64,000 nt of DNA from the human T2T-CHM13v2.0 reference genome, Homo sapiens: NCBI RefSeq assembly GCF_009914755.1, contig NC_060926.1; one strand, 5' to 3'. How positions within the stretch are numbered: the stretch's first letter is position 1; each line of letters starts with the position of its first letter. Position numbers and translations under genes: made by a program. The notes under the pieces were generated by a model that was given only the letters and a program-made list of their open reading frames with translations, was not told where the DNA came from and made no database searches. Of this stretch, positions 1 through 64,000 are shown one piece after another.

Positions 1-956
1 AAAAATTTAATTAAAGAATTTCATAGCTACAAATTATCTGGTAAAATTCCACCTGCATCTCTCCTTCCAAGTTAAACCCATCATTTTTTATTATGAATTT
101 GAAAACCTACAAAGAAAGAACAGTGCAGCAAAGTAAGGAAAGTGTGAGTATGAAAAATGTGCCAATATCCCACACCAGTTTCTGCTTTCTGGAGTCAATT
201 TCATAAAAATCTCCTGGGAGTGAAGGGAGTGAGGTAAATTAACAGCTTTTGGAAAGTGAAGAGACTTGCTACAGAGTCTGGGAAAAGATGGTCACCCCTA
301 CTACTGTATCCGAATAGTCCTGGGAGCTGCTTTGTAAATCCCTGTGCAGTGAAGCAATGCCTCTCATTCCAAATGCAACTCAGAGCAATGCAGAGTGGAA
401 AACAGGTTTCCAGTTTTTAATAGAGACTTCTATGATTATCATAGTTTCACAAACTAAACTCTGAAGCAGACAGGGATGGTAGACAGGCATGAGGTGGCAC
501 TGGGGCATGGAGTGGATCATGCTTGGCTTGCTCACACACTGGGAACCAGCACAAAGTAAATGTATGTGGGGCTGCGAAACAGGGGAGGGGCAGTGATGCT
601 TCAGATCATGGGGCCATTAGAAACTCTCCATTGGGAAATGCCTTTTGTTTTTCTTTCTTTCTTTTTTTGTATTAGTAAACCTACAAAAGGAAATAATACA
701 ATATGGCCTTTTTATTTGAACAGTAAAAATTTTAAATGGGTTTTAAAAGCTTATTAACACACAGATAAAATCACTGATATATTACCAAAATGATCATAGT
801 AGAATAAAATATAAAAATTGCATTTTAAAATTTTTATGCTAGGCTTAATCTCTCTGAGAGCAAAAGTTGTTTCTTTATTTCTCTGTAATATCTAACATCT
901 TGGTTCTCATAATCACCCAATAAGCATTTATTATCTCTATTATTATTAAATAATAA

Positions 957-1251
957 TTTTTTTGAGACGGATTTTTGCTCTTGTTGCCCAGGCTGGAGCG
1001 CAATGGCGCGATCTCAGCTCACTGCAACCTCGCCTCCCGGGTTCAAGCAATTCTCCTGCCTCAGCTTCCCGAGTAGCTGGGAGCTGGGATTACAGGCATG
1101 TGCCACCATGCCCAGCTAATTTTGTATTTTTAGCAGAGATGGGTTTTCACCATGTTGGTCAGGCTGTTCTCAAACTCCTGACCTCAGGTGATCTACCCAG
1201 CTCGGCCTCTGAAAGTGCTGGGATTACAGGCGTGAGCCACCACACCTGGCC
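957..1251 (-). mobile_element. AluS (Sq/Sp-like)
   Basis: Full Alu dimer in reverse; TSD-like tattattaaata(a/g)taat at 941-957 and 1255-1271. Confidence 0.93.
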
Positions 1252-1549
1252 TGTTATTATTAAATAGTAATCTAATAATAATCATCTGCCATATTAATGA
1301 GTTCCTATTATTAGTTGGGAGTCACTGCTATCATGTAGGTGTTAGATAGATAGATAGTATTCATCATAATTATTTGAAGTATCATTCCAATTTGATAGAT
1401 GAAGAAACTGTAACACAGAGAAATAAAAAAAATTGCCCGAGAATATGGAAATACAATTTCCAAAACCTAAATTTGAATTCGGATCACTCATACTTGAGTG
1501 AACGAATTGTGGAAAAAATTTTTCTAGATTTTCACAAATAGTACTCAAT

Positions 1550-3330
1550 TGGCATTTATGCATGGGTGGATCTAAAATATAAAATGACTTCATGACATAG
1601 TCCCTATCTCCCAGGAAACTTATTCTTGGTTAGCACAAACACACTTGCAACATAAGGACCATCCCTTGAAAGGAAAGGGGATATTTATTGCAGATAAGAA
1701 TCTCTTAGTTTCTTAGAGGATATAAGATTTGAAGCAGAACTTGGAGGAAAACATCAATAGGCAGAGGGAAGATAAAAAGAGAAGCACTGAAGTACCTAAA
1801 TCGCAAAAGTTAGATGTGGGAACAGTAAAAAGTTAGATCTGAAGTGAGAAAGGATGCTGCATGGTGTGCTGCAATCAGTAGTGTTAAGGACAATAATGGA
1901 AATCATAGTATTTGTTTAGATACAGTGGAGGAGAACATGAGCAGTCTTGCAAGGCAGCTGGATACTCTTGGCACTCTTAGGTAAAAAAAAAAGTCACACA
2001 GAAGTAAGGTCAGTATAATGTGTTAAGTGTGATGCAACAGTCAATGGCAGCTTGGAATAAATTGTTAATGTTAATAAATTATATTAATAATTAATAAATA
2101 ATGTTAATAAATTATAATGTCACTGGAGAGTGACATTATAAAAGTGGGACTTAGCCTAATCTGGTGGGAATGTGTAAAACGGATTCATGGAAAGAAAGCA
2201 TTCTCAGTATGGTATTGTTCCTGCATGGCAGAGGTGTACTGACTGTTGTGAGATGGCCAGAGGAGCACTTAGCTCAACTAATGAGAGAATGTCAGTTCTG
2301 GGTGGAATCTGGACAGTAGAGAATGAAAGGGGATAGAGAGAGAGTGAGAGAGAGAGTTTGTGTGTGTCTGTGTGTGTTGGGGGTGGCAGCCTCAAGCAAT
2401 TCCTTATTTTGAGGCTGAGAATGACAGTTGATGCGACTAAAACTCAGAAATGGGCTAGATCAGCAGGATCTTGTATGTCACACTAAGAAGCTTGAACCTT
2501 ATTCTTTCTACAAGTTACAGGACCCAATGAAAGTTGTTAAGGAAGGTAAATACAAAATTAGATAGTTTTATATCACACTAGCAACAGAAGGCACCAATAT
2601 ATGTGTTTGTTGGAAAGCAGATACATGAGAGGCAAGGAGATGAATTTAGATGCTATCACAGTAACTGAGGGATAGATGATGAGGGCCTAAACTGAGGCAT
2701 TTGTAGTAGGGATGGAGAAGAGGTACACTTGAGAAATATTTAGCAGGTAAAATGGTAGATCTTAGTGAACGATTGGAATTGTGCTGATTGAATGACTGAC
2801 TGAATGACCGGGTAGCATCATGTTGCCATTAACTGGCATAAGGGGGACTACATAAGCAAAATGACCAAGTCTTGAAGGGAAGCCAATAAATTAAGTTTTG
2901 GATACACTGAATTTCATGTGGTTCTAGGCTGCCTTTGGGACAGCTGAATATATTTATTTATCTAAAGTTCATGTGAAAGATTGGGGTTGAAGAGATGTTA
3001 TAATTATCAGCATTCAGCTGTTAAACAAAACCCTTAATTCTAGGTGGCCTAGGAAGAGAATATCCAGAGAGAACCAATGAACTAAATCTTGTAAGAAAAG
3101 CAAAATGCTACAGGAAAAGAGAAGAAGGAGCCCATGGATGAAGCTGAGAGGGAAAGGTCAGGGAGGTGGAGGAAGAACCTTCAGAGAGTAGCATTTTAGG
3201 AAAGCTGGAGTGGTCAATGGTCTCCAATAAAGGAGAAAGGCCTGATAAGATAAGATGAAAAGGGACCCTTGGAATATCACACATTTTAATCCTCACCATG
3301 CTAGACCAGCTTAAGTGGAAAGAGAGGCCA
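1550..3330 (-). mobile_element. Degraded L2 fragments
   Basis: Purine-rich L2-antisense-like text (e.g. aagttttggatacactgaatttc). Boundaries approximate. Confidence 0.5.
2335..2376 (+). repeat. (GA)n-(GT)n compound microsatellite
   Basis: agagagagagtgagagagagagtttgtgtgtgtctgtgtgtg. Confidence 0.8.
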
Positions 3331-3679
3331 AGTGAGGGCATAGGAGGCAGAGACAGAAAACTGCACTGCTCCTTTTAAAGCAGCTGGGCTAAGAATAAAG
3401 ACTGGGTGGGAGCTAGACACAGGCTGTGGGAGAGAGCTGAACTTGTTTACAAGCTAAAGGGAAAGAGCAGATAGAAAGGAAGTGGCTGAAGTTATAGAAA
3501 AGAGAGCATGACTGATGGAACAAGTTCCTCAGGGAGATGGAGAACAAATAAAACACAAAAGAACAAGTCCAGGAGGTGCTTCAAAACAATTCAAAGATTT
3601 GGTGAAAGCAATTTAAAAATACACCACTAGGGTTTATATCTGTGGTCAGTGAAGTAGATTGTAATGTCACTTTCCGTGT

Positions 3680-3870
3680 CTCATTTAAGTACTCTAAAAT
3701 TACTTTTAAGTAAATTTCTTAAATGGTCCTCCTAAGAATCCCATCAGATGACAAAGGTGCATACTATTTCCTCAATATTTCAGATGAGGACACAAATTCC
3801 CAGTGAGGTTAAGGACCCTCTGCAGGTAGCAAAACTGCTAAATAGAACGAGGACCAGAACCCAGCTGTTC
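3680..3870 (-). mobile_element. MIR
   Basis: tttcagatgaggacacaaattcccagtgaggttaagga, the MIR core in antisense. Confidence 0.6.
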
Positions 3871-4176
3871 TCTCACATGATGGCTGGACCAAGCTTTATT
3901 ATACTTGTTATACTACATAGACTACAACGAGGCTATGATGCTTACGTTGCAAGTAGTGTTTCCACCAATAATATAGTTTGCTGTCATCTTAAAGCTGAAT
4001 TCACAATTCTGATTGGGCATCTCAAATAAAAGGTAAAAAGGGGTACAAAACTGTGAGACTGTCTTTCCTCCTTCTTAATCCTAAACTTAAAAAAAAAAAG
4101 CATGTAAACATTTTTGAGTTTGAACATAACACCAGAAGGCTATAGGAACAAAGTTTGATTAATTAATTAATATTAA

Positions 4177-4507
<331 letters not shown>

Positions 4508-5800
4508 TCTATCTTCTCTGTAGAAGGCAAGATTTAGATAGGAATAATCTTGCTTTATTGTAATTTCCCTTATACATTGTTTCTTAGTGAATATTTTAGT
4601 ATAAGATGAAGCCACCTTGATTTATTTGAAGGGTTTAGTTTTTAAAACATTGATAAAATGAAATAAAAACCTTAAGGTTGCCAATATGGTCACACCTTTA
4701 AAGCAAAATTTTCCATAGGATAGAGTACTTCCCATGCAAATGCCAAGAGTAAATAGTCTTTTAAATATTGAATATCACAGCTCATTCATCTTACGTAAAA
4801 TTTAGATAAATATATATGAACTTTATATGGAGATAAATTTAAGAAAACTAGATTATCAGTATCTTCCTGATAATTTCATTCAGACTCCAAAAGCCTACTC
4901 AAGCTGTGACTTTTAGATATAAGAAAAGTTCAAAGACTTCATATTTATCAGTAAGTTGATACTGTCTCGTGCTACATTTTTAGTGAAAATTATAGTTTCA
5001 TGGATATAAATAATAAAAAATATTAAATCAAGGAATATCTTTATATAATTCCAAGATTTGTCTTATATAAACTTGTGTAACTTGCCCAAATTTATACAAT
5101 AGATCAATTAATAATCAACACTTCCAGTCTTTTCCCCCACCCTTACTATATCTCTAATGTATAAATCTAAGCTTTTCAATGTTGTGATCTCAGAGAAGAA
5201 AATCCGATTAAAGATCAGTTGATCCATGTCCATACATTTTAAGAATGCCATGTAAGGCCAGGTGATGATGCATTAATCATTCTTCAAACCAGAGAAAACT
5301 GTATGATTTTTAAAAACTACATTCTGTGGCCATAGATTAACACGATTCCAATCTTCTAATTTCCAGCTTCTTAAAACAAAGCTTCCTCTTTCTGCTTTTG
5401 CCTCACATCCTGCATTAGGTACCTGTCTAGAATGATGAACACAATGAATTTCAGGCCTGTAGCGATAGTGCTCAAAGTGTGAAGAGCAGAAAGTAAGAGA
5501 GAGGAAATATTGAAAATGAAAAACATGCATTCACCTGGAAACACATGCAAATGGCATGTGTCTTCTGCATAGTAGAATGATTCGCCTAATCCACCATGAG
5601 GGGTATTTGGGCCTTGAGTTATTTTTCCAGAAGTGATGGTGACTTTGCAATGGTTTACCTACAAACTTCAACTAAGCAGCCTTATAAGTAAAATGAATAA
5701 CTAGAATAGCAAGTTATTACCAAAATCTTAATGTGTAGCCTCGGAACATAAAAGCCAACAGGTCCACAACAAGATTCAGAGTGTCAGTCAAAGATTTAAT

Positions 5801-5950
5801 ACAGTGGTTCACCAATGTAAATCAGAGTCAACTGGAGAGCTCTAAAAACATACAGATGCCCAGACCCCATCCAAACTTCCTAGATATTTGGAAAGTAGAG
5901 GGGTCTAGAATCTATATTAGTCACAAGATCTTAGGTGATTCTTTATACCA
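5801..5950. mobile_element. MER5-like hAT fossil
   Basis: cagtggtt...tcaactggagagctctaaaaacatacagatgcccagacccca. Confidence 0.55.
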
Positions 5951-6344
5951 TTTTTTATCAACACTGATCTGTGGCTTGCTTACCAATGACCCTACGAGTC
6001 ATGGTCCAAGTATACATTGTGTTAGTCAATATTAAAAATTCACTAAATCTATGAATCTACCAATGTACATATGTAGAAAGAGAGATACTCTTCAAACTAA
6101 AGCTTCAGTTTAGTTTGAATAGAAGTTATAGGTGTCAAAATTTATCTAAAGACAAGAAGCAAAGAAAATGTAGCCTAATATTTATGTGCCATTCAGTCTT
6201 CTTGGCTTCACAGTCTACTCAGTAATGAACAATAACCAAAGTGGATCTAGTCACACAACTATATTTTGTCCATTGAAACCGTAAGATCTAGGCCACTAAA
6301 AGTAGCTGACCTTTTTGCTCACTGAGGTAGGGACCATAAAACTC

Positions 6345-7135
<791 letters not shown>

Positions 7136-7921
7136 CCCACTATAAAAGTCTGAATGTCCTACATGTTTCATAGCATGTATTTCAACAGTAATGAGTTTAA
7201 AACAATTTATGAGTTAACATGCATCTTAAGCTATGTATACATATTTATACATATTCTGTACCTCCTTTAAAATGATGTCATCCAAATACTACTGAGTGTT
7301 AAATATCTGCTTCCTGATTTTTGTATCGTAACAATGAGATAAATGGCAGACATATCATAAAAATGCAAGAGACCATGACATATAAGACTGTGAGCCCCTC
7401 ATCTCTCAGTAATCAAAAGTTAGCTTGGGTCCAGGAGGATATCAGTGTAGGATTGCAACATGATGGCTGTAAATTCATGGGCCGGGAGCCAAATATATAC
7501 TCAGATATATTTTATTTGTCATATGCAATATCTTCTGAAAATGTTAATTCTGAATGCCTTAAAGTGGACATGCACCTTCAGTTCTCCACAGGCCCCATCA
7601 TCACCTATTGATGTACAAACACTGGCTTGCTTCACTTGTTTATATTACCTGCCTGGCCTCTGAAAGCATTGAGGTTTACAGTATTTGGAAACAAAATGAT
7701 ACATTTCTGCACCTTCCCTTCTCCATTGCTTATCCCATGTTGAATACAATGATTCATAACAAAGATTATTTTCTAAAATTAAGCATGCCTACTTCTAATA
7801 ACAAGAATATATATAGCTCACTAGATGCTAGGCATTAACTTAGGAATATAAATACACTGTAAATGCTCTAGCATTTTCCTTAACACAAATGTGGAATCTT
7901 TTGAAGACCACCACCCCAATG

Positions 7922-8073
7922 CACACACACTCTCACCACACGCACACACACACGCACACACACTCTTTAAAAGCTGATTTTGTCATTTTAACTCCCTGAT
8001 TTTTCACACACACACATACACCCACACAAACTCTTTAAAAGCTGATTTTTTTCATTTTAACTCCCTAATTTTT
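7922..8073 (+). repeat. (CA)n-linked ~68-bp tandem duplication
   Basis: actctttaaaagctgatttt..tcattttaactccct.attttt at 7962-8004 and 8030-8073, each preceded by a CA tract. Confidence 0.9.
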
Positions 8074-10740
8074 GTTACGTTAGTTTTAACTAAAGTCAGC
8101 CCAACTCCCAAACTTTCTCCTTTCAGTTTCTTATAAATTTAGAAAATCAAATCAGTTCTTAAAACTCAGTGAGAATGGAACTGATTTTGGCTTAAAATGC
8201 CTAAAACTTTATTTATTTACTTTTATCTTCTCATTCATATGTTTCTATCAGGCAGGCATACTCAGATTATATTTTACATTTCTGGTAAATAACCACAGTC
8301 AAGTAAAGGGAAATATACCCTGAAGTCATAAAAAGAAAGAAAAAAATAAAAACTTATTAATATGCACTTACATGCAAAAACAGATCTCCACATTTCCAAG
8401 AAGACATATTTGTACAAAATGTAAATATCACATTATGTGACTGTTATAGATAAAATTTGAAAAATGTACTTGCTTTTCATGTGTGCCTCAGATATTTCTT
8501 TAATTTAAAGCATCGATCTAAGCTTACTCTTCCCCAAACTCAAAATCAAATGGAGTTTCTAAATTATGACACCTTTATTAAGCTTGTGATAGGCCTGAAC
8601 AGGAAAAAGAAAGTATTGCCAAGTATCCATACAATATCAACTTAAACCAAAATATGCATAGTAAGTAAGTACAATATAAGTTAAGCAGCTCTGAATATAC
8701 TATACTCTGGAATTATTTTCTCTATTATGTTTGATTAGGGCAATGACGACTTTCTTTTGCTGTTGAATTTTTATCACTTATATTCTCTTAAGTTGAGAAA
8801 TAAAATACTGGAATTTTTTACAACACATATGCAAGCAATTACACATTCTGTAAAATTTGATGTTTGGAATTCCATTTTCTGTGCTATTTGGTTATACTGT
8901 TCGCGGGGGGTACTGGGGTTGGATTGGAGTTGGGGACTTTTTTGCATCAAGCATCACATTCCTTACATTTATGTCAATTACTATTAAGAAAAATTATCTG
9001 CTCATTTTTCAAAAACACCTACAGAGTAATTATAACTATTTGGGAATGTCTTTTAAAATATGGCTTATTTCATGTACCTTGTGAAACAGTCCTTTCATTT
9101 ATTCACATATTCAATTATTTCCATACTTTATTAAAGTACTTTATTCATTTTAACATAAATTAACAAAGAAAGTGGTATTAAAGGTTTTAAATTAAAGTTG
9201 GTTGTTTTGGTGGGGGAGGGGAGTAAACTGTTCTTTCTAGAGTCAAATTTTCAATTTCTATTGTAATTTTTCTGTGTTTTTCTCCTCCTGTTTTCTTCTA
9301 CTTTCTATTCAATTATTTTTGCCACCCTTCCAAACAACACATGCTTTTCATGCCATTACAAAGAAACTCAAAAGTTTTCACCTTTTATAAATTACCTCAT
9401 ATTTTAAAAACATAAAATGTAACATAAAAAGCTCCAAGTCTTAGAAAGTGCCCCCTCTATGGGACTCCTGACAGATTGTTGGATATTCATTTACAAATTC
9501 GTATTTTCACTTTTTAAGCTTTTTAGAACTTCTGATCTCTAGATTAATTTTATAAACTTTTTGAAACCAAAAACACACAGAAGCAGATATTTGTTCTAAA
9601 AATATAGATATATACATAGTATATATACATATATACCTGTATGTATGTGTCTATATATGAAAGTAATAGAAAAGGTTAATGAATGTCCAAAGTTTTAAAA
9701 GCTTGAGTTTGATGTTACATGGTTGAGTTGATGAAAATCTACAGTGGCTTATTTTAAAGGAGTACATGTCTGTATTTGAAATTGCAACCCTCAAGATTAA
9801 AGATTTAATAGAGGAATCAATTTAAATATTTTCTTATATACTACAACAGCTATGCATTTTTGCTTAACCATACCATATAACCCAACTGTAACATATGAAA
9901 ATTGCATAGGAAAAAAATGTGGTCACCAGGCAAGATTTATCTTTAAAAAAAAAAAAAAAAAAGCTTGGGTCTAAGGGGTAATGTCCATGCAAATATTCCA
10001 TGCCAAATAAGATATATACAAGACATGCTGATTTCCTGCCTTCCGCCATCCAACCGGGAACCACCACTGTCCTGTTAATCAAGCCAGTAGGGTGGGAAAA
10101 TACCACTGTTTAAGAAATCTGGCTTCTATCAGCCTCTGTCATGGAGAAACAAACGAGACTGCCTCCCAGTAAGCAAAAGTGATCACATTTTCACAAATGA
10201 AAATGGTAAAAAGAAGTTTAAATTGTTAAAGAGGAAAGAATGAGGAGCCAAAGACAAAGAAAAATCAAAGCTATCAGAGTTGCTGCAGAGGTTTTACTAA
10301 ACAAAGAATTTTATGAAGCAGCTGAAGTTCAGTACAAAAAGACTCCACCCTACCCAGCTTCTGCCGCGACTTTTCCTTGCTCTGAAAACTCCAGCCCACA
10401 GAACAGAGCTCCTCTAACTAAAATGCCTTTAGTGCTCCGTTTTAAGCATTCACTCTTTTCTTATTTTAAACGTCCCACTCTCACACTCAGCCAAAAGGAC
10501 TTATTGTAGGCTTTCCCAGAAAAATTTAGTAGTGTACTCTCTCCAACGGTGGATCTAGAAGCTCCGGATTTACAAACATCCCAATTGTCTTTCAAGTCGT
10601 TTTCCAGGTGCAAATCCGTCAGCCCCCTTCTCAAACTTCAAACCAGAACCTCCTCTTCACGCTCTTCCTGAGGCTTAACATTCCACCTATTTCCCAAACC
10701 GTGCAATAAACACTACAAGCAAAGCAAATGGCAAACTCAC

Positions 10741-10837
10741 CATCCTCGTCTTCTTCCTGGGCTTTTATTGAGACAAATTGCCCTAATAAAACAATAAGAA
10801 TGAGGAGAGGTCTTGCTTCCGCCCAGTTTGCCATCAT
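10741..10837 (-). CDS. COL5A2: COL5A2 coding exon 1 (97 bp; signal peptide and start of N-propeptide of pro-alpha2(V) collagen)
   Basis: Translation [32 protein letters not shown] matches the recalled N-terminus of human COL5A2. The exon ends GAG GAT G|GTGAGT, a canonical phase-1 donor at 10740-10735. The ORF-track extension (GEFAICF...) is intron read-through. Confidence 0.97.
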
Positions 10838-10869
10838 GTCTAAATATTAGACATGTGGGTTCTCCTGAG
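10822..10869 (-). promoter_or_regulatory. Collagen-type 5' stem-loop around the start codon
   Basis: mRNA CUCAG-GAGAACCCA-CAUGUCUAA-UAU-UUAGACAUG-AUGGCAAA-CUGGG. Perfect 9-bp upper stem (10835-10843/10847-10855) and a 5-bp lower stem including one G-U pair. Confidence 0.8.
10840..10854 (-). other. uORF2 (ATG TCT AAT ATT TAG; MSNI*) ending 2 nt before the main ATG
   Basis: Read directly from the sequence. Confidence 0.85.
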
Positions 10870-10890
10870 AGTGAAAAGTAGATTCTGAGG

Positions 10891-10905
10891 TTATTGTAGC
10901 ACCAT
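10891..10905 (-). other. uORF1 (ATG GTG CTA CAA TAA; MVLQ*)
   Basis: Read directly from the sequence; lies inside the inferred 5' UTR. Confidence 0.75.
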
Positions 10906-11019
10906 GAAGTCAGCTGTGGGCTCTTCTTTCAGCACCAGCCCCAGGGCAGCCTCTGCAAACCCCCTTTTTCAGCACCAGCTCCAGCACAGTCTGCGAAAAC
11001 TTTTTTCAAGCGATGCAGC

Positions 11020-11027
11020 TTTAAATA
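11020..11027 (-). promoter_or_regulatory. TATA-like box (TATTTAAA)
   Basis: + strand tttaaata reads TATTTAAA on the minus strand, about 185 nt upstream of the ATG. The promoter has no CpG island. Confidence 0.75.
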
Positions 11028-11112
11028 GGAAGAATGCTGCCTCCACTTCTTTTCCTGCCCCTTTTCAGCTTGTTCAGGCTCATAACCATCCAGTGTCTGC
11101 CAAGCAACGGTC

Positions 11113-11129
11113 TGATTGATGGTAAACAA
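11113..11129 (+). promoter_or_regulatory. PBX/HOX-type site TGATTGATGG (core ATCAATCA on gene strand) abutting forkhead-type GTAAACAA
   Basis: TGATTGATGG at 11113-11122 is the PBX-HOX consensus and GTAAACAA lies at 11122-11129, about 120 bp upstream of the inferred TSS. Consistent with my recollection of a PBX/PREP/HOX-bound COL5A2 promoter element. Confidence 0.75.
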
Positions 11130-12543
11130 CCAAATCAGAACACGCGTCTCTGTGCCTGAACTTTCCCTATTTCATTTAACTTTTAAGCATAGATGGGGCT
11201 TAATAACAGAAACAAACATTTGTTTCTCTTTTCTTTTATTTTTTAAGAAAGGCTGTTAGAAGAAAAGGGTTCTATTTTCCCCTCCCTAACCCTTCCCCCC
11301 AGACACACACCCTTTAACTTTTCCCCTATAAGCTGAAAAAGACATTCCGAAGGAAATCCAGCCTTTTACCCTAGTTTTTTTACATTTAGATAATTCAAGA
11401 CTCTCTTCTCCACCTTAAATCTTTAAACAATCACATTTTAACCCTTTCTTTTGACTGAATAGGGAGTATTCTTATCCCCTTCTCAGATTCGGTTTCTTTT
11501 CCCATACTCTGGAAGGAGATTATTAGAATGTTGCCCAGGTAAAGTCCAGGTTAGAAAACCATTTTGGATAAATGAATTTGTGATACATTGTAATTTGAAT
11601 TAAGAAAGCATGTCCTTTCCTAATTTCTCCACATCTCTTGTTAAGGGGCCACATCTTCAGGTTCCTCTTGTCCCAGAGAGTTTTACCATGTTGAAAAATA
11701 GTCTACTAAGCAGTGCAGAGGAATGGGAAGTACTCTACCTTTGGATGAAAAAAGGCTTGCTTCTGCCTTTTGTGAGTGGTTCTGCCACTCAATAATTTTG
11801 TAAATGTGCATATAGTCCTTTATCTCTGTGCACTCCAATTTTCTCATTTGAGAAAAGGGCTTTACCCTGACCAGTGTACAGGGTTTAGTGACACTAAAAT
11901 GAGTAATGTATTATTAATGAAGCTCCAAATTGCAAAGAGCTACATAAAAGCAGATGGTGGTATTATTAGCTTTAAGCCAGCTTTGCAGGGAATATGATAG
12001 CCCCAGTTGAACATGCATTTTAAGGAAAATTATCGATGAACTTTTGTGCCACCCTCACACTTGCCAAGATCTTAATGACCTCAGAGAGTTCTATACAATC
12101 TAATGTATTTGCCACCTTGAGTCTCCCTAGAATCAGGATGGATGTTCTATACAATACAAGTGAGTCAATTGTTTATAATTATTGGGCAACAGGTGCCTTG
12201 CACTGTGCTAAGCACTGGGCAGAAAGGATGACATAAAAGAAATAAAAGACATACCCATCACCTTCAAGGAACATATGTAGGTGTTGAGAAACTAAATTTA
12301 CAAGAAATAAAGATATATAAGCCAGAGCATATAAATATGTGAGGGATGCATTAAGCCCGGAGAAAGGAGAAATTATCAAATGAGATTAGGCAAGCAAGAC
12401 ATTATTACTGTTCTTAATAGAAGAAATCCAAGAACCTTTGCATTTTAGCTTTGGAACTAGACTCTGGATAAATATTCCAGTGGAGGTCAATTTTCCCGGT
12501 TGTTTCCAGCTTCTAACCCTGTACCTCTCAGTTTATCTTTTCA

Positions 12544-12725
12544 TTTAGACATGTCCCATTTCAATGACTTCTGTCACCACCACACTGTTCTCAGGGGTGC
12601 CCTTCCACTTAATGAATGGGCTAAGTAAGGACCAAAAATCACCTTTCAGTTAATTCTTTCTAGAATATCTTAGAGAGGCTAGGACTTGAAATCCATCTGA
12701 CTATATATTCAAAGATAACAGGAAG
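12544..12725 (+). repeat. Copy 1 of an old local duplication (partner 13719-13900)
   Basis: Shares caccacactgt, ttaatgaatgggct.agtaag.accaaaaatcacc.ttcag, ttctttct.gaatat and aggacttg with the partner. Confidence 0.85.
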
Positions 12726-13718
12726 ATAAGTAAATGTGGGGGGGAGGAATTAACCTTTCTCTGAGCTTGCCAGTCCTATTCTACCATGAGGCAATTTTAG
12801 ACCAATACCACCCTGATACCGAAGGGCTGGCACAATTTTCAGGCACCTTGTGCAGCATTTTTACTGAAGTGCAAGACGGCAGACATTTATGGAGAATCTA
12901 CAACTCTCAGATCCTATGCTGGAGATAAAACAATGATTAGGCAAGATTGCAGGACTTGTAGCAGAGTCAGTGTATGGAACACTCAGTGGCTGCTCAGATC
13001 AGTAGTTTAGTATCTGTTATCTGTTTGTTAATAAAGTTGTTTTAAATTTAACTATAAACATGGCTTATATAAGAAAGGTTAAAACCACCATGCAGTCTCT
13101 CATGGTTGCCACCAGTTTCAATCTCCTCTTCCCACCCTACTGAAAGCTCATGGTATGACAGAAGCATAGCAAATATTTGTCAGAAGACCTGAGATAAGTA
13201 AATATTCCATATTGTCCTTGTGAACTCTTGAAATCTTATTGCAATCAAGTCATAAATAGCAAAGTATTTTGCAACTTGGGCTTTTTCTCTATGTCTGGTT
13301 TTAGGGTCCCACATTACAATTTGGAAAAGACTAAAATATACACAGGTATTGACCAGGAATATCTGTTTAATATATGTGGTTGAATTCAGAATAGAGGACA
13401 ATGCCATTTCTTAGTCCTTAAAGAACTGATTATAGACCTCACTGCTGCAGTGGGGTACTCAGAAATCTGTCCCAATTCCAGTGAAGCCTATCCTAACAGT
13501 GTATGTTTTGTAATAATATGTGCTAGTGGGTGAATATTTTCCAATTCTCACAGCAACCCTGAAAGGTACTTATTATTTTTCTCAAATCATATATAGGCGA
13601 CTACGGTTCAAAGATGTTTACTTGCTCAAGTTTGCTCACCTAATAAGCAATAAATCTAGGGTTCCTCTTCAGTGATGTCTGACTCCAGAGTGAATGTTCT
13701 CACCCCTTTTTAGCTCTT

Positions 13719-13900
13719 TTTAGACCTACTTGACACTCAAACTTCTATTACCACCACACTGTCCCCAGGAGGAGCCTATTTCCAATTAATGAATGGGCTG
13801 AGTAAGCACCAAAAATCACCCTTCAGCTACTTCTTTCTGGAATATATGAGAAAATCAGGACTTGTAAACCACCTTGCTAAATATTCAGGAAGAATAACAG
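13719..13900 (+). repeat. Copy 2 of an old local duplication (partner 12544-12725)
   Basis: Same collinear blocks as copy 1. Confidence 0.85.
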
Positions 13901-14059
13901 AAAAACAAATAATAAAAATCAAAGGTTCTTGTATTTCTTCCACCAAGAAAAGTGATAATGCCTTACTTACCTAATCTCATTTTATAATCTTCCCTTTCTC
14001 CGAACTTCTGCTGAGCTTAATGCATGACACACATATTTATATGCTCTTGCTTATAAGAA

Positions 14060-14960
14060 AAATTGTCTCAGCGCCCTTTCAGGGATGATCCCTCCCTCTG
14101 CACTCCTTATCCCATTTCTTCAAATCTCCTTGCAGATGTTACTCTGTCAGTGTCTCCTTCTCTCTTCTCTACCTTCCACCTTTCTTCTTCTGCTAGTACC
14201 TTTCCTACAGCCTGTAAAGCTGCTCCTCACTAATAGCCAATCTTGAAAATAAAAAAAGAAGGGGAGGTTTCCCTTAACCCCACATCTTCTGTGGTCTCTT
14301 TTTCCCTTCCATTCCTTCTTCTTTCAGTAATCCTCCATCCCCATATCAGGATCTTATTTCTAGCACTCTAGTTTAGATTGCACTGGCAGAGACACCAACA
14401 TCCCTTTGTTGATAAACCCAAAGATCTTTCTTCTTTCCCCTCCTAACAGTTGACATTCTGATTACTCCCTTAATACTGAAACTCTTTCCATTCATGGCTT
14501 CCCTGGTCTCACATACTCCTTTTATGCCTCCTGCTTTGCTAGTCAAACTTCCTTTTCTAATTCCTCTCAGAAAGTCATCTATGCTCTCCAATCTTGCACT
14601 ATCAGCTTTTTTCCCTTGTTGCCCATTGACTTGGGGTATATTAACTATTAAATTAAATCCCTTGACTTTATTTCTGTTTACATGTTAATTACTCCTAGTC
14701 AAGGCCTTCCTCCTGAGCTACAGACCTATATTTTTCAAGTGCCTCAATTAAACATCTCCCACTGGAGAAGCATAAAACTCAGAATCCAAAATGAAACTAT
14801 TATCTGCAATTGTTCTTTATACCAATTAACACTACCACCACCATCTTAGTCCCAAAGATCTGAAATAGGGAAGGATACTCTTCATTTTCCCTCAACCTGC
14901 ATCCTATTACTCCCAAAGTCCTCTTGATTTTGTTATGCATTCTTTCATTCAATTACCCCT
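14060..14960 (+). mobile_element. Degraded L2
   Basis: Pyrimidine-rich L2 body (cctgagctacagacctatattt...aacatctcccactgga). Confidence 0.5.
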
Positions 14961-15184
14961 CTTTCTAAGAAAGCTGACTCCCAGTTACCTACAAAATATA
15001 ATAACATGAGTTTAAGATAATAATAATAATGCATGCCTATTTCTTGGTTCCAGTCTTCTGCTTTCCTCTTGTTGTTTTATCCGGAGGAAACAGATTTTCC
15101 CAGACACATAAAGCAGTTTCACACCTCATAATTTTACTCAGGCTCTGACCTTTGCCTGAAATAACCACTTCCCTGGTCTAATTT

Positions 15185-15580
15185 ATTCCCTCATTTAACA
15201 AATATTTATTGAGGGTCTATTATTTGTCAGGTTCTAATGAAGGCACTAAGGATACATAGCTGTGAACAACACAGACAAGGTCCCTGATTCCACACAGCTT
15301 ACAACCTTGAGTGGAAAAACAGCAATAAACAAGTAGGCAAATATACAAACAAGGTGATCTTAGACAATTAAATGCCATGAAAGAAATAAACAGTCAGTTA
15401 TTTAAGAGTTGCTCAGGAGTTGGTGGCAGAAGGGATGCTTCAATAGTGCCATTGGGAAAGATGGCATTTTAAGGAAGCAACAGTGAACTTGAGACCTAAA
15501 ATTTGAAAAAAAAAAAATCACCAGAAAACAGAAAAGAAGACATTTCAAGCTAAAGAAACAGCAAGTGGGAATGGCCTGGA
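15185..15580 (-). mobile_element. L2 3' end (continues at about 16070-16800 after the MLT1 and Alu insertions)
   Basis: cattt aacaaatatttattgag...gcactaaggatacat, an antisense L2 terminus. Confidence 0.6.
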
Positions 15581-15584
15581 CTGG

Positions 15585-16068
15585 TGTATGTGTTTTCTAT
15601 TGCTGCCATAAAAATTACTACTGACTATGGCATAAAACGCTAATATCTTATATTTCAGAAGGTCAGAAATCTGACATGGATCTCGTTGAGATAAAATCAA
15701 ACTGTTAGCAGGGCTGCATTCCTTTTTGGGGTGCTTGGGGAAAATCTATTTCCTTGTTTTTTGAACTTTTAGAAGTTACCTGCATTCCTTGTTTTGTGGC
15801 CCCTTCCTCCATCTGCAAAGCCAGCAACATAGCATATTCCTGACATGTCTTCGTTGTCACATTTTTCCATGACTACAAACTGGAAAGGACTTTTACAGAC
15901 CCATGTGACTACATTGGTCCCATCTGGATATTCCAGGATAGTTTCCCTCATCTCAAAGTCTTTAATCACATCAGCCAAGTCCTTTCTGATGTGTAAGGTA
16001 ACATACTCACAGGTTCTAGGGATTAGGACGTGAGTGCATCTTTGGGGGCTATTATTCTTTCTGTACCA
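15585..16068 (-). mobile_element. MLT1C/D-like MaLR solo LTR
   Basis: ttctattgctgccata...agcagggctgcattcc...ggccccttcctccatctgcaaagccagcaa...catctttggggg. Confidence 0.8.
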
Positions 16069-16209
16069 TAGACAGAAATAAACTTAGATTGTGTAAAAGT
16101 AGGCAGGAAGCCATTATGGCTAGCATGATATAAGATTAGACACGAGGTTTATCATTAATTCCTTGTCGGTCATGGGGAAGAATTTAAATTTTTTTCCTAA
16201 ATGCAATGA

Positions 16210-16556
<347 letters not shown>

Positions 16557-17248
16557 CTAATATGCTATTTTTTAAAAGATCTGTATGGCATGTAAGAAAC
16601 GTATTATGCGAAGGCAAAGATAGAAGCAGGGACACCAGTTAGAAGTACTCTTACTACAAATGAGAAATAATGGAGCCCTAAAAAAGGACAGTGGAAATAG
16701 AAAGAAGCAGAAAGATTCAGGATGTATTTTGAAAATAACATTTCTGCTGGATTACAAAGAGCTAGAAAAAAAATGAGAAATTGAGGAAGACACTCTGCTG
16801 ATTGAGTGGATGATACAGCTGGCAAAGCTCAACCATTGCCTCCCCTGACAAATGGGTCTGCTTCTTCATAAAACCCACGAGCATGTTCTGTGTAGACCTC
16901 TATTAACATCATACTATATTTACCTGTCTGTTTCCCTTATCATATTGAAACCTTCCTGAGATTAAAGGCATTGTTGGGTCATTGTTTGCTTGATAGCTAT
17001 TTCCTGAACATACATTGTTTGATAAGGAATCAATAGAAAATGATGATTGAATGACCGTGAGACAAGTGGCAGTGAACATAAATAAATATGATTCCAAGGT
17101 GTCAATCCCGGAGAACCAGGAAAATGATTGTCCTAGAGAAAGAAATATCTAAGCAAGGAGGAGAAACTAGTAATAGAGCAGGAGCGCATAGAAATGATTA
17201 GGTGCATCTGTGCACATATATGCTTTGAAATAGCAAACCATAATTTTT

Positions 17249-17530
17249 TTTTTTTTCTTAAGAGTGGTAGTCTTGCTCTCTCACCCAGGCTGGAGTGCAG
17301 TAGCACGATCACAGCTTACTGCATCCTCGAACTCCTGAGCTCAAGGGATCCTCTCACCTCAGGCTCTTGGGCACGCACCATCACAATCAGCTATTTTTTT
17401 TAAACATTTTTGTAGAGATGGGTCTCTCCATCTTGCACAGGCTGGTTTCGAATTCCTGGGCTCAAACAATCCTCCTGCCTCAGCCTCCCAAAGTGCTGGG
17501 ATTACAGACATGAGCCACTTTATCAAGCCA
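17249..17530 (-). mobile_element. AluJ
   Basis: Reverse Alu with J-type text (ctcctgggctcaaacaatcctcctgcc); TSD caaaccataattttt at 17234-17248 and 17532-17546. Confidence 0.9.
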
Positions 17531-17614
17531 ACAAACCATAATTTTTGAACAGAAAAAGACTGCATATTGTGAATATACTTTTTTCTCACTGAAAGCCACT
17601 ATGAAAATAATAAC

Positions 17615-17870
17615 CAGAACAATAATAATAATGGTTAGACTGTATTAAGTACTTACTATGTCAAATACTGTGTTAGCACTTTATATGTATTAACTAATTT
17701 AATCCTAAAATCAACACGGTGGGGTAAGTGCTACTTTTTTTCGTATTCTACGGATGAGGAAGGAAATTGAGGCTAATAAAAAAACTAATTTGCATCAAAT
17801 TGCACGTCAAGGAATGACTATTAATAGATCCTGCTTTGAAATCCTGGCTGCACAGTTTTTTCTCTTAACA
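17615..17870 (-). mobile_element. MIR
   Basis: acttactatgtcaaatactgtgttagcactttatatgtattaactaatttaatcct. Confidence 0.7.
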
Positions 17871-18614
17871 AGGAGGTTCAAAGAAATTATGTGATGTTTA
17901 TTTTCTTAGCTTAAGCTCCATCACTGCTTTTTAAAAAAATTACAATATTGGGAGACTCACTCAAAATGTCATTATAATAATATCATTTCAAGGAAAACAA
18001 ATGCATGTACCAATGAATTTAATTATCAATGCTATCTATATCCAAATTTTATAAATATGTTACCTCTATCTGAAAATCTCTGCTGAAAATATATCTTTAA
18101 CATTTAGACATTATTAAAGATATTTCCTTTTTTGTATTAGAAATTTTTACCTTCATTCTAACATTCTTATGATATGAATTTTCATTTTAATCTGAATACT
18201 TATATTTTAGCTTAGTCATATTTTGGGAAAAGTTTGCATTTTACATTTTAGAATATTGTGCTGTCTCCTAAGGCATCAATCGTTACATTTAGAGATTATG
18301 GAGAGTCTTGTGAGCCAAGATCATAAATAATATGAGAGCTTGGCTTGTGTAGCACTCTTCTCTTTACACACTATTCCAGCTCACACATACTCTTTGAGAC
18401 TTACAATAACTCAGTGAAATAATATGCACCAGATGATTGCTCCCATTTTATATTGAGATTCAGAGATATTAAGTGACTTGTCAGAAGTCACACAATATAA
18501 TGAATGGCCTCATATATTGGTTTTCAAGACCTAGCACTCTATCCACTGTACCTTGATAATTAAACTGCAATTCAAATTTTATGAACTAGGAAGATAGCAA
18601 CAAAAATGTCTGCA

Positions 18615-18850
18615 GATATGTGGTGATTATGAGCCAGACAGAGTCTAAATGCTGGCCCCACCACTTACTACCTGGGTCATGATGAAAACATCACGTCTTT
18701 TCTGCTTTTCAATTTCCTCATCTGAAAAATGGGGATAATAATATTACCTACCTCATTGGTAATTGTTGTAAGTATTAAATGAGTTGAAATTTATAAAACT
18801 CTTGGAACGATTTCTGGCATAGAGGTAATATTACATAAGTGCTGGTTAAA
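18615..18850 (+). mobile_element. MIR
   Basis: ccacttactacctggg...tttcctcatctgaaaaatggggataataatattacctacctcat. Confidence 0.8.
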
Positions 18851-18893
18851 TAAAAATAAGAAACTGTTAGCGTTTCTTCTAAAAAACATATAA

Positions 18894-19237
<344 letters not shown>

Positions 19238-19329
19238 TTAAAGACCAAAACCCCAGGCTAACTAGAGGGAAGTTTAATCCTGTACCACACTATGTTCCAC
19301 TCACCCTCTCATTCTGCTGTGTTTTTCTT

Positions 19330-19670
19330 CTTTTATATTATGTTTATTGAGATGTGGTTTACATAATTTCATCTTTTTAGGTGTACAGTTCTTTAAGTTT
19401 TAGCAAATGTATACAATGTATACAATAATGTGACTGCCATTATATGACATTTTCTTCACTGCAAAAATTTCCACCATTTGGAGTCAATCTCTTTCTTCCA
19501 TTCCCATCCCTGGCACCATTGAACTATTTTCCATTTCTTTAGTTTTGCCTTTCTACAATGTTAGAAAGGCAAATGAAAATGAAATCACACCATATGTAGC
19601 TTTTTGTGCCTGATTCCAAGATTCATCCATGCTGTTGCACGTATAAGCAGTTCATTCCTTTCTTTAAAGC
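19330..19670 (-). mobile_element. Old L1M 3' fragment
   Basis: tttattgagatg...tttaggtgtacagttc...attcatccatgctgttgca. Confidence 0.65.
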
Positions 19671-20659
19671 TTTTATGTTTACATTTTTAAAATTTATTTC
19701 CTCATTCTTAATCATTCATCCATCAGTTATTTTTTAAGCCTAATAAATCTTGAGACATGGATGATTGTTTGTATTGGAATAGACAATTCTCTGTAGCTAA
19801 ATTGAGAGTCCATGAGTCAAGGCTTCCCCTGAGAGAAGCTTTTTAAATGGCAGGACTAGGCACAGGCTACAAAGGGGAAATTGTCCAGAAACGCAATGGC
19901 ACCAAAGACCTCCTATAAGAAATGAGTGTGCTATGCTCCACGTCCTGCTTTTAAAAAGTTAAAGGCCTAAGTCTCAAGTTGTGTCTCAACAAATAAGGAG
20001 TCATTCATCTCAACAGGATCTGAGTTCTAGCATTGTTCAGTTGACAATTATGTGGCGACCAGAGGTCTGGGAAACGTGTCTTTTCTTGCTATAGAGAGGG
20101 CAGCACAGGGCAGGGAAGTCAAAGTGATATATTTTTTTCATATTTAGTCCATCAGTATTTTGTTTAATACTTTAAAGACTTCTGTGTATTGGAGAAAACT
20201 ATCTCTTCTACTCCTTCAGTGAAATTAATTCTGTTTTGCAGATTTATAGAATTTTCTGTCTTTGAGAGAAGAAAGGAGTTTTTTTATAAATTGGCCCTTG
20301 AGAGAAAAACAGAATTTTATATAAATCTGCCATTTTAAGTGCCATTTCTGTTGTATTTTTGTGTCCTGTATTTGAATGAAATAATTGCACTAGCCCTCAA
20401 CATGCCAGAAGAATTCAATACCAAATTATTTGAAAATACTTTTTTAGAAAATCTGAGTAATAAAAATATTCATCCCTCTCTTCTTCTCCTGATAGAGATG
20501 TATCAAATGGGAGACGGCCAGCAGTGATCAAGTCTTGATTAATACTGAAAAACAGAAGCTTGTGCTCACAATCCCTGCCATTACAATTCTTTATAGTATG
20601 TAAGTACTTTAATAAACATTATGAAGCTAAAATGGCATTATTGATTTAAAAATATATGA

Positions 20660-20910
20660 TGCCCCTGTAATTCCAGTTACTTGGGAGGCCAAGGCCGGAG
20701 AATCACCTGAGGCCAGGAGTTAAAGACCAGCCTGAGCAACATAATGAGACCCCATCTCTAAAACAAATAATAATAATAAAATAAATTAGCCAGGCATGGT
20801 GAGGACCACTTGAGCCCTGGAGTTTGAAGTTGCAGTGAGCTATGATCATGCCACTGCACTCCAGCCTGGGTAACAGTACAAGACTCTGTCTCTTAAGTAA
20901 AAAGGAAAAT
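20660..20910 (+). mobile_element. AluJ, 5'-truncated and internally deleted
   Basis: gcagtgagctatgatcatgccactgcactccagcctgggt; part of the right arm is missing after ggcatggtg. Confidence 0.85.
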
Positions 20911-22383
20911 ATGTATGTGTGCATGTATATATATATATATTTCATTTGAATTAGAATTTCTATTTAAATATCTTCAAGTAATCAATGAGTTCACATTGGT
21001 ATAAATAACAAATACGCATTAAGAAAATCTCTGACCACAGCAATTGAAGTCTTAATTATATATTAAAGTATGGTCAGTATATAACCAAGTTTTTCAGTGT
21101 CCTAAACATCACAAGGACCCATGCATTGATTATACCGCTTAGAAATCAGCAGCAATCCAAATATTTGGCACTAATTAATTAAAACATGTACATATCCATA
21201 CACTAAATATACATGCAAAAAAAAGTTGGTGAAAGAGCAATTCATAAACTTGATTTTGAGTATGTTCTTAAATTATTGCATCTACATAAATCTGAGTCCT
21301 TCTTGACACCCAAAGGTAAGAAAACCAAAGGCCCTGTGAACACTTCCTACAAAAAAGGGGGGGTCATTTTTAATACACAGTAAATACTAAAGCAGGTTTC
21401 ATTCACCAGTTGGAGAGTGTACTATTTTAATGTTTTCTTAAAGTATGTGAGTGATATCATCTCATGAGATTTGGAGGAACACCTGGATTTCATTTTGTTG
21501 TTTTACAGAGACTTACTTTTGTTTTCTCTGGAATAACTGCAATCAGAAGATATTATTGGAGGAGTGAGATTTTATAAATGTGTCTTGTCTTCCCTTTCAG
21601 CATCATCTTCACTTCCATAATTTTGGAATGAAAGGAATCTTGAAAATCCATAAATACAATACACAGCTAACACACTCAAGGGATACTTAGAGCATTCGGC
21701 AATTTATCTTCCTGTTAATTTACTTTAAAAATAATTTATACACATTTATTTGTAAAAAGAGTTATTTTATTAATTTATGACTTGTAATCAATTTCTAAAG
21801 CCCAGCAGTTGACTCCAGAAACCACAATGTACTTAATTTCCTAGATTTTTCTCAGTATTCTACTCCATTTTTATAAATCTGATAAAAACTCTCCAAATAA
21901 TTTGGGACACTGAAATTATCAATAGCAGGAAGAATTAAGAAGTTACTGTGCTCCTAATGCATGAGCATCAGTCATCACACCCTTGTTTCAAATGTGACTT
22001 ATTCATCCTAATATGCTCATCCTTCTTAAGATGGGGTTTTGGTTTCAAAAGTTACATGATTTATATGCAAATCAATGTAATGCACATTTGTTAGAGAGAT
22101 TACTTTGAGAATGCAGATATGTACAGGATATTGTCCTGGCCCACCAAAGGCTTACGTGGTTTGGTGGTAATAGACGCAATCACTGATATCTAACACATAA
22201 TAAAGGAATGAGTTCTATTATACAAACACACAGAACAATAATAGGAGAACAGCGTATGATAAAAGGACTTGAAGTCACAAGGAACTTGGAAAGAGGTTCT
22301 GGATGTGATAGGATTTAAGCAGAGCTTCAGAAAATGAATAGCACTCCAACAAAGATTGCCTGAAGGGAGATTAGGGAAACCAT

Positions 22384-22439
22384 AAAAAAAAAAAACAAAA
22401 AAAAACCAAAAAAAAAAAAAAACAACAAAAAAAAAAACC
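22384..22439 (+). repeat. Orphan A-rich tract (AnC)
   Basis: About 55 nt of A runs interrupted by C/CC with no attached Alu or L1 body. Confidence 0.8.
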
Positions 22440-22604
22440 ACTCAGGTGGCTTAAAGAAATTGGTTAGTAGCCTAGCAGAGTTAAGACAGCTACAACAGCA
22501 GGGACTAAAAACCTATCTTCAAATTCTAAGAGGAAAGCATGTTGAATTTACAGTAAAGGAGGTAAGAAAAATGCCAGGAAATATTTTAAAAGCTAACTGC
22601 AATA

Positions 22605-22913
22605 GGCCGGGTACAGTGGCTCAAGTCTGTAATCCCAGCACTTTGGGAGGCTGAGGTGGGTAGATCACCTGAGGTCAGGAGTTCGCGACCAGCCTGGCCA
22701 ACATGTTGAAACCCCATCTCTACTAAAAACACAAAAATTAGCCAGGGATGGTGGGGGGCACCAGTAGTCCCAGCTACTTGGGAGGCTGAGGCACAAGAAT
22801 CACTTGAACCTGGGAGGCAGAGATTGCAGGGAGCCGAGATTGCAGTGAGCCAAGATTGCGCTCCAGCCTGGGTGATGGAGTAAGACTCCATCTCAAAAAA
22901 TAAATAAATAAAT
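22605..22913 (+). mobile_element. AluS with internal 16-bp duplication
   Basis: Full Alu; TSD aaagctaactgcaat at 22589-22603 and 22914-22928; gagattgcag.gagcc is repeated. Confidence 0.93.
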
Positions 22914-23977
22914 AAAGCTAACTGCAATGAATCTCAACCTTAACAATACTTTCATCTTTTATTGGTCTATCCAGTATTTCAAGATAATGTATATATTTAT
23001 CATTATACTTCAGAGTACTTTTATTTTTTTATGATTTTACTAAGCTAATAAACTACTGAACTGGATTCTTCAGAATGCTGTGTCTTGAGGGAGGCACAGA
23101 GAGACATCAATAATATCCCCACATCTTTACTCTTGTAAGAAAAAAAAAAAAGCACTTCTACTACTCTGCATGGTTTTGTTTATTGTAGAACCACACCCAT
23201 ATCTTTGCTTCCAAAAGACATAGCTCAAGAAGAAATGTGGATGAATCAGTAACCATACATAGATTTGAATTCTGCTTTTCACATAACAACCTCAACCTAT
23301 CTTCCAAGTTCATCTCAAAATAGTCATCTTTTTCAGCAGCCTGCATCAACACAGCAGAGAAGTGGAAGATACACACAGGTAGGTTCCTCATTTATGTAAA
23401 TCTGTGAGGGTTAACCAGATCTGTAAAGTAAAATGCTTTACTTTAAAGACAACATATAGTTCTAAATTCCAAATCCTGAAGAAAAGGAAATGAATACCTA
23501 ATATAATCAAAGTAATTTTAAGTTAAAAAAAAGGAAACAAAAACTTACCTTGTGTCATTAAGAACCTGAAGTGTGACATTTCTCATAGGACTATTCTACA
23601 GAATATTCTCTCTGGAAGTAGGTCTTTGGGAAACATGAGCTTTGGTCCTAAAAGCCTCTCACTAACCACTTTACATGAGGACGACCCCATAGGTCCTTCG
23701 AGCCCAATTCCTTATTTGCATAATGAAATGGTAAAAGACCCTTAATATTTCCAAGTATTGTTACAGGAACATTCATGAATAAGTTTTCTAAATTCTATAA
23801 ATTAATAAAATATGTTGTCATTCTCATTACTTATTTTACCTACATATAAAGAGTGATTCAATACAAATAGAGAAGAGCCCTATTCAATTTTTTGCTTAAG
23901 TATGAACAATATGAAGTCTCAAAGCTATTTTTGGACATTAAAAGTGTATTTTCAATGGGTAAAAGGACAAAACCAGT

Positions 23978-24436
23978 GCTACGGTTTGAATGTCTCTTCC
24001 AAAATTCATCTTGAAATTTAATTGCCATTGTAACAGTATTAAGAATTAAGATATTTAAGAGGTGATTAAGCCATGAAGGCTCTGCCCTTGTGAATGAATT
24101 AATGTCTTTATCTCAAGCATGGGTTCCTATCACAAGAGTGTGCTACTTATCACAAGAGTGCTACTTATCACAAGAGGATTCCTATCACAAGAGTGTGATA
24201 CTTATCACAAGAGTGCTACTTATCACAAGAGGACGCATTTGGTCCTGTTTTGTCTCTGTCACCCTCTCTTGCCCTTCTACCTTCTGCCATGGGATGACAC
24301 AGCAAGAAGGCCCCTGCCAGATGCTGGCCCCTTGATCTTGGATTTCTCAGCCTCAAGAACCATGCCAATAAATTTCTGTTCATTATAAATTACCCAGTCT
24401 CTGGTATTTTGTTTTAGTAGCCCAAAGCAGACTAAG
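23978..24436 (+). mobile_element. MST-type MaLR solo LTR with internal minisatellite
   Basis: Starts tgctacggtttgaatgt, ends aataaatttctgttcattataaattacccagtctctggtatt...gactaaga. Confidence 0.85.
24124..24233 (+). repeat. 2 x 55-bp higher-order repeat, each copy with three TATCACAAGAG units
   Basis: Units at 24128, 24148, 24166, 24183, 24203 and 24221; the two 55-mers differ at one base. Confidence 0.93.
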
Positions 24437-25029
24437 AAATCAATAAGCAATGCAATGTTGCTTGGTTTGACTTGGTTTTCAAACTGCCTAAACTCAGAAA
24501 GATTTTCCAACTTGAGCATTGATCTAATAGGATGAACTAAAAGAAGAACAAATTTGGAGGGAAAGAAAGATAAAGAATAATGAGGAAGACATCTAATATC
24601 CTGCTGGGAAAAAAATAGACATTTCATTTGCTTAAAAGTAATATGCAAAATCAAAATACTATTTATTTACCACTTATGACCATAAGAGTTTCAAATATAT
24701 AAACTATAAATGATCTTTGTTGATGGAACGGTGATAATGCAAAAATGACATTTGTTGATCCTAAGTCTTTGTTCTGAAATTGCAAAGGACTTTCACAACA
24801 ATACCCCACTGAATTCTCTCAACTGAAATGGGCAGCACAAACCTCATTTTATAGATAACATTTAGTTAAGAGGGATTAAATAACATGCAAAAATTACACA
24901 AGTAGTGAGTAAATCACTCAAGACACAAACCCAGATCTGACTTACAGTTCTTCCTGTACTCCAGAGAAGGGCATAAGCACCCTCAGATGCTCCCAAGACA
25001 TTATTTTCTGGGGTAGAGAGGATGAGTTT

Positions 25030-25455
25030 ATGAGATTCTTCCTTTTCCAGCTACAAATCTGCATAAGGCCAGATCTTTTCATATACTTTAACCATACCAA
25101 TTTATGGCAACAGATTAAAATCAGATGCAATCATGAGAATTCTCATGCAATCACGAGAAAGCCAGATATTAAAGAGACTCAAAAATGAAAAATAATGCCA
25201 CTCTTCTAATTAGTTGTTTTGATTCAGTAAACGCAGTTATTTTCATAAAATGCATCATTTATATTAATATGTAATGGGTATATTGTTGTTATTTTAAATA
25301 AGTTAATAAATGTTTAGAAGTCTTTCATCATTTTTAATTTCTAAAACGGTAAATGCCAATAGATATAATCCACCACAAAAAGTTATTTGGGGTCCTCAAT
25401 AATTTTAAGAGTACAAAGGGCTCCTGATACCAAACCAAAAGTCTGACAAATACTG
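25030..25455 (+). mobile_element. hAT-Charlie fossil (Charlie4-like)
   Basis: Terminus ggggtcctcaataattttaagagtacaaagggctcctgataccaaa...aatactg. Confidence 0.55.
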
Positions 25456-25883
25456 CTCTACACTATGGTCCAAGCGAGTCCATTTCTCATCTACATTTTT
25501 AATATAGCATTTAATTTTCAAGTTTACCAAAGTAGCACATGCTTTTCTCTCACTCGTAGAAAAGGGCTAATGCAGAAAATATTTAAAAAATCATTTGACT
25601 AACAAACCCACTACCCTAATATAATCATTGTTAACATTTACAACATTTATTTCTCTCTGAGGTTTCTTTCTCACTTAGGAATACATTTTACATGTGATCT
25701 CTTGCTTGACATAATGCTTTTTTTCCAATTAACACTGTGCAAGGACTACTTAATGTGTGATGCTACTAATCCTATGTACAGGTCTTTTAATGGCTGCATA
25801 ATATTCTAACTCATATGTATAATTAATTTAGCCACTTCCCAGTTGTTAAATTCTTAAGCTGTGCCCTAATTTAAAATGTTATA

Positions 25884-26191
25884 AATGAGAGTGGTGAAAG
25901 AGGGCATCCTTGTCTTGCACTGGATTTCAATGGGAATGCTGCCAGTTTTTGCCCATTCAGTATGACATTGGCTGTGGGTCTGTCATAAATAGCTCTTATT
26001 ATTTTGAGATAAGTTCCATCAATACCTACTTTATTGAAAGATTTTAACATGAAGGGATGTTGAATTCTGACGAAGGCCTTTTCTGCATCTATTGAGATGA
26101 TCATGTGGTTTTTGTCATTGGTTCTGTTTACATGATGGATTACCTTTACTGATTTGTGTATGTTGAACCAGCCTTGCATCCCAAGGATGAA
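25884..26191 (-). mobile_element. Inverted 5' segment of L1PA (ORF2 RT region)
   Basis: Minus-strand [17 protein letters not shown]...ISIDAEKAF...RQGCPLSPL is L1 ORF2 RT. Confidence 0.93.
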
Positions 26192-27449
26192 CATAGTGCT
26201 AGAAGTTCTGGCAAGGGCAATCAGGCAAGAAAATGAAGTAAAGGGTATTCAAACAGGAAGACAGGAAGTCAAATTGTCTCTGTTTGCAGATGACATGATT
26301 CTCTATTTAGAAAACCCCATTGTCTCAGCCCCAAAACTCCTTAAGCTGATAGGTAACTTCAACAAAGTCTCAGGATACAAAATCAATGTGCAAAAATCAC
26401 AAGCATTCCTATACACCAACAATAGACAAGCAGCCAAATCATGAATGAACTCCCATTCACAATTGCTACAAACAATAAAATACCTAGGAATACAGCTAAC
26501 AAATAATCAGAAGGGCTTCTTCAAGGAGAGCTACAAACCATTGCTCAAGAAAATAAGAGAGGACACAAACAAAGGAAAAACATTCCATCTTCATGGATAG
26601 GAAGAATTAATATCGTGAAAATGGCCATGCTGCCCAAAGTAATTCATAGATTCACTGCTATTCCCATCAAACTACGATTGACATTCTTCACAGAATTAGA
26701 AAAAAATTACTTTAAACTTCATATGGAACCAAAAAAGAGCTCGTATAGCCAAGACAATCCTAAGCAAAAAGAACAAACCTGGAGGCATCACCCTACCTGA
26801 CTTCAAAGTATACTACAAGTCTACAGTAACCAAAACAGCATGGTACTGGTACCAAAACAGACATATAGACCAATGGATCAGAACAGAGACCTCAGAAATA
26901 ACACCACGTATCTACAGCCATCTGATCTTCCACAAACCTGACAAAAACAAGCAATGGGGGAAGGATTGCCTATTTAATAAATGGTGCTGAGAAAACTGGC
27001 TAGCCATACAAAGAAAGCTGAAACTGGACCCCTTCCTTATGCCCTATACAAAAATTAACTCTCGATAGATTAAATGTAAAACCCAAAACCATAAAATCCT
27101 AGAATAAAGCCTAGGAAATACCATTCAGGACATAGGCATGGGCAAAGACTTTATGATGAAAATGCCAAAAACAATTGCGACAAAAGCAAAAATTGACAAA
27201 TGGTATCTAATTAAACTAAAGATCTTCTGCACAGCAAAAGAAACTATCATCAGAGTGAACAGGCAATCTACAGAATGGGAGAAAATTTTTGCAATCTACC
27301 CATCTGACAAATGTCTAATATACAGAATCTACAAGGAACTTAAACAAATTTACAAGAAAAAAACAACCCCATCAAGAAATGGGCAAAGGATGTGAACAGA
27401 CACTTCTCAAAAGAAGACATTTATGCAACCAACAAACATATGAAAAAAG

Positions 27450-27927
27450 TATTTCAGTACTTCAAAGGTGGTGTTCCATTGATCTTCTGTCTTGCAATGT
27501 TTCTGATAAGAAATTTCATGTAATTCTTTTTCCCTCATTATGTATTATATCTCTTTATTCTGGCTGCATTTTCTTTTTTAAGGCTTTCAGGAGCATAAAT
27601 ACAAAGTGTGTAGTTGTTTTGTCTTTGGTATTTATTCTGCTTGACATTTTCTGAGCTACTTGAATCAGTATATTTTATTATTTTGGGAAAACTCTTGGTC
27701 ATTATCTCTTCAGTATTTTTTTCTGTTTTATTCTCTCTCTTTTCCCTCTATTTGTATTGCAATCCCATCTTCTTCCCATATTGTTAGAATCCAGCTTACT
27801 TAGCTACCCTATAACCTAAACTTTCTGCTGGGTTAAGGAAAAATTATAATTTTGAAGGTTATCTGGCATTTAATTACTATTAAGCTAGGAGTAATTCACT
27901 TAGCAGCTTCCTACTTTCTTGTCAGAA
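27450..27927 (-). repeat. 478-bp inverted copy of 31605-32082 inserted in L1PA
   Basis: Line-by-line comparison shows identity to the reverse complement of 31605-32082, with a constant coordinate sum of 59532 at both ends (no net indel). The ORF track gives an identical peptide from both copies. Confidence 0.95.
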
Positions 27928-27955
27928 AACTATAAATGATCTTTGTTGATGGAAC
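27927..27955 (+). repeat. 29-bp direct copy of 24701-24729
   Basis: aaactataaatgatctttgttgatggaac occurs at both positions. Confidence 0.93.
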
Positions 27956-29100
27956 TGATCATTAGAGAAATGCAAATCAAAACCACAATGAGATACCATC
28001 TCATGACAGTCAGAATGGCAATTATTAAAAAGTCAAGAAACAATAGATGCTAGTGACACTGTGGATAAATAGGAACACTTTTACACTCTTGGTGGGGATA
28101 TAAATTAGTTCAACCATTGTGAAAGACAGTGTGGCGATTCCTCAAGGATCTAGAACCAGAAATACCATTTGACCCAGCAATCCCGTTACTGGGTATATAA
28201 CCAAAGGAATATAAATCATTCTACTATAAAGACACATACACACGTATATTTTTTTTGCAGCACTATTTACAATAGCAAAGACATGGAACCAACGCAAATG
28301 CCCATCACTGACAGACTGGATACATATACACCATAGAATACTATGCAGCCATTAAAAGGAATGAGATCATGTCCTTTGCAGGGGCATGGATGAAGCTGGA
28401 AGCCATTATCCTCAGCAAACTAACATAGGAACAGAAAACCAAACACAAGTTCTCACTCATAAGTGGGAGTTGAACAATGAGAACACATGGACACAGGGAG
28501 GGGAACAACACACACCGGGGCCAGCCAGGGGGTTGGGGTGCGATGGGAGAGAGAGCATTAGGACAAATAGCTAATGCATGTGGGGCTTAAAACCTAGATG
28601 ATGGGTTGATAGGTGTGCCAAACCACCATGGCACACATATACTTATGTAACAAACCTACACATTCTGTACTTGTAACCCAGAACTTAAGGTAAAATAAAA
28701 AATTAATTAATTAATTAAAAAATTATCAATAAGGGAAGGTGCAAAGAGTTCCTAATGCTATTCCCTGTTTCTGGGTGGTAGATGAAGGCACACAAAAGAA
28801 CTCGTATGCTTTGTTGTGGCAAGGAAGGATTTGCTAATGCAACTAAATTAGCTTTAAATAATGTCCATTTAGGTTAATTTATTTATTCTACAAATGATCG
28901 TTAAACTAAGATTCAAATGACAAAAAAAAAAGTAGCCAACTGTGAGAAATTCCAGGGAAGAACACTCCAGCAAAACTTCATACAAATACATTCAGGCAGG
29001 ATCTGTTTGATATCTCTAAGGAACAGAAATTACCAGTATGGCCAGATGCTTCAAATTAATATTTTCCTCTTACGTGGCAAAAGTTTCTCATAGGCTCTTG

Positions 29101-29343
29101 TTTTTTTTTTTTTGAGATGGAGTCTCGCTCTGTCACCCAGGCTGGAGTGCAGTGGCACGATCTAGGCTCACTGCAAGCTCCGCCTCCCAGGTTCACGCCA
29201 TTCTCGTGCCTCAGCCTCCCGAGGAACTGGGACTACAGGTGCCCGCCACCACACCCGGCTAATTTTTTGTATTTCTAGTAGAAACGGGGTTTCACCATGT
29301 TAGCCAGGATAGTCTCAATCTCCTGACCTCGTGATCCGCCTGC
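29101..29343 (-). mobile_element. AluY, 5'-truncated
   Basis: ctgcaagctccgcctccc.ggttcacgccattctc; ends at gtgatccgcctgc. Confidence 0.9.
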
Positions 29344-31059
29344 TTACCTTAACCTTTAATATGATACATATTTAGATCTAGGAGTACATTACCCCTACCT
29401 GAAGAAGAGTATGTTAGTCTTTATCCTGGCCATTTTCCACATGGATGCTGGGAGAATGAATGCATAGGATATGTTAACTTTATATAATAAATATAAAGAT
29501 GTATAAAGACAATTATAAAGATAAGTAATGCGCTGACAAGTACAGAACCTAATCTGGCAATCATTTATGTTTTGCAGTACTGTTGGAGTAAAGTGGGATC
29601 TCTTATCTCTACTCAGTGATAATTTGATTATAAGCAAAAGATCTTATAAATATAAAACCATATATAATTTACGTTTAACTGGATGGGATATGAATAGCAA
29701 AAGAGGAGACATTTAGTAGAAGGTACCACTTTTTGAAGAAATCCAGTGGTGAAGAAAAGACAGGGTAGAAAGTTTGTTACAGAGATGGGATGGACAAGAA
29801 AAAGTTGTATTTGTTGGTTTGAGACATAATGAACAGTCATTTATCAGACACCTTCATTACTGATATACCTGAGAAATCAATGTAATCAATTTCTGGATGC
29901 AGAAATTGTTTTCATAATAGTGAAAATGTGAAGTTAAAAGTGTGAAAATCAACTCTGTACCTGCCCCTGTAAAACATATATAAGTTTTCATTTTGAGGGA
30001 TATAGTAAGGTAATAATAATATGCAATTATTGGAAATGATGGTCAACATCAAGCCACCATTTCTCAACCTGAAAGGTAAACTAAAAACTTTTCTCAGCAA
30101 CAGTCACTTGTTTCCATTCCAAGTTGGGAAGCAAGAGAAAGTTGATAATTTTTATTTTCAGACTAATTCTACTTTAATTTACAATTTTTTTCAACCACTT
30201 TATATATTCACTCATTCGACCATGCTAACATTTCCTTCCCTAAAATTCTATAACACTTACTAACCTAAATTTTTAATTCCCTACATATCATATGCTGGTG
30301 TATACTATTATTTATCCTTTCATATGATTATGTTTATCACCTCAGTAGACTATGGCTCCTTAAGAGAAAAAATCAAGACTAAATCTTTTTGAAACTTTTT
30401 GTGAGCTGGATTCCCATAAATTGACTAATTGGTCAGTATATGATCAAAAAGCAACACTGGCCACTTTATTAATTCTATTCATGTTTAGCAAAGATTTGTA
30501 TAACCTTTATCTAAGTAATAACTAAAAACTTAAATATAAAAGCACATGACTATTGCCAAAAATGGAGATAGATCATGGAGTAAGGCCATAATTATCTAAA
30601 GAGTAAGATTCACAAAGGTATAATACCTTTTAGTCAAGAGCTTTAATTTGTTTAGAGGGAAATAAAGCATTTATTAAAGGTACAATAACATATAAAAATG
30701 TCCATCATACTTTTGAAAGCTCTTAACTAGGCACAAGGGCAAAAAAAGGCATGGTCACACCCACTACAAGCAAACAGATGTTTATAACCAAAGCAGAAAG
30801 GGACATAGAGGGGTGGTGGTGAGTATTCTCTTCAAAAGGTTTATCTTCTCTTTAGAATCTAGAACAGCCACAAAGTTGTTTCTTTAAGTCATCAAGCTGT
30901 ACTGTGGCTAATCAAAAAGTAAAATAAAAGTCAGAACCCTAAGAATCCAATTATAAAAGCCTGTACAATTCAAAGTTCTAATTTTGTAAAAATACAGCGA
31001 AACAAAATTTTCTACAGATAAAATACAATAAATGCCCAAAGGAAGCAACATAAGTGTAC

Positions 31060-31410
31060 TTGGATTTCTCATTTTACTCCACCAGATTTATTCTCCATCC
31101 TTCTTTGTACATCACTATATCCTACAAGTTGACCATTACAGGTTGCATCAACAGACACTCTTGTCCTCTGGCTTTTTATTGGGGTTAGGCCAATGGAAAG
31201 CACAGTAGGGGATTGAAAGGCAGAAAGAGAATGAGGTCAGGGCACTGATTCTCCCAATCCTCTCTTGCCAGCTGTGGTTAGAGAGTGGCTACAGTCCAGT
31301 GAAGTAGCTTTTTCCTACAGTTACATCTCCTCAGGTTCAATAACTTCTCTCTTCCTTGCACCTTCAGGCTCAAGGGTAATAAAGGCAGGCCCTGGGTTCT
31401 GTACCATCTT
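31060..31410 (+). mobile_element. LTR33-like ERVL LTR fragment
   Basis: cttgtcctctggcttt...ggccaatggaaagcac...gagaatgaggtcaggg. Confidence 0.6.
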
Positions 31411-31749
31411 TTTGGTCTTACTTTGATGGCATAAATAATACCTTGATGGTATAAAAAATAAATTAACTAAACAACTAATCCAAATTAAGAGTTGGAGAAT
31501 AGGGAGGCAGAAAGAAGCAGAAATGTACTAATTTTCACATCTTTAATTGCTCAAAGCTGTTAGATAATACCTCAAAATAAATATGGAATTAGAGGGCTTT
31601 TAACTTCTGACAAGAAAGTAGGAAGCTGCTAAGTGAATTACTCCTAGCTTAATAGTAATTAAATGCCAGATAACCTTCAAAATTATAATTTTTCCTTAAC
31701 CCAGCAGAAAGTTTAGGTTATAGGGTAGCTAAGTAAGCTGGATTCTAAC

Positions 31750-33620
31750 AATATGGGAAGAAGATGGGATTGCAATACAAATAGAGGGAAAAGAGAGAGA
31801 ATAAAACAGAAAAAAATACTGAAGAGATAATGACCAAGAGTTTTCCCAAAATAATAAAATATACTGATTCAAGTAGCTCAGAAAATGTCAAGCAGAATAA
31901 ATACCAAAGACAAAACAACTACACACTTTGTATTTATGCTCCTGAAAGCCTTAAAAAAGAAAATGCAGCCAGAATAAAGAGATATAATACATAATGAGGG
32001 AAAAAGAATTACATGAAATTTCTTATCAGAAACATTGCAAGACAGAAGATCAATGGAACACCACCTTTGAAGTACTGAAATAAAAAAAAATGTCAATCAA
32101 AAATTCTTTCCCCAGCAAGCTATCTTTCAAAATTAAGAGGAAATAATGGCTTTCTTTCACACAAACAATAACTAATGTAAGTCCTTACTGGCAGTCCTGT
32201 ACTACAAGAAATGTTAAAGTTCTTCAGACAAAAGAAATATCATGGAAACCTGGATCTACACACACACAAATATAAGATCTTTAGAAATAGTTAAAGTGAA
32301 GGTAAACATTTTATTTAAAAAACAAAAAAGACTATTATTTTTACTCTAAAATATAATTGAATCTCTAAAGCAACAATATTAGCAATTATATAAAAAGTTA
32401 ATTATATGATAAAGGTAGAACAAAAGATGTGAAAAGGAATTGGAAAAATACTGTTGGAAAGTTTAACAATACATATGATGATTAACCTTCATTAAAAATG
32501 CATATCCTAAAGCCTAGCAACCACTAACAAAATATTAAAAAGAGGTTTTAATAATAAGTCCATGAAATGATACAAAATACTTAGTTAATCCAAAGGAGGC
32601 AGACTTAACATATTTAAAGGGAAAATTCAAAAATTGGAAGATACAAGTTAAGAAAATATACAGAATGCAACACAGGAAAACAATAAAATGAGAAACATGA
32701 AAGGCACAAGAAGTAATAGAGATTAGAGTACACGGTACTAACAAATATCTAATTAGAATCCTAGAAGGAGGGAAACAAGAAAATGGAAAAGAGATATTCA
32801 AAAAGATAATGGCTAATAATTTTCCAAAGTTAGAAATTACCTTGATTCTAAAGTTAGAGAAATGTAAAAAAACCTAAGAAGGATAAATACAAATAAAATA
32901 ATCAATAAACACATTGCATTGAAACTGTAGCACATCAAAGACAAAGCATTACAAAAACAGCATGAGGAAAATAAAGACAAACTGCTTTGAAGGGAACAAC
33001 ATATAAGCTAAGAGCTAATTTCTCAACAACAATAAAAATCAGAAGGCAGTGGAATTCTCAAGAGATATGCTTTAGGAAGAAAAAAGTTATCTCGGAAAAG
33101 ACATCTGAGGTACAAAAGGAAAACACAAGCAAGGAAAAGTGATATACAAATAGGTAAATCTAAATAATCCATTGATCATATAAAACATTTTTAAATCTAG
33201 TCTGTTAATAAAAATAGAATAAAACTAAAATTATATATATTATATATGCACATATAATAATAAATATATATTCATAGAATTTGAGAAGTAAAGCATTTTA
33301 AGCTCCTGTTTTAGCTGGTAAGAGATTAAAGATATTATTTTTAGGCTGTTAATTTTAATATGTGTGTTAAAATACCTAGGATAATAATTAAAAGGGTAAA
33401 AATTAAATGCAAAAAACACAATCTAGCAGTGGGGGGAGAATACAATGTGAACCATAAACAAAATGCACTAAACTCCTCCCTGCAAAAGCAAGAGAGTAGA
33501 AAATAGGAAAAGAGAAAAAGTAGAATAAATCAAAAGAATAAAATGCAATGTTAAATGTAATTCACAGAAAATGTGAATAAACAGATTTATGCAGTTAAAA
33601 GCAACAGATTATCAGACCAG
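31750..33620 (+). mobile_element. Ancient L1M ORF1-region fragments
   Basis: A-rich degenerate ORF1 text (gaagagataatgaccaagagttttccc; aaaagataatggctaataattttccaa). Boundaries approximate. Confidence 0.55.
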
Positions 33621-35107
33621 CAATAGACTGTTCAGAATTCTCATGTGTTGAGAAAAGACAGGAGTTGGAATGAATGAAAGAGAGGTGAGAAGAACAAGTG
33701 GAGACTAGAATAACCTTGACTTAGTGAAGAAGCAGTAAGTAAACTGGTCAGATGTGGCAGAGTGTTCACATTTAGAAGCAGTAGAAATTAATTTCTCCAG
33801 GTTTAGAATTCATGTGGTAGAAAATTGTGAGCTACTGAGCAAAAGAAAGAATGATAATAGTAGTACATAAGTGTGGAGGGTAAATTGACATTGATGGGTT
33901 AGAGTGTGAGATTCCATAACTCACTCTGAGGAAGATAATACTATGGGCATGATGAATTTGAGAATCATCTTTAAAATCATTATCTTTGTTGGGAGATTTG
34001 GCAAGACAGTAAGGATGAGGATAAGAGGGCAGGAAAGTGGAATCAGAGACATAAAATTCATTTATTAACCTTTTCTAGTTACCAATTTTGATTTCACTAC
34101 CTATTAAACTTTCTAATCTGAAAATGAACTTATTTATTCTTCAAAAGAGTTCTGCTTAACAGCTCATTCTTCCAGAATGATACAATTACTGATACATTTC
34201 AAACCCCTCCTCTAAGTATTTTTTCCTATGGTAGAATGGAAATGCATTAAAATGCTAAAAATGAAGTTCAAATTCAGTAACTTTCCATTGGCACAGATAA
34301 AATGTAAATCTGTAATGCAGCCCTTTAATGTATATTTTGGAAAGAAAAGAAAAGATGAGTACTTGAAACATATGTACAGGTCAAAGAAATACAATGAGGA
34401 TATATCATGACCGTAATATAATCGCCCTGCCTTATTTATTTGCACCCTCCCAAATCTAAAAGTGGCATTGCTTTCAAGTTTTAGCCAAAAAAGCATAGAA
34501 TGAACTTAAATACAATGTAGTCAAGAACCAAACACCAGAACTCTAACTTATAATCAACACACCCATCCCATAAATACAGGAGAAACTCTAGTGGAGTGGT
34601 AGAATTACAGGGAGCAGACCAGTATTTGCTTTGGCAGATGTGGAGTCTGTGCAAATAGGAACACAGCTGTATGCAGAATACTTTAGTGTTTCTAAAACTG
34701 CTGAATTAGACATAAAGAAATACCCAAAGTTGCAATGTATCGGCAAGTTTACAGAACAAAGTGCCATTTTGATATTTTAAAATTTTTTTACAGAATCTGT
34801 CATCTGTACTAAGCACTTTTGTCACCTTGTTAGCTGTAATGCAATACTTCCAGTTTCATGGTCGAGGCCACGCCCTACTTACATGGTTACAGTTCTTTTC
34901 TTACTTTAGAGACTTTATTATTTTCCACAAGTATATTCCGAACTCCAGAGGAACTGGTGACTCTTTAGCCTAAAAGAGACTTAATTAAATGTATAATTAG
35001 TTACATATGTGTGAAAATTTCAATAAAAGTGAAATATCTCACACTGAAGTTCAGAAAAGCAATGCTAGAAAATTATTGAGAATAAAATTGGAGAACTTAG
35101 TCTGTAA

Positions 35108-35444
<337 letters not shown>

Positions 35445-36499
35445 AGAATGAAGCATTTTCACATAAAGCTCTTTGAATTCCCCAATGTTGTAAATTATGC
35501 TATTTTATAGAGAAGTTTAGGTCGCTTTAACATTTCAAAAATGAAAATGAAAGAGAAGCACCATTCCATTCATCAAGCAGGGCTTTGCCCAAAGATGTTT
35601 GCTAATTGAATAATGACTAAATATCCCCATAGTACCTTACTTCTCCCACTCTTCAAAATTTTAAGGACTTCTTTCTTAAAAGAATCTACTGCAACCTACG
35701 TTGTTTCTAAACTAGGAGTTCATGTGTGTCTACTTCCCTGCTGATTCAGCTTTAGATCTGTATGACTCATATTTCAGTAATTCTTAAATTGTCTTACATA
35801 CACTTTCGAACTAATGAATCCATTTCATCTTTAAACTTTAATTTCAGCATGCTAGGGTATCTCTCTCCTTTAATTCATTTTTCCTTTAGATTTCTGTCCT
35901 AATACTATAAAAATATGGGGACTTAATCAAAGACCACAAACAGGTTCCATCCTGTGGCTTAACTCCTGATTGATTCATGTGACTGCCTGGAGGATTGTAG
36001 TGGGAAGAGCCTGAGTACAAGTCTCTATCTTGTCTTGGATTAATTATGTTGTGTTGAATTAATTATGTCTTCTATGGGCTTGGAATGGTGGAGTGAGAAG
36101 TGGTAGAATACCTGCGATTTATTTGTGACCCCAGGTCTTGGGATCTCCTGGTAGATATTAATGTTTTATCTCATAAAACTCTAAACTAGTTAAAACTACC
36201 ACACATCTTTCTGCAGCATTCTCTGTAGTTTTTCACACCTGGAAATAGGGAAGGAGACTCCTAACACCGTTATCCTAACAACAGTGACACTTGATCTCTG
36301 TTTCACTGAAGGATTTTATTGATAGTCACCTCTACCTCCCACCTTTATGTTGAGTCATTTATAAAGAAGCAAAGAAGTATAATTTCTTCACACAAGAATA
36401 TGGAGACTCCTGCCTTAAAAACACAGCTTATTCTGTTTCCCATTTTGTTAGCCAAAAGAGAAGAAATCTTTAAAGAGGCCAAAATATCTGAATTAACCA

Positions 36500-36690
36500 A
36501 AGAACATTTGTGTTCACTCTATACCAGACACTGTGCTAAGTGCTTTATGTGGATTATTTCATTAGCACAGACATTTAGTCCTGGAGATGTTCAGTAATGT
36601 GTTCAGGGACCCAGTGCTGGTGAGTAGCAGAAAAGGAATATGAACCCAGGAAATCAAATCCCAAATCTCATGTTCTTAATTACAATGTGA
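36500..36690 (-). mobile_element. MIR
   Basis: ccagacactgtgctaagtgctttatgtggattatttcatt. Confidence 0.65.
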
Positions 36691-38879
36691 GGTTACTTTT
36701 CTAAACAAGGCAATGGCCACTTCTAGTTTTCAGCAAAATAATGGAACTGAATGCTGATGTTCAGAAACAGCAGTTTATATTTGGCCTTGGGTTTGATTCT
36801 TATGTTCATAACCTACTTGTTACCTGAGTCACTATGAACCACTCTTCCCTTGAATGGAAAATGGAAGCAATGTTCCCTAAATGGTGAAATTAATATGAAG
36901 ATTAGTAAAGTAATTGCATATAGGACACCTGGCCCATAGTAAATGTCAGTAATTATTGGTTATCTACATTCATATTTTAATTTCTTGTGATTCCTATAGT
37001 AATAAGACCTTTAGGTTTAAAAAAACATAATTTACTAGAGAAGCAAAAATAATGATTTTTTATGAATTAGAAGTTTGTATAACATAATAGAATTAGGATA
37101 TCACATTTATTAGAAAAATTGGTGGAAGTTTTAAGTAATTATAGAACAACTTCTTATTACCCCACCAAAATCCTGTGTCTTAAAATAAACTGTTTAAAGT
37201 AGGAGAGTGATAAGCTCCTCCCCATTTAACAAACTGCTGTTACCATTTCTTAAGTCTGCGGTAAACTTTTCGATGATTACTAGGTGTGTATATCACATAA
37301 CAGCCCAGGAGTAAAGGAGCTAAGTAGGGAACAGGAAACTAGGGAAAAAGCTAGTTTAAGTGAATTCAGGCTCACTGGTGGACTCCATAGAAAGGATGTG
37401 TAGTTAGGACTATGTCAAAGCTGGGAAGTGGGGAACCGGGAAGGGCAGGGAGTTACCATAATCACATAAACAAATGGCAAGAGCAAGAACAGCCAAGACT
37501 GAACCAACCATATGCTGAAAGAAGCTTAAAGCGGGTAAATTCAACAAAGCAGTAGATGTACAGCATCCCAGACCAAATTCTGCTGTCTTTATCTGTTATG
37601 ACACTCTCAGAAACCTAAGGGCCTACACTCAGCTTGAACAGAGGGCACATATGCTTTCATGCTACATGTGTGTGCCCTTTAGACCAACTGCATGCTGAGG
37701 CACAAATAGTAGTTGCCTATATATCCCTGTATATTGTAATTTGAGAATATAAGAAGTTTCTTCTCCAAAATACACCCTGGGATGGATAGAAGTTCTACAA
37801 GCAAAGGAGTGGTCCCCTGTTAAAACCATGAAGGACTAGGGCCAAGTCTGAATAACCACCAGAGGAAAGGAAAATCTTTCCTTATTTGTCATTTACAAAG
37901 ACTTACCTGAAACAGTATCTGCCCAACCTATTCACACTGAGAGCAATTTTGAGGAAGTTGCTTGAGATCAATAAAATATGGGGGACACGGGGAAGGCATG
38001 AAGAGCCACAGAGGACAGCAGGATTGTGAAAGATGACTTTGGAAGATTTGGATAACAATGACACATACTCGAAAGTTGTGTAGAATTGGCCCAAGGTACT
38101 CTGATAATTTGTTTCAACTGAATTTTGAGCAGTGATTAAATAAGAACCTGTAAATTCTATTAAATGCAGAAGCCTAAATTAAAATTGTTTTATTTGTCTT
38201 GTAACATTGCCAACAATTTTTATAAATCATTCTAATGTACACTTTTAAGAATAACAAATGTACTTTTGTAAACATAACCTTGGATTTTATGCAAAAGACT
38301 GAAAAATAACCATGTTTGCACTTAAAAGATTGGAAAATATTTTTTGAAGTAAACTAGTAATACCAATGCAGATCAAAAGAAAATTTAGTTTTCTGTTTGG
38401 GTATGCTAAATTGGAATTAAATTAGGATATGTGTATGACTTTTCAAACTTAAACTAGAGGAATGTGAATTGGAGTTTCATATTATGGTATTTTCAAAAAT
38501 TGGCTGCATTTTCTCATTGACTCCTCTAATCCTTTTTTTTAACTTTTACTAAACAAAATATTTTTGTATCACTGACCCATATTTTCAAAATTATGTCAAA
38601 AATAACTCAAGAAAAAAATTAACAAATATTTTAGCTTCCATTCTATTAAATGTAAGTTACAAAGCACTTGCTTTGTTATTTTACAATTTCAATTAATTCC
38701 CTTTAATAGCATTCACCAGTCATACAATTCTGTTATCAAGCATCCATTAAATGCCAGTTTCTGGTCTTAGTGCTAAGGTTTGCAAAGATCAATAACCTGC
38801 CTACAGGAAGTGTACATGCTAGCTAGTTAGAAAAGATAGTAAATAAATACAATACAATGAAATAAGTATTCTAGGTCAC

Positions 38880-39600
38880 TTCTTCTAGCCAAATTTCTCA
38901 AACAACTTCTCCATGTTAGCTGTCTCCATTTTCACTACCTCATTCTTCACTCTACTCCACTTAGCAGAGCAATCACTCTACTGAAAAGGATAAAGGATCC
39001 CCCTATGATCATTAATGAGGTCACTAAATCCAGTGCAAAAATCTGTATGATTATCTTACTAAGCCTCAGTAACATTCAAAACTGTTGCTAATCCATCCTT
39101 TTGAATTTTTTTCTCACTGTTTCTGTTCCTCTTGTTTCTGATCGCTACTCTTGCCATTTGGGGTCATCCGCTTTGACTCAACTTTAATTGTTAAAGTTAT
39201 TAAAAATTTAGCCATAATTCTCTGTTTTGCCTTGCTCTCCTCTCCTACTAAGACCTTAGAGTGTGCATGCTAGAAATTCCAAATGTATTTCTCCAGTTAG
39301 CTATTACTTTTGAGCTACGAAGTCATTTATGCAACAATCCTCTCAACTCCCCTCTTAAATGTTCAAAGGGATATCAAAGTCAACTTGACTAAATCCAAAT
39401 TCATTACTGCTCCCCTCCAACCCACCCTCCTTTGCCTAGTTACCCCCTTGTTACCTCCAATTCCAGTTCAAAAGTCACTTCCTCAGGGTACTCCACATAG
39501 CAGGAACCAAGGATGTTTTGTTCATTGTTGTACAGTGCTTTGCACAATGTCCATTACATAATAAGGAGTCCATACACACTTGATTTGAATGAATGAACAA
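38880..39600 (+). mobile_element. L2 fragments with 3' end
   Basis: Ends tttgttcattgttgtac...tgaatgaatgaa. Confidence 0.55.
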
Positions 39601-39989
39601 ACAATCTATAGAAGTACAGAGGAACAGGTCATTAATTTTATCCAGAACTCTCAGTTTAATGAAGGAGCTGACTCTTAAAGAATGAATAGGATTTTGTCAA
39701 TAAAAAGGATGGCAGAAGAGGCAACAGATGCAAAACAATGGAGGGATGAAATACTTCAGGAGAATGAAACAAGAACTGCAGAGCAAAGGTCATGGTGCAG
39801 AAGGGACTGGAAGTTAGGAGGCAGGATAAGGGCAGTGATAAGAATAGAAACGAAGGATTGGGAAAAGAGCTGAAAAATTCTATTTTGACCAGAATTTGAG
39901 GAATCTGAACTTTATCCTACAGGCAATGAGAAGCCACTGGATGTGAAAGTTAAGGAAGAGAGATGATCTGTGTTTTAGAAAGTATACTA

Positions 39990-40503
39990 CATTGGTTATT
40001 GAGCTATTGATTCTCATTTTGAATCCATACTTCTGTACCCTGTTCTGGTATGCTGACACAGGGATGCTGCAAATCTTCTTTTATCAGCTGGTTCTTTGGA
40101 TTATAAAGGGAAACTGGAAGAATGGAAGAAAGGAAAAAAGACTCCCTTTCTCCTGTTTGCTTTGTATTTTTGTCAACATCCTCTTACCATGGCACCAGAA
40201 CTTTTTTTGGCTTTCCCACAACTGGCCTCATCTGGCCCCCTCGGAGGTACTAGTAGCATGCAGGCAGTGCCCCTTCTTCCAAGTCTGAGCCCTGCTTCAT
40301 GGGGGTCTTTATTTTAATCTTCTACTTTCTGAAAACTTCAGCCTTCTGCCTCTGTTCCCTGCACTATATAGGTGGTAGAAGCTTCTACAGTGATTCCTTT
40401 TATTTTTTAAGTCCTCTAACAACTGATAATCAATACAGTATCAATTCTTTATATTGAAAAACTCAGTTTGGCTTCTGTTGCTCTGACTGGCCCCTGACTG
40501 ACA
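39990..40503 (+). mobile_element. ERVL solo LTR (LTR41/LTR33-like)
   Basis: cttctgtaccctgttctggtatgctg...ctgcaaa; ends ctctgactggcccctgactgaca. Confidence 0.55.
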
Positions 40504-40639
40504 TAACCTCTTTACTGTGGATTAGAAAATGGAATGGGAAGAACTAGAATTAGGAGACCAGTTAAAAAGCTGTTTCAATATTCTAGCCAAGAGATAAAGT
40601 AAGTCAGTGGCTATCCGAGTGAAGATTGATTAAATGATA

Positions 40640-40860
40640 AAAATAATAATATCTAATATTTCTGTAGCACTTAACATATACAGGTACTGTTCTAAGTTCC
40701 ATAATCCCCATGACAGAGGTACTATACTTATTTCCATTTTATAGACCAGAAATCTGAGACCCAGGAAGTTTTCAAGTAATGAGCCCCAGGTCACACAGAT
40801 AGTAGTGCTGGAGACAGAATTTAAACCTCAGTCTTTTGGTTCTAAAGAACTTCCTTTTAA
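40640..40860 (-). mobile_element. MIR
   Basis: caggtactgttctaag...ccattttatagaccagaaatctgagacccagg...aggtcacacag. Confidence 0.7.
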
Positions 40861-41585
40861 CAACAAAAAAGGGTTGAATTCTTGAGGTACTTCTGAGAAA
40901 GAAGCAACAATATTTGGATGCTAATTCAACAGAAAGGATCATGGAGAGGGAGAAGTCAGAAAATCTTACAGACTCTTAATTTTGGCTGAGTAGATGATGA
41001 AGCTTTTAACTGCAATGGAAAACAAAACAGAAAGATCAGTTTGGGGTTCCTGATAGGAATAACTAATTAATTCAGTTTTGAATATTTTGAATTAAAGATG
41101 CTTATAAGAGTGATGTCAGCTGAAAGTTAAATTTGAGTCAGGTCCTTTAAAAAAGTTGACACTGGAGATAAAGATTTCAGAGCCCTGAGAATAAAGAGGT
41201 TACATGAAGCCATGAAGGCAGATGGTAATGCCGCCCTGAAAGGGAAGCTAGGGAAAAAGAGTGAGCTGAGTTTTCAGGCCGTTAAATATAAATCCTCCTG
41301 GTCCTTTTTTCTACATAAAGAATAGCAAACAGTCTTCAGAAGAAATATATATTAAGCAACAAAATGAAGACATGAGGGATGAAACAAAATGTATGTGGCA
41401 TGACACACAAGAAAAGTATGAAACTATTCAACTGTTTCTTTTTTCTTCTTCTTTTTTGGAGGAAACAAAAAGAAGAGGAAAAAAGGAAATAAAGAGAGTT
41501 TAAAATGAAATGCTTTAGTTCCTAACTGAAATGCAGGATCCCCAAGATTGATTATGCTCCTTAGAACGCTTTGGCCGCAGAGACT

Positions 41586-41756
41586 GGAATGACATCAGCA
41601 AACCAACCCTAGCCGAGGAGAATGAGTCATATTTTCGTCTGTTTTCACTTGATTAAAATATTTTACATTTGTTGAGCTTGAAAAAAAAAAAAAAGGACAG
41701 AGGAAGCCATTGAAAGTGGAAAACTGAAAATCCAAATATGGTGAATTTCTGACTCA
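41586..41756. promoter_or_regulatory. Candidate distal enhancer (TEAD, CRE-like, 2x AP-1, CArG)
   Basis: GGAATG 41586, TGACATCA 41590, TGAGTCA 41623, CCAAATATGG 41732 and TGACTCA 41750, in apparently non-repeat DNA. Function is inferred from motifs only. Confidence 0.5.
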
Positions 41757-43603
41757 CCAGAATTGCAGCATCATAGGAACTAATAACTTTGATTTAAAGA
41801 GACATTCACAAAACAAAAACCAAAAACTTTTATTCAATAAATAATTCTCCAAATTCCATCAAAGTGCTTTAGGGTTTTCTTTAATGTTTAACTTAATACC
41901 AATGGAGAAAACACTAAAAGAAGGTCATCTATAACGTTTTTCAAAGTATGAAGTTAAAATCTTGTCAGCTATATTTAAGCATCATCTGGTCTTTATAACT
42001 CATTTTGTCCAGATTAGTATAAACTGCTGGTTTTGATGGTTCAAATGTGTCTAAATATTTGCTTCTCTGGAACAGAGGAGGCAGGAAAAGCAGAGTGAAG
42101 GGGTGGGACCGAAGGTTTGCTTCTTTATGGGGATCTATGCCAAGTAATCTGCAAACAATCCACTTCCTGGCCAATGACTGCTAACTGATTTCCCCAGGAT
42201 TTTTTTTTAACTGTAGCTGCTAATACTGCCCTTTATCGCCATTAGCAATTAGAGATTTATAACTAAGCAGACTTCACTTGGAAAAGAAATCTATTACTGC
42301 AGACTTCAGGCAGTTATTTTTCTAAGTATGTGAATTATTGTGAGGCTCAAATCATATAAGCGAAAGACGTGGGTAAATTGTGAAGCCCTATATAAACTTC
42401 AGTTATGATTTGTTTAACAGGCCAGAGCATATAGAGATCATCTAAAATGGGAGTAACACTGTTCGGTATCATTTCAAATTAAGAAATCCTGATGCTTTCC
42501 AAAATTTCATTGTTCTTTATCCTATAATGACGTTCACTAAATATTGTTCATCAGTAAAACTTACCAAACTCTCCAACAACCAGTAGGTGGGTCTCTCCAA
42601 ATATAATCAAAACACATATTTTAAAAACTTAAAAACTTTTCTCACCTTAAGTTTAAAACTATATTGTGCCAAAAAATTAGATGATAAGTACTGCACTGTT
42701 AAAAATCATTATCATTATTATAGAAAGTGTAGACCAAGAGTTAAAGTTTATATATTAAGAATAGTTCTTATATATCAATGAGAATAAGGCAGAGACTCCA
42801 GTAGAAAAATAGGCAAAACTACAGACAGTCCATATATTTAAAAAATATAAATGGCCACAAATAAATAGATAAGAAAATAATTACCAGCTTACTAAAAATC
42901 AAGTAACAAAAACTAAAAAACAATGAAGTAATATTTCTTACATTTCAAATTAACAAAGATTAAAAATGAAAATACTCAGGGGGGAGGGAGCCTGTGAAGA
43001 TGACAGATACAGTGACTGCATAGTTTTTGGCTCTAGCAGAAACCCTACATTAAAAGAGCAGCAAGAAAGTAAAACCAAAAACTCATGGACAACATTTTTA
43101 ACAAAACTTGATGGCAATATATAAATGTGTGGGTACAAACCACCAATAGCCTCGAGCCTCTGTGATTTGAGAAGCTGTGCAAAAGAAAGCAAGGAAAGTG
43201 CATTTGATGGACTTGAGAAATGACAGGACAACCCCAAAATAGCTGCCAGCAAGTATTCACTTAAAAATCCCATAGCCCACTTTGAGATCAAAGGCTTAGA
43301 GGAGGAGGTGGCACAGTGAGGGGATTATTTTATCACTTACGTTGTTTAGAATCACCACTGCAGGCTGATAATACAAAGCAGATCAACCTTCAGTAGTTCA
43401 TCTGTATTTTACCTCTACATAGACAACGTGGCCTCCTTCCTGCCTGTACCTAAGGCAAATTGCTTCCACTGCCACCTCTATACCTTGAGATGCTACCGAG
43501 CTTACTGGAACTAGGAGGCATTTTGTCAAATACAATAGCAAATGAATGAAAAAGGCCCATCAAATGGGCTGGGGCAATCTGTCTCCTGTGAATTCTTAAA
43601 ACT

Positions 43604-44054
<451 letters not shown>

Positions 44055-44112
44055 TCAGGAACTCTCAAAAAGTAAGCTGCTATAATTTTTAACACTATAA
44101 ATATAGTGTTAA

Positions 44113-44143
<31 letters not shown>

Positions 44144-44147
44144 TATA

Positions 44148-44438
<291 letters not shown>

Positions 44439-46434
44439 TAACACTATATTTTTAAAAATCTTAAAGGGGGGAGTTGTATAAAAAGTTAGAAAAATCATCT
44501 GAACCAAGCCTCTTTCTAAAATTTCAGAAAAAACAAATTAACTTTAAAAAATGACCAAGAGAAAAGTATCAAGATTAAATGCTATAAAAAGTTACTATAA
44601 CAAAAGGAGAATACAGAGAAGAATAATATTCCTACAAACACTGAAAGTGTGCCAAAACACGTCATAAAAACAGAGACAGCCAGACATTATGTGCTTCTTG
44701 AAGAAAGAACACATCAGCTGTGATCTTGCCATATGATTGAATTTAACTCTGATCAAGTCTCTAGATCCAGCTGTCAATATGCAGGAAATATAGAGGGAAG
44801 AGGAACTGCACCATCACTATGCAAGCAGCAAAATCCAGACTGTAGGAAACTACAGGCTATGGCCTGGGTTCCTCAAATTAACCGAAAGGGAGGAGGACTG
44901 GAGAGAGAATTTATAGATTAAAAGACTTAAGAGACATACCATCCTAAAATCATGAGCGAGAGTGAACCCCAATGCCTATAAATACATAGTTGGTGATGAA
45001 GCCACAGAGAAATGCAAGAAAGGGATTGATACAAAAGTAAGGAGAGTCCCTGGATATTTTCACAGTTCCTCTGCAGGAAAGTAGAGAGTAGTTGTGATCA
45101 GGATGGAACACACAGAAAGGCTTCTGGGTAGCTGGATGTGTACGTCTTGATCTGGGTATAGTGACAAGGCTATTTGCCTTATTATATTTCATATACACAT
45201 ATACATATATATGCATGTGTGTTTTTGTATCTGGATTATATTATACAATGAAAAATGTTTTTAATGGTAGTACCTAGTGTAAACTAAGATGTGGGGTAAA
45301 AGACACACCTACTTCTACACTTCTATAGTTATTTGTGTACATAGATTTTTAAAAATATGTAAAATGGCATATTAAACATATCAAAAAACCTTAAAAATAT
45401 AGATAAGCTTATATTCATCTATTCAGCAATTCCATTTCTAAGAATTTATGCCTAAAAATATGAAGCCTGAACAAAGACATATTATTCACAGCCTTATTCT
45501 TTATGTCCAGGAAAGTAGAAATACCTTAATGTTCAACAATAGCAGCTTGATTAAATAAATTATAAATCCTATATAGATAATAAATTAATATAATGAAACT
45601 AATAGAGATGCCTAATTAATGACATGGAAAGCATTCATGTCATGTTAGACACAACAATACTATATAAAAACAATACACATATCCTTATATTTGTGTGCAT
45701 AATTTTCCCTTTATACATACATACATATAGGGAAAATTCCAAGAAGAAATGACGAAAAATCCTCATAGAGTTTGTTTCTGGGAAGTGAAATTACAGAGTA
45801 ATTTATTAAAATTTCTCTATCTTCATTTTTTAATATTTATTTTAAAAAGTGTGGATTACCTGTGTAATTTGCGAAAGGCAGTTAAAAGTGATTTCTTCCT
45901 TTCTGATGAAAAAGGGAGAGCAGTAGGAGGCCAGGTAAGGCAGGGCAGGCAAGACAAAAGAGTTCATGGCAACCTTGTAGCTTGACTAACCAACCAATGT
46001 GACTAATTCTCAGTAGTAAATGGGTAGTTTCTTGTGGTAATTTGAAATTCTGCAAAAGGTACTTGTTTTCTTCCATATGGATAATATAAAGAATTCCTTT
46101 AGATAAATTTTGTACTTGAAATCTGTATCCAACTGCACCTATTATTATCAGCTTTTGCCAGGACCTGATCTAGATATATTTTCCTATGTAATTTTATTAT
46201 AATCCTCAGGAACTTCCTGTGAGTTAAGTGGTACTATCTTCAGTTTAAAATTGTGATAACTCAGCCTCAGAAAAATTAATGGAATTTCTTATTGACACGC
46301 AGGTCAATAGTAATAAATAGCAGATCTAGCATCTGAACCTAGGTCTTCTGATTCATTCTCTGTTGAGTACTTCAAGCTACAGTGGAAACAAATCTATACA
46401 TAGTTACACATAATAAAAGAAGAGCTAGACCTCG

Positions 46435-46548
46435 TAGGGTGATCTAATCATCCCTGTTTACCTGTGACTGTCCCAGTTTAAAAACTGACAATCCCATATA
46501 CTAGGTACACCCTCAGTCCCAAGGAAACTGGGATGGTTGGTCACTCTA
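46435..46548. mobile_element. MER81-like hAT MITE (114 bp)
   Basis: Terminal inverted repeats tagggtga.ctaa.catccc / gggatggttggtcactcta. Confidence 0.75.
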
Positions 46549-46554
46549 AGAACA

Positions 46555-46888
46555 TGGCTGTCTGAAACAGTAGCCACTAAGCAGAAGTGTCTATTAAGCA
46601 CTTGAAAAGTGGCTAGTCTGATTGTATTCTGCATGCTGTAAGAGTAATATATGCATCAGATTTCTCCAAAATGTAGCATAAAAAATAAAATATAAAATAA
46701 CTCATTAATAATTTTTATGTTGATTACATGTTGAAATAAGAATACTTTGATATATTGGATTAAATAAAACATTAAAATTATTTACACCTGTTTCTTTTTA
46801 CTTTTTTTAATGTGGCCACCAGAAAACTTTAAATTATATGTGTGGCTTGCATTTGATATCTCACATTACATATCTTTTGGGCAGTGCT
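46555..46888. mobile_element. MER33-like hAT-Charlie
   Basis: gtagccacta...gcacttgaaaagtggctagt...ttgattacatgttgaaataa...tgtggcttgcatt. Confidence 0.75.
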
Positions 46889-47869
46889 ATTCTGAAAAAA
46901 CAAAATATATATATAGACATATACAGTGTTAAATTCATATCTATTTAAAACATTTTTGAAAGACTCTTAAGATTCAGTTTTCAAACTTTTAGTCTTCTAA
47001 AAGTAGTTTCCCTGTCCAGAATTCATCAAAATTCAATTCTACCTCTTTCGCCTATTCTAAATTAAAAAACTAGCTAAAGTAATAGCTAATGACATAGAAC
47101 TGTAAGGGAATTCCCACCTCTTCCAAAGTAGGAAAGCTCCCAAAATTCAAATGCTTCTTCCCTGTAACTAGCACAGCAAAAATGGTTACAGGTGCAGATT
47201 TTTCTTCTTTTCACCTCTCCTCACTTACCTTGTGTGGCTCAATTACTAAGCTAGTCACCTCAGTATCAATAAACTAAACATGCTATTGGGCTTTGAGAAG
47301 AACTCATTCCTCCTATAAAATATAAAATAGTGGTTTCAATTATGTGTGAGCCCTGTAACAAACACTTCTTTGGTCACATTTTTAGCAAGTTAAGAAAGCA
47401 AGTCAAAGTAATTGTAATAATATCAATATAATTTGCAAAATGAAAATAATATTTTTCTTCTCATGATTGGTACTATGCAATGACAGCTATGTGGAATGAT
47501 TTGAGGGATAACAGTAATGTCCCAAAGGTTCTATTGCCTCCAAATACCTCCCACTTTAGCCTGGGAATTCCATATTAAGATTCATCCCTTTGAGTCAAGC
47601 CACTAATCTCTACTGGCTGCTGTTAGATTTATTCAACAACTCACTAACTCATTCATTCAATATTCTTTTCTCTAAGAGCTAGGTGATGCGAATTCAAAGC
47701 ATGAAAAATCGAGATGCCTGCTGCCTTGGGATTTCAAAATCTAGTATGTAAATTAAAAATATTATAATTTAATTGATATTACAATCAAGGTTATATCTGT
47801 CACTAGGGTGAATTAACCAAATTAAATAGCAGTCACATTGGAGGGCAGATAGTAGGATTCAAAAAAAGT

Positions 47870-48085
47870 AATACAGTCTTAAGGTTAGGATCACAAGTTC
47901 AGGAGTCAAGCAAATCACAATTCTAATTCTGGACATTGCTACTTATGAGATGTGTGAACTTGGGTAAATTATCTAGGCTTTCTCAGTCTCCATTTCTTCA
48001 AAAAGGAAAAGTAGTAACTAAATAAGTTTAATAACACCCTGAGCCCTCAACATTGTCTTTGGACACATTGTGTATACTCAATAAT
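47870..48085 (+). mobile_element. MIR
   Basis: tgtgtgaacttgggtaaattatcta...tcagtctccatttc. Confidence 0.6.
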
Positions 48086-49429
48086 GTATGATTTTTATTA
48101 TTAATGGGTCTAATGAAACCTAAATTTGCTGGAGGGGAAAGGCATGGGCAGATCCATGGATACTTCACTGAGCAGTGAGGGACAACATGAAGAAATTGCA
48201 AAATTAGGTGAAGGTAACTCTCAAAAGAGGATAAAAAAGAGAGAGAGGGGGAAAGTGACAACAAGCATCGATATGACCATGTTGCATTCTGTCTGCCTGA
48301 TTTGATAAAATAATTCTCAAAAAAAAAATTAACACTCTGTTTCATTATTTAAGAATGAAGATTCATTAGTTACAGATAATGAAACAGTTCCGTACAGTTT
48401 TTGCATTTATTCACTTTCTGAAGTAAGAAAGGCATCAGCATCTTGTTATCATAGAAAGATGCCAGGACTAGAGGTCATAAATTCCTTTAAAAGGACCGTA
48501 ATCAGTGTAAAAGCAGAGTGGATTTGCCCTTCTGAGCTCTGGGATATGCCGCAGCAATGTGTGCACATAATCATATTTATAATACAAGTATAAAAAAAGA
48601 TATTTTAACTGTAATAAATTAAGGCCACTCTGGCTTCCTTTTTGTCATTCTTTCCTTTGTGGTCCAGTGCTGTTGGAGTAGCCACAAGCATTTTGGGGAT
48701 CCAACTAAGAAGCTGAATTGGGGAAACACTTACTTTTGATTTAGTGAGATTTGTGCGTGTGTGTGTGTGGTTCACAGTCCATTACACACATACGTTATGG
48801 CTAACAATCCTAGTGTGGGAATGGCTTCCAGAAATGCTCCTACCCATTTTACTGACCGAAGCAGCATTGCAACATAAAAACTCAGGGCTAAGCTTGATAA
48901 GAAAGTCTAGCAGAGGCGCAGCTTCCAAAAGGGAATTGCAATGTCATTAGTGTAGCTGGGGCATCTCTACGGGTGGTCCAGACAGGCCTGGTATGTTTAG
49001 AAGCTTGCATATCCTGTTCTCTCCCTAGCCTTTTCCTGAGTAGCTTGTCACACACCCAGTGAGGAAGGGACTGTGATGATGACGCTCAGAGCACATTCGA
49101 GGTGTCCCGCAGAGTTCATGGAATCACATTCAGCATTAGTATTTCACAGGCAGATTTTCTGGCAGATTTCCTTCAACAAAGAGCTGTTATTCTCAGGAAT
49201 TTGGAATCATGGTCTTTTCATCCACGAAACAGCATCCATGTGGTCATGTGCAGAAGTGGTTTTCCTTGTGCTCACTCCACCTTTGCTGTGACCACTTCTG
49301 AGGTTTGCTCAGTGGTTCCTTTCTGTGATAGTCATGGATTCTAAGAACGTTATGCTAACAGATACACTGAGGTGTTTGATGAGACTTTCTAACTAATAAT
49401 AACAGATATAAGTTGCTGTTATAGGTTTT

Positions 49430-49816
49430 CATAATGGGTTGAATACTTTCTCCCTCAAATTCCCATTCCCTGGAAACCTCAGAATGTGACCTTATTTAGA
49501 AATAAGGCCTTTGCAAATGTAGCTAGTTAAGGCCATACTGGACTAAAGTAGACACTAAATCCAATGACTGGTTCCTTTATAGGAAGAGAAGTGAACACAG
49601 AGAGGAGAAGACCATATGACAACACAGCACAGATTAGAGGGATTGTGTACAAACTGGGAAACTCAAACGGTTACTAGGAGCCAACAGGAGCTGGGAAGAG
49701 GCAAAGAACGATTTTCCCCCAGAGCCTGCAGATGGAGCATGGCCCTGCCAACACCTTGATATCAAATTTCTACAATCCAGAACTGTGAGGGAATAAATTT
49801 CTGTTGTTTTAAGCCA
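49430..49816 (+). mobile_element. MLT1B/C-like MaLR LTR (3' tip missing)
   Basis: cctcagaatgtgaccttattt.gaaata...gagcatggccctgccaacaccttgat...gaataaatttctgttgttttaagcca. Confidence 0.8.
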
Positions 49817-51079
49817 TAAAAAAGGAAGAAACACCCAGCACCCAGGGCTGGAATTTATATATTAATATGAACATGTCTTATGGTATCTTGCAATGAAAAT
49901 ATGTGGGTAGTAGGGGAAAGATAAGGTTTAAAATGTATAAAACCAGCAACGAGTGTGTGGAAAATTCTTCCAGTCATCAGCTGTGTACAATTGAATTGGA
50001 ACATTAGGTTCTCATTGACGCCTAGTCAAAATGGAAGTTCTCTACAGTCAACAGTATGCTTGATATTTCAGTGCACACAATGATAAATGCACGAGATATT
50101 CTTTTTGCTCTTTTTGTGGAAAGCAGAAAAAAAAAATGAACTTCTCAGACACCTCTATTTGAAGGATGAAAACAGTAGTAAAAACCGGAAGTTACTTCAG
50201 TGCGCAGAAATGCTTGTTTTATGCATTTTGATATATTAGTTCATATTTTACTGTATCTGATTTACCTTACCCTGGCATAGTCTGGTACTTTCAGAGCAAA
50301 CAATCCACAAAATTGCCACTGATGCAGCAAAAAAATTGCTTGAAAAAGCTAGTGTTCCAATAACAAAGCTAGTGCACACACATGTATCAGTCAACATACA
50401 ATACAAAATAGCAGCCATTTAAAAATGCATTTAAATTGCTCTTGGTTATGCCTTACTTTAAGGTTAATCTTTTGTATTTCTTACAATTATTGATTATACC
50501 AAAATCCATATGTAACAGGAAGTGTTCTAGTAGGAGCCAAAAACATTAACATAAAAAAGACTGGTTAACACTCCAGTCAAAAAACTCTTCTATATTTGTA
50601 TTTGTCAGGTTTTTACGTTCAAACTTATTATTTATTTTTTCATTCTAAATAAATATTCACTCTCATACCAAATTTATATTTGTAATTTTGTAGTTCTTTC
50701 CTTATAGAGAGTCTCTCAAATTGAATACATTTCAGGCCTCACAAAAATCTGGAACTACCTTTATGTAAGGGTGGAAACTGAATGGATTAAAATCATCACA
50801 TTCATGATGACTTAGGCAAGAAAGTGTAGATTACACTATAAAACACTTGGAAATAACTTAGGTAAGATAGAATTATAGATCCCACAGTTTCTCCTATCAT
50901 GGTATTTAGAACTCTGAATGAATGGGAAAAGCATATAGTTTAAACTTTTTATTATAAAGTCTTTGAGATTTAGAAAAGTAAGCAACTTGCTTGAGTTAGT
51001 GAAATAAGCTGTGTACTAGGTTTGAACTACCGTGTAAGCCTGACATAACCCCTGGCCTAGCATCTGGGAGCTATGGAAC

Positions 51080-51255
51080 CAGGGACAGCTTCACGGATAC
51101 ATGACCTGTGCAGATAGAGTGCCCCCCCCCACTCTTAGAAGTGTTCTTCGCTGAGTTTAATACCATACTGTCATCGTGAAATTCTTAATAATTTTTGAAC
51201 AAAGGGGTCCACATTTTCATTGTGCACTAAGCCATAAAATTATGTAGCAGTTCTG
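51080..51255. mobile_element. MER53-like hAT element
   Basis: caggg.cagcttca...tgacctgtgcag...gaaattcttaataatttttgaacaa.gggg...attatgtagc.g.tctg. Confidence 0.75.
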
Positions 51256-51257
51256 TG

Positions 51258-51474
51258 TAGAGCACAAATGGCCTATTATAATGTCTCATGATGGGTCGAA
51301 ATGCAGGCCTTAATGCCCACCTGGCTGTCACTAGCTGCAGCTGCCACAAGAAGGACATGACCTCAGGTGAAGAGACACTCTGCAGCTGAGGCCCACCCTG
51401 AAGGGGCTGACACCTGGACAACAAGACTTTTCTTAAAGGGAGATCCAGGTAGTATATTGCTGTGTCCAACACAG
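51258..51474 (-). mobile_element. LTR16-like ERVL fragment
   Basis: ctctgcagctgagg...ctgaaggggctgaca...aagggagatcc. Confidence 0.5.
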
Positions 51475-52089
51475 TCATAACACCCATTTTCTCTATGTGT
51501 GTTAACATCTTATCAGAAAACTAAAAATAATTTTCATTGCCCAATTTTCCCCTTCTTCATTATGTGTGTAAAGTTTACCAGAAAGTCTGTCATTTTCCAA
51601 AGTCAATGTCTTAGTGAGAAAATTCTTTAGAGAATTCAAATTAGTAGAAAACTGTTTCTTCAGAATTATTTTAATTGTATTTTACAGTTACAGCTCTAAT
51701 AAGCTCGGTGTATTAACAAAAAAAAAAAGGATAAGTGCAAATGTTCTTCCATGGTTTGAACATGCCAATCACTTCCACATTAGCCAATATAAAAAGAAAA
51801 TTTTTAGTCTCTGATTTTTTTAAATCAAATATCACTTAGATATACATTCCAAATAAACTATTTCAGGTAAATATGTATTTTAGAAAGATCTTGAATTTAG
51901 AGGAATCTGGAAAAAATCAACATCTGTCATCTTGGTTATAAATGAGAAAATAAATCACCAGCAGTTACAATACTTAAAATTAAAAGCCCAAAACAATATT
52001 TTAGCATCTCAGTATCATTTCTGATGTACTGTGGTCTGTGGCAAGATCATGAGCATGAGGCCCATCACCCAGGCCTCCCCATCACTCGT

Positions 52090-52290
52090 ACCCTGATCAT
52101 TTTTTATAGCACTAATTACCTTCTAACTTATTCTCATTTTTTAGTTTCAGTGCTTATCTCTTCCCTCTAAAATATAAGCTCTCTGAGCTCAGGGTTTTTT
52201 ATCAGTTTTGTTCACTGTCATATCTCCAGGGCAAAAAGGAGTGGCTGGCCCATAATAGGTGTTCAAATATCAGTTAATGAATGAATGAAT
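52090..52290 (+). mobile_element. L2 3' end
   Basis: ataagctc...ttttgttcactg...cataataggtgttcaaatat...tgaatgaatgaat. Confidence 0.75.
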
Positions 52291-53444
52291 AAGTAAATCC
52301 ATAGAAGGCTATTAAAAATCTTTCTAGAATTGCAACTAAAAATACTATCTGTAAATTCACATTTTCACGATTCACAGAGGTGGAGAGCTGTTATACTGGA
52401 TCTCAACAGAAATCGAAATCAAAATGATAAGGCAATATTCATACTCTTAAACACTCTGAGTTAGAAAAAATAATTACGGCATAAACCAGTTTGAAGTTCA
52501 GCTTTTGTTCATGGATGATTACATCTACTCAGAATCATGCTTTTGTTGCAGTCTAATGGTTATCTTAAATAGCTGAGGAAGGTATAGGAAAGTTATTCTA
52601 ATTCTTTTTGGAAATGGATAAAGACCTAGATAATTGTATCCTGTGCTGGTAATAAAGCTTGGTTTCTACCTTGCTGCTCAGGATATGATTAAGGTCTTAT
52701 CATTCACTGATACATAGGAACATAAATCCTTGGGGAAGAGGGGTGGGATGTTAGAATGAAAGGCTAAAATAATAATAATAATAATAACCATGATGTTAAC
52801 ATTAACACTGAAAGCACATATTTGATGTGAAGTCTATATTCAGACATTACAACCTCTTTATTATAAGATAAGAAATGTGACTGAGGTAAGCTTACATTTA
52901 GATAAAGGATTGAAGAAGGCACATGGAACTTAGACAGGAGTAGTTCTTGACCCTTGCAAAGAAAGATTTCTTATTCTAATAGATCATGTCCCTAAGAAAA
53001 ATTCATTCATATTTTTCATATACTTCTGTTATCTACCCCTCACAGGCAGCAAGGGTAGTCAATGGCAATGTTATAAAAGTTAGACTAAAATTTGACAAAC
53101 TAATAATGCTGGAACCCCACTATAACTGCATTTCTACAGAATGGAGTTTTCTATAATGTGGATCTATTCAAGATTTAAATCTAAGGATATTTGTCTTCTG
53201 AAATATGAATGTGTACATAAGACAGTTGTACCACACCCTGAGTCCATTCTGAGTCACAGGCCTGAGGCCTCAAAAAAAAAAATTATAGGGCATTACTAGA
53301 ATTAAGCACTTAAAAATGCATAACATTATTTTAGTTGATTCAGATAAGTCACTATCATTTTGTTGCTGTTTAACTTTTCTCTTATTCTCAAACAGATGCT
53401 AATTAGTAGGGTAAATTAGTCTAAATGTGCTTTTGAGTTTAAGC

Positions 53445-53560
53445 CAGATGTCCACAAATGTTAGTGTACATCAGAATTATCTGAGATGACTGATAAAAGT
53501 GGAAATTCTTAGGCCCCTTCCTTAGAGATTCAGATTCAGTAGGATTGAGGGTGTGGTCCA
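53445..53560. mobile_element. MER5-like hAT fragment
   Basis: gtgtacatcagaattatctg...agagattcagattcagtagg. Confidence 0.6.
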
Positions 53561-54729
53561 CATATTAAGAAGTATTAGAGCACATATATATGTATTTCAA
53601 GCTCTTGTTGGTGTTAGAAATCATTTTAGAAACAATACTATGTAGCAAAGATAAGAAATATTTAATGAATAAATATGTTATCAAGTATGATTTTCATAAT
53701 ATATTCTCCAACCCTTGTACGTCAATGAAAAGTATTTTCTATCTCCTGCCAGTGATATCCTCCTATCCAGGAAAGGTGCCAGTTCAGGTTTGTTCTACAG
53801 AATTGAAAGAAACAGCTGTGTACTAGCAAATGCCAGAACAGAAATGACCGGGTAATTTCCTTCTTAGGCTACCAAGCAGACTGATCTTCAGAGAAACTAG
53901 GCTGGGCACTTGAGAAAGCACTTAAGGGCTTGACTCCCGGCCATTGGACTTTGGCCAAGGCAAACCTGCCTGCTTTCCTCCTCAGAAGGGGCAGTTGTGT
54001 TTGTAGTTTAGGAAAGGAAATCACTAATGCCCAGTAGAAAGCCTCCCAGAATCCCAACAGTATAACTCTGTTACAGGCTGAATACAGTATATCACCAAGC
54101 AATGAAAAATAGATCTCAAGACTAGAGTAAGCCAGCATTGGTCCTGAAAGCTACTTCATATGAGGCTAATCTAGTCTCTTACGGTGAGAAATTCTCATTC
54201 ACCCAGTGTGAGTGTTCCCAGGAGTATATTAGAATAATTCATGGATAACATTCAAGGCTATAAATAAATAAATACTAAATTTCAATTAAAAAGGTTAAAT
54301 ATCTGGGTTTTGTCTAAGTCAGTCCAGCTAAAAATGTGCTCCCATATAAATTAGTTTTATAACAAAATATCTTATCTTATGTTCATTAGGCAATAAATTT
54401 CTTCAAATGACTTACACAAAAAATCTCCACCAAAATAATTACTGAATGAAGCCATTATGGAAAAGCCAGCTTTTCATCCAAATTTAACATTTTTTTCCTC
54501 CTCCAGACTATCTCACTTATAAGAGTTAATGCAACAAAGCCATACACTGAACAGAATTCTATGCAAATAGCTAGCCTGGCCTACACCTGCCTAATCCATA
54601 TCCACTTCCTTTTTTTCCAAATTCAAATCATTCTCCTCATTCACTGAGTCTCTGTGAACACTAGACCAAGCTAGGCAGTTGGAAGCTCAGAAATAAACCA
54701 AGAAGTCTAGAAAAAGCCAATGAACTTGT

Positions 54730-55215
54730 AGAGGAATATGTGTGTTCATGAAAAGACATGCACAAGAATATTTATAGCAGAACCATTCTTAATAGCCAAA
54801 AGCCAGCAACCGCCCACGTGTGTATCAACAACATCGTGGATAAATAAATTTGTGGTTATAGTCATACAGCAATAAAAATGAATGATCTATAATTACACAC
54901 AATTATGCAAAAATCTTTCAAACATGATGAGCAAAAGGAGCTACATTGTTATTCCATCCTGTATATTTCTATTTATATGAAGTAAACTTTGGTGCTACAA
55001 TTCATAATAATGGTTAACTTGAGGGGAAGGGATAGATGGTACTGATTGGAGCTGGATACTAGGGGAGTATTCTAAGTTGCTCATAAGATTCTGTTTACTT
55101 ACCTGTGCCCTAGCTATAAGGGTCTGTTCACTCTAAGCAAATGTATTGTGTGGGTTGTACACAAATTATACACGTACTTTTCTGTATGTACACTATACTT
55201 CAATAAAAAGTTCAG
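54730..55215 (+). mobile_element. L1ME-like 3' fragment
   Basis: aaaagacatgcacaagaatatttatagcag...ttttctgtatgtacactatacttcaataaaaag. Confidence 0.7.
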
Positions 55216-55652
55216 TTAAGAAAATTCTGTCACATTGTGATACCTCTAAGAAAAATTACGTAAAATATATTAAATATGAAAATGAGAGATAACAACAGGG
55301 AAGGAGGGGTGGTGCCAAAGGAAGCTGAGAGAGAAGAAGAAAAAGATGAAAGGATGCTTTCATAAAAATAACTGCCTGTTTCCTGTTGTGAAGAGGTAAA
55401 CTGGGGATAAAATCTAAAAAAAAAAGTTTCTTCTCCAATGAGCAAAATGTATGTCAAAAATTAAACACAACCAAAAAAATAAATGACACTGAAGTCCCTG
55501 ACTAATCATGTAAAAAATAAAGTTAGTTCCCTGTCTTACCCCAGGTAATTTTCCAGAAATAACTTACCATTCCAATTTAGAGAGAGGTAAAATATAGAAC
55601 AGGATATAATAAAATATGAAAGAGGAAACTATTTTTTAAAACTAGAAAATAT

Positions 55653-55959
55653 GGCTGGGCACGGTGACTCACGCCTGTAATCCCAGTACCTTGGGAGGCT
55701 GAGGCGGGCGGATTTCTGGAGGTCAGGAATTCCAGACCAGCCTGACCAACATGGCAAAACCCTGTCTCTACTAAAAATACAAAAATTAGCTGGGCATGGT
55801 GGCACACGCCTATAGTCACAGCTACTCGGGAGGCTGAGGCAGGAGAATCACTTAAACACAAAAGGCGGAGGTTGAAGTGAGCTGAGAACATGCCACTGCA
55901 CTCCAGTCTGGGTGACAGAGTGAGACTCTGTCTCAAAAAAAAATTAATATTAAAAAATA
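55653..55959 (+). mobile_element. AluS
   Basis: Full Alu; TSD aaaactagaaaata at 55638-55651 and 55960-55973. Confidence 0.93.
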
Positions 55960-57144
55960 AAAACTAGAAAATACAATTTTGAAGCATGAATAGCAATTCT
56001 AAGCATGACATAAGTTTTTCAACTTGAAAAGTCAAAACTTTCTATGCATCCAAAAACCATTAAGTGAAAGTAAGAACATATAAAAAAAAACTGGAGGAAA
56101 TACTTGCAACTTATATGAAAGGCAGAGTCAATATACTTGATTTGCTAAGAATTCTTAAAAACCAATTAAAATCTTTTAACAGAAAGACAGACAAGAGACA
56201 CAGCAGGCATGTCACGAAAGAATACAAGTTAATAAAAAATAAATCAACTGCAATGCATATCAAAACAATGAGACATTTTACAATTATAAAACTGGCAAGG
56301 AGTTAACACAGAGATATTATGGGGTATATATACTAAAACTATACTGAGGGACAATTAACCAAGCTTAATCAAAACTCTTTATACTGTACATACCACCAGT
56401 GGCTCGATGTTGACTCTCAGCAGTCTTCCTAGAGAATCAGAAGCAGGTGGTTTTGTGGTACGAGAGATAGCAGCAACTCTAGGATCCAAAAGCCTAATAA
56501 GGCTGCTATTGGGTATAGCACAGATGAGTGGCAGGTGGCCAGAGTTCTCAAGACCTTTGATACAACAGGAGTTAGTTCCTAATGAGGTAAAAATAAAGAA
56601 AAATATTCATATCAAACTGACCCAGATGGACTAGTTGAAAAATGGCAATCACCTCTCCCATCTTCAATATAGTGTTTAGTATTATCTTAACCTAAAAAAC
56701 TCTTACCACAGCTTATTTTTCACAGTCAGACTCTCAGGGAAATCTGTATTCAAATTTGGCCAAACAACAGATTTCTTCTCTTTGTACAGTTTTGCTAAAT
56801 GAAAAATCTGGTGAGGGCCTGTTTCATTTTCCCATTTATAACACAGAGAATATAATCAGTATTTTGGAGAAAAATAGTTTTTCAGCAAAAAGAGATATTT
56901 TCCAGCTATGAAAAATAAGAACATTAAACTGTTTAAAACCAAAGCAAAAAAAAATAAGCAAACAAAAAACACCATTTCATATATATGTTCTAAGTTGAAC
57001 ACAGAATTTGGAGGGTTTTCTGATTTTCTTATTTGTGTGGTTGCCATACTGATTTGTTTTGTTTTGTTTCTTATACTTTTTCACTTGTAGAACAACCAGT
57101 GATTTAAATTACATGAGTACAGAACTAATATGTGCTTTCTCTGA

Positions 57145-57385
57145 CTCCTGGGTACAGACTCTGAAGTTGAACTGCCTGTGTTTAATTCCCAGTTCTTCTA
57201 TTATTAAGCTGCATGACTTTGAGAAAGTTACATATTATTATTTCTGTGCACTAGTTTTCACCTTTACAAAATTGGAAAACAAAGGCAATATGCCTACAAT
57301 GCTTTTATGAATATTAAATATCATCACATAAACACTTCAGTTATGTCCGGATGCAATAAAAGTGCTTAATAAATAGTATCTGTCA
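57145..57385 (+). mobile_element. MIR
   Basis: gactctgaagttgaactgcctgtgtttaattcccagttct...gctgcatgactttgagaaagttac. Confidence 0.7.
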
Positions 57386-57529
57386 TTATGTCTACATCTC
57401 CTAGCTATTTTCTCTACTACAGATAAAAATGATAGAGCATGATTTGTTAGCAATGACATTCCCCAAAACTCAGCAAACAAAAGCATATGTAAATAGCAAA
57501 ACCTAATAGTAAATAGAGGAATGATTGAG

Positions 57530-60500
57530 GAGTGGCATCAGCAAGATGTAGTAATAAAAAGCACCTCCTTCATCTCACAAAACATCAAATCAATAACAAT
57601 ATATGGGCTAATTCTGTTTATGAGAAATCCCAAAACCAGTTAAGAGGCACCTGCATCCCAGGAGAACACAAAGCCAGCCACATTGAAGCAAGTAGAAGAA
57701 TTTTTGTCACCCTCTCACCATAGTCCTTCTGCCTGACAGAGCACCATGTGATTGGAGGGAAACTACCAGTTTTGGATTCGATTCTCCCTGGTGAGAGAAA
57801 GAGAAGACTAGCCCATACATCCAATGTTCTGACTTCTCAGGGAGGTTTTTGTCTTGCCTGTCTTGGAGCACTGATAACATCAGACATACTCTAGATGCTT
57901 GGGGGCCACTGAGAACAGAAAAAGAACTGGGTGTATGCTGCTACTCCAGAGGAACCACAGTATCGCAGACAGAGGCCTCCCCCTCAAGGAGGAAAGAGAA
58001 AAGTGGAACACATGTCCAACAGTCCAGCTTTTTGAGGGGCTGCCCAAGGGGCTGGTTTCTTTCTTGAATTTCTGGTAATGCAGATGGGACCTAGCATACT
58101 CTAGATGCCAGGAGCCAACAAGAATATAAAAGATTTGAGCGGCATGTTGCTGCTCAGATAGGATGGTCTGACAGCAGGTCAGAGGGCCCACCATAGGATG
58201 GCAGACATCAGAGAAAGCAAAAGATTATGAACTTCTGAAAAAAGGAAACTAGCAAATTCTTCTAAACAGAAATCTACACATGCAAAGCCCAGAAAAGACA
58301 CATCCACAGAAAAACTTTGAGAGGCCTTCAGAATCTCTACTTGGGCCAATTGGTGAAAGTTTTTCTCTATTATAAAGCTAGTTTACAAAGAGTGAGAGAG
58401 GTGGTTTGTATTTTCAAATATCCAGACACCAACACAAATGGGGGGAAAAATGGCCCAATCAAAGGAACAAAATAAATCTCCAGAAATTGACCCTAAAGAT
58501 ACAGGTTATGAATTACCTAAAATATAATTCAAAAATAAACATCATAAATAAAGATGCTCAGTAAGCTCATGAAAATAGTGTATGAACAAATTAACAAAAC
58601 AGCAATAAGTTCTCCTCTATCAGTAATTACTTTAAATGTAAACGGATGAAATTCACCAATCAAAATACAAAGTGGCTGAATAGATTAAACTAAAAAGAAG
58701 ATCCGACTATGTGCCATCTATAAGAGACTCACTTTAAATGTAAGGCACAAATAACAAAAGAATGGAAAAAGATATTTGACGTAATCGGTAATCAAAACAA
58801 AACAGAAGTAGCCATACTTATACAGACAAAATAGACATTATGTCAAAAACTGTAACAAGAAGCAAAGAATATTACATAATGATAAAAGGTTCAATTTACC
58901 AGGAAGATATAATTATAAATATATATGCAACCAATATAGAGCACCTAAATACATAAAGCAAATATTGACAGAAGTGAAGGAAGAAATAGACACCAACAAT
59001 ATAAAGTAGGAAACTTCAAAAACCACTTTTAATAATGGATGGAATATCCAGACAGAAGATTAATAAAGAAACAGAGGACTTGAAGAACACTATAGACCTA
59101 AGAGACGTATACAGGACATTTCAAGCAACAGACACAGAATATGCATTCTTCTCTCCAGTATAGATCACATACTAGGTCACAAAACAAAACTTAACTAATT
59201 TATAAGATTGAAATCATATAGGTATCTCTTCTGATCACAATAGAATGCAACTGGAAATCAACTGCAGAAAGAAAACAAAAATTCACTAAACAACACATTC
59301 TTGAACAACCAATGGGCAAAATAAGAACATGAAAAGTGAAATTAGAAAACATTTTGAGACATATAAAAATGAAAACACAACATATTAAAAGTTATGGGAT
59401 GCAGCAAAAGCAATTCTGAAGGAAGTTTAAAGCAATAAATGCCTACGTTAAAAAAGAAGGATCTAAAGCAACCTAATTCTATACCTTAGGAAGTAGAAAT
59501 AGAAAAAAAAGCTAAACATAAAGTTAGCAGAGGGAAAGAAATAAATAATAAAACTTAGAGAGGAAATAAATGAAATTGAGAATAGAAAAACCATAGAAAA
59601 ATCAACAAAATTAATTGGCCTTTTGAAAAAATCAACAAAACCAACACACGTTACACTTGACTGAAGAAAAAAAGAGTGAAGACAAAAAAACTAAAATGGA
59701 CATCAAAGAGGAGACATTACAATTGATGCCACAGACAAAAAGAATTATGAGAGACTACCATGAACAATTATAAGCCAATTATAGATTATCCAAATTGGAT
59801 AGCCTAGAAAAAATGGATAAATTCCTAGAAACATATAGCCTATCAGAACTGGATCATAAAGAAACAGAAAAACCAAACAGACCTAAAAACCAGTAAAGAG
59901 ATTGAATCAGTAATCAAAAACCTCTCCAAAAAGAAAAACCCAGCACCAGAATGGCTTCAATGATAAAACCTACCAAACATTTAAATAATTAGTGGCAATT
60001 CTTTGCAAACTCTTCCAAAAAATGGAAGAGAAAGGAACACTTTGAAACCCGTTTTATGAAGCCAGCATTATTCCGATACCAAACCTAGAGAAAGACATCA
60101 CAAGAAAATAAAACTGTAAGTTAATATCCCTGATGATTTAGATGCAAAAATCCTCAAAAATATATGAGCAAACTAAATTCAACAGTGTATTAAAAGGATC
60201 ACACTATGACCAAGCGAGATTTATCCCTGGGATGCAAGGATGGCTCATCATATAAATATCAATCAATGTGATTCACCACATTAACAGAATAAAGGATAGA
60301 AATCACAGGATGATAGAAAGACATGTACAAAAAGTATTTGGCAAAAGTCAATATCCTTTCAGGATAAAGACTCCACGAACTAGGAACAAAAGGAAATCAT
60401 CATAACATAACAAGGTTATATACAACAAGTCCACAGTGAACATCATACTCAACAATGAAAAACTGATAGTTTTTCCTCCAAAATCAGGAAAAAAAGCACA

Positions 60501-62590
60501 GATACCCACTCCTGCCACTTTTATTCAACACAGTACTAGAAGTCCTACCCAGAGAAATTAAGCAAGAAAAAGAAATAAAAGGCATCCAAATTGGAAAGGA
60601 AGAAGGAAAATTATCCCTGTTCATGGATGCATGATCTTGTATGTAGAAAATCCTGAAGATTGCACACACACATACATACACACACACAAAAAAAAAACCT
60701 ATTAGATCTAATAGACAAATTCAGTAAAGTTCCAGGATACAAAAATCAACATACAAAACTAATTGTGTTTCTATGCACTAACAGTGGACAATCTGAAAAG
60801 GAAATTAGGAAAACAATCCCATTTACAAAAGGACCAAAAACAATAAAATCCTTAGGAAAAAATTTAACTGAGGGACCAAAAGACTTGTACACTAAAAACT
60901 ATAAGACATTAAAGAAGAAATTATAAAGGATAAAAATGAATGAAAACATATTCTATGTTCATGCATTGAAAGAGTTAAGATTATTAAAATGTCCATACAA
61001 CTGAAAGCCATCTACAGATTTAATACAATCTCTATCAAAATCTTAATGACAATTTTTACAGAAATAGAAAAAAATTCTAAAATACACATAAAGCCACAAA
61101 GACCCCAACTGGCCAAAATAACTTTGGGAAAGAACAAAGCTGAAGATATTATACTTCCTGATTTTAAAACAAATCGGCTGTATTACAAAGCTACAATAAT
61201 CAATAGAGTATGGTACTGCCATAAACACAGACATATAGGCCAATGGACTAAAATAGACAACCCCAAAATAACATTAGACATTTATGGTCAAGTGATCTTT
61301 GAGAAGGGTGCCAAGAATACATAAGGGGATAAAGATAGTGTGTTTAACAAGTTATGTTGAAAAAACTGGATATTTTCATGCAAAAGAATGAAATTGGACC
61401 TTTATCTAATACCATACCCAAAAATCAATGAAAAATTGATTAAACACAATACCTGAAACTATAAAATTCCTAGACAAAAACATAGATAAAAGGTTTCATG
61501 ACATTGGTTTTTGCCATGATTTGATGGATATGACCCTAAAAACACAGGCAACGAAAGCAAAAATTAAAAATGGGAATACATCAAACTAAAAAACTTCTGC
61601 CCAGCAAAGGAAACAAGAGAGTCAAAAGGCAGCCCACAGAATGGAAGACAATATTTGCAAATTATATATCTGATCAAGTATTCATACCCAAAATATATAA
61701 AGGATTACATATAAAGGATTCCTATAGCTCAACAGCAAGAAAATAAATGACCCAATTTTAAATGGACAAATGACTTAAATAGATATATATTCTAAGAAAA
61801 TTTCAAAACAGCTAACAGGTACATGAAAAAATACTCCTCACTAATTATCAGATAAATGCAAATCAAAGCAAAAATGAAATACCACCTCATAAGATGCTAA
61901 GATGACCATTATGTTTTTTAAAAATAACAGAAAATAACTAGTGTTAGCAAAGATGTAGACAAATTGGAACACTTATGCACTGTTGGTAGAAATGTAAAAT
62001 AGTGCAGCCAGGATGAAAACCAGTATAAAGATTCCTTAAAAATTAGAAATAGAGCTACCATATGATCCAGTCAGTTCACTTCTGGATATTTATCCAAAAC
62101 AATGAAATCAGGATACTGAAGAGATATTTGTATTCCCATATTCATTGCAGCATTTTTCACAATAAGCAAAAGGTGAAAATAACCTAATGAATGGATCAAA
62201 AAATGTAGGTGTATACATACAATGGAATATTATTCAGCCACTTAAAAAAGAAAATCCTGGCATATGCTACAACATGGATGAATCTTGGAGACATTATGCT
62301 GAGTGAAATAAGCCAGTCAGAGAGGAAAAATACTGCATGATTCTACTTATATGAGGCATCTGAAATAGTCAAACTCATCTTAGCAGAAAGTACAATGGTG
62401 GTTGCCAGGAGCTAGGAGGATGGGAAAATGAGGAGTTTCTTTTCAGTCATATAAAGTTTCAGTCATGCAAGATGAAAAACTTCTTAGAAAGCTATTGTAT
62501 AACAATGTGCTTACAGTAAACAACACACTTAAAATTTTAAGAGGGCAGATCTCAAGTTATATTTTTTTTGCCACAATAAAAAATAAATAC
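57530..62590 (+). mobile_element. Old L1 (L1MA8/9-like 3' end): 5' UTR, ORF1 mostly deleted, decayed ORF2, 3' UTR
   Basis: EN start (gtaattactttaaatgtaaacgga) at about 58620; RT motifs (gggatgcaaggatgg; MSIQLKAIYRFNTISIKI); 3' end gtttcagtcatgcaagatgaa...aagagggcagatctca with A-rich tail. Confidence 0.85.
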
Positions 62591-63842
62591 ATGAAGAAAA
62601 GAACTTTAACTTTACCAGGGATAGTAGGAAAATAAGAGAATAAAGAAAGAGAAAGGTAAGCCCCTTCTGAAAGGTGGCCTCAGGAAAATCTGGGACTCTC
62701 ATTCACACCCGGTGCCTTTGATCCTTTCTCTAAAAATGTTTTACACTGGGGAAAAAAATCCACAACATTGCGTTTAAGGCAACTACATACTGATTCATGT
62801 AGATACATATTATGTTCATACAGAACAAGCCTGACCCCCCAGCTTGAGTATCTTTTTTGTCTGATAACTTATGATCATCTGGTAACTTAAGAAAAAAGGA
62901 CATATGTAGATATATATAGACAGAGATGATACAGATAAAATATTTAATGAATGTGTAGAAGCTATTAGAGCATTTGTGTGTATGTTTCTTATAACTAAAG
63001 AAGAATAAAAAGAGAAAAAGATACATTTGTGTTATGTTCTATTTTTCCATTCTCTGTTCCAACAAGACAGTCTTTCTTCATTGAGGAGATTTTGCTGTCT
63101 CAGGAGAAGGAAGTGGAGGCCTTTCTCAGATCTTCCTGGGAAAGCTGAGGTGGAGAGGAGTTTGTTGGAGGAATTCAGAGGGTGACACAGCAAGAGAGTA
63201 AACATTCCACACGACTAGAAAGGAAGAAAGGTCTCTGTCCTGCTCCATTTGGGCATGGCAGGAAAGTGGCAGGACTTTTAGAATGGTTCCTTGGTGGAAG
63301 AGGAGACCCTTCTGGGCCTGAGCATAGAAACAGAAGAGCCACTTGCCTTTAAGTAACTCCAAGGGTTTGAATAAGTGGAAAGTCCTCAGTGACCATGGTG
63401 ACTCAGACACTCTCCTTCCATTTTCTGGGCACTTCGTAAACCTTCTGAATTTTTGTGCAAACTAGAGACATAGATAAGCACCTGCATTTAAAATTATGAG
63501 GTTCTAATTTCCCAGGTGGGTAAGGGACTCAGACTCATATTTTTTTTCTTTAATTGTGAAAATAACGTAATAGGCCATTTCTTCCATACCTCACATCGGG
63601 TAATAACATCTATAATCACAACACACAGGAAGCTATTCATGACATAATTATTTTATAAGTGAGAAAGATAGGTTATAAAACACTGTATGATATAAAAGTC
63701 AATTTTTGTAAAATAAAATAATATACTGAGTTCCTACAATAGGCCAGGCAATGAGCTGGTTGAGGCAGATTACAGAGGAGTGAGTTTCAGGGAAAAGGTT
63801 TTTCTGGAATATGTTTCTCCAGAACAATATATTATTCATTGC

Positions 63843-64000
63843 TGCTATAGACTGAATGTTTATGTCCCCCGCAAATTCACAGTGCAATCTAATTTTGAAT
63901 GCAATTATATTTGGAGGTGTTTCCTTTGGGAAGTGACTGGGTGATGAGGAGGAAGCCTTGTGAATGGGATTAGTCCCCCTACAAAAGAGAAGCCAGAGAC
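63843..64000 (+). mobile_element. MLT1A/MST-like LTR, truncated by window end
   Basis: tgctatagactgaatgtttatgtcccc...gaatgggattagt. Confidence 0.75.

What the first reader, a model, noticed from the sequence alone, without database searches (positions are those of the whole stretch)
10822..10869. COL5A2 carries a 48-nt collagen-type 5' stem-loop (candidate LARP6 element) with a divergent bulge
Seen: mRNA CUCAGGAGAACCCACAUGUCUAAUAUUUAGACAUGAUGGCAAACUGGG folds with a perfect 9-bp stem CAUGUCUAA/UUAGACAUG that pairs a uAUG with the main AUG, plus a CUCAG/CUGGG lower stem. Established: COL1A1, COL1A2 and COL3A1 mRNAs have a 5' stem-loop of similar size around the start codon with core ACAUGUCUA...UAGACAUG, bound by LARP6; COL5A2 belongs to the same fibrillar clade A. 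Inference: COL5A2 keeps the upper stem and uORF spacing but has a shorter lower stem and a larger, altered internal loop, the region LARP6 reads. It may therefore be co-regulated with type I collagen at different affinity, or may have kept only the uORF/stem function. The homology may already be noted in the literature; the functional status is the open question.
Basis: partly seen in the sequence, partly recalled or inferred. Interest (0 to 1): 0.7.

Follow-up and report, generated by a model that had tools for sequence, protein, structure and literature searches.

The report
Remodelled collagen start-codon hairpin in COL5A2
The mRNA for the type V collagen alpha-2 chain carries a fourth copy of the start-codon sequence that reviews describe only for type I and III collagens; it is predicted to fold into the same hairpin, but the loop read by the fibrosis protein LARP6 is rewritten, so it likely dampens translation without LARP6 switching it on.

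Summary
In detail: the 48 nt fold at -17.2 kcal/mol (z -4.8). Genome-wide, the core CATGTCTR-N5-TAGACATG occurs only at the starts of COL1A1, COL1A2, COL3A1 and COL5A2. The promoter/5'UTR is independently homologous to COL3A1. COL5A2 keeps the upper stem (20 of 21 nt) and both short uORFs, but not the LARP6 site. A one-codon insertion after the start rewrote the loop: 1 of 5 critical bases is kept, the lower stem is no better than chance, and a model of the known elements matches the upper stem only. Published LARP6 eCLIP lists 5 COL5A2 peaks, all coding, none at the start, against 2^8-2^9 enrichment at COL3A1. Knockdown changes COL5A2 translation efficiency by -0.23 log2 (p 0.051). Protein N-termini date the change: teleost col5a2a starts MMSFV like COL3A1 (2 of 2), amniotes MMA[NI]W (9 of 9). 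Best reading: a paralogous, LARP6-uncoupled hairpin that likely brakes initiation; the brake is untested. New variant of a known element; 1989-1991 papers that I could not read may have noted the DNA homology.

The parts
11020..11027 (-). TATA-like box (TATTTAAA) of COL5A2, within a promoter block homologous to COL3A1
   Evidence: 190 nt before the AUG versus 147 in COL3A1
10927..11000 (-). 34-nt direct repeat, spacing 40, in the 5'UTR; each copy holds a 9-mer that COL3A1 has once; roughly accounts for the longer TATA-to-AUG distance
   Evidence: (D1, 79% identity)
10891..10905 (-). uORF1, 4 codons (MVLQ), homologous to the COL3A1 uORF MVLL
10865..10869 (-). 5' strand of the predicted lower stem (CUCAG); marginal
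10859..10864 (-). 5' side of the predicted 6x4 internal loop (GAGAAC)
10856..10858 (-). CCA, predicted to pair with UGG at 10833-10831 and extend the upper stem
   Evidence: P 0.84-0.88
10835..10855 (-). Conserved 21-nt core: 9-bp upper stem with 3-nt loop; 20/21 identical to COL3A1, 17/21 to COL1A1 and to COL1A2
10840..10854 (-). uORF2, 4 codons (MSNI) ending in UAG two bases before the main AUG; same -17 position and length in COL1A1, COL1A2 and COL3A1
10832..10837 (-). Tandem start codons AUG AUG; AUG1 predicted fully paired; AUG2 has -3 A and +4 G and its A is the bulged base
10829..10831 (-). Extra codon (Ala3) relative to the four other clade A chains; shifts the 3' arm by 3 nt. It could equally be placed at Met2.
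   Evidence: protein alignment; present in 9 of 9 amniote and 0 of 2 teleost col5a2a N-termini
10822..10830 (-). 3' side of the internal loop (CAAA) and 3' strand of the lower stem (CUGGG: last base of codon 4, Trp5 codon, first base of codon 6)
10741..10837 (-). Coding part of COL5A2 exon 1 (signal peptide)
   Evidence: hub annotation; translation

Best explanation
COL5A2 carries a paralogous copy of the collagen start-codon element whose predicted upper hairpin and two short upstream ORFs are kept but whose LARP6-reading loop is rewritten, so it likely acts as a LARP6-independent brake on translation initiation. Steps. (1) Shown: sequence, position and uORFs match COL1A1/1A2/3A1, and the promoter and 5'UTR are homologous to COL3A1. 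(2) Predicted: the hairpin buries the upstream AUG, its stop and the main AUG. (3) Shown at protein level, inferred at RNA level: a one-codon insertion on the lineage to amniotes displaced the 3' arm and replaced the 5x4 AGUCU/UCAG loop with a U-free 6x4 loop on a weak 5-bp stem. (4) From published data: LARP6 gives no crosslinking peak at this site in stellate cells and has little effect on COL5A2 translation. (5) Inferred, untested: scanning ribosomes are slowed or diverted by the hairpin and uORFs, and some start at AUG2 (-3 A, +4 G). Alpha-2(V) output would therefore be damped and not boosted together with types I and III when LARP6 rises.
For: Core pattern with the UAG stop at exactly four loci, all clade A collagen starts; the other 3 of 7 hits lack the stop. 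20/21 identity to COL3A1 in the core against 4-5 of 13-14 in the flanks, between genes that split before ray- and lobe-finned fish (PMC2235844 passage), which implies selection on the core. Upstream promoter/UTR homology to COL3A1: score 52, 0 of 500 shuffles; none to COL1A1, COL1A2 or COL2A1. The model built from the three known elements matches only positions 14-37 of 48, at 22.6 bits, equal to a chance hairpin. The loop is essential and continuous helices do not bind LARP6 (PMC12288881 passages). Five critical loop bases (PMC4615758): 1 kept in COL5A2, 4 in COL3A1. eCLIP table: 5 of 5 COL5A2 peaks coding; 0 rows at 189179xxx or 189180xxx; 13 COL3A1 start-site rows at 8.0-9.3 log2. Translation efficiency on knockdown: COL3A1 -0.82, COL1A1 -0.57, COL1A2 -0.42 (adjusted p <= 4e-5) against COL5A2 -0.23 (adjusted p 0.49). 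N-termini and tree.
Against: No experiment on this RNA was found, so the brake is inferred. COL5A2 at p 0.051 falls inside the authors' P<0.1 list of genes translated less on knockdown, and lies between COL1A2 and COL5A1 (-0.11). COL3A1 itself lacks one 'critical' base yet is the most enriched target, so the five-base rule is not strict. The eCLIP table lists only peaks >=8-fold over input, from one cell type. The second CLIP set (U-87) is uninformative: it has no COL3A1 start-site peaks either. CAUG is its own reverse complement, so the upstream AUG may be a by-product of the stem. No orthologous DNA could be examined; the dating rests on 9 amniote and 2 teleost protein N-termini and no amphibian or lobe-finned fish. 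I recall, without having read it, a 1988 report that the COL1A1 inverted repeat was ineffective in translational control.
Confidence: 0.55

Rival explanations
1. It is a low-affinity LARP6 element: the two-helix-plus-loop geometry still binds LARP6 weakly and gives COL5A2 a muted version of type I/III co-regulation.
For: The predicted fold keeps two helices around a 10-nt loop. Stems matter only as double-stranded RNA and can be shortened. Translation efficiency drops -0.23, p 0.051. COL3A1 tolerates a loop change. LARP6 binds other structured sites at low micromolar affinity.
Against: No eCLIP peak at the start while coding peaks of 3.3-4.8 log2 were detected on the same mRNA. Both B1 uridines and the B2 AG are gone. 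The lower stem is not beyond chance.
Confidence: 0.2
2. It is a relic, or is held by a constraint other than RNA structure: start-codon context, the signal-peptide sequence, or a DNA-level inverted repeat near the promoter (the arms contain Smad-type GTCT/AGAC half-sites, motif recalled).
For: The flanks have decayed. Human COL2A1 lost the whole element, so it is dispensable in a clade A gene. Zebrafish larp6 double mutants show no obvious type I collagen defect (PMC7055395 passage).
Against: 18 of the 21 core bases are untranslated in the main frame yet 20/21 match COL3A1 after a split older than bony fish. COL5A2 has neither the full Smad palindrome nor a p53 half-site at the core.
Confidence: 0.12
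3. The remodelled purine-rich 6x4 loop on the new CUCAG/CUGGG stem is itself a conserved site for a different RNA-binding protein.
For: Trp5 (single codon UGG) followed by a G-starting codon (Ala or Val) is present in 9 of 9 amniote N-termini, as it would be if the lower-stem 3' strand were constrained. With the 3-nt shift, two lower-stem pairs differ from COL1A1 on both sides (read by eye).
Against: The 5' arm alignment is ambiguous. A protein-level constraint on Trp5 is not excluded. The lower stem is lost in one of three contexts and matched by 13% of shuffles. No binder is known to me.
Confidence: 0.1
4. The invariant self-complementary arms let COL5A2 mRNA pair with type I/III collagen mRNAs and so co-localise their translation (intermolecular pairing of collagen mRNAs is recalled from a 1987 paper, not read).
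For: Upper-stem sequence is kept without compensatory change in four genes although LARP6 does not read it.
Against: Co-folding gives no gain for COL5A2 with COL1A1, COL1A2 or COL3A1 (0.0 kcal/mol in 3 of 3); only homodimers and COL1A1-COL1A2 gain.
Confidence: 0.03

Closest known systems
COL3A1 5' stem-loop (LARP6-bound)
   Same: 20/21 core bases including the loop, tandem AUG AUG, uORF2 at -17, uORF1, TATA block and 5'UTR blocks; neighbouring gene on chr2.
   Different: COL3A1 has an 8-11-bp lower stem (P about 1.0), keeps 4 of 5 critical loop bases, has the top eCLIP enrichment (9.3 log2) and the strongest translation loss on knockdown. COL5A2 has a one-codon insertion, a 5-bp stem, 1 of 5 bases and no start-site peak.
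COL1A1 and COL1A2 5' stem-loops (5'SL of Yamada 1983 and Stefanovic, as cited)
   Same: Upper stem arms identical (17/21 with the loop), AUG in the 3' arm, 4-codon uORF ending in UAG, a second upstream uORF.
   Different: The 5x4 AGUCU/UCAG loop and 7-8-bp lower stem are absent. The element starts 125 nt from the annotated 5' end against 75-85 nt reported for type I.
Human COL2A1 start region (clade A gene without the element)
   Same: Same clade; also outside LARP6 5'SL control according to the review.
   Different: Human COL2A1 has lost the hairpin altogether (11/21, no stem); COL5A2 kept the upper half.
Generic uORF-plus-hairpin translational repression (established knowledge)
   Same: Short uORFs and a stable stem over the start codon.
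   Different: Here the uAUG, its stop and the main AUG lie in one hairpin inherited from a protein-gated element.

Membership tests
Collagen 5' stem-loop (5'SL) | Hairpin spanning the start codon, with the AUG in the 3' arm of the upper stem | tested here: met
   predicted fold, core P 0.97-1.00; no probing data
Collagen 5' stem-loop (5'SL) | Upper-stem core CAUGUCUR-N5-UAGACAUG at -18..+2 | tested here: met
   four loci genome-wide, all collagen starts; 20/21 to COL3A1
Collagen 5' stem-loop (5'SL) | Two short upstream ORFs, one inside the stem | tested here: met
   MVLQ at -68 and MSNI at -17
Collagen 5' stem-loop (5'SL) | Stable 7-8-bp lower stem | tested here: not met
   5 bp with one G-U; three canonical pairs become G.A, A.A, G.A; 13% of flank shuffles as good; absent in 1 of 3 contexts
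Collagen 5' stem-loop (5'SL) | 9-nt internal loop with the five LARP6-critical bases (B1 A, B1 U, B2 C, A, G) | tested here: not met
   ungapped register B1 AACCC, B2 UGGC: 1 of 5 kept. The paper's figure was not visible, but both B1 uridines are changed. COL3A1 keeps 4 of 5.
Collagen 5' stem-loop (5'SL) | Whole-element match to a model of the known members | tested here: not met
   positions 14-37 of 48 only, 22.6 bits; the three training members score 68-74 by construction
Collagen 5' stem-loop (5'SL) | LARP6 crosslinks at the start site in cells | tested here: not met
   published peak table of PMC13078889: 0 start-site peaks, 5 coding peaks; second data set uninformative
Collagen 5' stem-loop (5'SL) | Translation depends on LARP6 | tested here: inconclusive
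   -0.23 log2, p 0.051, adjusted 0.49, against -0.42 to -0.82 for members
Collagen 5' stem-loop (5'SL) | Nanomolar binding of purified LARP6 | not testable with these tools
   needs EMSA, ITC or MST
Collagen 5' stem-loop (5'SL) | Nucleotide conservation and covariation across vertebrates | not testable with these tools
   no vertebrate genome other than human is held; only protein N-termini were compared

The most novel reading that the evidence does not exclude
The LARP6 stem-loop is not a type I/III invention but an ancestral feature of clade A fibrillar collagen mRNAs. Teleost col5a2a and fish, amphibian and reptile col2a1 would still carry complete LARP6 elements, since their proteins start MMSFV or MFSF[VL]D. 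Amniote COL5A2 was uncoupled from LARP6 by a single inserted codon while keeping the AUG-burying hairpin, and human COL2A1 lost it entirely. A rise in LARP6 would then shift the type I/III to type V ratio, and so fibril diameter, at the level of translation.
Probability: 0.35. Interest if true: 0.72.

Novelty: new variant of a known kind. Interest (0 to 1): 0.5.

Why it matters
The LARP6 literature states that the 5'SL is found in no other mRNA, including other collagen mRNAs (PMC4813270; PMC4615758), and presents it as a selective antifibrotic target. A fourth paralogue with an intact upper stem and a rewritten loop corrects that statement in part. It offers a natural loss-of-binding variant that separates what the hairpin and uORFs do alone from what LARP6 adds. 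It also predicts that LARP6 inhibitors would largely spare type V collagen. Type V nucleates type I fibrils and COL5A2 is a classical Ehlers-Danlos gene (established knowledge), so the untranslated stem and uORFs are a place to look for regulatory variants.

Tried and rejected
Rfam: no family for the element. Chance hairpin: rejected; the looser pattern occurs at 11 loci (control 9) and the 5-nt-loop form at 7 (control 4), but the form with the stop codon occurs only at four collagen starts. Intermolecular pairing with type I/III mRNAs: no energy gain. Full Smad palindrome or p53 half-site at the COL5A2 core: absent. U-87 iCLIP tables (PMC13031558): the full-length file was searched only at three chr2 prefixes (0 rows, with COL1A1 and COL1A2 controls present) and the NTR-deletion file across the COL3A1/COL5A2 range (0 rows); the third file was not searched by coordinate. 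With no COL3A1 control the set is uninformative. The Dev Cell 2020 supplement held has no peak table. No genome-wide covariance-model scan was possible; the model was run on 13 held sources only. No zebrafish morpholino sequence for col5a2 turned up. Older papers that may describe the COL5A2 5'UTR were not held, so prior notice of the DNA homology stays open. The tree dropped five intended rows that missed the extraction pattern: human COL3A1, P0290, P0054, P0187 and P0033. The coding-region eCLIP sites were mapped to exons but not folded.

Full report
Observation. The quoted 48 nt lie at window 10869-10822 (minus strand) in COL5A2 exon 1. They fold at -17.2 kcal/mol, better than 200 of 200 shuffles. 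The 9-bp upper stem is predicted with P 0.97-1.00 in all three contexts tried. It buries the upstream AUG at -17, its UAG stop and the main AUG. The prediction extends this stem by CCA/UGG and leaves a 6x4 loop. The 5-bp lower stem is weak: P 0.55-0.77 in two contexts, absent in the third, and matched by 13% of 2000 flank shuffles, against 0.45-3.0% for the three known elements. Rfam has no family for it.

Homology. I took the paralogues from the same genome. The pattern with a 5-nt loop occurs at 7 loci (reversed-pattern control 4). The 4 that carry the UAG stop are the starts of COL1A1, COL1A2, COL3A1 and COL5A2. The 21-nt core is 20/21 identical to COL3A1 and 17/21 to COL1A1 and COL1A2, while the flanks match at 3-6 of 13-14. 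All four genes have a 4-codon uORF at -17, and COL5A2 shares a second 4-codon uORF with COL3A1. Upstream of the hairpin, the COL5A2 promoter and 5'UTR align to COL3A1 (score 52, 0 of 500 shuffles) but not to COL1A1, COL1A2 or COL2A1. Human COL2A1 has no hairpin. The element is therefore inherited, not a chance palindrome.

What changed. The signal peptides align with one extra codon in COL5A2 just after the start, which shifts the 3' arm by 3 nt. PMC4615758 (first part of the text and passages; figure not visible) names five loop bases whose single mutation abolishes LARP6 binding. In ungapped register COL5A2 keeps 1 of 5 and COL3A1 keeps 4 of 5. PMC12288881 (passages) reports that the loop is essential and that continuous hairpins do not bind. 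A covariance model from the three known elements matches COL5A2 only over positions 14-37 of 48, at 22.6 bits, the same as an unrelated hairpin (13 sources, not genome-wide). COL5A2 therefore fails the membership test for a full 5'SL while keeping its upper half.

Published functional data. For PMC13078889 I read passages, two results sections and rows of supplementary file 2. Its LARP6 eCLIP in human stellate cells lists 5 COL5A2 peaks, all in TGF-beta-treated cells and all coding (3.3-4.8 log2). They map to three consecutive Gly-X-Y exons about 100 kb from the start. No row lies at hg38 189179xxx or 189180xxx, where the start falls by that calibration, whereas 13 rows cover the COL3A1 start at 8.0-9.3 log2. 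On knockdown, translation efficiency falls by 0.82 (COL3A1), 0.57 (COL1A1) and 0.42 (COL1A2), all adjusted p <= 4e-5. It falls by 0.23 for COL5A2 (p 0.051, adjusted 0.49) and 0.11 for COL5A1. Against my reading, COL5A2 is inside the authors' P<0.1 list, the table shows only peaks of at least 8-fold, and one large supplementary PDF could not be read. The U-87 iCLIP tables of PMC13031558 have no COL3A1 start-site peaks either and say nothing.

Dating by protein N-termini. The 3' arm is coding, so the first residues report on it. Of 30 amniote-type COL5A2 fragments retrieved, 9 include the signal-peptide exon, and all 9 begin (M)MA[NI]W[AV]; they include stork, sheathbill and turtles. Of 24 teleost col5a2a-type fragments, 2 include it (Hucho hucho and one unnamed), and both begin MMSFVH, like COL3A1. 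A VWC-domain tree groups them with COL5A2 (support 92/95; 24 rows, 63 columns, five intended rows dropped). The Hucho domain is identical to a Salvelinus protein named alpha-2(V)-like that has the COL5A2-type flank. Several non-mammalian proteins grouping loosely with COL2A1 (83/81) start MFSF[VL]DSRT or MFRFVDSRT. Inference: the complete element was ancestral, and the insertion arose between bony-fish and amniote ancestors. Codons and the 5' arm were not seen, and no amphibian N-terminus was usable. PMC2235844 (passages) places the clade A duplications before the ray/lobe-fin split.

Mechanism. The most likely reading (0.55) is a LARP6-uncoupled brake. The homology is near certain, loss of high-affinity LARP6 binding is likely (about 0.75), and repression by the hairpin and uORFs is inferred from general principles and from the review's description of these features as obstacles that LARP6 and its helicase overcome (PMC4813270 passages). 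The inserted codon gives AUG2 a -3 A, +4 G context, with its A unpaired, a possible LARP6-independent start; this is speculative. Rivals are a low-affinity LARP6 site (0.2), a relic or non-RNA constraint (0.12), a new protein site (0.1) and mRNA-mRNA pairing (0.03; no gain).

Prior art. The review says the structure is found in no other mRNA, including other collagen mRNAs; PMC4615758 and bioRxiv 2020.09.30.320564 (first parts read) list only three mRNAs. Ten searches turned up no paper describing a COL5A2 stem-loop. Fourteen papers name both COL5A2 and LARP6; I opened two of them and saw the rest as listings only. The library lacks most older subscription papers. I recall that Greenspan et al. 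1991 reported strong homology of the alpha-2(V) and alpha-1(III) promoters and 5'UTRs, so the DNA similarity may have been noted; I could not read it. The loop remodelling, the eCLIP contrast and the dating were not found in print by these searches.

Verdict. A real feature and a new variant of a known element: a half-conserved fourth collagen 5' stem-loop that likely no longer answers to LARP6. Interest 0.5.

Noticed in passing
window 10927-11000: A 34-nt direct repeat with spacing 40 in the 5'UTR/start region duplicates a block that COL3A1 has once; TATA-to-AUG is 190 nt against 147 in COL3A1 and COL1A1.
   Followed up: partly
window 10728-10737 and 10825-10834: A perfect 10-nt inverted repeat between the first bases of intron 1 (overlapping the 5' splice site) and the AUG2/3'-arm region; in pre-mRNA it could compete with the hairpin base. 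Two other perfect 10-nt pairs occur in the same 3 kb, so it may be chance.
   Followed up: no
L014 2362-3877 (COL5A2 Gly-X-Y exons, outside the window): The five COL5A2 LARP6 eCLIP peaks cover three consecutive exons, suggesting one site on the spliced mRNA.
   Followed up: partly
COL5A1 exon 1/2 coding region (hg38 chr9:134,642,203-296 and 134,690,911-939, from the paper's table): COL5A1, the partner chain, has strong LARP6 peaks (5.7-7.0 log2) near its 5' end but no significant translation change on knockdown.
   Followed up: no
L013 8053 (human COL2A1 start); proteins P0040, P0176, P0191, P0192: Human COL2A1 lacks the element, but non-mammalian COL2A1-like proteins start with the residues that the canonical 3' arm encodes, so they may keep a full 5'SL.
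   Followed up: partly
proteins P0023, P0024, P0028, P0148, P0276, P0277: A teleost group with repeated VWC domains, related entries of which are named alpha-2(V)-like, starts with unrelated residues (MGPS..., MGFQ..., MDRS...), suggesting a second, independent loss; not placed in the tree.
   Followed up: no
L010 1501-1521 and L004 1501-1521: The COL1A1 and COL1A2 stems each contain a p53-type half-site and COL1A1 a full Smad-type palindrome (motifs recalled); COL3A1 and COL5A2 do not.
   Followed up: no
L012 around 2294 (COL3A1 5'UTR): COL3A1 has a further upstream AUG at -106 opening a 56-codon out-of-frame ORF that overlaps the main start.
   Followed up: no

What the first reader, a model, noticed from the sequence alone, without database searches (positions are those of the whole stretch)
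27450..27955. Two-template insertion inside an L1: a recent template-switching scar
Seen: L1PA sequence stops at ...catatgaaaaaag (27449). It is followed by 478 bp identical by eye to the reverse complement of 31605-32082 (about 4 kb downstream), then 29 bp identical to 24701-24729 (about 3.2 kb upstream, direct orientation). L1 then resumes at actgatcattagagaaatgc, with roughly 10 bp missing relative to my recalled consensus. Junction overlaps are 1 nt (A, 27927) and 2 nt (AC, 27954-27955); there is no poly(A) or TSD. Established: multi-template local inserts with micro-homology are the signature of FoSTeS/MMBIR or polymerase-theta-type repair, not retrotransposition. Inference: the host L1 is visibly decayed while the copies show no mismatch, so the event is far younger than the L1 and may be human-specific or polymorphic. 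It lies about 16 kb upstream of COL5A2.
Basis: partly seen in the sequence, partly recalled or inferred. Interest (0 to 1): 0.8.

Follow-up and report, generated by a model that had tools for sequence, protein, structure and literature searches.

The report
Two-template copy-paste insertion in L1
An old, dead L1 element upstream of COL5A2 is interrupted by error-free copies of two nearby sequences, the scar of one young DNA repair or replication accident of a kind already catalogued in human genomes.

Summary
Window 27450-27927 is a perfect reverse-complement copy of 31605-32082 (478 nt). Window 27927-27955 is a perfect direct copy of 24701-24729 (29 nt). In the whole T2T assembly each piece has only these two copies.

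The insert splits a decayed L1 ORF2 remnant. Six other L1 copies carry 9 nt at that point that are missing here. There is no poly(A) and no target-site duplication. Junction overlaps are 0, 1 and 2 nt, which is no more than chance gives.

The L1 is only 84-90% identical to the closest copies scored, whereas the insert shows 0 differences in 506 nt. That gives a 95% upper age of about 6-7 Myr.

Best reading: one copy-and-paste event, a "bridge of templated insertions" or inverted dispersed duplication made by template switching. Human-specific or polymorphic status could not be tested, because no other human or ape sequence was available.

Such inverted duplications are a catalogued class: 277-311 events in 1,019 genomes. 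Interest is modest. One side effect is a 478-nt perfect inverted repeat with a 3.7-kb spacer.

The parts
26136..27449 (+). Left part of the host L1 ORF2 remnant (direct segment). It ends ...ATGAAAAAAG at 27449.
   Evidence: Pfam RVT_1 on the 26136-26444 ORF, profile positions 130-193. The ORF2 frame is broken into many pieces. 26520-27449 is 87-90% identical to other genomic L1 copies (40 of 18468 candidates scored).
27443..27448 (+). A6 run in the L1 immediately before the left breakpoint.
27450..27927 (+). Insert segment A': a perfect inverted copy of 31605-32082 (478 nt).
27927..27955 (+). Insert segment B': a perfect direct copy of 24701-24729 (29 nt). It shares 1 nt with A' and 2 nt (AC) with the resuming L1.
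27954..28720 (+). Right part of the host L1 (ORF2 C-terminal region and 3' end). It resumes at ACTGATCATT. 9 nt of L1 are missing between 27449 and 27954.
   Evidence: The L1 relatives L003-L008 carry 9 nt between the two flanks. 27954-28730 matches other L1 copies at 84-88% up to query position about 748-769.
31605..32082 (-). Source A, the template of the 478-nt patch. It is unique in the genome apart from the copy and contains an old dispersed repeat.
32082..32090 (+). A9 run (T9 on the minus strand). Copying of source A begins or ends at its first base.
24701..24729 (+). Source B, the template of the 29-nt patch.
27928..31604 (.). 3,677-nt spacer now enclosed by the 478-nt perfect inverted repeat. 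It could be inverted by recombination between the arms (inference).
   Evidence: distance between the arms. The inversion risk is inferred, not observed.

Best explanation
A single mutational event on the human lineage broke, or stalled replication in, an old L1 ORF2 remnant at about 27449/27954. Nine L1 bases were lost. Before the two sides were rejoined, a DNA 3' end copied two nearby templates in succession: 478 nt from 3.7-4.1 kb downstream in inverted orientation, and 29 nt from 2.7 kb upstream in direct orientation. The sources were left intact, so this was copy-and-paste rather than cut-and-paste.

In current vocabulary it is a 'bridge of templated insertions', or an inverted dispersed duplication with an insertion-site deletion. 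It was made by polymerase template switching of the FoSTeS/MMBIR type, and the last junction was a blunt end-join.

My preferred sub-model is inferred and I put it at about 35%. It assumes a two-ended break with long resection. The right-hand minus-strand 3' end first primed on the left end's single-stranded plus strand at B (cross-junction synthesis, 2-nt overlap). It then folded back on its own single-stranded tail at A (foldback synthesis, 1-nt overlap) and stopped on entering a 9-nt homopolymer. Finally it was captured by the left end without homology.

The product is a neutral scar with no evident function. Its one structural consequence is a new 478-nt perfect inverted repeat around a 3.7-kb spacer.
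For: Shown:
- Both patches are perfect, and each has exactly one other copy in the 3.1-Gb assembly, both within 4.6 kb on the same chromosome.
- The patches abut with a 1-nt overlap and together replace 9 nt of L1. These 9 nt are present at that position in all 6 L1 relatives examined.
- There is no poly(A) and no target-site duplication.
- A path of three template switches reproduces the 601-nt allele exactly in either direction of synthesis.
- The insert is young: 0 differences in 506 nt with 0 CpG. Mean time to the first difference is 2.0-2.5 Myr and the 95% upper bound is 5.9-7.4 Myr. The host L1, by contrast, is 84-90% identical to its closest scored relatives.

From papers:
- Strings of 2-7 templated segments that return to the host chromosome leaving a gap are defined as 'bridges' and ascribed to replication-based template switching (PMC7025897, passages).
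- Inverted duplications called as insertions are the commonest non-mobile-element 'inversion' class in 1,019 long-read genomes: 277 events, median 284 bp, and a replicative origin is suggested (PMC12350158, passages).
- In yeast, foldback insertions arise by a hybrid route. [quoted passage not shown] This matches the 2-nt, 1-nt, 0-nt order of overlaps seen here.

Inferred:
- In the sub-model, both templates are exactly the strands that resection of one break would leave single-stranded (my reasoning, checked against the path).
Against: - Junction overlaps of 0, 1 and 2 nt do not exceed chance. They therefore do not separate template switching from plain end-joining of pre-made fragments.
- MMBIR synthesis is described as error-prone (recalled), yet the 506 copied bases carry no error. 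This is weak evidence, because few errors are expected over 506 nt.
- The sub-model needs at least 2.75 kb and at least 4.13 kb of resection (distances) while the 3' ends stay almost intact.
- The foldback patch is larger than the 2-150 bp seen in yeast and the under-10-bp templates of TMEJ.
- No read-level, population or outgroup data were available. So a single event, germline origin and timing are all inferences.
- No PRDM9 13-mer lies near the site; the only one in the window is at 6530. Nothing therefore points to a meiotic hotspot as the trigger.
Confidence: 0.78

Rival explanations
1. End-joining capture of free DNA fragments. Two pre-formed fragments of 478 and 29 nt, released from the sister chromatid or homologue (for example by flap processing or over-replication), were ligated into a double-strand break in the L1 by classical NHEJ. 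No template switching by the broken end was involved.
For: Overlaps of 0, 1 and 2 nt are at chance level and typical of NHEJ. Yeast work describes capture at breaks of templated fragments from elsewhere in the genome via NHEJ (PMC11724301, passages).
Against: Both fragments come from within 4.6 kb of the break, one from each side. Captured fragments in the yeast study came from all over the genome. Local origin on both sides is what copying from the broken ends or the local fork predicts.
Confidence: 0.1
2. An old insertion, predating the human-chimpanzee split or much older, whose 478-nt arms have been kept identical by intrachromosomal gene conversion.
For: Perfect identity alone cannot exclude conversion. 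The 29-nt piece is too short to date: at the rates about 0.7 differences would be expected in 25 Myr (my arithmetic).
Against: It requires sustained conversion between short arms with not a single unconverted difference. Without conversion, the probability of 0 differences is 0.02-0.07 at 6.5 Myr and below 0.01 at 12 Myr.
Confidence: 0.06
3. Reverse-transcriptase-mediated insertion. This would be aberrant L1 target-primed reverse transcription, or RNA-templated break repair, using local transcripts such as pre-mRNA of the long COL5A2 isoform.
For: The 478-nt patch has the sense of the minus-strand (COL5A2) transcript that would cover its source (hub annotation). The break follows an A-run inside an L1.
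Against: There is no poly(A) and no target-site duplication, and 9 nt are deleted instead. The 29-nt patch has the opposite sense, so two transcripts from opposite strands would be needed. The 3' end at the left junction ends in A6G rather than the T-run that primes on poly(A), and neither priming direction gives complementarity to the homopolymer beside source A (reasoned).
Confidence: 0.03
4. An assembly artefact: the structure does not exist in CHM13 DNA.
For: Nothing positive. No reads could be inspected here.
Against: The structure has three clean junctions and a small target deletion. The arms lie only 3.7 kb apart in otherwise unique sequence. From recalled knowledge, that is well inside single HiFi/ONT read lengths. 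Collapse or mis-join errors do not create a compound two-source patch. A private or cell-culture origin in CHM13 is not an artefact; it falls under the best explanation with a very recent date.
Confidence: 0.02

Closest known systems
Bridge of templated insertions (PCAWG classification; PMC7025897, passages read)
   Same: A string of segments copied from elsewhere is inserted at one locus and returns to the host chromosome leaving a gap, here 9 nt. The sources are retained. There are several junctions in one event.
   Different: PCAWG events are somatic, are found in cancers, and the segments are typically on different reference chromosomes. This one is carried in a reference assembly, with both templates within 4.6 kb in cis.
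Germline inverted duplications called as insertions in 1,019 long-read human genomes (PMC12350158, passages read)
   Same: It is a few-hundred-bp inverted duplication of the kind called as an insertion (277 events, median 284 bp, against 478 bp here). There is little or no breakpoint homology, and a replicative origin is proposed.
   Different: This event has a second, direct 29-nt template and a 9-nt target deletion. Whether this locus is in that call set is unknown: the part of the spreadsheet that could be read has no chr2 row starting 18919, 18920, 18968 or 18969 and no COL5A2 entry, but the file is cut and is not a full call set.
FoSTeS/MMBIR complex rearrangements (described in the introduction of PMC11541566; original papers recalled, not read)
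   Same: Multiple breakpoint junctions, mixed orientations and nearby templates in one allele.
   Different: The classical cases are kb-to-Mb copy-number gains with 2-5-nt or longer microhomology (recalled). Here the gain is 0.5 kb and microhomology is at chance level.
Polymerase-theta-mediated end joining (TMEJ) templated insertions: foldback, cross-junction and strand-switching classes (PMC11541566, passages)
   Same: The geometry matches. One inverted patch can be read as foldback on the priming end's own tail, and one direct patch as cross-junction synthesis on the other end (path).
   Different: The scale differs. TMEJ templates are typically under 10 bp and within about 20 bp of the break. 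Here the patches are 29 and 478 nt, copied from 2.7-4.1 kb away.
Yeast foldback templated insertions by hybrid Pol-delta synthesis plus NHEJ or alt-EJ capture (PMC11724301, abstract and passages)
   Same: One end primes at tiny homology and the other end is captured with none. Complex insertions contain inverted pieces.
   Different: The yeast foldbacks are 2-150 bp, mostly under 14 bp, and start right next to the break.

Membership tests
Templated-insertion bridge / template-switch (FoSTeS-MMBIR type) rearrangement | Two or more novel junctions joining non-adjacent reference segments in one allele | tested here: met
   Three junctions: L1|A', A'|B' and B'|L1.
Templated-insertion bridge / template-switch (FoSTeS-MMBIR type) rearrangement | Inserted segments are copies, with the source loci retained | tested here: met
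   Both sources are intact. Each sequence has exactly two places in the genome.
Templated-insertion bridge / template-switch (FoSTeS-MMBIR type) rearrangement | The string returns to the host locus leaving a gap (a bridge, not a cycle or chain) | tested here: met
   The L1 resumes in the same orientation. The 9 nt present in all 6 L1 relatives are missing.
Templated-insertion bridge / template-switch (FoSTeS-MMBIR type) rearrangement | Microhomology at junctions above chance | tested here: not met
   Overlaps are 0, 1 and 2 nt (mean 1.0) against 0.77 expected from local base composition. Three junctions give little power.
Templated-insertion bridge / template-switch (FoSTeS-MMBIR type) rearrangement | Error-prone synthesis: extra point mutations in or near the copied tracts | tested here: inconclusive
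   There are 0 differences in 506 copied nt. The flanks cannot be assessed without the ancestral allele.
Templated-insertion bridge / template-switch (FoSTeS-MMBIR type) rearrangement | Arose in one event and depends on replicative or repair polymerases | not testable with these tools
   This needs haplotypes with intermediate states, or genetics.
Pol-theta TMEJ templated insertion | Short template, typically under 10 bp net, lying within tens of bp of the break | tested here: not met
   The patches are 478 and 29 nt, with templates 2,720-4,127 nt from the break, against the scale reported in PMC11541566.
Pol-theta TMEJ templated insertion | Foldback (inverse) or cross-junction (direct) template orientation relative to the ends | tested here: met
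   The path from the right-hand minus-strand 3' end uses the left end's plus strand (direct) and its own strand (inverse), and it reproduces the allele.
L1-mediated retrotransposition (TPRT, transduction, processed insertion) | Poly(A) tail at the 3' end of the insert | tested here: not met
   The insert starts with TATTTCAG and ends with GATGGAAC, with no A- or T-tract at either end.
L1-mediated retrotransposition (TPRT, transduction, processed insertion) | Target-site duplication | tested here: not met
   The flanks are not duplicated. Instead, 9 nt of the target are lost.
NAHR / segmental duplication | Extended homology at the breakpoints | tested here: not met
   Ungapped comparison by eye of the 20-nt flanks printed gives 1, 8 and 5 matches of 20 at the three junctions. 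No tract is longer than 4 nt.

The most novel reading that the evidence does not exclude
The insertion is a human-lineage, possibly still polymorphic, allele whose by-product matters. It creates a 478-nt perfect inverted repeat with a 3.7-kb spacer, 16.5 kb upstream of the main COL5A2 promoter and inside an intron of longer COL5A2 transcripts. Such a repeat could drive recurrent inversion of 27928-31604. It could also fold the long-isoform pre-mRNA into a 478-bp perfect double-stranded RNA, a substrate for ADAR editing or a ligand for dsRNA sensors. A second, mechanistic version I put at about 30%: the event is a natural germline record of kilobase-scale foldback plus cross-junction synthesis on the two resected tails of one break.
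Probability: 0.12. Interest if true: 0.55.

Novelty: new member of a known kind. Interest (0 to 1): 0.3.

Why it matters
This is a clean, base-perfect, three-junction example of a local two-template insertion in the T2T reference. It is useful as a teaching or benchmark case for complex-SV callers and for models of template switching. In particular, the strand logic fits use of both resected tails of one break.

The mutation class is already catalogued in population long-read data and in cancer genomes, so it does not change what is known. Its practical relevance is threefold:
- It may differ between references and haplotypes, as a net +495-bp allele.
- It adds a perfect inverted repeat near COL5A2 that could seed inversions or double-stranded RNA.
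- Short reads from either arm will map ambiguously.

Tried and rejected
2. Population or outgroup status.
   - No human or primate genome other than the window's own assembly is searchable, so presence in GRCh38, the pangenome or apes could not be tested.
   - The readable spreadsheet of PMC12350158 has no COL5A2 entry and no chr2 row starting 18919, 18920, 18968 or 18969, but the file is cut and is not a full call set.
   - The supplementary files of PMC8492059 contain no COL5A2 row.
   - The tables of PMC5411763 gave no hit.
   - PMC11794170 lists COL5A2 only as 'flanked' by repeat pairs in GRCh38, which says nothing about this pair. Its full maps are on GitHub and could not be reached.
   - The Audano 2019 and Kronenberg 2018 papers are not held. 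One recalled PMC id led to an unrelated paper.
   - The GRCh38 position used for these searches rests on a recalled COL5A2 coordinate.
3. Meiotic-hotspot trigger: the only PRDM9 13-mer in the window is at 6530, about 21 kb away. This gives no support, but it is weak evidence because many hotspots lack the motif (recalled).
4. Source A as a mobile element: it contains an old dispersed repeat (73-86% matches elsewhere over 290 nt or less), but nothing close enough to be the donor.
5. An inversion with duplicated breakpoints (staggered-break model): rejected, because the L1 resumes in the same orientation on both sides of the insert.
6. Homopolymer-assisted priming: the A6 run at the L1 break and the A9/T9 run at the edge of source A are not complementary in either direction of synthesis (reasoned). 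They may only mark places where a polymerase pauses.
7. Extended imperfect homology at the junctions: none was seen, with 1, 8 and 5 matches of 20 (by eye).
8. Literature search for this locus (COL5A2 together with inverted duplication, templated insertion, human-specific insertion or dispersed duplication): no listed paper contains COL5A2 (15 of 79 papers listed).

Full report
OBSERVATION

The window reads L1 sequence up to ...ATGAAAAAAG at 27449, then 506 nt of foreign sequence, then L1 again from ACTGATCATT.

The repeat finder on 24000-33000 reports a 478-nt, 100% complementary inverted pair (27450-27927 and 31605-32082) and a 29-nt, 100% direct pair (24701-24729 and 27927-27955). A direct string comparison confirms both. 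It also shows that the two copies share the single A at 27927.

Nothing comparable exists elsewhere in the window. The next longest exact repeats are 53 nt or shorter and lie at places the hub's table masks as roughly 300-nt repeats; I take them to be Alu copies, which is my reading.

In the whole 3.1-Gb assembly the 478-mer has only these two 100% places. All other matches are 67-86% over 290 nt or less, mostly to query positions about 165-300. This shows that source A merely contains an old dispersed repeat (40 of 58 candidates scored). The 29-mer occurs exactly twice at up to 3 mismatches, and the backwards-read control pattern gave 0 matches.

THE HOST AND THE TARGET-SITE LOSS

The flanks belong to a dead L1.
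- ORFs at 25871-26248 (minus strand) and 26136-26444 (plus strand) hit Pfam RVT_1 (E 6.9e-13 and 7.5e-08).
- The ORF2 frame is fragmented over many short open stretches.
- The closest L1 copies scored are 87-90% identical over 930 nt on the left (40 of 18468 candidates scored).
- On the right they are 84-88% identical over about 750 nt (40 of 13481 scored). Closer copies could exist among the unscored candidates.

Many other L1 copies match both flanks of the insert, with 11 nt between the matched blocks in those I checked. Reading six of them (L003-L008) shows that all six carry 9 nt between the base after the A-run and ACTGATCAT. In 2 of the 6 these read CTCAACATC; the other four have variants. 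So 9 nt of L1 were lost, or up to 11 if the shared AC and one A of the variable run are counted.

The G at 27449 is L1-derived, since it is present in 4 of 6 relatives. The AC at 27954-27955 is present in 6 of 6, so it is a genuine 2-nt ambiguity between B and the L1.

The family name 'L1PA' could not be tested.

JUNCTIONS

The overlaps are 0 nt (L1|A'), 1 nt (A'|B') and 2 nt (B'|L1). With the local base composition, random junctions give 0, 1 or 2 nt with probabilities 0.52, 0.29 and 0.12, a mean of 0.77. The observed mean of 1.0 is not an excess.

No extended imperfect homology is visible in the 20 nt before each junction: 1, 8 and 5 matches of 20, compared by eye.

Copying of source A starts or ends at the first base of an A9/T9 run (32082-90), and the L1 break follows an A6 run. 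The two runs are not complementary in either direction of synthesis, so at most they mark pause sites.

There is no poly(A) at either end of the insert and no target-site duplication.

AGE

The 506 copied bases have 32% G+C, no CpG and no difference from their sources.

With 0.4-0.6e-9 substitutions per bp per year on each copy (recalled rates), the mean time to the first difference is 1.6-2.5 Myr and the 95% upper bound is 4.9-7.4 Myr. The probability of zero differences is 0.02-0.07 at 6.5 Myr and below 0.01 at 12 Myr.

If derived variants on one lineage are spread evenly over time (my assumption), about 33-46% of the posterior lies below 1 Myr and about 93-98% below 6.5 Myr (one minus the values). 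Origin on the human lineage is therefore likely. Polymorphism is possible but not the majority expectation.

MECHANISM

The sources are retained, both lie within 4.6 kb on either side of the site, the two patches are fused, and the host resumes in register with a 9-nt gap. The most economical account is one event in which a 3' end copied two local templates before the break was closed.

Both directions of synthesis reproduce the 601-nt allele exactly. I prefer the direction starting from the right-hand minus-strand 3' end. In that direction the two templates are exactly the strands that resection of a two-ended break leaves single-stranded:
- the plus strand at B on the left fragment, which needs at least 2,748 nt of resection;
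- the minus strand at A on the right fragment, which needs at least 4,127 nt.

In that direction the overlaps run 2 nt, then 1 nt, then 0 nt. That is, the end primes twice on minimal homology and is finally captured blunt.

This mirrors the 'cross-junction' and 'foldback' classes of templated insertion (PMC11541566, passages). It also mirrors the yeast hybrid route of Pol-delta synthesis at one end plus NHEJ or alt-EJ capture at the other (PMC11724301, abstract and passages). The scale here is much larger: TMEJ templates are typically under 10 bp and within 20 bp of the break, and yeast foldbacks are 2-150 bp.

A fork-based template switch (FoSTeS/MMBIR) explains the same structure, and sequence alone cannot separate the two. 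The steps that are shown are the structure, the uniqueness of the sources, the target loss and the youth of the insert. The steps that are inferred are the single event, the polymerase route, the direction of synthesis and the trigger.

RIVALS

- NHEJ capture of free fragments fits the chance-level overlaps, but not the strictly local, two-sided origin of the pieces.
- An old insertion homogenised by gene conversion cannot be excluded without outgroups, but it requires sustained conversion with no residue.
- A reverse-transcriptase route lacks poly(A), a target-site duplication and a T-rich primer, and it would need transcripts of both strands.
- An assembly artefact is very unlikely for three clean junctions in unique sequence whose arms are only 3.7 kb apart. 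Reads were not inspected.
- No PRDM9 motif lies within about 21 kb.

COMPARISON WITH WHAT IS KNOWN

In the PCAWG scheme this is a bridge of templated insertions (PMC7025897).

In germline long-read data, inverted duplications first called as insertions are the commonest non-mobile-element 'inversion' class: 277 events after filtering, or 311 reclassified, with a median of 284 bp. They mostly show 1-15 bp of microhomology, and a replicative origin is suggested (PMC12350158).

De novo templated insertions and dispersed or inverted duplications are also seen in trios (PMC12583596).

The present case is therefore a new, very clean member of a known class. It is distinguished by its second short template and by the strand logic described above. 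Whether this very locus is already in a call set could not be determined. No listed paper from the locus-specific search contains COL5A2.

CONSEQUENCE

The event created a 478-nt perfect inverted repeat around a 3,677-nt spacer. It lies 16.5 kb upstream of exon 1 of NM_000393.5 and within an intron of longer COL5A2 transcripts (hub table).

[quoted passage not shown] If transcribed, the arms would form a perfect 478-bp RNA duplex. Both effects are predictions, not observations.

VERDICT

It is a new member of a known kind, of modest interest.

Noticed in passing
window 25871-26444: The host L1 looks 5'-inverted, as in twin priming. A minus-strand ORF (25871-26248) matches RVT_1 profile positions 44-132, and the adjoining plus-strand ORF (26136-26444) continues at profile positions 130-193. 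No target-site duplication was looked for.
   Followed up: partly
window 25784-25808 versus 28334-28358: A 25-nt, 96% complementary pair. The left arm lies just outside the inverted L1 piece and resembles the ORF2 C-terminal region of the direct piece. This suggests a further minus-strand L1 fragment to the left of 25871.
   Followed up: no
window 24121-24230: A tandem duplication of a 55-nt unit (96% identical). The unit is itself built of shorter repeats of a ...CTTATCACAAGAGTG... motif. It lies about 470 nt upstream of source B.
   Followed up: no
window 31783-31918 (about positions 165-300 of source A): Source A contains an old dispersed repeat, with dozens of genomic matches at 67-86% identity. 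The family was not identified.
   Followed up: partly
window 32082-32090 and 27443-27448: Both partners of the homology-free junction abut homopolymer runs: A9 at the edge of source A and A6 in the L1. These may be polymerase pause or dissociation sites. Their significance was not tested.
   Followed up: partly
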